NCBI GenBank assembly: GCA_965221905.1 | Contig: OZ244922.1 | Location: forward strand, 288,001 to 352,000 | Reading direction: 5' to 3' | DNA from: Chloroflexota bacterium | GTDB taxonomy: Bacteria > Chloroflexota > UBA11872 > VXOZ01 | DNA length: 64,000 bases | Part shown: positions 1 through 64,000 of the stretch, in pieces | Layout of the letters: every line of letters starts with the position of its first letter | How positions within the stretch are numbered: position 1 is the stretch's first letter | Program-made: the position numbers and the translations under genes | Notes under the pieces: model-generated | What the model was told of the DNA's origin: nothing | What the model saw: the letters and a program-made list of their open reading frames with translations, nothing else | Databases searched by the model: none

Positions 1-286
1 CGTTCTCACTCTGTATGCGGCGCAAGAAGGGCACAGAGAATAGCAAGCGCGCTGAACCGGGCAGGAGTTCTGCCACGCAGCCAACAGCCGCCTCCCCAGG
101 CCTAGGTGTACATGTAGTCGCCGAGAGTATAGACTCGTTCCAATCATGGAAAGACTCTGAACGGTAGCCACTATAATGGTCGAATCGCCGCTGCGGTAGT
201 GTATAATGCAATGAAAGCTGCGGTAAGCGTCTTCACTTATGAGCAGTGGGGCGCTGTTGCAGAGGGGGAGAAGGGGATAGGCACGC

Positions 287-1459
287 ATGGCAGCCACGGC
301 AGACGCGCTAACGCCGCGCGAATACCGGCGTATACATCGGCTTCTGTTGCGCAGCCGGCGCACTGCCGGCAGAGAGCACGAGCCGATTCCAAAGCACTAC
401 CTGCAGTTGCCCGCTGAGGAATTGGACCAACGCATCGATGCCGTGCGGCGAAAACTCGGCGAGCGCGTGCTCATCCTCGGGCACCACTACCAGCGTGACG
501 AGGTCATCAAGTACGCCGACCTGCGCGGCGACTCTTTCAAGCTAGCCACTTTTGCTGCTAACCAGCGTGATTCCGAATACATCATCTTCTGCGGCGTGCA
601 TTTCATGGCGGAAAGCGCCGATATTCTCACCGCCCCGCACCAGTCGGTGATATTGCCCAACCCTACGGCCGGTTGTTCCATGGCCGATATGGCCGATATC
701 GACGATATCGTGGAGTGCTGGGAGCAACTTACCGAGGCGGTGGGTGAATCGATCGTGCCGGTTACGTATATGAACTCCACCGCGGTGCTCAAAGCTTTTT
801 GCGGCGCGCACGGCGGCATTGTTTGCACCTCTTCCAACGCTGCCGCTGTTTACGAGTGGGCGATGGAGCGGGGCGAGAAGATACTCTTCTTCCCAGACCA
901 GCATCTGGGTCGCAACACTGGTCTGAAGTTCGGTATTCCCCAGGATGAGATGGTGGTCTGGGACCCGGTGCAGCCTGTGCTGGGCGGCAACACAGAAGCG
1001 GACGTGCGCAAAGCCCAGGTGATCCTGTGGAAGGGCTGGTGCTCGGTGCACACGCGATTCACGGTTAAGCAGGTGGAGTTTGCCCGCAGGCAGCACCCGG
1101 ACGTAAACGTCATCGTCCATCCGGAGTGCCCCATGGAAGTGGTGCAGGCTGCCGACTACAACGGCTCCACGGAGTTTATTCTCAAGACCATTACTGAAGC
1201 GCCTGCAGGTTCGGTCTGGTCGGTCGGTACCGAAATCAACATGGTCAATCGCATGGCCGACGAAAATCCCGCTAAGAAGATCTTCAGCCTCGACCCCATT
1301 GTCTGCCCTTGCTCCACGATGTACCGCATTCACCCTGCCTATATCGCCTGGGTGATGGAAGACCTCCTGGAGGGCAAGGTCACGAACCAGGTGAGCGTTG
1401 ACTCCGATGTGGCGCACTGGGCGGTGGTTTCCCTCAATCGCATGCTCACCGTGCACTAG
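287..1459 (+). CDS. nadA: Quinolinate synthase A
   Basis: ILGHHYQ, GDSF, FCGVHFMAE, AGCSMAD, YMNS, CTSSNA, PDQHLG, CSVH, HPEC, GST and CPCSTM motifs of the [4Fe-4S] NadA family. Confidence 0.95.
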   Translation: MAATADALTPREYRRIHRLLLRSRRTAGREHEPIPKHYLQLPAEELDQRIDAVRRKLGERVLILGHHYQRDEVIKYADLRGDSFKLATFAANQRDSEYIIFCGVHFMAESADILTAPHQSVILPNPTAGCSMADMADIDDIVECWEQLTEAVGESIVPVTYMNSTAVLKAFCGAHGGIVCTSSNAAAVYEWAMERGEKILFFPDQHLGRNTGLKFGIPQDEMVVWDPVQPVLGGNTEADVRKAQVILWKGWCSVHTRFTVKQVEFARRQHPDVNVIVHPECPMEVVQAADYNGSTEFILKTITEAPAGSVWSVGTEINMVNRMADENPAKKIFSLDPIVCPCSTMYRIHPAYIAWVMEDLLEGKVTNQVSVDSDVAHWAVVSLNRMLTVH

Positions 1460-1591
1460 AAGCTCTTCGAGAATCCTCGTACTCTTACATTAGATAAGCT
1501 TTGGCAGTCCCGCGTTTGTGCAGTATACTGACACGAGCGCGGGATGTTTTCGTGTTGCCTGCGCATACTTCTACCCTGGAGGATGATGCCC

Positions 1592-2374
1592 ATGCAACCG
1601 AATACGATTCGCGAGAAACTGAACGCCGGTGAGCCCACATTGGCGACGCACGTGCATACCACGTGGCCCGGGATGATCGAGGTCATCGGCTTGACCGGAA
1701 TCTATGACTACGTCGAATTCGTCGCCGAGTATGCGCCGTTCAACCTGCACGACCTGGAGAACTTCTGCCGGGCGGCGGAGTTGCATAACCTCTCGACCAT
1801 GATCAAGGTCGACCAAGCGCCCCGCAGCTTCCTGGCCCAGCGGGCAATCGGCGCCGGTTTTCAAAGCGTGCTCTTTGCCGACAGCCGCACCGTGGCGGAC
1901 GCCGAGGAGTGTGTACGCGCGGTGCGGGCGGATACGCCGGAGGCCCGCGGGATTCACGGGGTGGCCATGCGACGCGCCTGGTATATGTCGTACGGCGCCG
2001 GGCCGGATTACCCCCAAGCGCTGGATGACATCGTGGTGGCGCTCATGATCGAAAGGCAGTCCGCCGTGGACCATCTGGACGAGTTTCTGGCGGTCAAGGG
2101 CGTCGACATGGTGCAGTGGGGTCCCGCTGACTACGCCATGAACATCGGCCGGGCCGGTGAATTCCAGCACCCGGACGTGAAAGCCGCCGAGAAGAAGGTA
2201 TTCGAGACGTGCTTGGCGAAAGGTATTCCGCCCCGCGCCGAGATCAACTCTGTAGAGCAGGCCCAGCGATTTCTCGACATGGGCGTGCGCCACTTCTGTA
2301 TGGGCACCGACATCAACATCATCCATGACTGGCTGAAGGAACAAGGCGACACACTGCGCAATTTGCTGAGCTAG
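1592..2374 (+). CDS. HpcH/HpaI aldolase/citrate lyase family protein
   Basis: YDYVEFVAEY, MIE and GPADY motifs; start placed after GGAGG at 1578-1582. Confidence 0.85.
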   Translation: MQPNTIREKLNAGEPTLATHVHTTWPGMIEVIGLTGIYDYVEFVAEYAPFNLHDLENFCRAAELHNLSTMIKVDQAPRSFLAQRAIGAGFQSVLFADSRTVADAEECVRAVRADTPEARGIHGVAMRRAWYMSYGAGPDYPQALDDIVVALMIERQSAVDHLDEFLAVKGVDMVQWGPADYAMNIGRAGEFQHPDVKAAEKKVFETCLAKGIPPRAEINSVEQAQRFLDMGVRHFCMGTDINIIHDWLKEQGDTLRNLLS

Positions 2375-2472
2375 GCCTGAGCACTCCATTGGCCCGTCGG
2401 CAGTCGCTGGCGCAGGGCCGGGTTGCATGCCGGGGACACAGCCTGGCTAACAGGTGAACTATTGTGGGACAG

Positions 2473-2499
2473 GTAGGACACGACATGCCGTGCCCCTAC
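2473..2499. repeat. REP-like palindrome (GTAGGGGCACG...CGTGCCCCTAC family)
   Basis: gtaggacacgacatgccgtgcccctac; near-identical to the perfect copy at 37599-37626. Confidence 0.7.
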
Positions 2500-2757
2500 G
2501 TCTGTTAAGTAAGGTAGCAGCACACAAGTTGACTGGCTCTCGATAAGTGTGTCGATACTGAGAATAATGACATCTCACGCTATTGCCAATACACTCTATT
2601 TAGGATAGGATTATTGGCAAGACCAGTATTTCATAGGAAAGGGGGGTGTTCACAAGCTCAGGTAGCAACGTAGTGTTGCCTATACTGAATGTGGTATACG
2701 TGCAGTCTCTAATTGAGGTGGTGTGGCGAAATACCGCACCGCAAGGGAGTGAGAAGC

Positions 2758-4143
2758 ATGAGTTTCCAGACGAGCAGACGTGCGTTTCTAGCCGGAACGG
2801 CCACGACTATCGGGGGAGTTGTCCTAGCAGCGTGCGGTCAGGTAGCGACGACGACCGAGATGATGGAAGAAAAACCGGCTGAGCCCAAGGAAGAGGCAAA
2901 GGCCGTCGAGGAGCCCGTAGCCGAGCAAGTGACCATCCAGTTCCTGTGGCCGCCCTATTCGCCGGCCAAGGAGCGCTGGCACGACCGCTTGGTCGACGCA
3001 TACATGGAGAAGAACCCCAATATAACTATCTCCACGATTCTCGATACGGCGCTCGACGATCGCATTGGCACGAATGCCGCTGCCGGAGGCGGCTTGCTAG
3101 ACGTGGCCTGGCACGGCTGGGGCTGGGCGCGCTGGGGAGAAACAGGTGTCTTCCTGCCGCTCGAGCCGTACGTCAAGGCGTCGAGTCTAGACCTGAACGA
3201 ATACTATAAGTCCGCCATCGACGGTGTCACCTGGAACGGCACGTTGCATGCGCTGCCCCTGGGCATTCTAACGCCGGTAATGGCGCTTAACCTCGATTCG
3301 CTCGCGGCGGCGGGCATTGAGGTGCCGTCCGACGACTGGACCTTCGATGACATGATTGATATTGGCGCCAAGCTCACCGATGCCGCCAACGGCAAATGGG
3401 GCGTGTCGACGCGCTTCTGGTATTGGTCAACCTGGTACGTCTCCTATGGTCGCGATCAGGGTTCCGTGAACAATGAGTGGCAGACAATGAGCTGGGACGC
3501 GCCGGTGCGCACCGAACTGATTAGGACGCGGGCAGACCTGTTCCACAAGCACCAAGTCGAAGCCTACGGCGACGATGCCAAAGAAGAAACGATCTTCGAT
3601 CACTTCAAGAACCAGAATGTTACCATCTACTCGGGCTACAACTGGCTGGTGCCCAGCTTCCGTACAGACGTGCAGTTCAATTGGACGTTGCATCCCATCC
3701 CGTTCATCGATTTCGAAGGTGAGCCGACGCGCAACGGCGCGCTCTACACCGAGGAGATCGCCTTGGTGGAAGGCAGCAAGGTGCTGGACGACGGGTGGGA
3801 CTTCGCCTCGTGGATCTGCGGTCCGGAGCAATTGGATACGGCCGCCCGTAACGGCGACACGACGCCGACGATCAAGTCAATTGCTGAGAGCGAAGCTTTC
3901 ATCAATCTGGACTTGCCGCCCGGTGAGAGAATCGTCGAGTACCTGCGGGCCATGGAAACCGCCATTCCGTTCTTGCTCCATCCCATCGGACGCGATCTCG
4001 CCACTCCCCTGTGGAAGAACGCCCAACAGGCGACGCAAGCCAATCCGACCTTGACGCCGGAGGAAGTTACGCGCACGGCCCAAGGAGAAGCCCAAGCTAT
4101 CTTGGACGAGTACAACGCGAGCAGGAAGGAAGCTGGGCGGTAG
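2758..4143 (+). CDS. Extracellular solute-binding lipoprotein (sugar ABC-type, family 1) with Tat signal
   Basis: SRRAFL twin-arginine motif, LAAC lipobox, Glu/Pro/Ala linker, YMEKNPNITI, LHALP and WTFDDM segments. Confidence 0.85.
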   Translation: MSFQTSRRAFLAGTATTIGGVVLAACGQVATTTEMMEEKPAEPKEEAKAVEEPVAEQVTIQFLWPPYSPAKERWHDRLVDAYMEKNPNITISTILDTALDDRIGTNAAAGGGLLDVAWHGWGWARWGETGVFLPLEPYVKASSLDLNEYYKSAIDGVTWNGTLHALPLGILTPVMALNLDSLAAAGIEVPSDDWTFDDMIDIGAKLTDAANGKWGVSTRFWYWSTWYVSYGRDQGSVNNEWQTMSWDAPVRTELIRTRADLFHKHQVEAYGDDAKEETIFDHFKNQNVTIYSGYNWLVPSFRTDVQFNWTLHPIPFIDFEGEPTRNGALYTEEIALVEGSKVLDDGWDFASWICGPEQLDTAARNGDTTPTIKSIAESEAFINLDLPPGERIVEYLRAMETAIPFLLHPIGRDLATPLWKNAQQATQANPTLTPEEVTRTAQGEAQAILDEYNASRKEAGR

Positions 4144-4156
4144 GAGGTAGGTAAGC

Positions 4157-4180
4157 GGGGGTACGGCAGGACCGTGCCCT
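4157..4180. repeat. REP-like palindrome
   Basis: ggggtacggcaggaccgtgccct imperfect inverted repeat between genes. Confidence 0.5.
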
Positions 4181-4212
4181 TGCTTGTATTGCTTTGGAAG
4201 TAGGTGCGAAGT

Positions 4213-5274
4213 ATGAGCACGTCCGGTGTAGCGCCTGACGATGCGGAAGCCATTCGCCAGGAACAGGTAGCGGAAATTGACCGCTACTACTCCGCCTTGG
4301 TTTACGCGGCGGCAGAAACGCGCGAACGCGCTTGGCAGCGCGACACGAGATCGCCTGCTGCCTATCGGCAATCGGTGACGCCTAACCGCCAACGGTTTCT
4401 TCAACTGTTGGGAGGCGTGCCGCGCGATGCGGTTCCTCTGGAGCCGCGATGGGAGGACCTGCCTGAGCATACGGGGATTACGTCGCGGCGCGTCTGGATT
4501 CCGGTGGATGAAGGCGTCCACGTTTACGGCGTGCTGCTCGTGCCGGCAGAACCAGAAGGCCCGAAACCGGCAGTGATCGCCCAGCATGGCTTCTCCGGTT
4601 CGCCGGAGGCGACGTGCGGCTACTACGAATTGGAAGATACCGCCTACCTGCGCTCTTTTGGTTTGCGCTTGGCTGAGAAAGGCTACGTGGTCTTTGCCCC
4701 GCTGGTCATGAACAATACGCCGGACCGGTCGCGAACCAACCGCAAGGCCGCGCTTATCGCGCAGCAGCTCTTGGGGCTGGAAGTGGGCAAGATGATGCGC
4801 GTGGTGGACTACCTACAGACCTTCCCGGATGTAGACAACAACCGCATCGGCTACATGGGCATTTCGCAGGGCGGCATGATGGCGCTCTGGGCAGCCGCCG
4901 CCGACGAGCGCATCGCGGCCTGCGTCTGCTCCGGCTACTTTACCAACCGCGCGCCGAAGATGATCGAGCCGTCCCCACACTATAGGTCTTTCATCGAGAC
5001 CGGCGATGACGATAAGTTCTTCTGGGGCCAGTTGAACGAGTTCTCCGATAGCGACATAGCTTCGCTCATTTGCCCGCGACCCTTCTTCGTGGAGGCGGGA
5101 ACGGAAGACCGCGTATTCTGGCTGGAACACGTGAAGGAGGAGTTTTCACAACTCCAATCAATCTATGCAGAGCTTGGAATTGAGGAACGAGTCGAGCTTG
5201 GGATCTTTGAAGGGCCGCACTTGATTCACGGTATTGAGTCTTTTGCCTTCTTGGATCGCTGGCTGCAAGGGTGA
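4213..5274 (+). CDS. Alpha/beta hydrolase (dienelactone hydrolase / acetylxylan esterase-like)
   Basis: PAVIAQHG, GISQGG nucleophile elbow, ICPRPFFVEAGTED, GPH. Confidence 0.8.
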   Translation: MSTSGVAPDDAEAIRQEQVAEIDRYYSALVYAAAETRERAWQRDTRSPAAYRQSVTPNRQRFLQLLGGVPRDAVPLEPRWEDLPEHTGITSRRVWIPVDEGVHVYGVLLVPAEPEGPKPAVIAQHGFSGSPEATCGYYELEDTAYLRSFGLRLAEKGYVVFAPLVMNNTPDRSRTNRKAALIAQQLLGLEVGKMMRVVDYLQTFPDVDNNRIGYMGISQGGMMALWAAAADERIAACVCSGYFTNRAPKMIEPSPHYRSFIETGDDDKFFWGQLNEFSDSDIASLICPRPFFVEAGTEDRVFWLEHVKEEFSQLQSIYAELGIEERVELGIFEGPHLIHGIESFAFLDRWLQG

Positions 5275-5349
5275 CGGTAGCCTATCTCACGCGTAGTGCT
5301 TTAGGGAGCGTGGTTGCAACGATGCCTGCGAGCGATACTAACCGTGCGA

Positions 5350-5550
5350 CTTGAGCCCGTCGAAGGGCGAAGCCGAGGTTGGCAAGTCTCGGTGCGTGCA
5401 CAATCCCGTTCGTGCTGAGCCTGTCGAAGTACGAACGGAAGGGGAATGCTATGTGCAAAAATCCCAAACGTTCGCTCTTTCCCTGCCAAGACCCATTCTA
5501 AACATACCGAAGTTCGATACGGTGGTTCGGCAAGTTCACCACGAACGGTT
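5350..5550. repeat. Cluster of REP-like elements (TGAGCCTGTCGAAG family)
   Basis: ttgagcccgtcgaagggcg, cgttcgtgctgagcctgtcgaagtacgaacg and ttcggcaagttcaccacgaacgg; related motif at 9523-9575. Confidence 0.6.
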
Positions 5551-5664
5551 CAGACGGACTCTACAAATGTCCTCTTTGGAAGAGAATCGAAATGAGGATA
5601 TCGGAAACTCTTGGCCGGCAGCATTCCGCGACATTTCAGTGCAACTGACTTGAAGGACTAAGCC

Positions 5665-6495
5665 ATGACGGCCTCTGCCGAGACGCAGCACAAGGTACTC
5701 AGCGAAGAACAGGTCGCCTTCTATCAGCGGCATGGCTATCTGATTCTTGAAAACGTGCTGTCGGCGGCAGAGCTACAGGAATTACGGGCAGTGACGGAGG
5801 GATTGCGCGAGGAGCGCGCCCGCATCGCCGGCGACGACCGGATCGCCGCTATCATGGACTTTGCGCTGCTCGATGACGCCTTTATGCAAGCCGCGCACCA
5901 GCCGACAATGCTGGCCGCAGTCACGCAACTCATTGGCGAGAACTTGCGCTTGCAACACTGCAAGCTGAACTGGAAGCCCCCAACCAAGGGCACCGGGGAA
6001 GTGGACTGGCACCAGGACTTTCCCTTCTTGCCCCACACCAACTACGATCTGCTGGCGTGCATGATCCTCTTGGACGATTCCGTGCCGGAGAACGGCTGTA
6101 TGCGCGTGATTCCCGGCAGCCACCTGCGCGGCCCGGTCGACCATTTCGATGCAAATGGGATCTTTGCGAGAGTATGCACCGATCCTGCAGATTACGAAGA
6201 TGATCTAGCACGCGGCAACGTAGTCGACCTCATCGCGCCTGCCGGATCGATAACGATCCACCACTGCTGCATCGTCCACGCTTCGTATCCGAACAACAGT
6301 GATACTCCCCGGCGGGGCCTGATCTACCAAATCGCCGCCGGTGATAGCATCCAACTCGGCGGCCACCTGTATAAAGTCTGGCCGATTTGGCTCCAAGGCC
6401 AGGACCCATTGCGCGCCCGCATGGGCGACGGCACGGTGTTTCGTCTCAGCAGACCGCTGACCAACGCCGGCGGTCTCGAACCGAGCGAAGACTAG
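5665..6495 (+). CDS. Phytanoyl-CoA dioxygenase (PhyH) family Fe(II)/2-oxoglutarate dioxygenase, copy 1
   Basis: FYQRHGYL, WHQD, ENGCMRVIPGSH, distal H in VHAS, PRR. Confidence 0.9.
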   Translation: MTASAETQHKVLSEEQVAFYQRHGYLILENVLSAAELQELRAVTEGLREERARIAGDDRIAAIMDFALLDDAFMQAAHQPTMLAAVTQLIGENLRLQHCKLNWKPPTKGTGEVDWHQDFPFLPHTNYDLLACMILLDDSVPENGCMRVIPGSHLRGPVDHFDANGIFARVCTDPADYEDDLARGNVVDLIAPAGSITIHHCCIVHASYPNNSDTPRRGLIYQIAAGDSIQLGGHLYKVWPIWLQGQDPLRARMGDGTVFRLSRPLTNAGGLEPSED

Positions 6496-6838
6496 GCCGA
6501 GTTATGGGTTTGCGGCATTCCGAGCGGAGCGAGGACTCTAGAACGTCTATCCTGCTTGTTCGCCAAATTGCGCAACGCAGAACGACAGCGAGAGCGTAGC
6601 GCGGGAGCTTGTGCCCCACTCGGGACCGTGTGCACGCGGTTTGGGACGGCTGAATTCCTGCCCCGAACCAAGAAAGAGATGCGCTCTGCGCGCAAGTGAC
6701 AGGCTAGGGTTCGGCCGATTTCCACTTTTTACACGAAAGAGCCAGAAGTCTACGTGATACAGTATCAACACAACCTAGCCAAGTAAGTGTATACGCGCCG
6801 AATGTACCTGCTATTAGGAATAGAGGAGCAGAAGACCC

Positions 6839-7690
6839 ATGGCGACGTCTCTCGCAACCCAGGAAAAAGTCCTTAGCGACGACCAGGTCGCCTTTTACCA
6901 GCGACATGGCTACCTCATCCTGAAGAACGTGCTGTCGGCGAGCGAGCTGCAGGAGTTGCAAGCTGCTTCGGGGCGGCTACGCGACGAACGCGCCCGCCTG
7001 GCCGGAGACGATCGCCTGGCCGTCATTCAAAACGTGGCGCTCTTCGATGACGCCTTCATGATGGCCGCGAAGCATCCGGTGATGCTGGGTGCGGTCACGC
7101 AGCTTATTGGCGAGAACCTGCGCCTGCAACACTGCAAGCTGAACTGGAAACCGCCGGCCAAGGGCAAAGGCGAGGTGGGCTGGCATCAGGACTTCCCTTT
7201 CTTCCCGCACACCAACTACGATCTGCTGGCGTGCATGTTCCTGCTGGATGATGCCGTGCCCGAGAACGGCTGTATGCGCATGATTCCCGGCAGCCACCTG
7301 CGCGGGCCTGCCGACCACTACGACGCTGACGGTAAGTTCACCGGTCGCTGCACCGATCCGCGCGAATACGAGAACGACGTGGCCCGAGAAAACATAGTGG
7401 ACTTGGTCGTTCCGGCCGGCTCCATGACCATCCACCACTGCTGCATGCTGCACGCCTCCTATCCAAACCATAGCGACACGCCGCGGCGGGGTCTGGTCTA
7501 CCAAATTGCCGCCGGTGACAGCATCCAACTCGGCGGCAACCTGCACAAAGTGTGGCCGATCTGGCTTCAGGGCGAAAACCCATTGCAGGCCCGCATCGGC
7601 AACCACACGGTGTACCGGCTCAGCCAGCAGATCACAAACGTCGGCGGCCTGGAACCCAGCGCGGACTGGCAGAAGGTAACGCAGGACTAG
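6839..7690 (+). CDS. PhyH family dioxygenase, copy 2 (tandem paralog)
   Basis: Same motifs; long identical blocks shared with 5665..6495. Confidence 0.9.
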   Translation: MATSLATQEKVLSDDQVAFYQRHGYLILKNVLSASELQELQAASGRLRDERARLAGDDRLAVIQNVALFDDAFMMAAKHPVMLGAVTQLIGENLRLQHCKLNWKPPAKGKGEVGWHQDFPFFPHTNYDLLACMFLLDDAVPENGCMRMIPGSHLRGPADHYDADGKFTGRCTDPREYENDVARENIVDLVVPAGSMTIHHCCMLHASYPNHSDTPRRGLVYQIAAGDSIQLGGNLHKVWPIWLQGENPLQARIGNHTVYRLSQQITNVGGLEPSADWQKVTQD

Positions 7691-7803
7691 ACTCGTGTTC
7701 CCAGTAGTGCTCCGTGCGTGCTTGCTGGGAACTGGAAAATTCTACTAAGGCTGGTACAGCACTTGGAAAGCCGCAAACGACGACCTCGCCGAGATGGGCC
7801 GCC

Positions 7804-9432
7804 TTAATGCTGAGTGTAAATGCTCCGCATCTGCCAGGCGTCGAGGGAGCGGAGTTGGGCGGGGCTGCCCTGGGTGCGCAGGGAGACGCCGGTGCTGTCA
7901 CCCCGTCCGGGGTAGACACGGACTGCGACGCATTGCTTGCCGTTCGCGAAGACCTCTACCACGCTGCGGTCGACGAATACCCGGAGCCTGAGCGGCTCGT
8001 CCGGGTCGAGCCGGATAGGGGCCGTCTCGGGAGCGCGGGAGAGTGCGCCTGGCAGGGCTGACGAGTAGGAAGAGTCGAGGGTCAGGAGGCTTTCGAAGCG
8101 GTCGACGGTCCTCGGGCTCTTGTAGCCGCGGATGGCGACTTGGCCGGTGTGGTGGACCGCGCCGGGCTGGACGGAGAGGTTCTGTACCTTGAAGCCGCGG
8201 TCCTTGTAGAAGGCGATGCGTGTGTACTCCTCTCTGCCCGGGGACCGGAGGACGTTCAGCTCGACCATAGGCGCCGCGCCGGGGTCGAGCTCGATCGCCA
8301 GCTCCATCGCGCTGCCCTCGATGCCTTCCAGCACCACTTCCTCGTTGGCGGGGAGCTCCGTCGGCCCGACGTGCCTGTGGTCATGCCTGAGGGACTCGAT
8401 GTCGCCGGCGGGCTCGACACGCACGTCGTCGTCTCCCGCTAGGGTGAGACGCCGGGGGAGGGTCATGATCTGGTTCCAGCCCTCGGTGGGGAACCCGGGG
8501 TTCATGTTGAACAGGACGATGATGCCTCCCTGTCCGTCGGGCGTAGCGGATGGGGCATGGACGCCTGACGGGACAGCCGGACCGAAGTTGAAGAGGCCAT
8601 GGGAGGTGACGACCAGCTTGTCGCGGTCCTCGTCGTAGTCGCCGAGCAGGTACTGGCCGCCGCTCATGTGGCTGAAGAAGAGGAGCATATAGCGGTCGCC
8701 GATGGGCCAGAAGTAGGGGCATGCGCCGTCGTCGCCCACCAGCGTGTACATGTCATCCTCGGTGAGGGGGTGCAGGTACTCCCAGGTCTCCAGGTCCTTC
8801 GAGCGGAATACGAAGTCGGCGGCAATTCGCTGGCCGCCGGGGCCGTCGGTCAGCGTGCCTCCGGAGAGGGAGTGGTAGACGCCGTCGCGCTTCCAGATAC
8901 AGGGGTCGAAGACCGTGTACTTCCTGGGCGAGCCGTCGTGTTCCGGAATGGGGATGATCGGCTGGCCCGTGACCTTCTCCCAGTTGAGGAGGAGCTGGTC
9001 GCTGGAGACGGCGACCATGTTGCCAACCTGTGTCCCGTGGTAGATGGCTATGACCCGGTCGTCCTCGACGAGGGCCCCGCCGGAGAAGCAGCTCTCCTCC
9101 GGGTCGGGGTAGATGGCATACGGCAGGTCGCGCCAGCGGATGAGGTCGTCGCTGACGGCGTGCCCCCAGTGGGGCCGGGGGTCTTCCGGTGGGTAGCCCT
9201 GGTAGAAGAGGTGCCAGCGTCCCTGCCAGAAGCAGAGACCGTTGGGGTCGTTCAGTCTGTTCTCGGGACTGACGAAGTGGTACAGCGGGCGGTGGGGGTC
9301 GCCCTCCATCGCCTTTCGGGATGCGGCCATCCGCCGCACCATCGGGTTGTCGCGAAGCTGGGCTTCCTGCTCGTCGAGGGTGTCTGCGAAGGTGTACCTG
9401 GGAGCGCGGGATGCACGGTCGGAAGTGGTCAT
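7804..9432 (-). CDS. Glycoside hydrolase family 32-like protein with atypical catalytic motifs
   Basis: LNDPNG, HLFYQ, WGHAVSDDL, FSGG and C-terminal LRVFVDRSVVEVF; RDP appears as FDP and WECP as GACP. Confidence 0.85.
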   Translation of the reverse strand: MTTSDRASRAPRYTFADTLDEQEAQLRDNPMVRRMAASRKAMEGDPHRPLYHFVSPENRLNDPNGLCFWQGRWHLFYQGYPPEDPRPHWGHAVSDDLIRWRDLPYAIYPDPEESCFSGGALVEDDRVIAIYHGTQVGNMVAVSSDQLLLNWEKVTGQPIIPIPEHDGSPRKYTVFDPCIWKRDGVYHSLSGGTLTDGPGGQRIAADFVFRSKDLETWEYLHPLTEDDMYTLVGDDGACPYFWPIGDRYMLLFFSHMSGGQYLLGDYDEDRDKLVVTSHGLFNFGPAVPSGVHAPSATPDGQGGIIVLFNMNPGFPTEGWNQIMTLPRRLTLAGDDDVRVEPAGDIESLRHDHRHVGPTELPANEEVVLEGIEGSAMELAIELDPGAAPMVELNVLRSPGREEYTRIAFYKDRGFKVQNLSVQPGAVHHTGQVAIRGYKSPRTVDRFESLLTLDSSYSSALPGALSRAPETAPIRLDPDEPLRLRVFVDRSVVEVFANGKQCVAVRVYPGRGDSTGVSLRTQGSPAQLRSLDAWQMRSIYTQH

Positions 9433-9522
9433 TGTGTCTCCTTGTGCTCAATTGGTGGCTGGGGCGGCTCCAAGAACCCAGAGTCAGCCGGATCAGAATC
9501 AGCAGCCCGGCGGAGCACTGTG

Positions 9523-9741
9523 CTTCGACCCTTCGACAAGCCTGTGCTGAGCTTGTCGAAGTGCTCAGGGCAGGCGGGCTCGGAACCGGCTTGCCCTTTG
9601 ACAGATGTTGCAGTCTGTTCCCCCAACAGAGAGATGCAGGGTTTCTGCAAAAGTCATTCCGGCGAAAGCTCGCCCCCAGCACGGGGGCGCGGAATCCATC
9701 TTCTTCGCGTGCCCTGGACTCCGGCTTCCGCCGGAGTGACG
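9523..9741. repeat. REP-like cluster (CTTCGACAAG...CTTGTCGAAG and GTCATTCCGGCG...GGAATCCA pair)
   Basis: cttcgacaagcctgtgctgagcttgtcgaag; gtcattccggcgaaag...ggaatcca paired with ggactccggcttccgccggagtgac. Confidence 0.7.
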
Positions 9742-9908
9742 GATCGAAAGGCCGGTAAATCGCTCGTACATAGCCAATGCCATCTGGCGCCATTACACAC
9801 TCAGAAGAATCCAAGCTAGCCTCCACTGCTCACTAAAGTGCCGGATCGGCTAGCGGCTTCCTCAACTCACCCGGGAATGACACTCTTCCACTTCTCCGGC
9901 GTGGTCAC

Positions 9909-11003
9909 TTAGACGAGCACTCTCCTGCCGTGCTTCGCTGATTCGTACGCCGCTTCCACCAATTCTAAGGCGCGTACGCCGTCTTCCCAGTCGGGCTTTA
10001 CCGGCGCGCCGGTGACTATGGCCTCCAAGTAAGCGCGCAGTTGGATTTCAAATGGGTCGCCGCCTGCGAGGGCTATAGACTCCCACCCGGTCATGGGGTC
10101 TGCCTGGAGTTGGGTGGGGTCGTAGCGGAAGCCGGGGGTGCCGGACTGTAGCTGCCGGTGCATCGCGTTGAAGCTGAAGATCAGGCTGCCGTCCTCACCG
10201 TCGATCTCGAAATACGGCACCTCTTCATGCTTGCGCCGCGCCCAGGACACGAACACGTCGCCCAGCGCGCCATTCTGAAAACGCAACTGCACCGTTGCCG
10301 CGTCTTCCAACTCCGCGCGAAAGCGCTCGCCGTCAGGCGTTTCGCGTTCCGGAAACACGGTTGTCATGTCACACGATACACGCGCGATGGGGCCGATCAT
10401 CCACCCCAGCAGGTCGAAGAAGTGCGCCATCATGTCGTGCACGATGCCGCCGCCCGCCTCGGCTTTCTGGTAGAACCAGGCCGGACGGTTCTCCACTCGC
10501 TGTGGCACAAAGTAGCCGAAGACCCCCCGCACGTGGAGGATGCGGCCAAGCGCGCCCGATGCGATGATCTCTTTGGCTTTCGCCGGACCCGCTTGGAAGC
10601 GCATATTCTGCACAATGCCGTGGTGCACGCCGGCCTGCCGCGCCGCGCGTAGGAGATACCGGCCTTCTGAGGCCGTATTTGTCAAGGGCTTATCGGTGTA
10701 CACGTGCTTGCCATTTTGAATCGCTTGCAGCAGCGGCGTAAAGTGCAGGCGGTTGACAAGGCAGTTATCAATCACGGCAAGCTCAGGGTCGTCGATGAAG
10801 CTCTCCAGATCGTTACTCGTCTTTGCCGCGCCGCATGCCGCCGCCAGCGGTGCGACTTTCGCTGGATCTCGCCCATAGAGAGCGATAGAAACATCGTGGT
10901 TTTCGCCGTTTACGACCAGTCCTTGCTCTTGGATTGCGCGCAGCGCCGTGCTGTGCAGTTGCGCCATGCGTCCGGTGCCCAATACGCCGACGGTGAGGTC
11001 CAT
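9909..11003 (-). CDS. Gfo/Idh/MocA family oxidoreductase
   Basis: VGVLGTGRMA, GKHVYTDKP, GGGIVHDMMAHFFD; start after GGAGG. Confidence 0.9.
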   Translation of the reverse strand: MDLTVGVLGTGRMAQLHSTALRAIQEQGLVVNGENHDVSIALYGRDPAKVAPLAAACGAAKTSNDLESFIDDPELAVIDNCLVNRLHFTPLLQAIQNGKHVYTDKPLTNTASEGRYLLRAARQAGVHHGIVQNMRFQAGPAKAKEIIASGALGRILHVRGVFGYFVPQRVENRPAWFYQKAEAGGGIVHDMMAHFFDLLGWMIGPIARVSCDMTTVFPERETPDGERFRAELEDAATVQLRFQNGALGDVFVSWARRKHEEVPYFEIDGEDGSLIFSFNAMHRQLQSGTPGFRYDPTQLQADPMTGWESIALAGGDPFEIQLRAYLEAIVTGAPVKPDWEDGVRALELVEAAYESAKHGRRVLV

Positions 11004-11260
11004 AGGTGCGATTTCCTCCGGTTTCGGGTAGTGCTTGCCGTAGTGTGCTGCACGCCTTGGCCGCCATGGCGTGCTTTTAGTATAGCGAAGAAGGCCGACG
11101 ACCTGCGATGCTTGCCGCGCGGCTGTTTCCGCAGTGTGCAAGCAGGTTTGCTATAGTTGCAGGAGTGAGTCGGGCAATCGCTTTCTGCCGCAGCCGAGAG
11201 CGGCGGGCGTTGCTCAAGGCGAGAGTACAGACGATTGAAGCAGATAACGTAGGAGCGGCT

Positions 11261-11677
11261 ATGGGGCTGTGGTTTTGGATTGGCGTTGCCTTTGTTTCGT
11301 GGGGCCTGGCATCATTCTTCGGCAAGATGGTCGCGCCCTACTTTGCACCCACGTACCTCCTTTGGATACGCAGCATTGTAACGATTGTGCTTCTCTTGCC
11401 AATTGTCTGGGCCCAGCGTGCCAACTCGATCTCGATTACGCCTACGTGGCAGACGTGGGTACTTGTGTTGCTGGTGACGTCATTTACGGCCAGCGCCGTG
11501 ATTGGCTTCTACAATGCCTTGCGCCTGGGCGACGCCTCTCTGGTCACGCCCGCAAGCGGCACCTACCCCGTGCTGACGGCGATACTGGCAGTGCTCTTTC
11601 TCGGCGAACAAATGTCGGTCACGCGGGGGCTGGGCATCTTCTTTGCGGTGGTGGGTATTGTGTTCCTGACGCGTTGA
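11261..11677 (+). CDS. EamA/DMT family small transporter
   Basis: Five hydrophobic segments; WG...FGK and GDASLVTP...YPVLTAILAVLFLGE motifs; AGGAG RBS. Confidence 0.85.
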   Translation: MGLWFWIGVAFVSWGLASFFGKMVAPYFAPTYLLWIRSIVTIVLLLPIVWAQRANSISITPTWQTWVLVLLVTSFTASAVIGFYNALRLGDASLVTPASGTYPVLTAILAVLFLGEQMSVTRGLGIFFAVVGIVFLTR

Positions 11678-11822
11678 GCGCGTTAAAGCGCTGGCTGCTT
11701 GCTGCCGGATTGCATGATTTGGAGGGCGGGTACGCCAGCGGGTGTATCAACGAGTGGGAAACTTGGCGAAGATTGTCGTCGTGGTCACGAATCTGAAGAA
11801 TGGGTAAGGGGAACCGTGGGCT

Positions 11823-12584
11823 ATGAAGCTGGAAGATAAAGTAGCGGTCATTACCGGCGCCGGGTCCGGCATCGGGTACGAGATGGCGACGCTCTTCGCG
11901 CGGGAAGGCGCGCGCATCATGGGCGCGGACGTGGATGCGGACGGTCTCGCCAATACGGCGGCGGCTGTGGAAGCAATTGGTCGTCCGATGCGGACGTTCG
12001 TGGCCGACGTTACCGATCCGACCGCCGTGGAACATCTGATGGCCGAGACGGTAGAAGCCTTCGGCAGTATCGACATCCTCTGCAACAATGCCGGCATCGG
12101 GCACGTGGGCAGCGTGCTGGACGTCACCCCCGAAGAGTGGGACCGGGTGATGGCTGTGAACGTGCGCGGCGTCTACCTGGGCTGCAAATACGCGGTCCCG
12201 TACATGCTGGCGCAGGGCGGGGGCATTATCGTCAATACGGCGTCGGTAGCCGGGCAGGTCGGCCTGCCCAAGCGCGCGGTCTACAGCGCGTCGAAAGGCG
12301 CGGTCATCGCGCTCACGAAGCAAGTCGCTATCGAATACGTTGATAAGAACATCCGCGTGAACTGCGTCTGTCCCGGCACGGTGGAAACGCCCTGGGTGCA
12401 GCGGCTCCTCGCCGTCGAGGACGATCCGGTAGCAGCGCTCGAAAACCTCCGCCTGCGCCAGCCCATGGGCCGCCTCGGCCAACCCGACGAGGTGGCCAAA
12501 GCCGCCCTCTACCTCGCCTCCGACGCCGCCGATTTCATCACCGGCATAGAACTGGTCTTAGACGGCGGCCTAACTGCACGGTGA
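11823..12584 (+). CDS. Short-chain dehydrogenase/reductase
   Basis: TGAGSGIG, NNAG, YSASK, IRVNCVCPG, DGG. Confidence 0.92.
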   Translation: MKLEDKVAVITGAGSGIGYEMATLFAREGARIMGADVDADGLANTAAAVEAIGRPMRTFVADVTDPTAVEHLMAETVEAFGSIDILCNNAGIGHVGSVLDVTPEEWDRVMAVNVRGVYLGCKYAVPYMLAQGGGIIVNTASVAGQVGLPKRAVYSASKGAVIALTKQVAIEYVDKNIRVNCVCPGTVETPWVQRLLAVEDDPVAALENLRLRQPMGRLGQPDEVAKAALYLASDAADFITGIELVLDGGLTAR

Positions 12585-12857
12585 CAAGCGCAGTCTATCA
12601 CTCCAGTGAGCATAGTACCCCGCTTCTCCTACTGAGCGGTTGGTCCCACCTAACGTTGCAGAATCAGCGAAGAGTCTGGGGTGCTAGCTTTAGACAGGGC
12701 CGCCTAAAAGGGGGAACTTAGCGATACGTGGAACATTATGATCCTGAATATACCGCCGGAGTGACCAAATCGGAAAACTCCCGCATTGCGATCTTAGATA
12801 GCGTGTCGGTCATGTTTTGAACGGAATCTGAAGGAAACGCCGGTCTGGGAACAAATA

Positions 12858-13634
12858 TTGATTGAGCTGGCTAGCTTTGGAGAATTGACTTTGGGAGCAT
12901 GGCGCGCGTTTGGGAACGCAGCTGCACTGTCATCACGCGTGAGACACGCCATCCCGATACTGTTCTTCGGCGATCTCCCCTCCTACTCTTCATCAAGAAC
13001 GCGGATTCTGACCGTCGGGCTAAACCCATCTTTGCATGAGTTCCCCGTGGAATGTGCGTTCCGTCGATTCCCACTTGCTGAAGGAGTCTCAGGAAGGGAG
13101 CCGGACCGCTATCTCGAAGCGCTCTCGGCTTACTTCCACACCTGTCCATATTCTGAATGGTTTAGCGCTTTCGAGCCGCTGCTTGGAGGCCTGGAGGCTA
13201 GCTACTATGAGGGGCAACCATCGACAGCGCTCCATACTGACATCTGCTCACCCATCGCCACCGACCCGACATGGAACTGCCTTGACCGGGATGTGCAGAA
13301 GACCCTGGAGATGGATGGCGGTCCTCTCTGGCATGACCTGTTGAAGGTGCTCCGGCCGCAAATCGTGGTGCTGTCTGTCGCATGCCGACATCTATCGTGC
13401 ATCAAGTTTAGATCCATAACTGAGTGGAAGCTCGTTCATGTGTTTGAGCGAACCAAGGACGGCTGCATGCGTAAGCAGCCTGTAAAGGTTTACGCGCGTT
13501 GGAGCGAGATAAGTGACGAGCCGGCACTTCTCTTCTTCGTCCCTGCAGCGCAGAAGCCGCTTGGTCTGCTAGGCACCGTTCAGAAGCGAAAAGCAGGCGT
13601 GATCGCGTTGGAGGAACTAAAAGGCAGCTTATAA
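12858..13634 (+). CDS. Hypothetical protein, possible uracil-DNA glycosylase-like superfamily
   Basis: ILFFGD...ILTVGLNPS resembles UDG motif A; LRPQIVVL resembles a later strand; start uncertain. Confidence 0.5.
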   Translation: MIELASFGELTLGAWRAFGNAAALSSRVRHAIPILFFGDLPSYSSSRTRILTVGLNPSLHEFPVECAFRRFPLAEGVSGREPDRYLEALSAYFHTCPYSEWFSAFEPLLGGLEASYYEGQPSTALHTDICSPIATDPTWNCLDRDVQKTLEMDGGPLWHDLLKVLRPQIVVLSVACRHLSCIKFRSITEWKLVHVFERTKDGCMRKQPVKVYARWSEISDEPALLFFVPAAQKPLGLLGTVQKRKAGVIALEELKGSL

Positions 13635-13895
13635 CCGGCGATTGGTCCAATTCTCTTATCGGGGCCGCTAGTATAAGGTTTACGCCTCTAGAGGTAGTGG
13701 TTGGAACTCACTCAATGTGGTCGATGGCTTGGGACAATTCCTCTACCCAGTTGCATCCTCGCCGGTAGCACTCTCGCAAGTGAGACTCCCGAATTCACTT
13801 AAATGCTTATGGCTAAAGTGCTACACTGAGCTCTTGGCTCGCCCCCCTCAAGATTTCACCCTGACAGCTTAGGCAAGGACGATTTGGCAGTTGGT

Positions 13896-14987
13896 ATGGC
13901 TGACGAATTACCCGAGGAAATATTAGAGGCACCCAGGAATGGGGACGCTTCTGCCTCTGACATCGTAACGGATCTTGCAGCCGATGCAGCCTTCTCAGGC
14001 ATCCCAATTCCTTATAGGCGAAACTTCTTCAAGGCAATGGGCCAATTGTGTTCGGCGGCAATAGATATTCCCGTGGCATACCTTACCGGGAAAGCAGATG
14101 AACTACGGGCAGAGACAGCGGCGCGAATTAAGCTGACTAACGTATCAACCGAGCAGATTGCTCAACAAATGCAGACCGATCCTGAGTATGCACGGGTAGC
14201 GGCTCAGAAGTTTGGTCAGCGTGTGATTCGTGAGCAAGTTAACTTAGATTTGATCAGTCAAAGAGCCGCCAATGAATTAACGAACAATGGTGATTCAGTC
14301 GATGAATTAGAGTCGGAGGAGTCTGGCGATACGATTAACGACGATTGGTTAAATGCATTTGAGACGGAGGCTAGGCTAAAGAATTCCGAAGAAATGCAGG
14401 CCTACTTTGGTAAGGTCTTGGCTGGAGAAATCAGAAAGCCAGGCACCTATTCGACAAGGACGGTCAGAATCCTGGGCAGTCTCGATCAGAATGTAGCTAC
14501 CCTATTCTTGAGATTGTGCTCAATCTGCATCTCGCAATTCCAAGACATGCGAGTGCCCTCTTTAGGTGGAAGTGCTGGCAACAATGCGCTTGAAGAATAT
14601 GGACTGAATTTCAGTGCTTTGAACCTACTGAATGAACATGGGCTTGTGATCTCTGACTACAATTCTTGGCGAGAATATAAAACTACCTTGCCTGTTCAAG
14701 CAACGGGAAAGCATACGGTGTTCTTACCATTTGGCTTTCAAGGAAAGCACTGGATACTGATGCCTGCGTCCAGTGGCAAGACTGGCAAGAATCTCAGAAT
14801 TCATGGTGTTGCACTCACACGCTCTGGCATGGAGCTATCGAGAATAGTTGAAATCGAACCGTTGGAAGAGTTTTCCAAGGCACTTTCACGATATTTGGAG
14901 AAAGAGGGATTTCGGAAGGTCAAAGTCGGCCATGGAGGACCACAAGTCGTAGATTTAAACGCTGACACGGGGTTAGACTCTAAATGA
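13896..14987 (+). CDS. DUF2806 domain-containing protein
   Basis: REQVNL, INDDWLNAF, SEEMQAYFGKVLAGEIRKPGTYS.RT; lower GC than flanks. Confidence 0.8.
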   Translation: MADELPEEILEAPRNGDASASDIVTDLAADAAFSGIPIPYRRNFFKAMGQLCSAAIDIPVAYLTGKADELRAETAARIKLTNVSTEQIAQQMQTDPEYARVAAQKFGQRVIREQVNLDLISQRAANELTNNGDSVDELESEESGDTINDDWLNAFETEARLKNSEEMQAYFGKVLAGEIRKPGTYSTRTVRILGSLDQNVATLFLRLCSICISQFQDMRVPSLGGSAGNNALEEYGLNFSALNLLNEHGLVISDYNSWREYKTTLPVQATGKHTVFLPFGFQGKHWILMPASSGKTGKNLRIHGVALTRSGMELSRIVEIEPLEEFSKALSRYLEKEGFRKVKVGHGGPQVVDLNADTGLDSK

Positions 14988-15105
14988 GCATGCACGGTGT
15001 TGTGTAGCGTGCGGCTATACGTATAGTTGTGAAGATTCGCTCCTCCTCGTAGATCTGCTTTGCATGTGGTCGCTTTGCGGGTGCCACGCTGAGAGCCTCA
15101 ACTGG

Positions 15106-15344
15106 TCAAAGCAATTCCCTTTGGAACGACTCCACCCAACGGCGTTGGTGGTGGGGGAGGCCGTTGATGCGGACGTTGAGGTCGATGGAGACGTGGATGG
15201 CGTCCTGGGTGCTGCGGACGTTGGCGGACGTATCCACGTTGATCACGCTGTCCGTGCGGGTGGATGGTGCGGAAGTGTTGGCCGATGGCCGTAGTGTCTG
15301 CGGGATTGCGGTTGTTGGCCCACACCTCCAGCCGGGACTCCATT
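15106..15344 (-). pseudogene. Displaced duplicate of the 3' end of the CocE/NonD gene, with a 1-nt frameshift
   Basis: Hand alignment to 17570-17807 gives about 21 substitutions and one extra G; encodes MESRLEVWANNRNP...SFQRELL across two frames. Confidence 0.9.
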
Positions 15345-15647
15345 CTGTCTGAGAGGTTACCCCTTCCATCCATTTCCAGCAAAGCAAAAAACCCAACCTC
15401 TTTGCCTTAGAGGCAAGTCATAGGTGAAGAGTAATGGGTGAGCGCCACTGCACTCGCTAAGTTTTCCAGACGTTGCAGACAGACTCACGGTCTGATAGCC
15501 ACTCGACGTTGTGGAACAGACATTCTGCGCTAGTTCTTGCGGCTTGCACCAGAGTCGAGGTCAAGTCCTGAGCGCATGCTACGCTTGCTAGCGACACTAA
15601 AGCTTAGAAAGTCACGCTCGACTCGCTTGCTTCGGACAAATACACCG

Positions 15648-16460
15648 CTAGTCTTCTCTCCACGGAAGACGCCAGAGCCCCAAAGATATGCTTACTATCG
15701 CGAATCCTGCCAGTACAGCTAGTTCGACTAAGACATCGGACCGACCAGACAACGATTTCGTGATCCCATCAGCGGCATAACGTAGAGGCGAAATGTAGCC
15801 CAGTGCCTTCAGCAGTAGGGGCGCTTGATCCATCGTGAAGTAAACTGGCGACACGGTTGCAAGAACGATTGCCAACAGAGAGGTGCTGATGTTACCAACC
15901 TGAGGCGTGGGGGCGAAGCTGACGACGAACATGGTTAAGCCAGCCATCGTAAGAACCGTTAGGACAAGAGATGGTACCAGACCCCAAGAGATGTTTAAAT
16001 CCACTCCGGCCGCGAACCCGAAGCCGAGCAGCATCACAACCGTTATGACGCCGGATATGGACGAATAGGCCAGTGTGCCGAGGATGTAAGCGCCTTTAGA
16101 TACCGGCATAGTAATGAGTAGCTTGAGGGTACCCATAAACCGTTGCCCGTTGATGTTTTGTCCGACGAGCATGCCGATGGACATGGACACACCAAATACC
16201 AAGGTGCCCGCGAGTAGGCGGCGGACCACAGCCGGATCGTCAGGCGCAATAGCTTTGGTTACGTAGAACCACGGGATTGGGAAGGCAGCGGCCAACAGCA
16301 CCATCAAATACCACTGCCTCATGGCAGGTATGAAATTAAGCTCGAAGACCGAGACGACATCGGACATGAACTTCGTGACGCCTCCAGTCCGATATACGCC
16401 CCTAGAGGCGTTCAGATTCTGGTTTAGCTGGTCTCCGGTTTGCCGCGGAGAATCATCCAT
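15648..16460 (-). CDS. ABC-2 type transporter permease
   Basis: Six TM segments; GTLKLLITMPVS, SPVYF, ISPLRYAADG. Confidence 0.88.
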   Translation of the reverse strand: MDDSPRQTGDQLNQNLNASRGVYRTGGVTKFMSDVVSVFELNFIPAMRQWYLMVLLAAAFPIPWFYVTKAIAPDDPAVVRRLLAGTLVFGVSMSIGMLVGQNINGQRFMGTLKLLITMPVSKGAYILGTLAYSSISGVITVVMLLGFGFAAGVDLNISWGLVPSLVLTVLTMAGLTMFVVSFAPTPQVGNISTSLLAIVLATVSPVYFTMDQAPLLLKALGYISPLRYAADGITKSLSGRSDVLVELAVLAGFAIVSISLGLWRLPWRED

Positions 16461-17338
16461 TAGCTTGCACCATCTTCGTCTAGTGGACGTTTATTACGTG
16501 TGAGACCGAGATAGACGTCTTCTAACGTTGTCCTTGAGACGGAGTACTGACGAATGCCCTTGGTTTGCACCTGTTTGACGAGCTCTTTGTCGGTGGAGCC
16601 GTAAATCGTTTCGGTTTTTTCGCCCACCTCAAACGCAATCTTGTATTCGAACCCATGCGCGGCCTTTAGATTGTCCACGGTATCGAGAGCCAACAGCCTA
16701 CCGTCTTGGATTATGCCAACCCTGTCACACAAGACTTCGGCCTCCTCCATGTTGTGGCTCGTGAGCAGGACGGTCGAGCCTTTGCGCCGGTGACCAAGCA
16801 GAAGGTCCCACAGCTCGTGGCGAGACTCGGGGTCGAGGCCTGCACTGGGCTCATCCAGGACTATTAGCGGTGGGTCGACCAGCGCGGCTATGCCGACAAA
16901 TAGGCGACGCTTAAGGCCTCCAGACAACTCGTGGGCGGGCTTATCCCTGTGCTCCTCCAGTCGAAGGTCGGCTATCAATTCCTCGGCCCGGCGTGATGCC
17001 ATACTGGCAGATAGGCCGCGCAATTTACCGAAGATACGCAGGTGGTGGCGTACAGATAGCCCGAAGAAGAGTTGGGCCTCTTGTGGCATGACGCCCATAT
17101 GGCCCTTAACCTCGTTGTAATGGGACACCGCATCGATCCCGAATACACGGACTTCTCCTGAGGTCGGTAGCAGCTCAGTGGTGATCTGCCGTACTAGGGT
17201 GGTCTTGCCCGCGCCGTTCGGCCCTAGAATGCCCAGCATCTCTCCAGGTTCAACGGTTAGCGAAATTTCTCGATTCGCCCAGGTGCCGTTCTTGTACTGC
17301 TTGCTGAGCTTCTTGACTTCAACGGGTGGTGCTTTCAC
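16460..17338 (-). CDS. ABC transporter ATP-binding protein (drug-exporter/DrrA type)
   Basis: GPNGAGKTT, LSGG, VLDEP, TSH, TLEDVY. Confidence 0.92.
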   Translation of the reverse strand: MKAPPVEVKKLSKQYKNGTWANREISLTVEPGEMLGILGPNGAGKTTLVRQITTELLPTSGEVRVFGIDAVSHYNEVKGHMGVMPQEAQLFFGLSVRHHLRIFGKLRGLSASMASRRAEELIADLRLEEHRDKPAHELSGGLKRRLFVGIAALVDPPLIVLDEPSAGLDPESRHELWDLLLGHRRKGSTVLLTSHNMEEAEVLCDRVGIIQDGRLLALDTVDNLKAAHGFEYKIAFEVGEKTETIYGSTDKELVKQVQTKGIRQYSVSRTTLEDVYLGLTRNKRPLDEDGAS

Positions 17339-17569
17339 AAAGAGTAATGTCCCAATGCCACTTCAGTGATTGGTTCTACAGTAGTCCCATAGACTGCAGA
17401 TGTCAGTCTTAGGCCGTCAAATGATCGAGCCATCCTAAGTAAGTCTTCTCCCACGCGGTCTCTGCGGGTCAACAATCTCAACAAGTGAGGGGGGGGGTAG
17501 ACGATCTATAATTCCGTCAATATGCAAATGACCCCCTCGCGAACAACGCATTGAGGGAGCTGCCGCCGA

Positions 17570-19618
17570 TCAAAGCAGCTCTCTATTGAACGACTCGACC
17601 CAATGGCGCTGGTGGTGGGGGAGGCCGTTGATGCGGACGTCCAGGTCTATGGAGACGTGGATGGCGTCGTGGGTGCTGCGGACGTTGGCGGACGTATCGA
17701 TGTTGATTACGCTGTCGGTGCGGGTGATGGTCCTGAAGTGTTGGCCTATGGCCGTAGTCTCTGCGGGATTGCGGTTGTTGGCCCACACCTCCAGCCGAGA
17801 CTCCATTTTGACGGTCATATCGGCGCTGGCCCGGCTCTCGCCAACGAGATGTAACCGTAGGCCGGTGCGGTCTCGCATCATGTCCTGGGTAATCTCCCAG
17901 GGGATTTCGCGGGGCGATGCCTCCGGGTATGTGCGCGGCGCGGCGGAAGGCTCGTACGCCATCTCGTCGGGCGGCAGCTCTCCGGCGGGGGCGTCCCGCG
18001 TGGGCACAACCGGCAGCTCCAGGTACGACTCACGTCCACTGTCCCGGTAGATGCGGTTCGTGCCGTTATAGGGAGTCGGCCACAGGTTTGGAAAGTCCGC
18101 GCTGCTTATAGAGAGCCGGATCCTGTGCCCTCGCTCAAACCTCCATGCCGTAGCGTCCAGGTCCACGTGCAGCTCGTAGATCTCGCCCGGTTCCATAGGC
18201 TCCGGGTCTGTGAGCGAGTCGCGCCGCGTCCCGTTCAGCACGCCAATTGTGACCTGCGCGCTGGTACCGTCCGGCGCGACGTCTGAGAGCCGGGCCACGA
18301 ACGCCATAACGGGTGCCGTGGAACTGACGTGGAGCACGGCCTTGCCCATGCCGATGATTTCCAGCGGTTCGTCCAATGGCGCGGAGGTGTAGTTCGCCGC
18401 GTAGACTTCGTCCACGCGCTGGTCGCTCGGTAGTCCAAAGGGGACGCCCGCGCTCCACAGGCCGCTCGCTATCCCCACGGACGGCCGGTATGCGTACTCC
18501 TCGTAGCCGCGGTGGGTCATGTCCGGGTTTTCCGGCGTAAGCTCGCTGCCGAGATTGAGCCGCTGTGAACGCCCACCGGGAATGGGGAAATTCGGCTCGC
18601 AGCGCCAGTAGCCGGAAGTGTGGGTGCGGTAGGGTTCCGGCACGTCGAACGTCTGCACGTAGACGTTGACGGCCGGCTCGTCCATGATGCCGTTGTCTAT
18701 CCCCTTGAGCCAGTAGTCGCACCACCGCACGGTGAGATGCTCGCGCGCCAGCGACGGTCCGGGTGTTTCGCAGTCCGGGCTGGAGTGATTCCAGGGGCCG
18801 ATGAGCACTTTGCTCGGCGCGGTCATGTGCTGCGCCGTCCTGAGCGGGGCGTTACAGTAGCCGTCACGCCAGCCGCCGATAAGCAGCGCCGAGGCCTTGA
18901 TCTCGTGGTAGCGGCCCCGAATGCTGCCGTGCCGCCAGTATTCCCCGTCTGTCTGATTCGCGAGCCACGTGAGCAGATATGGATTGTTCTGCTCCAGGCG
19001 CTGCTCCCAAAGCTCGGCCCAACGGTCGCCGCTGTATTCGGGGTAGGGCGGCATTGCGTTCATGCCGACCATGGAGCTGCCGTATGCGCCTATGTCGTAG
19101 TAACAGCGTAGAGCCCCGCCACGGTAGTGACAGTCGTCTGTGTACCGGTCGTCGGTGTAGTTCCAGGGGATGATCGTTTCCAGATGAGGCGGCGCCAAGG
19201 CAGCGACCTGCACGCTGGTAAACCCGCCGTAGGAGCCGCCGGTCATTGCCACTTTGCCGTCGCACCAGTCCTGCGCGGCGATCCATTCGACCACGTCGTA
19301 ACCGTCGCGGATTTCCACGGGGCGGTACTCGTCGTCGTTTGAGCCTTCGCTGGAGCCGGTGCCCCGGCAGTCGACGCGGGCGCCGACGTAGCCGTGCTGC
19401 GCCCAGTGGTGTTGCATCCCAACTAGGGGCTCCTGGTCGTCCTTGCGGTACGGAATGTAGGTGAGGATCACGGGCCACGGGCCTTCCCCGGCCGGCACGT
19501 GAATGTCCAGCGCGAGCTTGGTACCGTCGCGGGTGGGCGCCATGATGTTCTTCACGAAGCTGATGCCTTCCCCACTGACTGCCATAGGCCTTACGCCTGA
19601 GTAGGTCTCATCTGCCAT
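17570..19618 (-). CDS. CocE/NonD family hydrolase
   Basis: RDGTKLALD, PYRK, DCRGTGSSEG, GGSYGG, GGWRD, IGPWNH and a PepX_C-like C-terminal domain. Confidence 0.92.
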   Translation of the reverse strand: MADETYSGVRPMAVSGEGISFVKNIMAPTRDGTKLALDIHVPAGEGPWPVILTYIPYRKDDQEPLVGMQHHWAQHGYVGARVDCRGTGSSEGSNDDEYRPVEIRDGYDVVEWIAAQDWCDGKVAMTGGSYGGFTSVQVAALAPPHLETIIPWNYTDDRYTDDCHYRGGALRCYYDIGAYGSSMVGMNAMPPYPEYSGDRWAELWEQRLEQNNPYLLTWLANQTDGEYWRHGSIRGRYHEIKASALLIGGWRDGYCNAPLRTAQHMTAPSKVLIGPWNHSSPDCETPGPSLAREHLTVRWCDYWLKGIDNGIMDEPAVNVYVQTFDVPEPYRTHTSGYWRCEPNFPIPGGRSQRLNLGSELTPENPDMTHRGYEEYAYRPSVGIASGLWSAGVPFGLPSDQRVDEVYAANYTSAPLDEPLEIIGMGKAVLHVSSTAPVMAFVARLSDVAPDGTSAQVTIGVLNGTRRDSLTDPEPMEPGEIYELHVDLDATAWRFERGHRIRLSISSADFPNLWPTPYNGTNRIYRDSGRESYLELPVVPTRDAPAGELPPDEMAYEPSAAPRTYPEASPREIPWEITQDMMRDRTGLRLHLVGESRASADMTVKMESRLEVWANNRNPAETTAIGQHFRTITRTDSVINIDTSANVRSTHDAIHVSIDLDVRINGLPHHQRHWVESFNRELL

Positions 19619-19731
19619 TTACATGTCTCCCATCCAACTGAGTCCGTCTAGCGGAATACCGGCTTGAGGCCCGGGTGATAGATTTCGAGTATTCATACCG
19701 CCAGCGTCACCCCGCTGTCTGCGAACTCGTC

Positions 19732-20304
19732 TTACTCTTCGCTTTCCTGACCCTCGTGCGCTTGGCAGAGCGGGCAGTGGCCGGGGGTGCTGACGTGGAC
19801 GCCGCACAGAGTGCAGCGGTCCGACTCTTGCGCTTCTTCGCCAGCCAGGCGAGCGAGGGCTTGCTGGCGAACGGCCGGATTCTCGATGAGATCGATGGCT
19901 TGGCGCAGCCGCCTTTCGCGGTCGGCATCGTCGACTGTGGCGGTCGCCTGGGGCGAAGCCTTCTGTGAGGGTGGGAGTTGTGTTCCCGTTGGTGTGCGGG
20001 TTGGCGGCCGCTGACCGCGAACGCGGAGATCGAGTTTGGTGACGAGCGGACGCCCTAATTTCGTATTTAGTTCGCGCGTAAGTTGCGGCACGCGCATGTG
20101 CAGCTCGTGTACGGCGGCGGAAGAGGGGGTCTGGATCGTCAATGTGCCCTGCTGGAAGCGGAGCGGACGAGCGTCACGGGCATGGGCCGGGAGGCTGGCA
20201 GCGATGGTACGCCACGCGGCAAACACCGCCGACCGCATGAGCGGTTCGGAGATGCCAAGCTCGTCGATCATGCCCGGCAGCACGTCTTTAAGCGCCTTGA
20301 ACAT
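19732..20304 (-). CDS. DUF721/DciA family protein with C-terminal CxxC...CxxC motif
   Basis: WRTIA...ARP...GTLTI...SSAAVHEL...LNTKLG DciA-like core; CTLC...CPLC; same strand and downstream of recF. Confidence 0.75.
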   Translation of the reverse strand: MFKALKDVLPGMIDELGISEPLMRSAVFAAWRTIAASLPAHARDARPLRFQQGTLTIQTPSSAAVHELHMRVPQLTRELNTKLGRPLVTKLDLRVRGQRPPTRTPTGTQLPPSQKASPQATATVDDADRERRLRQAIDLIENPAVRQQALARLAGEEAQESDRCTLCGVHVSTPGHCPLCQAHEGQESEE

Positions 20305-20599
20305 GCCGTATCCCTCCCTCCTCACAGCCTAGCACAGCCCAGCAAGAGTGCGCTCTATTGTGTTAATCTAATCAGGTTGAAAGTGATGCGCGGCATAGGG
20401 GATAGTGCACAAAACCACAATGGCGGCGAGAGAGACTAATGAGAGTGGCGATACGCAGGCATTGCCGTTGCTCGCGGCTGTAGGTCAAGAGTTCCGCCGA
20501 AGCTTCTCATGCCCTTGTAATTCGGAGCTGAAAGGATTGGACTTAGATTGGGCAAGAGTGAGCTAACGGTCTTGCCCATGCCTAGGCGGTCACTCAAAC

Positions 20600-20862
20600 T
20601 GTCACACTGAGGAACCATTCGGCAGGCTCAGGATAGTCTCCGCGACGAAGAATCTAGAGTGGTAAGTTTTCTTGAATCCTCGCTTGGCTCGGAATTGTAG
20701 GTGTTGACTAATTCGTTGACAGATTTTTCAATCCAGTTAACGCCCTGGAAAGTTGAAGACGGTCAGTTCCGTCATTCCGGCGAAAGCCGGAATCCATCTT
20801 CAATGCACCCCTTAGACTCCGGCCCCGATTCTACCAGGGGGCAGGCTTTGCGCCGGAGTAGC
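20600..20862. repeat. REP-like cluster
   Basis: gtcacactgagg...gaagaatct; cgtcattccggcgaaagccggaatcca with an inverted partner gactccggcccc...gcgccggagtagcg. Confidence 0.7.
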
Positions 20863-21081
20863 GGATTTCGTGACGCTTACCATGTTCGTTCTTGTTGCAT
20901 GCGCTGTCACTGCTCGTGACAGAACCACCTACTGGGTAAGGCAGCCGATTGGTAGTCATTGCTTCCTGCCGTTTCATGCTCCCATTCTGCCAACGAATTA
21001 CCTGGCAATTACAGGAATGACAAGAAGCGCAACTTTATGAACGATCAAGTCTAAATCTACTGATCCCGTTGTGATTTCGAT

Positions 21082-21111
21082 TTGCACACCTGGTGAGCAA
21101 TTGCTTATAAT
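21082..21111 (+). promoter_or_regulatory. Candidate sigma70 promoter
   Basis: TTGCAC-N18-TATAAT upstream of the 433-aa secreted protein gene. Confidence 0.5.
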
Positions 21112-21311
21112 GGTTCAGACCAAGGGTAACTATACCCATGGTCATCCTTTTCAGTTCTCTTGTCACGTTAGGTTCCCGTCCTAAATTCCAGATTTCCGTT
21201 TTACGAGCCGATTAATTCTACTACCTAAGGCGGGCTGTTTAGGCCGGTCTTGGAAATCAACTCTCTCTTCATCTCATCGTTCTACTATGCGCTCTACAAC
21301 GGAGACCCTTT

Positions 21312-22613
21312 GTGCGGCTCCTCCTCGCGTCTCTCTTTCTGCTGCTTCTTGTTGCTTTCTCTGCCACATCGGTACACGCCACAGACTGTCAGTTCGTGCT
21401 CGGCTTCGAGACTCTGCGCGAACTGATCGGTCACGACGTAGTTGGCGAGTGCCTGGAGAACGAGCACTACGAAGCCAACGGTGATGGACTGCAACAGACC
21501 GCGGGCGGCCTTCTTGTCTGGCGCAAAGCAGATAACTGGACCGCTTTCACCGACGGCTACCGCACGTGGATAAACGGTCCCAACGGTCTTGAACAGCGTC
21601 TCAACACCGAGCGCTTCGAGTGGGAGTATGACTACGCGCCGGGCGGCGGTATCGCCACGCCAACGCCTACTCCCATGGAACTCAATCCCGAGCACATCCT
21701 CGTTCCCGTGCTAGAAGTGATGCGATCGACGCCAAGTGGAGAGGGCGCCTACCAGGACTTACTCCGATTGGGAGTGGGTATAACCTTTGGCGGCAATCCG
21801 CCCTGGGGAAAGTACATATTTGATGTGCCAAGCAATCGGATAGTGCTTTACGGAAACTATGTACACGAGGCACCGGACACAATTGCTCATCTTGTCGCTG
21901 AGGCGGCTGAGCTTGCAAAGTGGTTCCATGTACACGGCGAGCCGACGACTCCCGAGGAATGCATCGAACGTAAGTACCTAGCCTTGACGTCACGGGAAAT
22001 ATGGTTGACAGAGTTTAACGGTTACTCTCCGGTGTCGGATGTGGAGAGGCGTTTGCGAGCGGAACAATACGTGCATCACCGCATTCATCGCGATTCGGAA
22101 TTCTGCCCTGCCGTGCCAAGAGCGTCTGCGCGAGATGCGCATATTGCGCAAACGCTTGAGACCATGCGCCAGACGGCGACCGGTAGGCGCGTACATGATT
22201 GGTTCGTAGAATCCGGTGTGAGTGCGTACTTTGATCAGATAGAATACCGTGGCGGTGTCTACTCTCCAAGGAATAACTACATTGCAATCCACGAAGCCCA
22301 CCGCAATAGCCCGGTGAACGCCGCCGCCTGGTTCGTGCACGAGACCATTCATGCGATGACACACGACGAACCAGAGTCTCAGGAAGAGTGCTATAGGCAA
22401 GAAGAGCGTGCGTTTAGCTGGCAAGCCCAATGGTGGATGGAGTACTTTGGCAATGGCGGGAGCGGGTTGCAGGATGAAGACTCTAAGTCACAGGACTCTA
22501 TCTTGAGGGACTACCTCGGTGGAATACTGCTCAACGCTATCCGGGGAACACGGGCCTACCAGGACTATTGTGGCGCTTACCACGCCGGCGACATACCCTT
22601 GCAAATGCATTGA
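21312..22613 (+). CDS. Secreted protein with two tandem zincin-like domains (HExxH in the second only)
   Basis: Signal peptide (VHA-TD), DCQFVLGF...ERFEWE domain, PT linker, internal repeat, HETIH...EE. Confidence 0.7.
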   Translation: MRLLLASLFLLLLVAFSATSVHATDCQFVLGFETLRELIGHDVVGECLENEHYEANGDGLQQTAGGLLVWRKADNWTAFTDGYRTWINGPNGLEQRLNTERFEWEYDYAPGGGIATPTPTPMELNPEHILVPVLEVMRSTPSGEGAYQDLLRLGVGITFGGNPPWGKYIFDVPSNRIVLYGNYVHEAPDTIAHLVAEAAELAKWFHVHGEPTTPEECIERKYLALTSREIWLTEFNGYSPVSDVERRLRAEQYVHHRIHRDSEFCPAVPRASARDAHIAQTLETMRQTATGRRVHDWFVESGVSAYFDQIEYRGGVYSPRNNYIAIHEAHRNSPVNAAAWFVHETIHAMTHDEPESQEECYRQEERAFSWQAQWWMEYFGNGGSGLQDEDSKSQDSILRDYLGGILLNAIRGTRAYQDYCGAYHAGDIPLQMH

Positions 22614-22808
22614 CTGCAGCGGAAGACACATTCTTAGTGGCTGTACTGGGCACTATTTCGCTGCAAGCTAGTTGTTTCGTGTAGCTTCTTACGGCGCACT
22701 TTTCCTGGGAGGGGGCCGCGGGAAAAGATGGTTGTATGAACTTGCTTCCGAGGGAGCCAGTTGACACGTTCAACAAGCTTTGGGAGGATGAAGCAGAGGG
22801 AGTATTGT

Positions 22809-23026
22809 ATGGATGGCCTATCGGACTGGGTTCAAGTGATTGTCGCTATCGTGGCGCTCTTGGGTCTACTTTGGCGATTGAAACCTGCATCTCAGGATTA
22901 GAATCACGCTTAGGTGAGCGCATTGCCCATCTTGAAGCAAGTTCCGCTGGCTTGTTGAGTCGGCTTTCGCGGATTGAAAACGTGCTGGACCAGTTCTTGA
23001 TGCGGACTGGCAGGGGGGAGCAATGA
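22809..23026 (+). pseudogene. Small TM plus coiled-coil protein, apparently frameshifted
   Basis: RBS then MDGLSDWVQVIVAIVALLGLLWRL; heptad-like ETCISGLESRLGERIAHLE continues in another frame from ~22880. Confidence 0.5.
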
Positions 23027-23358
23027 AAGTGCCCAGTGGGGATAGCATGCTGGAAGAGGTCACCGGAAATATCATAGAGCTTTGCCAGCATAATGATGTT
23101 CCTCATACAACTGGTATCATTCACAGCGATGGCAAGAACATTGACTTCGAGATATATGGGGTGCCTGAGAATCCTAAGCACCAGAATGCTCGTGATGCAT
23201 ACGCTGCGAAGCGTGCCGTTACCTTAGCAGGTTTATTGCTGAGTTATTTGAAAGAGCATGAATTTGTGCGCACATACGTAACAGCCGGGAGAAATCTGGC
23301 TGAAGTTTCCGGGGAGCCGACGACTTACCTGGATGTCTCAGAAGTGCGTGTACTGTAG
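23023..23358 (+). CDS. Hypothetical protein
   Basis: 111-aa ORF with GGGGAG RBS and ATGA overlap with the upstream stop. Confidence 0.5.
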   Translation: MKVPSGDSMLEEVTGNIIELCQHNDVPHTTGIIHSDGKNIDFEIYGVPENPKHQNARDAYAAKRAVTLAGLLLSYLKEHEFVRTYVTAGRNLAEVSGEPTTYLDVSEVRVL

Positions 23359-23888
23359 TCCCTGCACAGACTCCTAGTCTGGAGTAGCATAGTGGGCGCA
23401 GAAAATCTGGATTTGGTTGTCCTTGCGGCAACGCCGTCTTGGTGGTCGACATTGCCGAGTTGTTGCTAGGCCGGTAACATTGTGGATCTCTGGCAGGAAC
23501 AGGTTGTTTCTGTCGCAAGTCTTTGGCAGCGCCATATTCTTCCTTTCCCTCTCAGATTCAGGCTGTCTTTTCTTGCCTACTCTTAGGCGCATTGTTCCGC
23601 AGATAAGCTAACCGCTTTATTTGGTGGCTCTAGCCAGACCTACTCAGTCTTGAACTACTGATTGCGCGGAAGTTCTACGAAACTATGTGCTCATTGCGAG
23701 ACAAAGCGGTCGCAGTGCGCCCCGCTAAGAAGAAGAACTTTGGATGATGTTCCACCCGAAGCGCCAGGAAATGTGTCGAATTTCATCATATCTTCGAGGT
23801 CCAGAACGCGTATTAGCGGGTCGCCTAGGCGTAGAATGCTTGGGCGGGTTCTCTTGAGAGCGGGGGTAGTCCCAGGTAGAGTTGCTCA

Positions 23889-25073
23889 TTAAGGGAGAGT
23901 CACCGTATCGTCCGCGACACGCAGGATTTGTGCCGAATCCAGGACGGTCTGCGAGAATTGCCGGAGGTCGGAGGTGGTGGCGAACACTTGGACGTTGGGA
24001 GCAAGGGACGCGAGGACGTGTTGGCGGCGCTGGGCATCTAGTTCGGAGAGAAAATCATCTAGAAGAATGACCGGCCACTCGCCGGACTCCGCGTGGAGCA
24101 GGGAAACCTCGGTGAGCTTGAGGGTGAGGGCTGCGAGCCGTTGTTCGCCGCGGGAACCGAAGGTAGCCAGAGGGTGTTCGCTGCGCAGGAAGGTAAGATC
24201 GTCACGATGCGGGCCCACGACCGTGACCGCTTGTGCGCGCTCGCGGGGCGCCTGCTCCTCGAGGGCGGCGGCAAACGCTGCCTGAATCTCTGCCAGCCAG
24301 GCTTGCGGTAAAGCGCTGCTGCGAAGCTCGGCGGGGAGGTGCGGTGTTTCTGGGAGCGGCACGGTCGATTCGTAGCGTAGGCGCAGGTCGGTAGCAGTTC
24401 CTATGAGCGTGTCGTAGCGGGTGGAGAGTGGTTCTGCTACGTGTTCAACGAAGACCACGCGGAGGGCAGTAATCAATGCTCCCAAAGTCGTAAGCTCACG
24501 GTTCCATGCTGCAAGCTGCCGCTGGTCGCGGGTCGATCCGTCGCGCAGGGCGCGCAACAGTGCGTTCCGCTCCGCCATCACGTGCTCGTAGTTTTGCAGC
24601 ATGCGTAAGTATTGCGAATCAATGCGGCTGAGCAGGTAATCGAGATAGCGCCGCCGGCTACTGGGTGGACCGTCCACCAACGCGATATCATGGGGCGTAA
24701 ACAGGACCACGTGCAGGTGTTGCAGGAGGCTCGAAGCGCGACGGGGCACGCCGCCAATGCGGATGCGCTTGCTAAACGCGGAGTCTGGTTGTTCGGCGGC
24801 CCAGATCACCTCTAGCGAGGTTTCATGATCCCCGGCCCCTACTTCTCCGGCCACCCGTGTGTAGGGGCGATCTGGATCCGGCGCGAAGCTGCGCATTTCC
24901 ACATCGGAACGGGCCCGGAAGGAACGGCCTGTGGCTAGGCAGTGCATGGCTTCAAGGATATTCGACTTCCCAGCGCCGTTCGGACCCGTAAAGATCGTCA
25001 ACCCCTGCGCGAGCGAGAGCACGGCGGAGCGATAGTTACGGAAGTTGGTGAGAGAAAGCGCGCTGAGATACAC
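23889..25073 (-). CDS. recF: DNA replication/repair protein RecF
   Basis: NFRNY, GPNGAGKSNILEA, GPPSSRRRYLD, GPHRDDL, GSRGEQR, LLDDFLSELD. Confidence 0.96.
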   Translation of the reverse strand: MYLSALSLTNFRNYRSAVLSLAQGLTIFTGPNGAGKSNILEAMHCLATGRSFRARSDVEMRSFAPDPDRPYTRVAGEVGAGDHETSLEVIWAAEQPDSAFSKRIRIGGVPRRASSLLQHLHVVLFTPHDIALVDGPPSSRRRYLDYLLSRIDSQYLRMLQNYEHVMAERNALLRALRDGSTRDQRQLAAWNRELTTLGALITALRVVFVEHVAEPLSTRYDTLIGTATDLRLRYESTVPLPETPHLPAELRSSALPQAWLAEIQAAFAAALEEQAPRERAQAVTVVGPHRDDLTFLRSEHPLATFGSRGEQRLAALTLKLTEVSLLHAESGEWPVILLDDFLSELDAQRRQHVLASLAPNVQVFATTSDLRQFSQTVLDSAQILRVADDTVTLP

Positions 25074-25111
25074 GGTGCGTCCTTCTGACTGCTGCAGAGT
25101 GAACTGGGGAA

Positions 25112-25127
25112 TGTTTCACGTGAAACA
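25112..25127. promoter_or_regulatory. parS: parS centromere-like site
   Basis: TGTTTCACGTGAAACA, a perfect match to the 16-bp ParB-binding consensus, intergenic. Confidence 0.9.
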
Positions 25128-25165
25128 AACCGGGTTGCCGGTGCGGCAAAGCCGGCGCAGACCGG

Positions 25166-26095
25166 CTAACCCTCGCGCCAGGGCGGCACGTCCCAGGTAT
25201 TCACCCACTCCCATTCCCACTCTATGCGCTTCTCCGGCAGCTTGAGCGCATATTCGATGCCGGCCGTAAAGGGGAGCACCTGGGTCCGCGGGCCGACTTT
25301 CTCGCGATAGTACTCTATGAACGCACCGACGTCACTTGCGTTTGGCGGCCAGTGTCCCTCCGGCACCGGATCCGACTTGCGGTCGGTGCGGTAGTGCACG
25401 GGGATCACAGCGTAGGGCCGTATGTAGTCCACAAAGTCCTCGAGTTCGGTCGATTGGTGTTCCGCACTCGTCGGCGAGAGACCGAGCTTCATGTGAATGG
25501 CAAAGTCCACCCGCCCGCGCAACGCCTGCATCGCCGGATAGGCAGCCCACGCGTCGCCAATGTGCAGAAAAGAGAGATTCAAGGCTTTGTGGGTCACCAA
25601 GAAGCCTAGGTTTGGCAGATCGGGGCGCTGGTTCTCGCCGCTCTCGATGGTTTCCACGTGAAGCGCGCCAAGATCAACGTCGGTCGGACCGGGAAACTCC
25701 CGCGGTTGCGCCGGCCCCGCCCAGGGTCTGCCCCGCTGCTGCTCGTTTTGATGCTGCGGATACATCACCTGTATCTTCTCCGCCGGCACGTGCTTCGTAA
25801 TAGGCAGGTCGCGGGAAAACGCCGCGTCGCCATACTTCTCATCAATCGGCTCGTCCGGCCAAAGGCAGCCCGGCGGCACGAACAACCGCTTGAACCGCTC
25901 GCCCTGACAGAGCTTGCGGAGAGTCTTGGGATGGCAGTGGTCGAAGTGCTCGTGACTGATGAAGATGTAATCGTAGATGGGCTGCGCGTTGTCGAGGTTT
26001 TCGCCAAAGAGATACGGATCGAAGGCAATATTCACATCGCCAAAGCGCACGTCAAAAGCCCCACACCCCCACCACCGCAGCCAAATGCGTTCCAT
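25166..26095 (-). CDS. MBL-fold metallo-hydrolase (UlaG-like)
   Basis: FDPY, ISHEHFDH, HIGD, IPVHY. Confidence 0.85.
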   Translation of the reverse strand: MERIWLRWWGCGAFDVRFGDVNIAFDPYLFGENLDNAQPIYDYIFISHEHFDHCHPKTLRKLCQGERFKRLFVPPGCLWPDEPIDEKYGDAAFSRDLPITKHVPAEKIQVMYPQHQNEQQRGRPWAGPAQPREFPGPTDVDLGALHVETIESGENQRPDLPNLGFLVTHKALNLSFLHIGDAWAAYPAMQALRGRVDFAIHMKLGLSPTSAEHQSTELEDFVDYIRPYAVIPVHYRTDRKSDPVPEGHWPPNASDVGAFIEYYREKVGPRTQVLPFTAGIEYALKLPEKRIEWEWEWVNTWDVPPWREG

Positions 26096-26356
26096 GGGCT
26101 TTCATCTACCTTCGTATGTTTACAACTCGACGGATTCAAACCGATTCGAACCCAACGAATGAGGGCAACCCGATAGGCTCCAACCTCAGGATGCGGCTAT
26201 CGCTTTGGTGCGCCTGTACCTTCAGATCGAGATCAGTTTGCGTTCACAGCATAGCACATTGATTGGGACGCTTTGGCCCAGCAGCGCGGAGGGCTGATGT
26301 AACCGGCCAGACGCGCGGCAGCACGCACGATGTGAATGGAACTGACTCACCGAGAA

Positions 26357-26764
26357 TCAGAACAATCCACTGAGGGCCTCCTGGGGAGCCACTGCACGAA
26401 TTGGAGAACGTGCGTAGTCCCTGCCGTTCCGCGTGACAATGTGCCTAGCCCCGCAGGCACGAGCGGCAGCCACCTGCATGGCGTCTTCGAAGTCAGGCAT
26501 TGGTAGCTCGGCGGCATAGCGGATGCTTTCGGTGTCGGTCGTAGCTACCGCCACGAAGCGCGTAAGCTCGACAATGAAGTCGCGCGCGCTCACGCCTCCA
26601 AGCGCTGGAGACACGATGTAATAGAAGTTGGATATGGAGTGCCACGCGATGAAAGCCGCCTCCGCGCCGTGCTCAATCCGGTCCAGCAGTTCCGACGCTG
26701 GTGCGGAATGCGGATGCCTGTCGAGTGCAACGTCTATGAGTACGTCGGTGTCGAGAAGTATCAT
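26357..26764 (-). CDS. PIN domain toxin (VapC-like)
   Basis: ILLDTDVLID, DFEDAMQ, IVTRN. Confidence 0.88.
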   Translation of the reverse strand: MILLDTDVLIDVALDRHPHSAPASELLDRIEHGAEAAFIAWHSISNFYYIVSPALGGVSARDFIVELTRFVAVATTDTESIRYAAELPMPDFEDAMQVAAARACGARHIVTRNGRDYARSPIRAVAPQEALSGLF

Positions 26765-26988
26765 CGGAGGTACTTATCGGCCAGTGCATCATAGCGCGGA
26801 TCATCATCGCGCTCCGCCGCCCGAAACTTGCCTCGCCACCGCTCGGAAAAGGACGGCTCGTATTCCCCCGCCATTTCCCTGAGAGACTGCTCAACCAGTG
26901 ACGAAAGGGACACGCCCCGAGAACGGGCGTAGCGTTTGGCCACCGGCAGTAGGTCGGCGTCCACCGTAATCGTGAGCTTCTGTTTCAT
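26761..26988 (-). CDS. Ribbon-helix-helix antitoxin (DUF6364-like)
   Basis: MKQKLTITVD...AKRYA...SLSSLVE; 4-nt overlap with the PIN gene. Confidence 0.8.
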   Translation of the reverse strand: MKQKLTITVDADLLPVAKRYARSRGVSLSSLVEQSLREMAGEYEPSFSERWRGKFRAAERDDDPRYDALADKYLR

Positions 26989-27012
26989 CGTAGCTTGGCA
27001 CCTCCGAAATTA

Positions 27013-27039
27013 GTATACTTATGCTCTATACAAGTATAC
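27013..27039. promoter_or_regulatory. Candidate TA operator overlapping a -10 box
   Basis: GTATACTT-N11-AAGTATAC inverted repeat directly upstream of the antitoxin; includes TATACT on the minus strand. Confidence 0.55.
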
Positions 27040-27409
27040 GTGCTTCGGTAGTGATATACAAGAGGGCCAATGCCAGTGACCATCTGTTTCGGGGGTGCTG
27101 ATGGTGTTTTTAGGTCGCCAAGTACTATTTCTGGCAAGAGGAGGCAAGGAAATTGACTGGTTTAGAGCTAGGCGAATTGCTAGTTTCTCTGGTTGATGCT
27201 GCGGCTTTGCCATTGTTCGCGCTTGTTGTCATTCTCATGCTTCGGTCACCTCTGACAGAAGGGACCTCTTTCACGGATAGATTCACATGCAAGTACTGGC
27301 AGGTGGATGTCAGAGGGATCTCTAGGGAACCCACCAAGAAAGAGAGGTCACCGGAGGCGTTTGACGAGGAGTCTTCTTGGGACCCCACCTTCCCACGACG
27401 GCTGGATGA

Positions 27410-28144
27410 TCAAGAAGGAGCAGGCACCGTCAGGCGCAGGAGGATGGTGTTGTCTATTTCCAGGTTGCTGCCCCAGATGAGTCGGGCGGATTCGTCCCAT
27501 TCAATCCGGTTGTAGCCGTCCTTGGGCCGCACAGCGGCCTCCGACCACTCGGTGGCGGTCTCCCACTGGCTGGCGTCAAAGTCGGCACCGGCCCAGCCTG
27601 GAGGGGCCTCCGTGCTCTCGAACCGGCAGGCGGTGTTCGGATCCGCGGCCTTCTCGCACTCGGGATTCAGCGGCGCGCGATGGATCACCATCACCATCCA
27701 GTCCCCGTTCGTCACCGCTACAATCTTCCCGGTGCCGACATCTGTGATTTGCGCGATGATGCCGCCGTCGCCCATCTGTTGGTTGCGCTCTCCGATGTAC
27801 TCGAGTCCCGAATCAGTTTCCTTGAAGTCTTTGGCTTCAATGCCGATGGTCAGGGGATAGGCGGCGGTGAACGTGATGGTCTCGGCGTTGAAAGAGCGCT
27901 CTGTCGTGATGGGTGTCGAATCCTTGCCGACCAACTGTCCATTAACGTAGAGGGCGAACCAATTGTCGGCCCACACCTCAGCCACGAATTGGGACGTTGC
28001 GCTTTGGACGGAAGGTGGTTCCGTTGCATCGGGTACCGGGGAGGCGACCCCGGCTGTGGCGTCACCGTTGCCGGAACCACAGCCAACGGCCAACCACGTT
28101 ATTACCAGCAGCGCTAGAATGCTATTTGCAAGGGATTTGGACAT
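27410..28144 (-). CDS. Putative lipoprotein with beta-sandwich/lectin-like domain
   Basis: LAVGC lipobox; WADNWFALYVNG, GDGGIIAQI, LIWG; start after AGAGGAG. Confidence 0.6.
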   Translation of the reverse strand: MSKSLANSILALLVITWLAVGCGSGNGDATAGVASPVPDATEPPSVQSATSQFVAEVWADNWFALYVNGQLVGKDSTPITTERSFNAETITFTAAYPLTIGIEAKDFKETDSGLEYIGERNQQMGDGGIIAQITDVGTGKIVAVTNGDWMVMVIHRAPLNPECEKAADPNTACRFESTEAPPGWAGADFDASQWETATEWSEAAVRPKDGYNRIEWDESARLIWGSNLEIDNTILLRLTVPAPS

Positions 28145-28419
28145 GCATCTTTCTCCTCTTCCACTCCGTTTTGGTTGGGTCATGGTCATCCGGCTCCACT
28201 TGCTATGGCGCCAAACCATGGCTCTATAGTCCGATTGGAACGAGCAACATCGCCGCATGGATTCTGCGGACGTAAGGAAGCCCGAGACACACTTCCCGCA
28301 CTACGTACACTGCTAGTGTAAACGGCATGGTTCAAGAAAGTATGAATATCACTCCCCCCTTAGTTTTGAGCTGCAAACTCGCTGGGGCTTTAGGATATGG
28401 ACTAGAGTACAATGGAATT

Positions 28420-28700
28420 CGTGTGACTGGGGACGAAATTCGGTTATGGGCCCCGATTGTTCGTGCTATGTTGAGCGAGCTGGGGGTCTTTGCATCGTGC
28501 GCAAGACTCCGCTGGCGCGTGTCCTGAATTCCCGGCCACCCATTGACGAGGATTGCACGAGTTTGTTGCTCGGAGGCTTTTCTTACTTGATTGGAATAGG
28601 GGCCCGGCGTTCACAGTAGAGGGGCTTCTCGCTGGTGAAGTGACCTTCGTAACGCTAAACGGCCAACCTTCCATTCATCATTCGTCACAACCGACACACG
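28420..28700 (+). ncRNA. Candidate ~280-nt multi-stem structured RNA, family unknown
   Basis: Nested complementary segments, G-U wobbles favouring the + strand, and TACAAT at 28408-28413 just upstream. Confidence 0.5.
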
Positions 28701-28740
28701 TTACTGTCCTAAGAAGACACTTTAAAGAGGTAGTACATCT

Positions 28741-30006
28741 ATGTTCGAGAAGACCGCACTGGCAAACGGAATGCGCGTGGTCACCTCCACACTGCCGCAT
28801 ACGCGCTCGGTATCGGTAATTGTATTGGTCCGTGCCGGTTCACGCTACGAAAACGAGCCCGAGGCCGGCATTGCCCATGTCTTTGAGCACATGCTCTTCA
28901 AAGGCAGTAAGAATTGGCCGACGGCGCAGATCGTGAGTGAGTCCATCGAGGGTGTTGGCGGATCGATGAACGCCAGCACCGACAAGGAAGTGGTGGACTA
29001 CTGGTGCCGGGTGGCCCAGCCGCACTATACGCTGGCGATGGAATTGCTCGCCGATATTTTCCTCCATCCGCTGCTCGAAGATGAAGAGCTAAAGCGCGAG
29101 CAGGGCGTGATCTTGGAAGAGTTGCGGATGTATCATGACGATCCTCGTAGCTGGGTGAGTATTTTGAGCGACGAAATCTGCTGGCCGGGACATCCGCTGG
29201 GCCGAGACATCGGCGGCAGCCCCGAGACTGTGCTGGGCATTACATCGGACATGATCCATGATTACCGCGGTCGCATGTACAGTCCGCAAAACACCGTGTT
29301 GTCGGTAGCAGGCAACGTCACACACGAGCAAGTTGTGGCTGATGCCGAGCGTCTCTACGGCGCTTGGACGAACGGAGCGCCGGGGGATTTCTTACCCTGG
29401 GAGGGTAACGGACAGGAGCCGGCCGCAATCGGCGAAGGGCGAGAATCGGTGGAACAGATGACTATGCTGCTTTCGTTCCCGGGCCTTTCGTTGTTCGATG
29501 AAGACCGCTATGCTCTGGGCCTCCTGAATACCGTGCTTGGCGAGGGCATGAGTTCTCGGCTCTTCCTGGAAGTCCGCGAGAAACGCGGTTTGGCATACAG
29601 TGTTGGCTCGTATCCGCGTCACCAGCTCGACACCGGTATCTTCACGGTGTATGGCGGCGTTGATCCGGACAACGCGCCGGATGCCCTGCGCTGCATCATG
29701 GACGAAATCAGAGGCCTGCAAAATCCGGTGCCGGAGACGGAACTGCGCAAGGCGAAGGAGTTTACCAAGGGGCATCTCCTGCTTGGCTTGGAGAGTACGC
29801 AAAGCGTGGGCGGATGGGGCGGCGTGCGCGAGCTCATTCACGGGGAACTCATCACGGCTGATGAGGCAGTGGCCCGCGTCGAAGCGGTGACCGTGGACGA
29901 GATTCAGCAAGTTGCCGAACGGCTCTTTACTTCCAATGCCGTCAAGCTCGCCGTTATGGGCCCGCGCGATCTCAGCCAGGAACTGCTACCGATTGTGACA
30001 CAGTGA
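28741..30006 (+). CDS. M16 family (pitrilysin-like) zinc peptidase
   Basis: GSRYE, HVFEHMLFKG (HxxEH), NAST, SSRLF.EVREKRGLAY. Confidence 0.93.
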   Translation: MFEKTALANGMRVVTSTLPHTRSVSVIVLVRAGSRYENEPEAGIAHVFEHMLFKGSKNWPTAQIVSESIEGVGGSMNASTDKEVVDYWCRVAQPHYTLAMELLADIFLHPLLEDEELKREQGVILEELRMYHDDPRSWVSILSDEICWPGHPLGRDIGGSPETVLGITSDMIHDYRGRMYSPQNTVLSVAGNVTHEQVVADAERLYGAWTNGAPGDFLPWEGNGQEPAAIGEGRESVEQMTMLLSFPGLSLFDEDRYALGLLNTVLGEGMSSRLFLEVREKRGLAYSVGSYPRHQLDTGIFTVYGGVDPDNAPDALRCIMDEIRGLQNPVPETELRKAKEFTKGHLLLGLESTQSVGGWGGVRELIHGELITADEAVARVEAVTVDEIQQVAERLFTSNAVKLAVMGPRDLSQELLPIVTQ

Positions 30007-30039
30007 TCTGCTGACACCAGATGCGGCGCCAAAAGAATC

Positions 30040-30552
30040 ATGTATTTCGACGGAAAGGCACGTCCATTTCGCCAAGGGCACTGCTTCAAGGTCTCGGCTG
30101 CCTTGCTGGGTATCTTCGCGCTCGCGTGCTTCCTCTTGGCGGGATGTACGCTCGGTGGCGATGAGGGCCTACGCTTGGAATTCGGGAGCAGCGTGCGTCT
30201 TAACGGCGGCGGCAATACGGCGATTACAGTTGTGGTGCGGAACGTCAGTGATAGGCTCTACACCGATGAGGAGGACATTGACGGGCGCGGCGAAGTGTTC
30301 AATGGCTCAGAACAGTTGCTGGCGCGGTTTGCGCAAGTACCGGTCGAGCGACTCGCGGCGGGCGAGGAGACGACACTCGCCACCTGGCAGGGCGTCCTCG
30401 AAGAGGGCACCTATCTCATGCGCTGGACCACACCCCGCCACGGCGGCGTGGAACTGGAATTCACTTTGCTGAAGCGCTTTGGGGTGCTGGAAGTCGGCGC
30501 CTATCGTGAACGGCAGATCGCCCCTGATGTTGCTGCTTCGTCTGCGCCGTGA
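30040..30552 (+). CDS. Hypothetical lipoprotein (Ig-like)
   Basis: LLAGC lipobox followed by a beta-rich sequence. Confidence 0.55.
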   Translation: MYFDGKARPFRQGHCFKVSAALLGIFALACFLLAGCTLGGDEGLRLEFGSSVRLNGGGNTAITVVVRNVSDRLYTDEEDIDGRGEVFNGSEQLLARFAQVPVERLAAGEETTLATWQGVLEEGTYLMRWTTPRHGGVELEFTLLKRFGVLEVGAYRERQIAPDVAASSAP

Positions 30553-30670
30553 TTCTAGGCGAGGTCGCACTCTTCTACACTGCTCGCTTTGGAGGAAAGT
30601 CACAGAGAGCGCGTCACCTTAGTAGGAACAGCCAGGATTTCGCTGAGTCATCAGTCTATGCAATGGGCGG

Positions 30671-31528
30671 TCAATCCTGAACAATCTTGGCGGCGCATCC
30701 TTGCTTACGGGCTTTGAGGACGATACCCACCGAGGAGGTTTCGCCGGTACGCGCCTTTGGCGGATCATCAAACGCAAAGAGCAGACTTCGTGCCCACCGA
30801 AGCAGGCGAGAGTCGCCTTGCTCTTGATCAAACCGGTTGCACGAGGGCAAGAATCCTCGTTCGATGATGTTCTTGCCGATCCCATAGAGCAAGAAGTGGG
30901 CGAACGGCAGGCAGCGCGGGGTCGTGAACCACAGGTTTTTGAGCGCAAATCCGGCAGCGCGCACACGGCCGGTTAGCTCTGCGGACGTATAGAGGCGCAC
31001 GTGATCCGCCCAGATGCCGGCAAGCCACCAGATGTGTGCCGGCACGTGCGTGCCGAAAACACGCTCTAACACCCAATTGAGCGGGTCCCACATGAATGGA
31101 TACTGCCGGTTGGGGACCGAGATGAGTAGCAACCCTCCATCGCGGAGCACGCGGTTCAGTTCCATGAGCACAGCACCGTCTTCGACGATGTGCTCCAGGA
31201 CTTCGGAGCATACAATCGCGTCGAACTCGCCTGACGCAAAGGGGAGAGATTGAGCGTCTGCACGCGCGATCTGTACGGCCATGCCGCGTGTGTGCTCTGC
31301 GGCTGCGGTGAGGTAGTCACGGCTATAGTCCACCACGACCACGGCTGCCTGGGGATAGAGTGCGGCAATTGCTCTGGCGTAGAACCCGCGACCGCAGCCC
31401 ACGTCGAGAATGCGGCCGGCGCCGGCAGGCTGAACGTGGCGCAGGATCAGGGCGGCTCTTGCGGCAAACGCCGGATCGAGTTCATGCGCCAAGAGAGCGG
31501 CTATGTTGCTGTCAAATGTAGTATTCAA
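30671..31528 (-). CDS. Class I SAM-dependent methyltransferase
   Basis: ILDVGCGRG, DAQSLPF, FDAIVCSEVLEH, VLRDGG.L. Confidence 0.88.
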   Translation of the reverse strand: MNTTFDSNIAALLAHELDPAFAARAALILRHVQPAGAGRILDVGCGRGFYARAIAALYPQAAVVVVDYSRDYLTAAAEHTRGMAVQIARADAQSLPFASGEFDAIVCSEVLEHIVEDGAVLMELNRVLRDGGLLLISVPNRQYPFMWDPLNWVLERVFGTHVPAHIWWLAGIWADHVRLYTSAELTGRVRAAGFALKNLWFTTPRCLPFAHFLLYGIGKNIIERGFLPSCNRFDQEQGDSRLLRWARSLLFAFDDPPKARTGETSSVGIVLKARKQGCAAKIVQD

Positions 31529-31880
31529 GCTCTGCTAGCTTCAGACGGTGGCTTGCCAGTGACTGTTTTGGCATGAGCTATGCATCGAGTGAGCGATTGT
31601 CTGCAGCGAATGCGCTGAGTTCAAGCATAGAGTAGGTATCCGTCTTGCGGCATCCTTAGCTCCGGCTGGTTTACAGCGTAGCGTCGCGCCTACAATAGTA
31701 GTAGCAAACGTGCAGCCTGCCGGTAACAGTCTACCTTACGTCGTTCTTGATCTCTCCCTATGTTGCCGAACGCCAAACGAGCACGCGCACCCTGGCGTCG
31801 ATTGACAACAATTCATGCCGTGAGTCGGTGCCGTTCCCTCTAGAACACGTTCTGGAAGATACGCACGTAGATAGAACACC

Positions 31881-33059
31881 ATGCGAATACTCTATCTCAC
31901 AACCTACTATCTGCCGCACAGCAGCGGGATTACCGCTTACATGCACCGCGTTGCGCGGGGGCTGGTTCAGCGCGGCCATGCGGTCACGGTGCTGACGTCC
32001 CGCCACAATCCCGCATTGAGTGAGGAAGAGTGGCTGGAGGGAGTTAAAATCATCCGTATGCCGGTACTTTTTTCCGTTAGCAAAGGGCCGGTGATGCCCG
32101 CGTTCTTCAGGGTGTTGCGTCAGTACCTAGAGGCACACGACGTTGTGCACGTGCACCTCCCCTTCTTTGAAGCAGCCTATGCGGCCATGATGAATCGTGG
32201 CCGCAGACCGCTGATTCTCACAGTGCATACCGACCTCCACTTGCCTGCAGGATTCGTAAATCGTCTGGCGGGCACGGCGGTTAATCTCATGCAGCGTTTT
32301 GCGGCGGGCCGCGCGGATTGGCTGTGTTCCTATACCTGGGACTTTGCCCAACACTCCTACCTCCTGTCCGGATTCCTCGAAAGAGCGGTAGTCATTCACC
32401 CGCCGGTGGAAGTTGCCGCCGCGTCGCCCTCAGATGTGGCTACCTTCCGCAGGGAGCATGGCTTCGAGGGCGCGCTCATCGGGTTTGCGGGACGATTCGC
32501 CGAGCAGAAGGGGCTCCACGTGCTATTCGATGCTTTGGATGCCATACAGCGCCGCATGCCTCACGTGCGCCTGGCGCTTGCGGGAGAATACCGCAACGTT
32601 GTTGGCGAGAACTACTATGCGCGGCTGCGCCCGCGACTAGACGCATTTGGGAATCACGCCGTGCTCCTCGGTCACCTGGAGGGGAAGGCGCTGGCGTGTT
32701 TCTATGCGGCGTGTGACGTCCTTGCGTTGCCGAGTATCAACCCAATGGAGTCGTTCGGCATCGTGCAAGTCGAATCCATGCTCTGCGGCACTCCCGTCGT
32801 TGCCTCTGACATCCCCGGCTGTCGTCAAGCGGTGCGCCTCACCGGCATGGGCCGTATTGTGCCGCCTGGTGATGGCGCTCTGCTGGCGGAGTCTCTACTT
32901 TCAGTGCTGGAAGATCCCACCCGGCATGCAAGATCCCGCGAAGAGATAACCCGGGTTTTCAACTACGAGCGTACCGTAGACTTACACGAGGAGCTCTATC
33001 GCACGAACCGGATCGTCCAAGATGATCGTGTTTTCGAGCTTGACGCCGCAGCCCCGTAG
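31881..33059 (+). CDS. Glycosyltransferase family 4
   Basis: MRILYL..YYLP..SG, FAGRF..QKG, ESFGIVQVESM..G.PVVASD. Confidence 0.92.
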   Translation: MRILYLTTYYLPHSSGITAYMHRVARGLVQRGHAVTVLTSRHNPALSEEEWLEGVKIIRMPVLFSVSKGPVMPAFFRVLRQYLEAHDVVHVHLPFFEAAYAAMMNRGRRPLILTVHTDLHLPAGFVNRLAGTAVNLMQRFAAGRADWLCSYTWDFAQHSYLLSGFLERAVVIHPPVEVAAASPSDVATFRREHGFEGALIGFAGRFAEQKGLHVLFDALDAIQRRMPHVRLALAGEYRNVVGENYYARLRPRLDAFGNHAVLLGHLEGKALACFYAACDVLALPSINPMESFGIVQVESMLCGTPVVASDIPGCRQAVRLTGMGRIVPPGDGALLAESLLSVLEDPTRHARSREEITRVFNYERTVDLHEELYRTNRIVQDDRVFELDAAAP

Positions 33060-33083
33060 TTTACGCCGAGAGTCAATAGTGTA

Positions 33084-36000
33084 ATGAATCGCCCGGACAC
33101 TTCAGAGGCAACGCCCAGGCGCGAGCGCCCTTCAGTTCGGACGCTGGCTCGATACGCATTTGCGTTGGGACTATACGTGGTCTGGCAGCACGGCGCGTGG
33201 CTGCTTCTCGCCTTGGCGTTGCTGGTGGGGGCATGGTTTCGGTTCACCGGCCTGGACTGGGATGCCGGCACGCACCTACACCCGGATGAACGCCACATCA
33301 CCATCACGACGGCGCAAATCCAGTGGCCGGAATCCATCGCGCAGTACTTCGACACGGAAACCTCACCGCTCAATCCCTACAACCAGGGCATCGGTTCATT
33401 CGTCTACGGCACGCTGCCAATGTTCGTCACGAAGGCCGCAGCCGGCATAGTGGACAAGGATGCCTACGACGGGATTCACCTCGTCGGCCGCTTCATAACG
33501 GCCCTGCTGGACACTCTTACTATACTGCTTGTCTTTCTCATAGCACGCCGACTCGGCGGGCTTTGGGCCGGTGCATTGGCCGCCGCGCTCTATGCGTGTG
33601 CTGTGCAAGCGATCCAGCAGGCGCACTTCTACACCATGGATGCCTGGGTTACGTTTTTTGCTACGTTTGCGCTCTGGTGGGCACTCCGATGGCAGGAAGA
33701 AGGCCGCTGGTACAACCTTGCCGGCGTTAGCGTCATTGCCGGCATGGCTTTGGCAAGCAAGCTCGGCGTGGCGACGCTGGCAGTACCCATCGGAGTTGCA
33801 TTCTTGCTGCGAGCCTGGCGGGAGACGCGACCGCCGAGCCTGGCGATCACCTTGCGCCTGCTCGTGCGTCTTGCCGGCCACGCGCTTCTCGGAGGAGCGA
33901 TTGTATATGCCGCCCTCCGCCTCTTCTTGCCGTATGTCTTTGCATCCGGGTCCATATGGGATCCACGGCTCAATCCCCGGTATACGCAGGACATCGAAAC
34001 CCTGCGCTATCTGGCCGGGGGCACTGCGGACTTTCCGCCGTCGTATAGCTGGTCTGCCACCAATTACGCGTTGTTTCCTATCGAACAGATGTTTCGCTGG
34101 GAGATGGGGTGGGCGCTAGCGACAATTGCGTGGCTGGGGCTGTTCTGGGGCCTCTGGCGCATCGTGCGGCACGGCAACCTGGTTTTCGTGCCTGTCGTAG
34201 TGTGGGTGATAGTGCATTTCGGGTACCAAGCGGCCCAATTCGCCAGGCCCGGTCGCTACTTCCTGCCAATCTACCCGGCTTTTGCCGTACTAGGCGGGGT
34301 GTTTCTGTGTTGGTTCGTTTACCAACTTTCCCAGGGGAATGTCCACGCCTGGCTGCGGCGCATTGGACAACAGTCACGTTATTCTGGCGGAAAGCCTGCC
34401 CCGTATCAAGTACGGAGCGGGAATAGACCTCGCTCACGCTGGCTGCCGTATGCCGGACTGGGCTTTGCAGCCGTCGTCCTGCTAGGCACGTTTGCATGGG
34501 CCTTGGCGTATTCGCGCATCTACGCCGAGCCGGTGGCGCGGGTGCGGGCTAGTGAATGGATATACCAGGAGGTACCGGCGGGCGCGGTGCTCGCGGAGGA
34601 ACACTGGGATGATGCGCTTCCGCTGCGGCTTCCCGATCAAGACCGCGCTCCGGAGCGCTTCCAATACGTCCAACTCCCCGTTTTCGCCCCGGATACGCGC
34701 GAGAAACTGGAGCAGATGATACAGGGGCTGATTCAGGCCGACTACATCGTCGTTAGCAGTAACCGTACCCACGGCGTCATTCGGCAGCTTCCCGCGCGCT
34801 ATCCCATGACAGCGGAGTACTATCGTCACCTCTTTGCGGGCACACTCGGCTTCTCCCCCGTAAGGACGTTCACCCACTTCCCTCGCCTGTTCGGCTGGGA
34901 GATCGACGATAGCGCGGCGGAGGAGCAATTCATCGTATTCGACCACCCCACGGTCCACTTATTCGTGAAGACCGATGGCTTTGATCCGGCACGTGTGCGC
35001 ACAATGCTTGCGCCGCACCTCACGACGCTGCCCCAAGCGCTCACACCGGGGCAACTGACCTATAACGGACTCTTGCTTACCGCAGCGCAGCGCGAGGGTC
35101 TTAGAGAGGCCGGCACGTGGTCGGACTACTTCAACCGCAACAGCATCGTGAACGCCGTGCCGTGGCTTGTGTGGTGGCTGGCTATTCTGCTCCTGGGCTG
35201 GACAACGTGGCCGCTGCTGTGGCGCATTCTGCCCATGACTCCCGACCGCGGCTATCTGCTGGCGAAGAGTATCGGGCTACTCTTGCTCGCGTATATACCC
35301 TGGCTGTTGGGTAGCAGCGGCGTGCTCACGGCCGGCCGCGCCAGCACCTGGCTTGCCATCGCGCTAATTGGATTCGCAAGCGCCTGGATTCTCAGCCGCA
35401 CGTGGCAGCGATTTGTGCATTTCTTGAAAGAGCAGCGGACGGAAATCATCATCGGCGAAGTAGTCTTTACCGGCGTCTTTGCATTCTTCCTCTGGGTGCG
35501 CCTGACAAATCCCGACCTCTGGCATCAATGGTATGGCGGCGAGAAGCCCATGGACTTCGCCCACATGAACGCTCTCGTCAAAGCTGGCGGGTACCCACCG
35601 TATGACCCGTGGTTTGTGGGCGGCTACGTCAACTACTACTACATGGGGCACCAGGTGTTCAGCACGTTGATTCGCTGGCTCGGCATCGTGCCGTCGGTGG
35701 CCTACAATCTGGTGGTGCCGCTGGTGGCCGCCTTGCTCGCGGCGAATGTCTATACGTTCGGGAGTACGGTGTGGCGAAAAGCAAACCGCAATATGCGGCT
35801 TCTCGCGGGGCTTGGCGGTGTCGTCTTCGTTACGCTCCTCGGCAACTTGGATGCCGCGATGCAATGGTTCTTGCGGCTAACGGCGAATGCGGCACCCGGC
35901 CGCTTGCCCGCCGGCGGCGCGTGGCTCGGGCAAACTTTGGGCAACATCCTGCGCGGTGAGCCGCCGCCCGGCTTCGACTACTGGCATAGCACGCGCCTGA

Positions 36001-37463
36001 TCGAGGGCGCCATTCATGAATTCCCCTTCTTCAGCTTCTTGTACGGCGATCTGCACCCCCACGTGCTGGCGCTGCCGTTCACCATGGTATTGCCGGTGCT
36101 TGCCTTAACGTTTGTCTTGAGCTACCGCAATAACGACGCTGACGAAACTCAAGCATCCGGAGCCGCCGTGCTCATGTGGCTGCGTCCGCTCCTGCGGTTT
36201 CCCACGTTGCCGCTCTTGCTTCTTGCCGGTTTTGTGCTGGGCTTTCTGCGCACCGCCAACACGTGGGACTACCCTACCTACGCCTTGCTCCTCGGCGGCG
36301 CGGTGGTGCTGGTCGAGCGCCGCGGCCTTTTCCGCCTGGAGATTCCGGCGTGGGTGCGCGTCGGCACGGCGGCTATCGGGCTCTTTCTTATCGGACGCAT
36401 AGCCTTTGCCCCATACCTCGACCATTACCAGTCGTTCTTCCCCGGCGTGCACACTACCGACTTCCAGACTCCGCTTTGGCAGTATCTTGTAATTCACGGC
36501 GTGCTGCTCTTCTTTGTCGCGCTGTTCCTGCTGCGTGAGCTATTCCGCCGGCGCGCCGCGTTCGATATCCGGCTTGTGGGCATTTTGATCGTGCTGCAGA
36601 TTGCGGTAGCCAGTATACTCTGGCAGCGGCCCATCGTGCTCTTGCTTCAGATCAGCCTCGTGCTGGCACTGCTGGTGGCGCTGTGTCCCCAAGCGAAGCG
36701 TCCCACCCGCCTGATGGCCGGCATGGTCGCATTGGCGGCGCTGCTGGGAATCTTCCCCGAATTCCTCGCCATCGACGGGGACGTTGGACGCATGAACACC
36801 GTCTTCAAGTTCTATCTGCAGTCTTGGAACCTGCTGGCGTTAGTAGCCGCCGCGACCTTGCCGTTCCTCTGGCAGCAGACACACATGCGGCGTTTCATCC
36901 TGCCTTTCGGCGCGCTGCTCGTCCTGTTGGCGCTTATCTACCCCCTTTCGGCCATACCCAGCCGCGCCCAGCACCGGTTGGTGCCGGACCTCGTGACGCT
37001 GGATGGCGCGGCATTCATGAAAGAAGGCGTGATTGTCGATCAGGACCGCGAAATCCCGCTCAAGTGGGACCTGGAGGCGATTCACTGGCTGCAGGACAAT
37101 GTGGAGGGCACGCCCACGCTGCTGGAAGCGACTATCCCGTACTTCCGGTGGGGCGCGCGCGTATCCATCCACACCGGCCTGCCCACGGTGCTGGGTTGGG
37201 ACTCCCACGAGTGGCTCCAGCGCTGGGAGTACCGCCCCATGATCGAACAGCGAAGAGCAGACGTCCAAACCATCTATGAGACCGCGGACTTCGACCTGGC
37301 CCTAAGGCTCCTACGGCAGTATGGCGTGGACTACATTTATCTGGGGGACTTGGAACGCGTTTACTATCTGGGACCCGGCCTGGGGAAATTCGAGCTGATG
37401 GGCGACCTAGGGATCACACCCGTCTACCGCAACGAACGGGTAACAATCTACCGAGTGAATTAG
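33084..37463 (+). CDS. Large polytopic GT-C fold protein (PMT-like domain plus DUF2298/YYY domain)
   Basis: HLHPDER, YGTLP, GGEKPMDF, YPPYDPWF.GG..NYYY, EFPFFSFLYGDLHPH, NTWD, MNTVFKFY. Confidence 0.88.
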   Translation: MNRPDTSEATPRRERPSVRTLARYAFALGLYVVWQHGAWLLLALALLVGAWFRFTGLDWDAGTHLHPDERHITITTAQIQWPESIAQYFDTETSPLNPYNQGIGSFVYGTLPMFVTKAAAGIVDKDAYDGIHLVGRFITALLDTLTILLVFLIARRLGGLWAGALAAALYACAVQAIQQAHFYTMDAWVTFFATFALWWALRWQEEGRWYNLAGVSVIAGMALASKLGVATLAVPIGVAFLLRAWRETRPPSLAITLRLLVRLAGHALLGGAIVYAALRLFLPYVFASGSIWDPRLNPRYTQDIETLRYLAGGTADFPPSYSWSATNYALFPIEQMFRWEMGWALATIAWLGLFWGLWRIVRHGNLVFVPVVVWVIVHFGYQAAQFARPGRYFLPIYPAFAVLGGVFLCWFVYQLSQGNVHAWLRRIGQQSRYSGGKPAPYQVRSGNRPRSRWLPYAGLGFAAVVLLGTFAWALAYSRIYAEPVARVRASEWIYQEVPAGAVLAEEHWDDALPLRLPDQDRAPERFQYVQLPVFAPDTREKLEQMIQGLIQADYIVVSSNRTHGVIRQLPARYPMTAEYYRHLFAGTLGFSPVRTFTHFPRLFGWEIDDSAAEEQFIVFDHPTVHLFVKTDGFDPARVRTMLAPHLTTLPQALTPGQLTYNGLLLTAAQREGLREAGTWSDYFNRNSIVNAVPWLVWWLAILLLGWTTWPLLWRILPMTPDRGYLLAKSIGLLLLAYIPWLLGSSGVLTAGRASTWLAIALIGFASAWILSRTWQRFVHFLKEQRTEIIIGEVVFTGVFAFFLWVRLTNPDLWHQWYGGEKPMDFAHMNALVKAGGYPPYDPWFVGGYVNYYYMGHQVFSTLIRWLGIVPSVAYNLVVPLVAALLAANVYTFGSTVWRKANRNMRLLAGLGGVVFVTLLGNLDAAMQWFLRLTANAAPGRLPAGGAWLGQTLGNILRGEPPPGFDYWHSTRLIEGAIHEFPFFSFLYGDLHPHVLALPFTMVLPVLALTFVLSYRNNDADETQASGAAVLMWLRPLLRFPTLPLLLLAGFVLGFLRTANTWDYPTYALLLGGAVVLVERRGLFRLEIPAWVRVGTAAIGLFLIGRIAFAPYLDHYQSFFPGVHTTDFQTPLWQYLVIHGVLLFFVALFLLRELFRRRAAFDIRLVGILIVLQIAVASILWQRPIVLLLQISLVLALLVALCPQAKRPTRLMAGMVALAALLGIFPEFLAIDGDVGRMNTVFKFYLQSWNLLALVAAATLPFLWQQTHMRRFILPFGALLVLLALIYPLSAIPSRAQHRLVPDLVTLDGAAFMKEGVIVDQDREIPLKWDLEAIHWLQDNVEGTPTLLEATIPYFRWGARVSIHTGLPTVLGWDSHEWLQRWEYRPMIEQRRADVQTIYETADFDLALRLLRQYGVDYIYLGDLERVYYLGPGLGKFELMGDLGITPVYRNERVTIYRVN
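34377..34424. repeat. REP-like element within the coding sequence
   Basis: cgttattctggcggaaagcctgccccgtatcaagtacggagcgggaat resembles the REP copies at 20811-20862 (reverse complement) and 53897-53944. Confidence 0.6.
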
Positions 37464-37598
37464 AGGTAGGCGTGGCACGGCGGGTCACATAGAAAGTGCG
37501 CTGGTTTTTGTCCGTTGACCGCTAGAGACGTAGGCTCTATTTAGCCCCTCATTCCCTTGCAAGCTGAAATCCATCTGGTGTGCGCCAAAGCGACAAAA

Positions 37599-37626
37599 GT
37601 AGGGGCACGACATGTCGTGCCCCTAC
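37599..37626. repeat. Perfect 28-bp REP-like palindrome between convergent genes
   Basis: gtaggggcacgacatgtcgtgcccctac. Confidence 0.8.
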
Positions 37627-37717
37627 GTATTATGCAGTGTGTACAACCTGACTGGCACGCTTCAAAACTTCCTGTGCTTGAAGCAGCCACCAGGTTGTTA
37701 GCTAAGTGACTACGGCA

Positions 37718-38641
37718 TTACGCCTGAGCGGCGACCATCTCCCGCAACCCGATCTTGGCAATTGCCGCGTGCACGGCGGCCTTGTCTTCCTGCGTAAGTT
37801 CGGCGAGCGGCGGGCGGACGGGGCCGCCGGCCAGGCCGATGGCCATCATCACCTCTTTCATCACGGTGACCTCGTAGCCGCGCACCTTGTAGCGGATGTT
37901 GTAGATCGGCAGGGTTTCGCGTTCGATTTTCTCCTGGAGTTCGCTGAACCGGCCCGCGCGCGCCAGTTCGAGTGCCTCGATTGCGGATTTTGGATTGTAG
38001 TTGGCATTGCTGGAGGTATAGCCCTCAGCGCCGGCGGCAAAGTAGGCGTGCAGCAGGTCGTCGCCAACCCCAGCGAGCCAGAGCAGCTTATCGCCCACGT
38101 GGGAGCGGATGCGCTGGAACATGCGCACGTCGCCCTGGCCGTCCTTGAAGGCCACGAGATTGGGAATATCCGCGAGACGGTCGACCAGCTCAGGGCTAAG
38201 TTTGGCTTGATCGCGCGCGTAGGGGAAGACGCCCAGGTTGGTGGAGTCCGCAATTGCCTTGTAATACTCGTAGAAGCCGTCATCGCTCGCCTGCCCGTAG
38301 TAGGGCGGCATAATGAGGAGGCCGTCCACGCCGGCGCTCTCGGCAAACTGCGCCATCTCCGCGCCCACCGCCGGACTGACGCCCACACCCGCCAGCATGA
38401 GACAGCGGCCGTCTGCCGCCTCGACGGTCGCGGCGACCACGTCCTGCCACTCGGTAAACGTCAGCGAGAAGAACTCACCGGTGCCGCCCGCCGCCAACAC
38501 GGCCGGAGAACCTTCACGCGCCAGGAAGTCTATGTTGCGGCGCAGGCCGTCGAGATCTAGGGAATAATCATCATTAAACGGGGTTACGGGAAACGGGATC
38601 ACGGTGCGCAAGCGTTCGCGCAGTTCCACTGGACTCATCAC
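37718..38641 (-). CDS. DapA-family lyase, 5-dehydro-4-deoxyglucarate dehydratase-like
   Basis: FPVTPF, AAGGTGEFFSL, MPPYY, FKDGQGD, GPVRPPL. Confidence 0.8.
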   Translation of the reverse strand: MMSPVELRERLRTVIPFPVTPFNDDYSLDLDGLRRNIDFLAREGSPAVLAAGGTGEFFSLTFTEWQDVVAATVEAADGRCLMLAGVGVSPAVGAEMAQFAESAGVDGLLIMPPYYGQASDDGFYEYYKAIADSTNLGVFPYARDQAKLSPELVDRLADIPNLVAFKDGQGDVRMFQRIRSHVGDKLLWLAGVGDDLLHAYFAAGAEGYTSSNANYNPKSAIEALELARAGRFSELQEKIERETLPIYNIRYKVRGYEVTVMKEVMMAIGLAGGPVRPPLAELTQEDKAAVHAAIAKIGLREMVAAQA

Positions 38642-38884
38642 TGGTCAATGCTCCTTCTTTAGCTATGTGAGCGCTTTCATGCCGTTACAATCACAAGAAT
38701 GCTACGTAATATCGTACCAATGCCCGCCGGCAAATACCACCTGTACCGAGTGCTTCCCTGCTTCTGTAAAGCGATGCAAAAAGACATGCACATCGGACGA
38801 TTTCTCAGGTAGTCCTAAGTCTGAGCGCTTATAATTAAGGGGGATCATGACATCAGGTAATGAGAGAAGCGTAAGGAGACAGGC

Positions 38885-39604
38885 ATGCGGAGATTCTTTG
38901 TACTCGTATTCGTAATTGCTCTAATACTCGGCTTGACGGCGTGCGGCGGGGACGAGCCGGAGGCGGAACCCACTGCAGCGCCGGCGGCGACCGAAGCCCC
39001 GGCAGCGACGGCGGAGCCAGCAGCAACTCAAGCACCGGAGCAAAAAGATAGCAGCACTCCAGCCAATGTTGTCTTCACCATCGATCCGGCGCGCTCCACC
39101 GCCCGCTACCTGATTCGCGAGCAACTCGCGAGTGTGACCTCGCCTAATGACGCCATCGGCGAGACCATGGACGTTACCGGCACAATCGCGCTGGATGGAG
39201 AAGGTAACGTGGTGAGCGAGGAATCGCAGATCGTCGTCGGTCTGGCCGGTCTGACCAGCGACTCGTCGAGGCGCGACAGCTATGTCAAGCGAAATACCCT
39301 GCAGACGGACCAGTATCCCAATGCTACGTTCGTGTTGAAAGAGATTCGGGGGCTGCCCTGGCCGCTGCCGACGTCCGGCGAAGTGACGGTGCAGATGGTG
39401 GGCGACTTCACGATCCAAGAGCAGACCAGCGAGGTGATCTGGGAGACGGTCATTCAGGTCGGAGCCGGCGAGTCAACTGGCACCGCCAAGACGATGATTA
39501 CCTTCGAGCAGTTCGGGCTGACCAAGCCCCGCGTGGCCGTGGTGGTGAGCGTGACCGATGAGATTCGTCTGGAGATTGACTTCACCGTCGTGCGAGAGAA
39601 ATAG
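38885..39604 (+). CDS. YceI family lipoprotein
   Basis: LTAC lipobox, Ala/Pro/Thr linker, FTIDP..S, SRRD...LQTDQYP.ATF. Confidence 0.85.
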   Translation: MRRFFVLVFVIALILGLTACGGDEPEAEPTAAPAATEAPAATAEPAATQAPEQKDSSTPANVVFTIDPARSTARYLIREQLASVTSPNDAIGETMDVTGTIALDGEGNVVSEESQIVVGLAGLTSDSSRRDSYVKRNTLQTDQYPNATFVLKEIRGLPWPLPTSGEVTVQMVGDFTIQEQTSEVIWETVIQVGAGESTGTAKTMITFEQFGLTKPRVAVVVSVTDEIRLEIDFTVVREK

Positions 39605-39667
39605 ATGTCTACCGCTGGGGTGCGCCCGAATGACCAGGTTCAGTCGTAGAAAGTGTCTGTCCTGAGA

Positions 39668-39697
39668 GCAAGGGGCGCGGTATACCGCGCCCCTTGC
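39668..39697. repeat. Perfect 30-bp palindrome (REP-like or terminator-like)
   Basis: gcaaggggcgcggtataccgcgccccttgc. Confidence 0.7.
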
Positions 39698-39853
39698 CAT
39701 TAGATATGTCTACGAAGAGATCTTGATGTGCCGCACACAAATGAGCATCAACATTGAGATCGCTCGCGCTACGCTAACGTCTACGCTATCCCACTTCATT
39801 TAAGGAATTTGCGATCCTTATCTGTCATGCAGCTATACTCTATAATCGAAAGC

Positions 39854-40069
39854 ATGACTGGCAGGGAGTTCATCGAGAAGGTGTCCGAAATTGGGCGCAA
39901 GAATGGTAAACGTGTGCGAATTGACGCCAAGCGAGGCAAAGGTAGTCACATCACTCTCTATTACGGAAGTCAGAAGACCGTGATGAAAGATCGCCGCAAA
40001 GAAATCGGTGCAGGCTTGCTATCCAGTATGATTCGCCAATTGGGGCTTAGACGGGAAGACTTTCAATAG
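39854..40069 (+). CDS. hicA: HicA family toxin
   Basis: Small basic protein with RGKGSH and a C-terminal I.RQLGL; TATAAT 7 nt before the ATG. Confidence 0.85.
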   Translation: MTGREFIEKVSEIGRKNGKRVRIDAKRGKGSHITLYYGSQKTVMKDRRKEIGAGLLSSMIRQLGLRREDFQ

Positions 40070-40087
40070 GGAGGAAGGGAAAACTAC

Positions 40088-40543
40088 ATGAGGTTTATCT
40101 ATCCCGCACTCCTGCAACGTGTAAGCGAGGACGAGATTGTTGTCTCTTTCCGTGATTTACCGGAATGTCGGACAGCCGGTAGTGACGAAGCCGAGGCGTT
40201 CGTTGAGGCCCAAGATGCGCTTGCTGAAGCGATCGCCGGACGGATCGATGATGACGAAGTGATTCCGGAACCTAGCGCACAGGTCGGCGACGAGCACTAC
40301 GTCGCTGTTCCTGCCGAAGTTGCTGCTAAGGCTGCGCTCACAATCGCGTGCCGGCAAAGCGGTCTCCCCCTAGATGCGCTCACGGGAGTCCTTGGTGTGG
40401 ATCAGGAAGCGGTCTGCCGATTGCTCGACCCGCGACAGAGCACTGACCCAGACAGCATAAACCGGGCACTGCGAATCCTTGGCAGCGAACTCGTGCTCGA
40501 GGTGCGCGCACTCGCCCACCTTTCCGGCGAGCGGAGCGCATAG
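40088..40543 (+). CDS. hicB: HicB family antitoxin
   Basis: YPA, VSFRDLPEC.T.G, A.DAL, IPEPS and a C-terminal HTH. Confidence 0.88.
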   Translation: MRFIYPALLQRVSEDEIVVSFRDLPECRTAGSDEAEAFVEAQDALAEAIAGRIDDDEVIPEPSAQVGDEHYVAVPAEVAAKAALTIACRQSGLPLDALTGVLGVDQEAVCRLLDPRQSTDPDSINRALRILGSELVLEVRALAHLSGERSA

Positions 40544-40592
40544 CAGCACAGAAGCATCGACCAGCCTACGCGACAGACCCAATTCTCATTGC

Positions 40593-41498
40593 CTAAAGTC
40601 CCAGCACGCGCTCGGCGTTGCCTTGGGTGATCGCGTGGTACTTCTCTTCTGAGTCGCAATACTCTTTGAGTAAGGGCAGCGTCTGTGAGGCAAAGCATGG
40701 GCGTGGCCCCACGCTTTCCCAGTTGCCTTTGCCGTCCAGGCAGTGGCAATCGGTGGCCCAGAGGAGCTGATTCCAGTGGCGATTCACGAACTCTGCGCCG
40801 AACTCCGGATCGCGGGAGATCGCATTGAGGCCGGAACCGGCTGACATGTCCCCATAGAGATTCGGGTACTTAGACAGCCATTGGTCTGATAAACCGCCGC
40901 GCACCACCGGACCCGGCGGATAGCTCGTATAGCCCTCGGCGCGCCAGTCGCGGGGCACCTCGGCGCTCACATTCGCCCACCACGCCTGCGCGTGGGCCAC
41001 GAAGACCGTATCGGGAAAGGACTCGAGCACCTGGTCGAACACCTCGAAGTTGTAGTTGTAGTTACGGTACTCGAAGTGAAGGAGCACCACCCAGCCCAGC
41101 TTGCCGCAGAGCTCGTAGATATCCAGGCTGTCCGGGTGGTCTACCGGTAGCCGCACCTTATGTTCGCCAAAACCCATGCAGCCCGCTTCGTGGTAACGGT
41201 GAATCTCATCCAGAGCGTCGGGGCTCAGGGGGTCTACGTGGCAAAAGGGAATGATGGTATCGGGAAAGCGGTCATACGCTTGCAGCGCGTAATCCGTGCG
41301 CATGGCAGTCTGGTCCTTACCCCACTTCTCCTTTGCCATGGCCGTGCTGTTGCCTTTGGCGAGGGGCAGCACAACCGCCTTGCCGCCGCCGTGGGCATTG
41401 ATGTGCGCCACCACGTGCTCGCCAATGCGTGGATTCCCGGCGTCATACTCCGTCGGCACCATCACGTGTTGATGAAAGTCAATCGGCATAGTCCCCAT
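40593..41498 (-). CDS. Amidohydrolase family 2 protein
   Basis: IDFHQH, GFGEHK, VLLH, FVAHA, NLYGDMS, WATD. Confidence 0.85.
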   Translation of the reverse strand: MGTMPIDFHQHVMVPTEYDAGNPRIGEHVVAHINAHGGGKAVVLPLAKGNSTAMAKEKWGKDQTAMRTDYALQAYDRFPDTIIPFCHVDPLSPDALDEIHRYHEAGCMGFGEHKVRLPVDHPDSLDIYELCGKLGWVVLLHFEYRNYNYNFEVFDQVLESFPDTVFVAHAQAWWANVSAEVPRDWRAEGYTSYPPGPVVRGGLSDQWLSKYPNLYGDMSAGSGLNAISRDPEFGAEFVNRHWNQLLWATDCHCLDGKGNWESVGPRPCFASQTLPLLKEYCDSEEKYHAITQGNAERVLGL

Positions 41499-41663
41499 TC
41501 CTTTCTACAGTTGCATTTGATCTCATTCGCTTAATCAACTCATCAAGAGGACCTACGACGCTCTAAACACACTTGTCCAGCGCAAAGCGCGCCGCACTTC
41601 CACATGGGTGCTCAGCCTACTCCCTGTGGGAACCCATGCATAACCAGGATCGGAGATATATTG

Positions 41664-41703
41664 TCCCCTCTCCCTCGATGGAGAGGGCTAGGGTGAGGGT
41701 GAA
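41664..41703. repeat. REP-like element (CCCTCTCCC...GAGAGGGCTAGGGTGAGGG family)
   Basis: cccctctccctcgatggagagggctagggtgagggtgaa. Confidence 0.6.
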
Positions 41704-41798
41704 CTTTCGTCATTGCACCCAATCCCGCTCGCTTTTATAAGCTACGCAATGATCATCAATGGCAGGTTCCGACACTCATTTGCTATTACTCACAGACT

Positions 41799-42788
41799 TC
41801 ACAGCGCAAGTTCCTGCGGCCGTCCGGTCTCTATGGACTTGAAGAAGGCGTGCGCCAGGGCGGTGGCGCGGCGTCCGGCGTGGTGGTCGGCGCCAATGCG
41901 CCAGGGCGCGCCGGTCTGCAAGCAGTCGGCGAACTCAGCAAGCTCCTGGTGGAGTCCTTCCGGGTCTTCGTTGTCCGGCGCCTGGAGCGCCTCGATGCCG
42001 CCGGACTGCGGACCGGAGACCGTCGCGCGGTGGAGGCGGTCGTAGAGTTGCACGCTGATGCCGTCGGCCAAGACCTGGAAGAAGAACTTGGAAACCAGGC
42101 TCGTATCCGCCGCGTCGCCCTGGGTGACATTGGCCGCAGCACCGTTCGCAAAGCGTATTACGCCGGCCATGTTGTCAGGATAGGTCTTGTTCGCGTGGGT
42201 ATAGTTGCCCCCAACGGCGAAGACCTCCACCGGTTCCGCACCGGCCAGGTAGCAAATGAGGTCGAAGGTATGGCAACCCTGAGAGAGGATATTGCCGCCG
42301 CCCTTAATCGGATCAACCGCCCAAAGCGTATCGGGCCAGCGGTTGCACATCATCTGCCCTACGAGCAGAAAAGGCTCCGGCACCAGCCGCCTGGCCTCCT
42401 GGACGAGGGGCGCAAAGCGCAGCTTGAAGCCCGACATCAGGCGCACCCCGGCCTTTTCCACGGCTTCCACCACCGCGTCGCACTGGGGTACCGTCATGGA
42501 CATGGGCTTTTCCATGAGGATGTGCTTGCCCGCCTCAGCCGCCGCCACGCCGAAAGTGACGTGGGTATCGTGATTCGTGGCAATCAGGACGGCATCGATG
42601 GCGTCGTCGTGCAGCACCCGGTTTGGGTCCGTCGTGGCGTAGGCCCCGCCGAACTCGTTGAGAAACGCGGTAGCGGCATCCACGCGAACGTCAGCGAAGC
42701 CGTGCAAACGAATGCCGTCCAGCACAACCGCGTTGCGCATGTGGCTCCGCGCCATACCGCCGCACCCAATCACACCCAGCGTAATCAT
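41799..42788 (-). CDS. Gfo/Idh/MocA family oxidoreductase
   Basis: GVIGCGGMA, GKHILMEKP, GGGNI...GCHTFD. Confidence 0.9.
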   Translation of the reverse strand: MITLGVIGCGGMARSHMRNAVVLDGIRLHGFADVRVDAATAFLNEFGGAYATTDPNRVLHDDAIDAVLIATNHDTHVTFGVAAAEAGKHILMEKPMSMTVPQCDAVVEAVEKAGVRLMSGFKLRFAPLVQEARRLVPEPFLLVGQMMCNRWPDTLWAVDPIKGGGNILSQGCHTFDLICYLAGAEPVEVFAVGGNYTHANKTYPDNMAGVIRFANGAAANVTQGDAADTSLVSKFFFQVLADGISVQLYDRLHRATVSGPQSGGIEALQAPDNEDPEGLHQELAEFADCLQTGAPWRIGADHHAGRRATALAHAFFKSIETGRPQELAL

Positions 42789-43370
42789 GGCCTTACTGCA
42801 CTCCTCTAGGGTTCGCACCCCAATAAACGCCCCGGCGCCGTACCTGGCGTGACATGCATTGCCAACTCGCCGTTATTGTTCAATGTGAGCATATCATAGC
42901 CGCGACACGGGCAGTTAGGACAAGAGAAGGTAGTTTTTGGGGTAGGGTGGGACATAGAGTGATATCTGCACTGCAGATTGTGTGAGTGACAACAGCCGTA
43001 TTCATGAATATGCAGGTTACGACCCAACCGCAAGGCAGGATGACTGATAGACACAGGTTTTTGCTCTCTTGAGAAAGGGCTCGTGAAAAAGATGGAATTA
43101 ACATCTTGACATTCCCAATTCCATACATTGTATGGTATACTGGACGCAGTATGCCTCCCGAGCGTGACTTTCGGCCTAGGCGTTTGCAGGCGCGAACAAA
43201 GGGTGGTTCTAGAGACGCCGATAGGCTGGCGGGCTTCCGCAATACTAGGATTTGCGCAGCACGCGGACGGCAATGCAAGAGGTGCAGTATTCTCAGGATC
43301 GGGGTGGTGTTGCCCATGGTTCGATCCTGAGCCCCCGCATAGGGAATGTGAGGAAGGTAACCACACTCGT

Positions 43371-45236
43371 ATGGCATTGCCTGTCGAGGATGTAAAAGCG
43401 CAAGTTCCCTTGGTGGATGTGGTGAGCGCGGCAGTGCGGCTGCAGCCCAGCGGTCGCTACCTTAAGGGACTGTGCCCTTTTCACGAGGAAAAGACGCCCT
43501 CGTTCTTCGTTTTTCCCGAGCGCGGCACGTGGCGTTGCTTTGGCTGCGGTCGGGGCGGCGACGTGATCTCATTCGTCATGGAGCGCGAGAAAGCTACTTT
43601 CGTCCAGGCAGTGGAATCGCTTGCGCGTGAGGCCGGCATAGCCCTTTCACGCCAAGATGAAGTCAAGCGGAGCCGCAATCAGGTACTCGCACAGATCAAC
43701 ATGGAAGCAGCGGAGCTCTTTCAACGCCTGCTCAACGAGTCGCCGGAAGCGGCGCGAGCGCGAGAATACCTGGCAGCGCGCGGCCTAGAGAGAGATACTA
43801 TCGCACGCTTCATGTTGGGGTATGCTCCTAACCGCTTCGATACCGTGCGCTCGCACTTGGGCCAGCTTGGCTATTCACCTGAGGACCTAATGCAAGCCGG
43901 ACTGCTCACTCAGGGCAATCGCGGGCCGTACGACCGGTTTCGCGGGCGGATCATGTTTCCCATTCGGGACGCGCGCGGCCGCTTTTGTGGCTTTGGTGCG
44001 CGCACGCTGAGCGCCGAGATTCAACCGAAGTACCTCAATACGGCCCAGACGCCGATCTTCGATAAGAGTGGTCTACTCTACGGTCTGGACCTCGCACAGC
44101 AGTCCATCCGCGAACGGAAGCAGTGCATCATCGTGGAGGGCTACACGGACGTCATGATGGCGCATCAGCACGGCGAGACGAACGTCGTCGCGAGCATGGG
44201 TACCGCCCTGACGGAGAAGCACGTGCAAGCCGTCAAGAGCCTTACCACGAACCTCGTCTTGGCGCTCGATCCCGACGCCGCCGGTAGTGCCGCCACAATG
44301 CGGGGACTAGAGGTAGCGCGCCGGACCTTCGATCGGGTGGACACGCAAGTTTCCGTTGGCGACGTCATGCGCCTTGAAAGCACGCTGGAAGCGGACATTC
44401 GCATTGCCGTGTTGCCGGAGGGAAGAGATCCGGACGATTTGTTGCGCGAGGATAGGGCCGCGTGGCAGAACTGTGTCAACAATGCGGTGCCTTTCGTGGA
44501 CTATGCGTTTCGGCTCATCGCGCAAGAGCATGACCTCAGCAGCACGCAGGGCAAGCGCGCGGCCGTGCAAGCTTTGGCCCCGCTCATCAACGATATTGGC
44601 GATCCTGTGGCACGGCAGCAGTATCTCAAGCGCCTGACGCAGGTACTCGACTTGGGCATTCAGAGCGAAGTCTTGATGAACCTCATGCACACGCGCCGTC
44701 CGGCGCGACGTTCGCCGGCGCCTGCGCGGCAAAATGGGGAGAACCGGACTGCTACCAACGGGCAAGAGCCGCCGGCAGACAAATTCGAGCAATATCTGCT
44801 AGGATTGCTGTCTATGCATCCCGAGGCGCACGGACTTGCAGCGGAAGTCATCGATGCGGAAGACTTTCGTCATTTGCTCCACCGGCAAGCGTATGAGCAT
44901 TTGGTAGCTGGGGAAGAATCTAGGTCTAAATCGCTAGATTTTTCGGCGAAAGAGGAAGTGCTACACTTGCTCGGCTGGTTGCGCCAAGAGCGGTCCAAAG
45001 AACCGCAAATCGATGAAGAGCATTTGCGTCCAACCGTGGTGGCGGCCGCCTTGCGGCTGAAGCGACGCAACGTACAGGAGGGGTATGAAGACCTGCAGCT
45101 TCTTCTAGCGGATGAACACGCCGACGAAAATAAGGCGCTTGGATCGCAGATTCGGCAGGAAATTCGCAGGATCGGCGAACAACTGCGCCAAATCAACCGC
45201 GCGCTAAAGCAAACGAGCTTCATCCGAACATCGTAG
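43371..45236 (+). CDS. dnaG: DNA primase
   Basis: CPFHEEKTPSF...CFGC zinc finger, DRFRGRIMFPI, KYLN, VEGYTDV, DPDAAG, DPD; start placed at ATG 43371. Confidence 0.96.
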   Translation: MALPVEDVKAQVPLVDVVSAAVRLQPSGRYLKGLCPFHEEKTPSFFVFPERGTWRCFGCGRGGDVISFVMEREKATFVQAVESLAREAGIALSRQDEVKRSRNQVLAQINMEAAELFQRLLNESPEAARAREYLAARGLERDTIARFMLGYAPNRFDTVRSHLGQLGYSPEDLMQAGLLTQGNRGPYDRFRGRIMFPIRDARGRFCGFGARTLSAEIQPKYLNTAQTPIFDKSGLLYGLDLAQQSIRERKQCIIVEGYTDVMMAHQHGETNVVASMGTALTEKHVQAVKSLTTNLVLALDPDAAGSAATMRGLEVARRTFDRVDTQVSVGDVMRLESTLEADIRIAVLPEGRDPDDLLREDRAAWQNCVNNAVPFVDYAFRLIAQEHDLSSTQGKRAAVQALAPLINDIGDPVARQQYLKRLTQVLDLGIQSEVLMNLMHTRRPARRSPAPARQNGENRTATNGQEPPADKFEQYLLGLLSMHPEAHGLAAEVIDAEDFRHLLHRQAYEHLVAGEESRSKSLDFSAKEEVLHLLGWLRQERSKEPQIDEEHLRPTVVAAALRLKRRNVQEGYEDLQLLLADEHADENKALGSQIRQEIRRIGEQLRQINRALKQTSFIRTS

Positions 45237-45311
45237 ACGTCATGCTTTAGCGAAGACTCAGAGAATAGAAGCCGGCACACTTTGCACAGGGAGACCTGTG
45301 AAGGAGGAAAG

Positions 45312-46631
45312 ATGGCAGCGAATACAACCGAAACCGTTGTCCGGAACAAGACCGCAGTCAAGGGCAAAGTAAAGAAGGTTACGGCCAAGGCCGTGGTAAC
45401 ACCGGCTGAGGCTGCCGAGCCGATCGAGCTGGAAATCACCGAGGAAGACATCCGCAAACTCGTGAATCGCGGCAAGCGGCGCGGTCACCTGACGCAGGAA
45501 GAGTTGCTGGAGGCGTTCCCGGATATCGAGGCGGGCAGTGAGGAAGCAGAAGAACTCTTTTCGCAATTTTCCGACCTCGGACTGAAAATACTTCCAGCCA
45601 ATGAGGTTGACGATGACGACGATGAGGAGGATGATCGTTCTTCACCGAGCATGCCTGAGATCGTGGCCTTAGAGCGGGCGGCGCTCAAGGCAGCAAAAGG
45701 CACAGATGATGAAGCCGGAACGCTCGATGATCCGGTGCGGACCTATTTGCGCGAGATTGGGCGCGTCCCGCTACTCAACGCTGCGCAGGAAGTAATGTTG
45801 GCCAAGCAGATGGAGAAGCGACTCTTCGCCGAGGAGAGGCTGGAAAACCGCGACGGCATGCCCCTGGAGACAATTCAGCGTCTTGAGCGCGAGGTTGTTG
45901 TTGGCATAGAGGCGCGCAAACGCTTGACTGAAGCGAACCTGCGTCTCGTGGTGAGCATGGCCAAGAAATATGTGGGTCGCGGGATGTCGCTGCTGGACTT
46001 GATCCAGGAAGGCAACATTGGCCTCATTCGCGCAGTGGAGAAATTCGACTTCCGCAAGGGCTTTAAGTTCAGCACCTATGCGACCTGGTGGATTCGGCAA
46101 GCGATTACACGCTCCATCGCCGACCAGGCGCGCACAATTCGCATTCCCGTGCATATGGTGGAGACGATCAACAAATTGGTGCGCATCTCCCGACGCCTTG
46201 TCCAAGAGAAGGGCCGCGAGCCGACCTCGGATGAGATCGGCGGTGAGATGGGTATTCCGTCGCTTAAGGTGCGCGAGATCATCAAGGTGTCCCAGGAGCC
46301 GGTGAGTTTGGAAACACCCATCGGTGAGGAAGAAGACAGCCACTTGGGAGAGTTCATCCCCGATGAGGCGACGATGTCTCCGGCGGATGCGGCGTCATAC
46401 CAGATGTTGCGGGAACAAGTGGAAGCAGTCCTCAACTCGCTCTCCGATCGCGAGCGCAAGGTGCTGCGGCTGCGGTTCGGTCTGGAAGACGGCCGCACCC
46501 GCACCCTGGAAGAAGTGGGACGCGAATTCAGCGTCACGCGCGAACGCATTCGCCAGATCGAGGCCAAGGCCCTGCGCAAACTGCGCCACCCGGCCCGCAG
46601 CCAAAAACTCAAGGACTACCTGGACCTGTAG
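45312..46631 (+). CDS. rpoD: RNA polymerase primary sigma factor
   Basis: [47 protein letters not shown]...[10 protein letters not shown]; follows dnaG. Confidence 0.97.
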
Positions 46632-46701
46632 CAGTTGTGCCTTTTCCCTGCTCCGCAAGCTGTTATGACGCCGGAGCGAATTCGTCCAGCGAAGTCTGAT
46701 T

Positions 46702-46728
46702 CGTCATTCCGGCGCAAGCCGGAATCTA
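46702..46728. repeat. REP-like element
   Basis: cgtcattccggcgcaagccggaatcta. Confidence 0.7.
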
Positions 46729-46914
46729 GGGCGGGTCGGCAACAGAGCCAATTCTCGAACCGAACGGCCCGTCTATGCGAATAGGCGGGCCTTGCGCTTT
46801 CCTGCCACAGAGTTTTAGTTGGATCTTGGAGCATAGACTAGCTAAGGAGGCGCTACAGTTGGGATCCTCGGAATTGATGGCACTGGCAATGCACCGCCTA
46901 CAACTCCGCCGGCC

Positions 46915-47208
46915 TCACGAGACTCGATCCCCAAGTCGTTGACAAGCAACCACAGAGATTCCCGGTTGCGGGCCTCGAGGGTCGCGCCCTGCGGCCGCGT
47001 CAGCGTGCGGCTCTGCCACCGGCAGCCCTGGATTCAGCGTGGCCAGCGCATCCCGCAGCCGCCACGCCAACACCGCCTGGCCGTAATCCTCACCTTCGGC
47101 GCCGGGCGTATCGAAACCAATGTCCGGCCCATGCGACACCCGCCAACCCAGAGCGGTAAGCCATTCAAGGGCGGCTTGTTCAACGTCGGCTTCTGTGAGG
47201 ACGGCCAT
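46915..47208 (-). pseudogene. hsdR: Type I restriction subunit R, truncated N-terminal fragment
   Basis: TEADVEQAALEWL..LGW...GPDI...RLRDALA.LNP; LTRPQGATLEARNR continues in a shifted frame; no helicase domains. Confidence 0.8.
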
Positions 47209-47210
47209 CG

Positions 47211-47564
47211 TCACTCCCTTATGCGCACCCGCGATTCCTCCACTATCCAAAGCTGGCCTTCGGGGGATGATGTAGCAAGCATCTGAACCAAGTCAGCGCC
47301 GACCGCCAAGATAGCGTCCCTTGCTTGGTCGGACAGCCGCAATATCACGATGCCAGGGTATCTCCCAGGCGGATACATTCTGATATCGGCGAAGTCTCCG
47401 TCTTCCGTTACCAGCACGCGTTCCTCTAGCAGGCAGACTGACGCTAATTCTGCATCTGCCGCGCCGCCAAGCCCCTCGTCGAGGACTGTGGCCACATCAT
47501 GGCCGGCTTCCGTAAACAGACGCTTTAGCTGGATCGGCAGGTTTTCGTCTAGCTTGAATCGCAT
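47211..47564 (-). CDS. DUF5615 family PIN-like toxin (VapC45-like)
   Basis: MRFKLDENLP, GHDV, RVLVTEDGDF, GIVILR. Confidence 0.88.
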   Translation of the reverse strand: MRFKLDENLPIQLKRLFTEAGHDVATVLDEGLGGAADAELASVCLLEERVLVTEDGDFADIRMYPPGRYPGIVILRLSDQARDAILAVGADLVQMLATSSPEGQLWIVEESRVRIRE

Positions 47565-47573
47565 TTCGAATGT

Positions 47574-47825
<252 letters not shown>

Positions 47826-47987
47826 CTACTCTCTCCTATAGAATATAGGCCGGTATTTGGCACGCTACTTGCTCTGATTAAACTTTACACCGTCCGCCGC
47901 CCGCGTGCGGCATGCCAAGCGAGGGCGGACAGTTCAACATCGGCTTCGGAAAGTGTGGCTATGTGCACTGTCTCGACATCAAAGCTT

Positions 47988-48941
47988 CTAGTGAGTGAAG
48001 TCGAAGGGATATGCTCGATCCTTGCTAACCAGGAACACCAGGTCGAGCGGGTGTACATCGGTGCGTTCGAGCTCAGTGAGCGCATCATAGAAATAGCTAA
48101 GTGGCACTTCCCACTGCTGTTCACCCGCGTGAAGAGCGACTGCCAAGCGCCCGCCCCGTGTCCACGCTTTGAACTTACGTTTGCCCATCTCAATCTCTTT
48201 TACGACGCTCTCTATAGCCGCCGACTCTGGGAAGTCGGCATTGAATAAACCTACAACCGATACTAGACTTTCGTGGTTGGGCAAGTCTCTCAGCTTCTTC
48301 AGCTCCCATTCCTCGGTCCACTCCACTTGCAATGGACCATCCAGTAGACTCTTCTCACAGGCATGCTTCAGCCTGCGTTGAAAGGCTTCACGACAGGCAA
48401 TAGTAATGAACTTGTGGTTCGGTCCGTCGTCATTCAAGAAATACCTGCCGCTGACACCTTGTAGATAGATTGGCATAAACTCACCATGCGTGTGCGAGCA
48501 TTTAACGTATCCTTCGTTCGCCTTTCCACAGTATTCAATTGTCGCTTGCCTCGAGAACGAGATCACAGTTGTCTGTCCAGTTTCGAGGTGAGGGCATGTA
48601 TCTGCGATGTTGTTTCTGAGTTGTGAGATTAACTTGCGGTCGAGACCCAACCTAGCAATTGGCGGTGTAAACAAAACAAATTCCCCGCCTGATTCGGGTG
48701 CCAGCCGCTCGCAAAGTGATTTGTAGTTCCAACTATTCGTATGGAATGTTTCACCATCGGTAAGCTGTTTAATCTCAACGGCTATGCAGTTAACACCATT
48801 TGTTAGGACAACATCCGGAGTTGGCTCTGAAGTGTTCAAATCGTCGAGCCATACATCCACTCGCCATTTGCCGCCTGCGTTCCCACTGAGGTACTTACAG
48901 AGGAGTGCCGCACATCGTTCCTCTTGTTTTGTAGGAGCCAT
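47988..48941 (-). CDS. Hypothetical protein with N-terminal PD-(D/E)XK nuclease-like motif
   Basis: QEE...PTPDVVL...IAVEIKQL; intact 317-aa lower-GC ORF. Confidence 0.55.
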   Translation of the reverse strand: MAPTKQEERCAALLCKYLSGNAGGKWRVDVWLDDLNTSEPTPDVVLTNGVNCIAVEIKQLTDGETFHTNSWNYKSLCERLAPESGGEFVLFTPPIARLGLDRKLISQLRNNIADTCPHLETGQTTVISFSRQATIEYCGKANEGYVKCSHTHGEFMPIYLQGVSGRYFLNDDGPNHKFITIACREAFQRRLKHACEKSLLDGPLQVEWTEEWELKKLRDLPNHESLVSVVGLFNADFPESAAIESVVKEIEMGKRKFKAWTRGGRLAVALHAGEQQWEVPLSYFYDALTELERTDVHPLDLVFLVSKDRAYPFDFTH

Positions 48942-48953
48942 CTCAATGAACTT

Positions 48954-49716
48954 TCAAACCAAATCGCCGCCTTCAAGCGGGCTCAATCGCACCTCCCCCG
49001 AAACCAGACGCGGAAGCGGTACGTCTCGCTGGTCGTCGAGTGTGCGAGATTCTCATTCGAGATTGTGGCGACGAGTGAAGACTGCACCGATCCGGTCATT
49101 GAATTCGTCAACGACTTGTCTCGGCGGTACAAGCTGCTCGTTCACATACGCCAGTTTGCGATTCAGGCCTGGCACCGCCGAATCAGCCGAAACGGACGCG
49201 AGGTATAGATCGGTCAAGGCAAAACAACTCAAATGTAGCCGTTACCTCGCATCTCTCAGTTCTACGCAGAACGTGGTGTCGATTGGGAAGATTCCCCTAT
49301 ACCCTCGTAGCGACACCTGGGTTGCCTTTTCTGCCGACGACAATGCCGGGGCCGGCTACCAGTCTTTTGTTGTGCCAACCTAATTGTCCGTTTCATCCAT
49401 TCACGGGAACAGGACCGTCCTTTCGGTCGGCTGCTCGCAAAGGTTTGACGTAGGCAAGTTCGACAATCTCCCCTAGTTTCTTTAATCCCCACCCCTCTGG
49501 GATTTCGCCGAGTTCGGAGGGGACGAGGCGGTTGGGGAAGAGGTCGTAGAAGTCGACGTGGAGGCCGGGGAGGGATTCGCCCCGCCACCAGCGGCCCTCC
49601 TGCTTAGCGCGAACGGGGTCAAAGACCACAAACCACGGTTTGAACAGCGCCCGCGCCATTTCCTCCAGCGTTTCATTCATCCGCCGGTTCAACTCGATCT
49701 TGTCGTCCATCCCCAC
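48954..49716 (-). pseudogene. hsdS: Type I restriction specificity subunit, C-terminal half, disrupted
   Basis: [66 protein letters not shown]...LPRLVSGE; internal stops and frameshifts. Confidence 0.88.
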
Positions 49717-49772
49717 CGGGCGTTGTTTGTTGCTGGCGGCAGCCCTGCGTCCTTCACAATTGAAGACCGTCT

Positions 49773-50840
49773 TTAGTTGGCACGTTCCCCAATCGAACCG
49801 ATAGCATGGGATTCGTCACCTTGCCCAACGCCTTCGAGGCGGACGCCTTCTACGGGCTGCAGGTGCAGGATGCGGGAGGCTCCGGCATTTCTGAGTAGGG
49901 TACCGAGCTGCTCCGGCTCCGGGTGCAGCGCGATGATTGTGCCGCCGTCGCCGGCTCCGGCCAGTTTTGCTCCCAGCGCGCCATTATCCAAAGCGGCATT
50001 GATGAGTCGCTCGTTTTCTGCGCCGGAGCCGCCGAGATCACGCTGAATTGCGTGATTCTCATTCATTAGTTTGCCCAGGCGCACCCAGTCCTTTTCCAGC
50101 AGAGCTTTCTTGCCCTCGCGCGCCAGGCCTGCAATAGCGTCATACGCTCTTACCACCTCGCGCTCGCCCTCCAGCCAACGTTCGCGAATGGGTCTATGGA
50201 CAACGTCGGCATGGTGCTCAATTCCGGTATGCGCCAACACGAAGGGCAACTCGGGTACGTGTGACACGAGTGACTCCACGGAAGCATAGGGTTCGCTGTG
50301 CACTTCCCGGTAGAATTCTTTGTCGCGGAAGTCCATGTAGTTTAGTCCGCCAAACGCCGGCATATAGAAGTCGTGGTAGCCGCAGATGACGCCCATTTCG
50401 TTGAGCTCGATACCGCGGGCGGTCTCCGCAAAGAGATACTCGTTCATCGTGCGGCCTTGATAGCGCATGAGGGCGTACAACGCAGCAACGACCAACGATG
50501 AGGAGCTTGAGAGGCCGGAGCCAATTGGTACGTCGCTCCAGCACCTGAAATGGGCTTTCATGCCGAGACACTGCTGCTGGGCAACCACTGCGCGGAGAAT
50601 GTCGAAGTGATCTCCCCGCTGCTGCAAATCGTCACGCGTGCGGACAGTTACTACACCTTGGTCGGATTCAAGTGTAAGCCGGTCTGCGGGACGAATTGAG
50701 ACGTAGCCGCGCTGGGGTATCGTGCAAGACAATACGCTGCCACCGTACATATCCGTTGGGTTGCCGATAATGCCGCAGCGTCCAGGAGCAGAGGCGACAA
50801 CGGTTGCCTGCTCGGTGTCCCTATTTTCAGCCGGTGTCAT
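49773..50840 (-). CDS. GHMP family sugar kinase (glucuronokinase-like)
   Basis: [36 protein letters not shown]. Confidence 0.8.
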
Positions 50841-51733
50841 AACGTAGCCGCTTTGCGCAGCAGGTGCTGCCGCACGAGGTAGCCGTACTTTTCATCGGAA
50901 AGCGCGAAGTCTATGAACGCCTTGAAGTAGGTTTCGAAGTTGCCAATGTCGTACCGCACCTCTTCAGGTGCAAGCGCCACGCAGCGCACCAGTTGTTGCT
51001 GCTTGATGAGCACCTCGATGGAGTCCGCGAGCCAGAGTTCGTTGCCCTTGCCGGGCAGCGTGAGCCGGATCGCTTCGAATAGCTCACGATTCATCACGTA
51101 GCGGGGCACCACGGCGTAGTTGCTCGGCTCGGTGCCCCTCGGCGGCTTCTCCACAATGCCTTCGATAGCAAACTCGCGTCCGATGGTATCCTTGGGCATC
51201 ACGACGCCGTAGCGATGGGCATCCTCCGGCGCCACTTGCTCAACGGCGACCGTGCAAACGGCGCCGCTTTGCTCGTGGCTCTCGATCATGCGGCGCAAGA
51301 GGTTGCCCCCCTGGATGATCGTGTCGCCAAAGGCCACAACGAAAGGCTCATCGCCGACAAACTCTTGGGCGAGACGCACGGCATCCGCTTGTCCCGTCTG
51401 CTGGCTCTGGCGCGTATAGAAGATGTGGAGCAAGGTGTCGAAGTTCGGCAGCTTGTCGCTCAATTCCAGGTCATCGCTGCCGAGCCGTTCTTCCAAATCG
51501 GGATCGCGATCAAAGTGGTCTTCGATAGAGCTTTTCTTGCGGCCGGTAACGAGCAGCACCTGGTTGATGCCGGCCTGCTCCATCTCCTCCACCACGTACT
51601 GCACCACCGGCTTGCGGCCGACCGGCAGCATCTCTTTGGGCTGAGACTTGGTGGCAGGCAGCAATCGGGTGCCTAAACCGGCAACCAAGATTACGGCTTT
51701 AGAGACTTTGGAGCGTTGGGCCATGGGAGTCAA
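50837..51733 (-). CDS. UTP--glucose-1-phosphate uridylyltransferase family protein (GalU-like)
   Basis: AGLGTRLLPATK..PKEMLP, IEDHFD, RQ, FGD, VEKP, YDIG. Confidence 0.88.
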   Translation of the reverse strand: MTPMAQRSKVSKAVILVAGLGTRLLPATKSQPKEMLPVGRKPVVQYVVEEMEQAGINQVLLVTGRKKSSIEDHFDRDPDLEERLGSDDLELSDKLPNFDTLLHIFYTRQSQQTGQADAVRLAQEFVGDEPFVVAFGDTIIQGGNLLRRMIESHEQSGAVCTVAVEQVAPEDAHRYGVVMPKDTIGREFAIEGIVEKPPRGTEPSNYAVVPRYVMNRELFEAIRLTLPGKGNELWLADSIEVLIKQQQLVRCVALAPEEVRYDIGNFETYFKAFIDFALSDEKYGYLVRQHLLRKAATL

Positions 51734-51828
51734 TGCTCAATTGAGAATACCTAACTTTACCTTATTCAAGGTAGCGTGGATTTCACAAGGTTGTCAACAG
51801 TCAATGTTCGATCTCGATGTTGGTTTGG

Positions 51829-52608
51829 CTACTCCTGCTCGTGCTGGCGGCGCATTTCATCCAGCTTTTCTATGGTTTCTATGATGTAATCGGCTTGGCG
51901 TTGCACGCCTTGCTTTGTGCGCTCTTCGCCGGCGTCCCGGTCGGCCTTGGTGGGGAAACCCCATACGCCGCTCGGTGTGTAATACTCGGTCGGGATCATA
52001 TCCACGAATTCGGAGCCCAGGTCGGGGGAAGAGTCGACCACCTTCTCGGTCCGCATCAACTCCGGATAGGCGTACATGAGCCGCGAGGTCTCGCTCTCGC
52101 CGGAGTGCCGGTCCTTGCCCGGGCCTGAACCGCCCGCGCCGACGGGCGCGCCCCACATCACCATGAAATCCGGGTCCCACATGTTGAGCTCGCGAATAGT
52201 CGGCTTGAGGATCCAGTTGCCGCCGTGGGAACTGGTGACGATCATGCGCTTGAACCCCTGGCGCTTGAGGCAGGCCGCGATGTCCTCAAGGATGGCGGCC
52301 ACGGTATTGGGCTTGAAGCTTAGGGTGCCCTTGTAGTTGAGGAACTCGCTGGAGGTGCCGATAGGTATCGGCGGCAAGAGATAGACTTTTAACCCGCGCT
52401 CCGCGAGCTCCCGCGCCAGCAGGCGGCTGCCGGAAAGGCCGAGCAGCCAGTCCGTGCCGAGGGGCATGTGGTAGGAGTGCTGCTCGATGGCGCCAATGCA
52501 GAAGAGTGCCGTGTCACAGCCGCTCTCTTGCACTTCCTCGAAGGTAGAAGCCCAACTTAAAAAATCCTCATCCTGCAAGTCATCGAACCAGTGATTTTCG
52601 CTCATCAT
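51829..52608 (-). CDS. Creatininase/creatinine amidohydrolase family protein
   Basis: GAIEQH..H.PLGTD, SHGGN, HSGESETS, SGVWG.P. Confidence 0.88.
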   Translation of the reverse strand: MMSENHWFDDLQDEDFLSWASTFEEVQESGCDTALFCIGAIEQHSYHMPLGTDWLLGLSGSRLLARELAERGLKVYLLPPIPIGTSSEFLNYKGTLSFKPNTVAAILEDIAACLKRQGFKRMIVTSSHGGNWILKPTIRELNMWDPDFMVMWGAPVGAGGSGPGKDRHSGESETSRLMYAYPELMRTEKVVDSSPDLGSEFVDMIPTEYYTPSGVWGFPTKADRDAGEERTKQGVQRQADYIIETIEKLDEMRRQHEQE

Positions 52609-52711
52609 CGCCTCTTTCATTTGTGGCATTTTCTCGACACACGCGGCGAAAACGGACACTCTTCGCTGCCGCCGCTCCTGTGAACTCTACCAGCATGACT
52701 GCAAACAGTGC

Positions 52712-52830
52712 CGTCATGCCTGACAAAACCCTCGCCATCCCGCGAGATCGTGCGTCGTTCTCGCGAACACTCTCGCCATTCTCGCGAACTCTCGTCCTAC
52801 CCGCGAACTCACTCGTCATTCCCGCGAAAG
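52712..52830. repeat. Tandem array of about six degenerate 20-22-bp units ending in a full REP
   Basis: cgtcatgcc..., cgccatcccgcga..., cgtcgttctcgcgaa..., cgccattctcgcgaa..., cgtcctacccgcgaa..., cgtcattcccgcgaaagcgggaatcta. Confidence 0.7.
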
Positions 52831-52958
52831 CGGGAATCTATCCGTCTCCCTCAAGACGGCGGGCGCAGGTTTCAAACCTGCGCTACCGGCGGACGGACAG
52901 TTGAACGCCCGCCTCTTCATCCAGCATTTTGTGGCCCGTGAAAACAAGAACGAATCGG

Positions 52959-54032
52959 CTATGAGCCGCCAAACTGCACCGGAATTGTCACGCCTTTGAA
53001 TGACCCATCCCGTGCGTCAAAGTCGCCGACGAGCAAAGTCCCCGTACCCGTGCGCGCCGGAACCGTTAGTTGGGAAGAGAAATGTCCCCACGTCTCGATA
53101 TAGTCGGTGGCAGTGGCTATGGCGCGGGCCAATTCATTGCCCTCGCTATCCTGCAAGATAATGACGTTATTCGCCTCGAAGTGCCGTGAGTACCCGCTGA
53201 CCGTCAACGTGCCTTGAACGGTTGCGCCGGGTCGCGGCGCGATGAGCACCGTGTCCTTGGCTGTAGCAGGGAGTATGTAGATTTCCGTGCCGCCGGGAAC
53301 CACGTCAATCACCAGCCGCAGCGGGTCGCGAAGCTCCTGTACGCGGAATTGGTACGCAGCCGGTATGAAAACGTCCACGAACAGGCTGCGGTCCGGCGCA
53401 CGGACAACAAAAACCTGCGTGAACCACACGTAATCTCCTGCCAGTTGAGCGTCGGTGAACGCGGTCTCGGTCACAGTAGGGAGATGAATCCGCAGCACGC
53501 CCTCACCCGGTGCCTTCTCGATTCGCCAGTGCGGCACTGCGCTCGCAGACTCTGGGTCGATAGCAAAATCGATCACCAGGCGCTCGAAATCGGGATGTTG
53601 CCCAAACCGGATGTCCGCAATACGCGCATCCGGAGCTTCTTCCCCATCTGTCATCATCGGCGCTGCCGTAGGCGTGGCAATTTCAGTAGTGTCCGGCGTA
53701 GCCTGCGCCGCCGGTGCCGGAATAGCCGTCGCAGTGGCGCTCATTTCGTCGGACGGCAACGACTCACTTTCCTCCCCAACAACGCACGCACTCAGCAGAA
53801 GAGCAAGCGTAAGTGCCATAAGTCCGGCGATCCAACGCAGACGGGAGATAGCCTTCGAAGGCGCGTTATTTTCGATGATGTGGGAAAGCTCGGCATCGTC
53901 ATTCCGGTGCAAAGCCTGCCCCGTAACCGAAACGGTGTGGGAATTGAGCTTTTCGATCCTATCTGGATTCCGGCCTCCCCCGGAGTGACCAAGCAGTGCA
54001 CGTAGCGCCCTATCCGTTAGCCTGACGCCCAT
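52959..54032 (-). CDS. Lipoprotein with AMIN-like and Gmad2 immunoglobulin-like domains
   Basis: LLSAC lipobox, IRFGQH.DFERLVIDF, L.DP.RLVIDV, V.G.SR.FEA, WG.F; start either 54032 or 53819. Confidence 0.7.
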   Translation of the reverse strand: MGVRLTDRALRALLGHSGGGRNPDRIEKLNSHTVSVTGQALHRNDDAELSHIIENNAPSKAISRLRWIAGLMALTLALLLSACVVGEESESLPSDEMSATATAIPAPAAQATPDTTEIATPTAAPMMTDGEEAPDARIADIRFGQHPDFERLVIDFAIDPESASAVPHWRIEKAPGEGVLRIHLPTVTETAFTDAQLAGDYVWFTQVFVVRAPDRSLFVDVFIPAAYQFRVQELRDPLRLVIDVVPGGTEIYILPATAKDTVLIAPRPGATVQGTLTVSGYSRHFEANNVIILQDSEGNELARAIATATDYIETWGHFSSQLTVPARTGTGTLLVGDFDARDGSFKGVTIPVQFGGS

Positions 54033-54033
54033 G

Positions 54034-55215
54034 TTATCCCTCCTCGGGACGCGGGCCGTACCAACGGCGTGCCGGCCGTCCGGCCTGGTTGTACACGTCA
54101 CCGGTACGTAGCGTATAGGTTGCCGCGAGGCGCCGGTCGCCGGTGAACTCACTATTCTCGGCATCCCGCATGGGGTACGGCCCGGATTCAAGGCGCAGCA
54201 CCGTAATATCGGCGCCGCCGCCAACGCGCAGGTGCCCCAACGAATCGGCGCGGCCGATGGCAGCAGCGGCGTTCTGTGTCGTGCGCGCCACCACGTCGGG
54301 AACGTCCCGGCCGAGGAAGAGGAATTTCGACATCACGTCAGGCAGGCTCTGCGCTGTGAAGTGGGACGAATAGGCGTGGAGATCGGTACTAAGCGTATCC
54401 GGCAGGAAGCCATCCGCCAACGCCGCGCGCGCTACCGCGAAAGAGAAGCTCCCTTGCCCATGTCCCACGTCGAAGGTGATGCCGTTCTGCTGTGCGGCTC
54501 GCACGTCCGGCAGCACCGTGCCCCGCTGCTGGTCCAAGATCAGTTTTCCTCGTCCCGTGAAGCAGTGGGTGATGATGTCGCCCGGTTTCAGGTAGCCCAG
54601 AATCTCCTGCACCGGTTGTTCGCAATCGGAAATGTGCACCATCATGCGCGTGTTCGTTGCATCGCGTACTTCTGTCGCGCGGCGCAATGGTTCCAAGCCA
54701 TTGGGACCACATATTTTCTCCGCAACGCGCACCTTCACGCCGAGAGCTACGTCGCGATGTGCTTCGACGGCCTTGATTGCGTCTTCAACACCGCAGTAGG
54801 CAAGGTTGAGGTTTTCACCCACGCGCATGTCGGTAATGCCAATGCTCGAAATGTTGACGAAAGCGAAGGCCCGCGTGCGGGACTGCCCAATGACGAAGTG
54901 ACGAAAGCCGGGAAAGTTCGCCCACCCCGCGCTCCCTGCGTCTACTGCCGTGGTGACGCCGCTGGGAAGGCACGCCTGGTCGGGCAACACGCCAAGATTG
55001 GTGCCGCCCCAGTAGATGTGCGTATGCAAGTCAATGAGACCCGGCGTTACGAAATGATCGGCGACGTCGAGCACGAGCCCAGCGTCGTCGGTTGGGAGGT
55101 CCTCTTCCAAGGCGGCAATGCGGCCGTGCTTCGTGCCGATATCCAGCGTGGCGTCAATGCTCTGCGCGGGGTCGAGAACCCGCCCTCCCTTTAGCACCAC
55201 GTCAAATGTTGCCAT
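54034..55215 (-). CDS. Amidohydrolase/deacetylase family metallohydrolase (dihydroorotase-like)
   Basis: PGLIDLHTH, GVTTAVDAGSAG, GVKVR, GDIITH, FDVGHG.GSF, STDLH. Confidence 0.88.
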   Translation of the reverse strand: MATFDVVLKGGRVLDPAQSIDATLDIGTKHGRIAALEEDLPTDDAGLVLDVADHFVTPGLIDLHTHIYWGGTNLGVLPDQACLPSGVTTAVDAGSAGWANFPGFRHFVIGQSRTRAFAFVNISSIGITDMRVGENLNLAYCGVEDAIKAVEAHRDVALGVKVRVAEKICGPNGLEPLRRATEVRDATNTRMMVHISDCEQPVQEILGYLKPGDIITHCFTGRGKLILDQQRGTVLPDVRAAQQNGITFDVGHGQGSFSFAVARAALADGFLPDTLSTDLHAYSSHFTAQSLPDVMSKFLFLGRDVPDVVARTTQNAAAAIGRADSLGHLRVGGGADITVLRLESGPYPMRDAENSEFTGDRRLAATYTLRTGDVYNQAGRPARRWYGPRPEEG

Positions 55216-55582
55216 GGCAGTTGCTTCTTTCTGTTTTGGCTGCGCCCTCACGTCAACAAGTCGATGGGAATCATGGTAGGCTGTGCGGGAACACGCGTCA
55301 ATGTATGCTAAGCACTCTGCCGAAGATGGTGTGTACGTTTTGCCAAGCCCCCGCGCTACGGCGTGTTAGGGCGGATCAAGTGTACACGTGGCAAGAGAAC
55401 AATAACCGAGCCAAGTGCTTAGTGGTTATCTTTGACGCGGTTCGACTGGCAAGTCTCTTGGTGCGTTCATGCTAGACGCCCCAAGTGTTCCCAAGCGTAC
55501 ATTCACGCAGCTTGAGTACGTGCAAGCGGAGTTGCTCTCGCATTGGGGAACAAAAAGTAAGATAAGGAGCACCCTCAAAGCA

Positions 55583-55612
55583 CTCCGCCCCGGCAACGGG
55601 CGGGGATTTTTT
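55583..55612 (+). terminator. Intrinsic terminator with no + strand CDS upstream
   Basis: ctccgccc-cggcaac-gggcgggg followed by atttttt. Confidence 0.7.
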
Positions 55613-55698
55613 CGGGCTTAATCAATAACACTCTTGACTTGTGGCTGATTTGTGATACGGTTAAGTTATGTGCTGGGGTGAAGCAAAGGAGGTGCGCC

Positions 55699-55746
55699 AT
55701 GGTTTGTCCGTGTTCCTGCCGCCCTCAATGGCGGCAAAACCATTAG
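55699..55746 (+). CDS. Candidate 15-aa Cys-rich leader peptide MVCPCSCRPQWRQNH
   Basis: AAGGAGGT RBS upstream; ORF coincides with a hairpin. Confidence 0.35.
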   Translation: MVCPCSCRPQWRQNH

Positions 55747-55779
55747 GCCGTCTCTTAGCACACGAGGAGGTGCGGGACA

Positions 55780-56088
55780 ATGATGTACCGCTCGCTTGTC
55801 GTTGGCGTGATTCTACTGCTGGCTGTGACTGCATGTAGCACGGTAGCGCAGCCGGACGCTGAAGCAACGCCCTATGTCCCTGATATGCCGAGGGTGGCGC
55901 CACACCCGACACCGTGGACTGAAGAGGTCTACGAGACATGCATGGACGCCGTTCGCGCCGAGGTGATATATAAACTGGGCGCTATCGGGCCAGGCCTAGG
56001 GTTTGCCCAGGCAACAGTGCCGTCGGCAGAGGATGACGACGACGACGGGATAGTCTGCGAAGTGATTCCAAGACCACCTGCAGAGTAG
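55780..56088 (+). CDS. Lipoprotein with Excalibur-like calcium-binding domain
   Basis: VTAC lipobox; YETC..A...GPG...DDDDDGIVCE matches the Excalibur DxDxDGxxCE motif. Confidence 0.75.
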   Translation: MMYRSLVVGVILLLAVTACSTVAQPDAEATPYVPDMPRVAPHPTPWTEEVYETCMDAVRAEVIYKLGAIGPGLGFAQATVPSAEDDDDDGIVCEVIPRPPAE

Positions 56089-56115
56089 TGGCAACTACTC
56101 GTGGCCCGATATAGC

Positions 56116-56147
56116 AAAGCCCCCGCTGCATAGCAAGCGGGGGCTTT
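56116..56147. terminator. Probable intrinsic terminator, possibly bidirectional
   Basis: aaagcccccgct-gcatagca-agcgggggcttt. Confidence 0.75.
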
Positions 56148-56413
56148 GGCATGTTAGACTAATGGTAAGGTAGAAGCGTTGACAACTAAAGGGATAGGAA
56201 TGATGGGGGGCATTTTGCCGGAAGCGTCGCTAATCAGATTAGTGAACGCGCTATAGAGAGTGGCAAGACCGGCACCCTATTGCAGATCACGAAGTTAGTA
56301 TATGTCTGCCATGCTTGGAGTGCATGGAAAGCCACTGTTGAAGCAACCGATTGAGGCAGGGAAATACGGGACTGTCCCTCCCTGGTTTACCATAAGTTAG
56401 AGTATTGCGCGCC

Positions 56414-57574
56414 ATGAAGATTACCGACGTCAAGACTACCGCCGTCCGCGTGCCGCTCAGCGAACCCGTGAAGTGGTCGGGAGGCACCCGGGGCACGGCG
56501 CCGGCGCTCATTGTAGAGATTGAGACCGACTCAGGCATCGTCGGTCTGGGAGAGTGCGCCGGACCGCACATCCCTGTCATCCGCACTGCCGTCGATGCCG
56601 AGCTCCGGCCCCTGCTCATCGGCCAGGACCCGCTGCGCACCGAGTTCCTGCTCCACCGCATGGATGAACACGTTATCCACTGGTTTCGCACCGGCAATCA
56701 CGCCATTGCCGGTATCGAAATGGCGTTGCTGGACATCAAAGCAAAGCACTTGGATACCAGCGTTTCCGACCTGCTGGGCGGCCGTTACCGGGACGCCGTG
56801 GAGTATATGGGCTACCTCTTCATAGACACACCGGAACGGAATGCCGCCAAGGCCAAGGCGTACGTGGACCGGGGCTTCCGCACATTGAAAGTCAAAGTCG
56901 GGCGCAGCATAGACCAGGACACGGCGAGCATTGCCGCCATACGCAAAACCGTGGGGCCCGACGTACGCATTCGCATAGACGCCAACCAAGGGTGGAGTGT
57001 GCCTACGGCGATCAAGGCCATCCGCGCCATGGAACCGTACGACTTAGAGTACGTGGAGCAGCCGGTAACGGAGCGCGACTTCGACGGTATGGCGCAGGTC
57101 GCCCGTGCCGTGGAAACACCGGTTGCCGCCGACGAGAGTTGCAAGACCGTTCTTGACGCGCTGCAACTGGCGCAAAAGCAGGCGTGCGGCGTGTTCGTCA
57201 TCTATGTTTCGGAGGCCGGCGGGCTGCTAAAGTCCCGTCAGATCGCTGACATTGCCTATCAGTCGGGCATCACCTGTGCGTTGGGCACGTGGGCGGAGCT
57301 CGGCATCGGCACGCTCGCGGGGGCGCACCTCATTGCCAGCCATCGCAGCTTTGCCCTTGCGAACGACACGCACTATCCGATTCAGGAAGATGACGTGATC
57401 ACGCCCCTGTTGCAGATCGATGCGGGAATGCTGCGCTTACCGGACGGGCCCGGCCTTGGCGCAACTCTCGACCGGGAGAAACTCGCTCACTTTGCCAATT
57501 ATCCGGCACGTGAGACGGTGTTTGGCGACCCCGAAAGCCCGGAGACAATCCTGCGCCGCGGGCAAATTCTCTGA
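56414..57574 (+). CDS. Mandelate racemase/muconate lactonizing enzyme family protein
   Basis: IETDSG.VGLGE, EMALLDI, KVKVG, DANQGW, EQP, ADES, GPGLG. Confidence 0.9.
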   Translation: MKITDVKTTAVRVPLSEPVKWSGGTRGTAPALIVEIETDSGIVGLGECAGPHIPVIRTAVDAELRPLLIGQDPLRTEFLLHRMDEHVIHWFRTGNHAIAGIEMALLDIKAKHLDTSVSDLLGGRYRDAVEYMGYLFIDTPERNAAKAKAYVDRGFRTLKVKVGRSIDQDTASIAAIRKTVGPDVRIRIDANQGWSVPTAIKAIRAMEPYDLEYVEQPVTERDFDGMAQVARAVETPVAADESCKTVLDALQLAQKQACGVFVIYVSEAGGLLKSRQIADIAYQSGITCALGTWAELGIGTLAGAHLIASHRSFALANDTHYPIQEDDVITPLLQIDAGMLRLPDGPGLGATLDREKLAHFANYPARETVFGDPESPETILRRGQIL

Positions 57575-57650
57575 CTGGTGCCATGCCGTGAAGTGAGGGC
57601 CACCGAGCACATCAGCGAACAGGGCTCGGCACAAACTCAGCCTACCGCGT

Positions 57651-58628
57651 TCACGATCCTTCCGCGGGCTCCGGCTCTTCTTGGATAAGCTGGTCCGGTC
57701 CAGCGCCGTACCAGTTGAGCTGGTGCTCTACGCTTGTCCACGGTTCCCAGGCTTCCACCCGGATGCGGCGCAAGGCATAGGGCGTCTCCGCAGACTGGTG
57801 CACACCGGGGCCGATGATGACGGCGGCCTCGTAACCGGCATCCTGCACCAACTGTTGTATCTCCTCATCCTGGCGGCCGAGAGGATAGTCGAAGTAGCGC
57901 AGAAACCGACCTAATCGTTCTTCCAGGATTTGCTTTGAAATCACCACTTCCGCCAACACCGCGCCCCAGTCAGTCCGTGCCAGCCGTGGCAGATCAGCGT
58001 GATTGAGGGTGTGCGACTCCACTTCCATGCCGAATTCAGCGATTTCAGTGAGCTGGTCCCAGTTCATGTAGCCCTCTTGCAGTTCATGGAACCCCGGCAT
58101 TACGAAGAAGGTGGCCGGCACTTTGTACTGCTTCAGCACGGGAAACACCGCGTCGTACTGAATCTCCCAGCCGTCGTCGAAGGTGAGCACGATGGGCAGA
58201 TCGGGAAGCTCCGCTTCCCCAAGGAGTCCCTTCACTGCGTTGTGCAGGGAAAGGGGACTGTAGCCCGCCGTAAGCATGCCTACCAGTTGCGCCTCGAAGA
58301 CTGCGGGCACTGTGGCCCGATGGTACATCAGGATCGGCAATATTCTCGAGTTTTCAGGTGGGAGAGGTTCGTACCGGTAGGGTGGCTGCCACGGAATCGG
58401 GGCTGCTTGAGCTGGGCTTGGGATATCTACCGGCGCCGCGGGCGCACTCTGATTCCCTGTCGACAAGCCGAAAATGGGGTTAATTTCATCGGAGTCTGTA
58501 ATCCCGAATGCGGAGATGGATGGCAGCAGCGGCATCGCTACTGCTCCACTGCATAGCCGTCGGAGCACCTCGCGACGCGTGCTTGTGCCATTGTTCTGCC
58601 GGACTTGCTCTTTGCTGATGCGCGCCAT
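57651..58628 (-). CDS. Polysaccharide deacetylase (CE4) with possible Tat signal
   Basis: TRREVL, PILMYH, LTFDDG, ESHT..H.DL, YPLG. Confidence 0.88.
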   Translation of the reverse strand: MARISKEQVRQNNGTSTRREVLRRLCSGAVAMPLLPSISAFGITDSDEINPIFGLSTGNQSAPAAPVDIPSPAQAAPIPWQPPYRYEPLPPENSRILPILMYHRATVPAVFEAQLVGMLTAGYSPLSLHNAVKGLLGEAELPDLPIVLTFDDGWEIQYDAVFPVLKQYKVPATFFVMPGFHELQEGYMNWDQLTEIAEFGMEVESHTLNHADLPRLARTDWGAVLAEVVISKQILEERLGRFLRYFDYPLGRQDEEIQQLVQDAGYEAAVIIGPGVHQSAETPYALRRIRVEAWEPWTSVEHQLNWYGAGPDQLIQEEPEPAEGS

Positions 58629-58937
58629 TTCGAAGAAAGCCCTCTGCTAATTACCCAGCGCCTTACTCAACATTAAGCATACTACGCCCGATTGTCGCTT
58701 GCACGACGTATAGCCGCCTTCTTGTGCCGCCTGGGGGCAATGAAATCGGGTTGTAGAATTCGCATCTGTAATTCCTTGGTACTGCCTTGCTTGGGTAACG
58801 GATGCGCATTTCTCCTCGATTTCACAGGTAATTCAGCCCGTTCTCATGTAAGATTGACACAATTAGCCTTGATTTGGCGGTCTCCGGGAAAGGGCCGCTA
58901 CTCTCTCGTGGCCTTGTCGAGATTCGGAGGTGGTTTC

Positions 58938-61526
58938 ATGCTCAGGATACTTCGACAGTTCACCTCGGCACGAGGCAAGCAAGCAGGCATGCGATGGCGC
59001 GGGCTATTCGGCCTACTCCTAGCCGTGGGCGCTTTAGCTACTGCCTGTGGCCCGGAAGTAGCGCCGGGTAGCAACATTGTGACCGACGCAGACTATGCTG
59101 CGTGTCTCGACAAGATCCGGAATCAGGCGCTGCCGGAAGTCAGCTACATCTACGACCGCCACGGCACTCTGCTTGCGACCATTACCAATCCGGACGAGGG
59201 CCTGCGGATCGTCTTAACTTCTGACGAGATTCCGCCCGTCGTCAAGCAGGCCACCGTTGCGGCCGAGGACCGATTCTTCTATACGCATCCCGGGTACGAC
59301 ATGCGGGCAATTTCGCGGGCGTTCGTGCAGAATCAGCAAGCCGGAGAGGTCGTTTCCGGCGGGAGCACGATTACCCAGCAACTCGTCAAGAACATCTGCC
59401 TTACTTCTGAACAGACCTACGAGCGCAAGCTGAGGGAGATCAATCTCGCCGCGCGATTGACGGCAGAATTCAGCCGGGATTCCATCCTCACCTTCTATCT
59501 CAACAAAGTCTACTATGGCAGCCAGGCCTATGGCATCGAGGCCGCGGCCAGAGTGTTCTTCGGCAAGAACGCGCAAGAACTCACCCTCGCTGAAGTGGCG
59601 ATGCTCGCCGGCTTAACCGCGTCGCCATCGCGCGACAACCCCTACACCAATGCCGATCGCGCCAAAGCCCGCCAGCGATATGTGCTTGAACAGATGGTGG
59701 TCGCCGGCTATATTACGCAATCAGAATTGGAGGAGGCCTACGACATACCGTTGAAATACGCGCGTTTGGGGGAGGCGCCTGCTGCTGCGGAGGTTGAAGC
59801 ACCGCCGGAGAATCCGACGTTGGCGCCGCACTTCGTGCAGTACGTGCGTGAAGAATTGGCTGTTCAATATGGGGCTGAGCGGGTACTTCAGGGTGGCTTA
59901 CACGTTTACACCACGCTTGACTTGAATCTTCAGACCCTTGCCGAGGAGATCGCGCGGCAACACATTGCCTCGCTGGAAGGCTTCAGTGTCTCCAATGCTT
60001 CCCTCGTAGCCATACGGCCCAAGAGCGGCGAGATTCTCACCATGGTCGGCAGCCTGGACTTTCACGATGAAGACATCGACGGCCAGGTGAACGTTGCCTT
60101 GGCGCCGCGCCAGCCGGGATCTTCGCTCAAGCCGCTCTTCTACGCTGCCGCGTTTGCCAAAGGCTGGACACCCGCCACGACCATCTGGGATATTCCCACG
60201 ACCATCGAGATTGAAGATGAACCTGACTATGAGCCGCGAAATTTCACCGGACAATTCAGGGGCCCGGTCACCGTGCGCCACGCCCTTGTCAACTCCTTCA
60301 ACGTGGCTGCGGTGCGTATGGTCACGTTTCTCGGTCTGGAAACGGCCATCGACACCATGCAGAGCTTGGGCATGACCACGTTTGAGGACCGCAGCCGCTT
60401 TGGCCCCAGCATTGTGCTCGGCGGCGGGGAGGTGAAGCTGCTCGAGTTGACGAACGCCTACTCCGTCCTGGCACGTGGCGGCACCTACATTCCGGTTTCT
60501 TCGATCCTACGCGTGGTCGATAGTCGCGGCAACGTCCTGCAGCGCTATGAGTTGCCAACCGCGGAAGAGATATTCGATCCTCGTATTGCGTACCAAATTA
60601 CGAGCATCATCTCCGACAGCAAGACTCGGGCAGCGGAATTCGGGCCGTACACGCTACTGGAACTCTCCCGTCCCGCAGCGGCGAAAACAGGCACCACCGA
60701 CGACAACCGCGACGGCTGGACGATTGGCTTTACGCCGCAGCTCGTGACCGGCGTTTGGGTGGGGAATTCCGACGGTTCTCCCACCCTGAATTTGAGCGGC
60801 ATGCGCGGCGCGACGCCCATTTGGAATGCCTTCATGGAGGCGGCGCTCGCGGATGAGCAGGTGCTTGAATTCGAGAGGCCGCGAGACATGGTGGAGGTAG
60901 AAGTCTGCACACGCACCGGCATGCTGCCGACGCCTTACTGTGGCGAAACCCATGAGGAGCTTTTCCTAAGTGAGAATACACCTAAGGTGGTAGACAGCAT
61001 CTTCGTGCCGTTCCGCGTGCACAAGCAATCCGGCTTGCGCGCCGGCCCGAATGTACCGGCATCGCAATCAGAAGTTAGAGTTTTCATGGTCGTGCCGAAA
61101 GAGGCGAAAGAGCGGGCCGAGGCGGAAGAAGTGGCTATTCCGCCTACCGAAGTGTACAATCCCCCGCCGCTCGATCCTGTGCTCATCGTCTATCCGCGTA
61201 ACGGCGACACGGTGCGCAGTATTTTGGAAATTCGCGGCAATGCGTTCTTCCCCGGCTTTCAATCCTATGAGGTCTCCTATGCCGGACAGGCTAATCCGGA
61301 TATGTGGGTGCGCATAACGCACTCCACCGTGCCAAAGGCAAACGCTGTACTTGCCGCCTGGGACACGGCCCAGAACCCCGACGGAGTGTACATGTTGCGT
61401 TTAACGGCGCAGGACACCGCAGGTCGGCAGCGAACGCAGACGGTACTGTTCGCAATTGAGAACAACCAAGATGCGCAAAGTAGCGAAGATGCGCAGAGCG
61501 ACGTCGCGGCGGAAAGCCCGCCCTAG
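58938..61526 (+). CDS. Class A penicillin-binding protein (PBP1A family)
   Basis: AEDRFFY.H.G.D, GGSTITQQLVKN, RKL.E, RQPGSSLKP, SFN, KTGT; C-terminal Ig-like domain; start after GGAGGT. Confidence 0.93.
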   Translation: MLRILRQFTSARGKQAGMRWRGLFGLLLAVGALATACGPEVAPGSNIVTDADYAACLDKIRNQALPEVSYIYDRHGTLLATITNPDEGLRIVLTSDEIPPVVKQATVAAEDRFFYTHPGYDMRAISRAFVQNQQAGEVVSGGSTITQQLVKNICLTSEQTYERKLREINLAARLTAEFSRDSILTFYLNKVYYGSQAYGIEAAARVFFGKNAQELTLAEVAMLAGLTASPSRDNPYTNADRAKARQRYVLEQMVVAGYITQSELEEAYDIPLKYARLGEAPAAAEVEAPPENPTLAPHFVQYVREELAVQYGAERVLQGGLHVYTTLDLNLQTLAEEIARQHIASLEGFSVSNASLVAIRPKSGEILTMVGSLDFHDEDIDGQVNVALAPRQPGSSLKPLFYAAAFAKGWTPATTIWDIPTTIEIEDEPDYEPRNFTGQFRGPVTVRHALVNSFNVAAVRMVTFLGLETAIDTMQSLGMTTFEDRSRFGPSIVLGGGEVKLLELTNAYSVLARGGTYIPVSSILRVVDSRGNVLQRYELPTAEEIFDPRIAYQITSIISDSKTRAAEFGPYTLLELSRPAAAKTGTTDDNRDGWTIGFTPQLVTGVWVGNSDGSPTLNLSGMRGATPIWNAFMEAALADEQVLEFERPRDMVEVEVCTRTGMLPTPYCGETHEELFLSENTPKVVDSIFVPFRVHKQSGLRAGPNVPASQSEVRVFMVVPKEAKERAEAEEVAIPPTEVYNPPPLDPVLIVYPRNGDTVRSILEIRGNAFFPGFQSYEVSYAGQANPDMWVRITHSTVPKANAVLAAWDTAQNPDGVYMLRLTAQDTAGRQRTQTVLFAIENNQDAQSSEDAQSDVAAESPP

Positions 61527-61757
61527 GCAGAAGTTTCCCTTTCATCTTGCTATACTATGGATGGCTGTCCGCCAGACCGGATGGCTGCATTATGGTGTTG
61601 AAATTGCCTCAATTGGAAAAGTGTGAGCCTCCATAAGAACGGGAGCACGTACGTGCTTAGGCAGGCGGGCGATAGCGCTCCAGTCAGCCGGAAATGGAGG
61701 GTGATCGAGAGGTGATGGCGACGTTACCCGTTAGAGTGAAGGGAGAGCGGCCTTGCC

Positions 61758-62906
61758 ATGGCTACAAAAGTAATTCCCGGCCTCGAAGGTGTTGCCGCTG
61801 CAGAGACGCGGCTAAGCTATGTTGACGGTCTCGCCGGCCAGCTAACCATCGGTGGGCACCCGCTCATGGAACTTGCTCCCAACGCGACCTTTGAAGAGGC
61901 CGCGTTTCTCTTGTGGCACGACCGCCTGCCGAATGAGAATGAACTTGCGGCGTTGAAGGCTCGGTTTCGTGTCGGCCAGCAACTGCCCGACACGACCCAG
62001 CACGTACTAGAGGCCGCCGCCGCACGGCATGCGCCGGTTATCGACGCGCTCCGTATGGCCTGCGCGACTCTCTCCCTCGGCGATCCGGACCCCGATGACA
62101 TTACCCCGGATGGGCAGCTCCGCCGCGCGGAGAGAATCTGCGCGGCATTCCCCGTGATCGTCGCCAATTACGTGCGTTTGAGAGCGGGGCAGAGCGTCGT
62201 CGCGCCGCGGGATGATTTCGGCCAAGCCGCGAACTATCTTTACATGTTGACCGGCGAAGAGCCCCATGCCGATTTCGTGCGGGCCATGGACACCTATCTC
62301 GTCACGGCCATGGACCACGGCATGAACGCCTCTACTTTCACGGGCAGAGTCATCGTCTCTACGGAATCCGACCTCTATTCGGCAATTACCGGCGCAATTG
62401 GCGCTTTGAAGGGTCCGGCGCACGGCGGCGCTCCCGGCCCGGCGCTCGACATGGTGTTTGAGATCGGCACGGCGGACCGCGCCGAAGCGAACATACGCAA
62501 TCGTCTCGACCGGGGCGAGCGCTTGATGGGGTTCGGCCACCGCGTCTACAAGGTGCGCGATCCGCGCGCGGACGTGCTCTCGCAAGCGGCGGAGCAACTC
62601 TACGACCAGGCTGGCGATCGCACCCTCTACGACCTTGCCCGTGCGGTTGAGGAAACCGCGCTGGACCTCCTGGAAGAATACAAGCCGGGACGCAACCTGC
62701 AAACGAATTTGGAGTACTACACGGCGCTGGTGCTGCACGGCGTCGGCCTATCCGCCGAACTCTTTACGCCCACGTTTGCCGTGGGCCGCGTGGGTGGCTG
62801 GTCCGCGCACTGCCTGGAGCAACTCTCGCACAACCGGCTTATTCGTCCCTCATCCGTCTACACGGGTCCCACAGACCGCCACTGGGTGCCGCTGGCGAAC
62901 CGCTAG
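61758..62906 (+). CDS. Citrate synthase / 2-methylcitrate synthase
   Basis: GLEGV, DHGMNASTF, LKGPAHGGA, MGFGHRVYK..DPR, R..GWSAH, LIRP. Confidence 0.92.
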   Translation: MATKVIPGLEGVAAAETRLSYVDGLAGQLTIGGHPLMELAPNATFEEAAFLLWHDRLPNENELAALKARFRVGQQLPDTTQHVLEAAAARHAPVIDALRMACATLSLGDPDPDDITPDGQLRRAERICAAFPVIVANYVRLRAGQSVVAPRDDFGQAANYLYMLTGEEPHADFVRAMDTYLVTAMDHGMNASTFTGRVIVSTESDLYSAITGAIGALKGPAHGGAPGPALDMVFEIGTADRAEANIRNRLDRGERLMGFGHRVYKVRDPRADVLSQAAEQLYDQAGDRTLYDLARAVEETALDLLEEYKPGRNLQTNLEYYTALVLHGVGLSAELFTPTFAVGRVGGWSAHCLEQLSHNRLIRPSSVYTGPTDRHWVPLANR

Positions 62907-63128
62907 TACGCTTAATTTCTCGCCCTGCCAGGCTGGCAGCCGTAGGCGCTGCTCCTAAGTATTTGCGTCCCTGCAATAGCAACCACTAAGGTCACTTGAC
63001 ACAAGCCGCAATTCTTTGCAAGCTATAAGGCAGCATTTAAGAGGTGTGTTGGGTGCGAACGAGCTACTGGAAATATAGATTCGCGACGCATGCCCAAGTG
63101 AAACTAACGAAGGAGAGGAGCAACTCTC

Positions 63129-64000
63129 ATGTTGGCTAAGCGTTATTCACGACGAGCCTTCATTGGCTCTGCCACGGTGGTAGGCGGTGCGGCGTTCCTG
63201 GCCGCCTGCGGTGGTAGTCCGGCCGCAATGACTGAAGAAGCGGCGCCCGCGAAGGAAGCAGAAGCGCCAAAGGCAGAAGCAGCCCCGAAAGAAGAGCCGG
63301 TACAGCTCATCTACCTCTCGCGCGATTCAGCCTCAACCACGGAGAAGGTGCGCGCGTACTTTGACACCTACGAGGCCGAAACTCCCAACGTCAAGATCGA
63401 GCTCCAGAACTTGCCCAGTGTTAATGAGGCGGAGACGAAGCTCAGGGTAGCCGCGGCGGCCGGCGTGCCCATCGACTTTCTGCGCTGCAGTTGGGGATCC
63501 TATCTCGACCTGGCAGAAGCTGAAGTGCTTTCACCACTGAATGACTACTTCAAGCGCGACGGCTTATCTGCCACGGAAATCTTCTTGCCCGCCACGTTGA
63601 CGCAATGGCTCGACAAGGGCGTGCTGTGGGGCATGCCGGCTTCCGGCAACTGCGACGCCCTGCTCATGAACAAGCAATTGCTGGATACTGCCGGACTGGA
63701 AGCACCATCCGTTGACCCGTCGGACGCTTCCTGGACGATGGACAAGTTTCTCGACTACGCCCAGGCGATGACGCAGGGCGACGAACAGTTCGGGCATACC
63801 GGTGGGGTTTCCGCGTTCAATGTTTCCGGTATTGCTACCGGCACCTACTTCGGCGAGTTCTGCTGGAATGAAGAAGAGAAGCGCGGGAACATGGATCACC
63901 CGGTATTCATCGACGCGCTGCAGTACTGGTACGATATGCGCGAGAAGCACCACGTGGTGCCCACCGCTGACGAGTCTGCCTCGCTCAGAGGCGAGCAGCA
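63129..64000 (+). CDS. Tat-signal solute-binding lipoprotein, runs off the window end
   Basis: Read by hand: MLAKRYSRRAFIG...FLAAC, Glu/Ala/Pro linker, YEAETPNVKIE, LWGMP, WTMD; not in the ORF track because no stop is reached. Confidence 0.82.
   Translation, partial: MLAKRYSRRAFIGSATVVGGAAFLAACGGSPAAMTEEAAPAKEAEAPKAEAAPKEEPVQLIYLSRDSASTTEKVRAYFDTYEAETPNVKIELQNLPSVNEAETKLRVAAAAGVPIDFLRCSWGSYLDLAEAEVLSPLNDYFKRDGLSATEIFLPATLTQWLDKGVLWGMPASGNCDALLMNKQLLDTAGLEAPSVDPSDASWTMDKFLDYAQAMTQGDEQFGHTGGVSAFNVSGIATGTYFGEFCWNEEEKRGNMDHPVFIDALQYWYDMREKHHVVPTADESASLRGEQ

Follow-up and report, generated by a model that had tools for sequence, protein, structure and literature searches.

The stretch from 28420 to 28740 of the window, a 64,000-nt piece of the Chloroflexota contig OZ244922.1, is probably a plain, long and fast-evolving 5′ leader, specific to its lineage and lying behind a strictly conserved promoter-like motif (we put this reading at about 0.7). 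It would form the untranslated start of the mRNA of an M16 family peptidase, about 320 nt long on the plus strand, with transcription beginning at about 28419-28427. That the stretch is a 5′ leader is very probable, because a motif shared by all 16 genomes of the genus precedes it and the start codon follows it, and because it has been assembled from RNA libraries together with the coding sequence. A first-pass annotation of the same DNA had proposed a large structured RNA, either an independent molecule of the 6S or Ms1 type or a cis-regulatory leader. The second proposal is supported as far as the leader is concerned, through the motif and the co-assembly; evidence for the conserved regulatory structure that it implied is weak, with support for one local hairpin only.

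The genome that holds the window (G000) comprises 3.52 Mb on a single contig with 58% G+C. The intergenic gap spans 482 nt (28259-28740), with a minus-strand gene of 282 aa and no assigned family (27410-28258) on one side and the plus-strand peptidase gene that the leader serves (28741-30006; 421 aa) on the other, so that the intergenic placement given earlier is confirmed. The product of this gene matches Peptidase_M16 (E 2e-31) and Peptidase_M16_C (E 3.5e-42) in Pfam, and all its scores against the NCBIfam equivalogs fall under the cut-offs. A Shine-Dalgarno-like GAGG is located on the plus strand at 28727-28730, 10 nt before the ATG, and the six long-leader genomes differ little or not at all over the final 19 nt or so ahead of the start codon. 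At the other end of the gap, immediately ahead of the minus-strand gene, the segment 28274-28350 shows 75-76% identity in the genomes G015, G002 and G013. Its minus-strand sequence folds into a hairpin, the source of a chance match to a microRNA model, and the segment is probably the promoter or leader of the minus-strand gene. Farther away, a minus-strand PIN-domain gene (26357-26764; Pfam PIN_3, E 3e-17) is preceded by a 75-aa minus-strand ORF (26761-26988) which overlaps its start by 4 nt, a layout as in a VapBC-type toxin-antitoxin pair. The entries listed by a full-text literature search included general papers on RNA-motif discovery and none on this locus.

The promoter-like motif TAGAGTACAAT lies on the plus strand at 28403-28413 and holds the -10-like hexamer TACAAT (28408-28413), which had been correctly noticed just before the first proposed stem. 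Upstream of the M16 orthologue the motif is identical in every one of the genus's 16 genomes, its position ranging from -90 to -768 relative to the ATG, and together with the following G it makes a 12-mer that occurs once in the 3.52-Mb genome. Outside the genus, it was found upstream of the M16 gene in none of the 14 best loci. A sigma-70 scan of 28200-28800 returned no consensus site, since there is no -35 match beside the motif; we infer that TAGAGTACAAT acts as a promoter. The surrounding sequence diverges in the 16 genomes while the motif stays identical, and it may constitute a promoter plus an operator.

The distance from the motif to the ATG ranges ninefold across the same 16 genomes, from 82 to 757 nt. 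Eight genomes have a leader of 82-87 nt, G001 has one of 128 nt and G009 one of 183 nt; five (G000, G004, G015, G002 and G013) have leaders of 322-329 nt, and that of G005 reaches 757 nt. The long leader is therefore missing from 10 of the 16 congeners, in which both gene and motif are present with only 82-183 nt between them. Since the motif is kept in every genome at varying distances from the ATG, a long leader is not needed for the gene and its promoter-like signal to work. In the nine genomes with leaders of 82-128 nt (loci L011, L013 and L016-L022), a common non-coding block has been observed upstream of the motif, at about -280 to -168 from the M16 ATG; it shows 76-89% identity over 70-113 nt between lineages and has no counterpart in the window.

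A BLAST search of the gap against 40 related genomes recovered the whole stretch in G004 (84% identity) and parts of it in G015, G002 and G013, with no match outside the genus. Full-length homologues of the leader occur in these 4 of the 16 congeners. The leader of G005 is colinear with the long leaders over its first 230 nt or so, within which BLAST confirms one 92-nt stretch of 71% identity, and its last 20 nt or so also match; about 430 nt additional to those of G000 lie between the two matching ends. The gene itself is more widely shared. M16 orthologues with 83-98% protein identity were found as complete matches in 16 of 16 congeners, with only the paralogue seen in G014, and the best matches outside the genus are 43-49% identical. 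A metagenome scan with the M16 protein returned 80 loci, of which only L117 belongs to the genus, being identical to the short-leader genome G008, and a scan of genome contigs returned no further members of the genus.

Metatranscriptome data are consistent with transcription from the leader into the gene. Four runs contain part of the stretch, with contigs placed on 27300-30700. In run X15, a 630-nt contig from an RNA library spans 28427-29061 unbroken, passing from the leader into the M16 coding sequence; its end lies 14 nt after the TACAAT hexamer without a loose end, and the upstream DNA (27300-28400) is almost uncovered in this run. Run X18, from a different study, holds a 706-nt contig spanning 28533-29243, and runs X17 and X18 also contain a variant resembling G005, whose upstream continuation has a different sequence. 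Parts of the window lacking RNA cover are not counted as evidence of silence. These data support co-transcription of the leader and the M16 gene and fall short of proof: such contigs show no transcript start, end or strand and RNA libraries can contain DNA, for which reasons both the position of the start and the reading as a single transcript are putative. No terminator-like site was found in 28200-28800.

These results bear directly on the proposal of an independent small RNA with paired ends, which would either bind RNA polymerase like 6S RNA and the actinobacterial Ms1 or be cut from the 5′ leader. 6S RNA is transcribed independently as a molecule of about 180-200 nt that ends at a 3′ terminus of its own, binds the RNA polymerase holoenzyme and folds as a very stable rod with a central bubble. 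The likeness of the present stretch to 6S RNA (RF00013) and Ms1 is limited to the size class (about 280 nt) and possibly paired ends. The promoter-like motif just upstream and the ability of the ends to pair would suit such a molecule, and no canonical 6S RNA was detected elsewhere in the genome (RF00013, E <= 0.001), so that the niche is not visibly filled; this last search is a weak test, having matched in only 5 of 14 control genomes. The leader has no covariance-model match among 4227 Rfam families, a set that may or may not include a model of Ms1. Over the whole window, no Rfam family reached its gathering score, which agrees with the earlier remark that the signatures of RNase P RNA, tmRNA, SRP RNA and the recognisable riboswitches are absent. 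At E values up to 10, the region 28150-28850 gave only two rows, both due to chance: one for a microRNA model, scoring 22.3 bits where the cut-off is 58, and one for a lncRNA model, scoring 13 where it is 50. Further points against an independent RNA are the RNA contig that runs on into the coding sequence (though contigs do not reveal RNA ends), the lack of a terminator-like site, and the restriction of this single-copy stretch to a minority of the genus, where a housekeeping RNA should be present throughout. The thermodynamic results described below also differ from those expected of 6S rods, and an independent RNA of this kind is judged highly improbable.

The region 28405-28740 has a predicted minimum free energy (MFE) of -105.7 kcal/mol, compared with -107.0 +/- 4.9 for 100 dinucleotide-shuffled controls, of which 57 fold at least as well (z +0.26). 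All 71 base pairs of the closed and branched fold drawn by eye are standard pairs in this genome, yet the fold as a whole is no better than that of shuffled sequence, and the predicted structure is branched, unlike a stable rod. G-U wobbles had been taken to favour the plus strand; for the region as a whole this is unsupported, since the minus strand gives a z of +0.35 against its own controls, and the lower energy of the plus strand is therefore compositional (G+U richness) and not a sign of selected wobbles. In four relatives, the z values for the whole leader are +0.40, -2.15, -1.13 and -0.64, so that only one of five leaders falls below -2, namely that of G015 (2 of 100 shuffles as good). 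The helices seen by eye are what any G+U-rich sequence of 58% G+C and this length gives.

Comparison with relatives leads to the same result, the 71-pair structure gaining nothing from covariation. In five long leaders aligned with MAFFT, 73.4% of cells are paired in this structure against 71.2% after shuffling partners, six pairs have changed on both sides against 6.2 expected, and the covariation score of 0.159 (0.143 after shuffling) is reached by 65 of 500 shuffles. Four helices of the proposed fold (1, the closing helix, and 3, 4 and 7) persist in the relatives chiefly through an absence of sequence change; in the other clade helices 2, 8 and 9 are disrupted, and the second domain with them. 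RNAalifold on the same alignment draws 73 pairs, seven of them with a compensatory change, and its covariation term of +1.44 is a penalty, giving no net support. Against column-shuffled alignments, the plus-strand z values of the closed domain are -1.23 and -1.24 (14 of 100 and 9 of 100 as good) and its minus-strand values -1.46 and -1.77, and the ratio of consensus to single-sequence energy is about 0.48. Adding G005 (six sequences, first 235 columns) gives a consensus z of -0.60. Consensus folds computed separately for the two clades (82 and 96 pairs) have no pair in common. The power of these comparisons is low, with 5-6 homologous leaders in three lineages, and MAFFT alignments at about 60% identity are uncertain and may hide covariation.

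Two local features may be real RNA elements. The first is the closing helix, in which 28420-28425 pairs with 28695-28700 on the plus strand. It is kept in five of five long leaders, with 96.7% of cells paired in the five sequences; three of its six pairs are invariant and three vary on one side, with no compensatory change. The idea that this helix is an old hairpin with an expanded loop was dropped, because the energies of the duplex between the 5′ and 3′ ends do not beat those of shuffled sequences (fraction as good 0.10 to 0.71 across the five long leaders). Around the ribosome-binding site, RNAalifold draws only a helix of four invariant pairs.

The second feature is a locally conserved hairpin at 28461-28504 on the plus strand, with 14 consensus pairs. 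In sliding windows only the first 100 alignment columns stand out (z -2.8 on the plus strand, -3.1 on the minus strand), and their signal comes from this hairpin. Its consensus energy is -14.9 against -5.2 +/- 2.3 in column shuffles (z -4.3; 0 of 1000), for a window that was picked after the fold had been seen. With G005 included (six sequences), the z is -3.4 on the plus strand (2 of 200) and -0.7 on the minus strand. Four of the 14 pairs change on both sides between lineages. The hairpin is strong in G015, where 12 of 12 main-stem pairs form, and weak in G000, which has three mismatches in the 14 pairs. It differs from the pairing in the first-pass annotation and competes with the helices placed there at 28459-28466 and 28475-28518, and the MFE structure of G000 prefers that alternative hairpin. 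Judged from the aligned sequences, some structure in the leader may be under selection, given the compensated hairpin and the retention of the closing helix, and the hairpin may have a regulatory role.

Both features would be central to a lineage-specific cis-regulatory RNA, riboswitch-like or protein-binding, in which the hairpin and the end helix sense a signal and tune the translation or stability of the M16 mRNA. The stretch has the place and orientation expected of such a leader, it contains conserved sequence blocks inside an otherwise fast-evolving region, and the double-sided pair changes, the preference for the plus strand with G005 and the kept closing helix all point the same way. 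Riboswitches and structured cis-regulatory leaders share with it the 5′ leader position and, here, one hairpin with compensatory changes. They differ in that the present leader shows no conserved multi-helix aptamer and no terminator platform, and in that its long form is dispensable in 10 of 16 congeners with the same gene and motif. Global covariation and a consensus fold are also lacking, divergence is within the range of neutral proxies (see below), and the hairpin was chosen post hoc and is absent from the MFE structure of this genome. A cis-regulatory RNA of this type is considered unlikely.

The leader is non-coding, as judged from its pattern of sequence change. Indels of 1, 2 and 5 nt between lineages shift the frame, and no codon position is favoured among the variable sites (chi-square p 0.20 in the G015 trio and 0.81 for G000/G004). 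Three ORFs in the leader gave no match in Pfam. A conserved upstream ORF starting at 28446 was considered, its start being common to the leaders for seven codons, and was rejected as too short and inconsistent: it stops after seven codons in three genomes and continues for 54-57 codons, with many amino-acid changes, in two. No ORF beyond seven codons is common to the long leaders. In each of the five long leaders the seven-codon stretch (28446-28469) opens with the shared ATG or TTG start, 9-12 nt downstream of a purine-rich run, and most of its changes fall in third positions; it is too short to call as a leader peptide. In G015, G002 and G013 the leader is traversed by long open frames on the minus strand. 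Coding on this strand was also rejected, as two overlapping frames are open at once and the substitutions show no periodicity; the frames look compositional.

Between G000 and G004 the leader is 0.85 identical, compared with 0.77, 0.95 and 0.89 at fourfold-degenerate sites of the upstream gene, the M16 gene and the downstream gene, respectively, and between clades leader identity is 0.59-0.63 against 0.47-0.60 at fourfold sites. The leader therefore evolves within the range of local neutral proxies, and this comparison gives no clear sign of purifying selection on it. Between G000 and G004, identity steps from about 85% to about 97% at the start of the M16 gene, and G000 and G005 are unalignable upstream of this start and about 96% identical downstream. 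This jump makes a single neutral baseline uncertain. The step in similarity at about 28700-28741 suggests a putative recombination boundary at the start of the gene.

The variation in length also raises the question of whether the long leader stems from DNA that entered between the promoter and the gene, for instance a mobile element or gene fragment since decayed, and is now only transcribed through. Such an origin would account for leader lengths that jump between 82 and 757 nt with no change in the motif or the final 20 nt or so, and for the extra nucleotides in G001 (about 46 relative to its sister genomes) and G005. Against it, the long leader is single copy in G000 (one match), and that of G005 is single copy in its own genome and absent from G000, G004 and G009; the ORFs gave no Pfam match, and inspection by eye revealed no convincing terminal inverted repeats. 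The M16 tree leaves 7 of its 14 inner branches open and has a very long outgroup, and this poor resolution means that it does not decide whether the short or the long leader is ancestral. An insertion relic is regarded as rather improbable; it concerns the origin of the sequence and is compatible with its present state as a plain leader.

If the stretch is a plain leader, the course of expression at this locus may be outlined as follows. Transcription would start a few bases after TAGAGTACAAT, run through about 320 nt holding no conserved ORF or terminator and continue into the M16 gene, which would be translated from the GAGG ribosome-binding site. Within the transcript there would be two candidate RNA elements, one formed by its first bases pairing with a stretch that lies some 40 nt ahead of the ribosome-binding site, and the other being the hairpin at 28461-28504. 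If active, the two would most likely have a role in mRNA stability or translation efficiency. A base-paired 5′ end shields bacterial mRNAs from 5′-end-dependent decay, and stabilisation of an mRNA by such an end is classically illustrated by the ompA leader of E. coli. The present leader resembles ordinary long bacterial 5′ leaders in lying between a promoter-like signal and a ribosome-binding site, in being co-assembled with the coding sequence, and in being non-coding with first transcribed bases that can pair downstream. It differs from them in its ninefold range of lengths within one genus behind an invariant motif, and a stabilising role is putative here.

A bolder version of the regulatory reading, and a doubtful one, is that the long leader is a young, genus-restricted regulatory RNA, in which a 5′-terminal helix closes the leader and the hairpin at 28461-28504 binds a protein or small molecule and so sets the amount of M16 peptidase. 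If this were true, the invariant 11-nt motif would double as an operator, and the ninefold variation in length would reflect regulatory modules gained and lost repeatedly at a single promoter.

The analysis is mainly of value as a correction: although the 336 nt appear closed and branched to the eye, their fold is no better than that of shuffled sequence, and the stretch should therefore stay off lists of candidate structured RNAs. The compensated hairpin at 28461-28504 is a candidate element of stability or translation. Taken with its invariant 11-nt motif, the range of leaders from 82 to 757 nt in this uncultured Chloroflexota genus offers a natural series for studying what long leaders cost and contribute.
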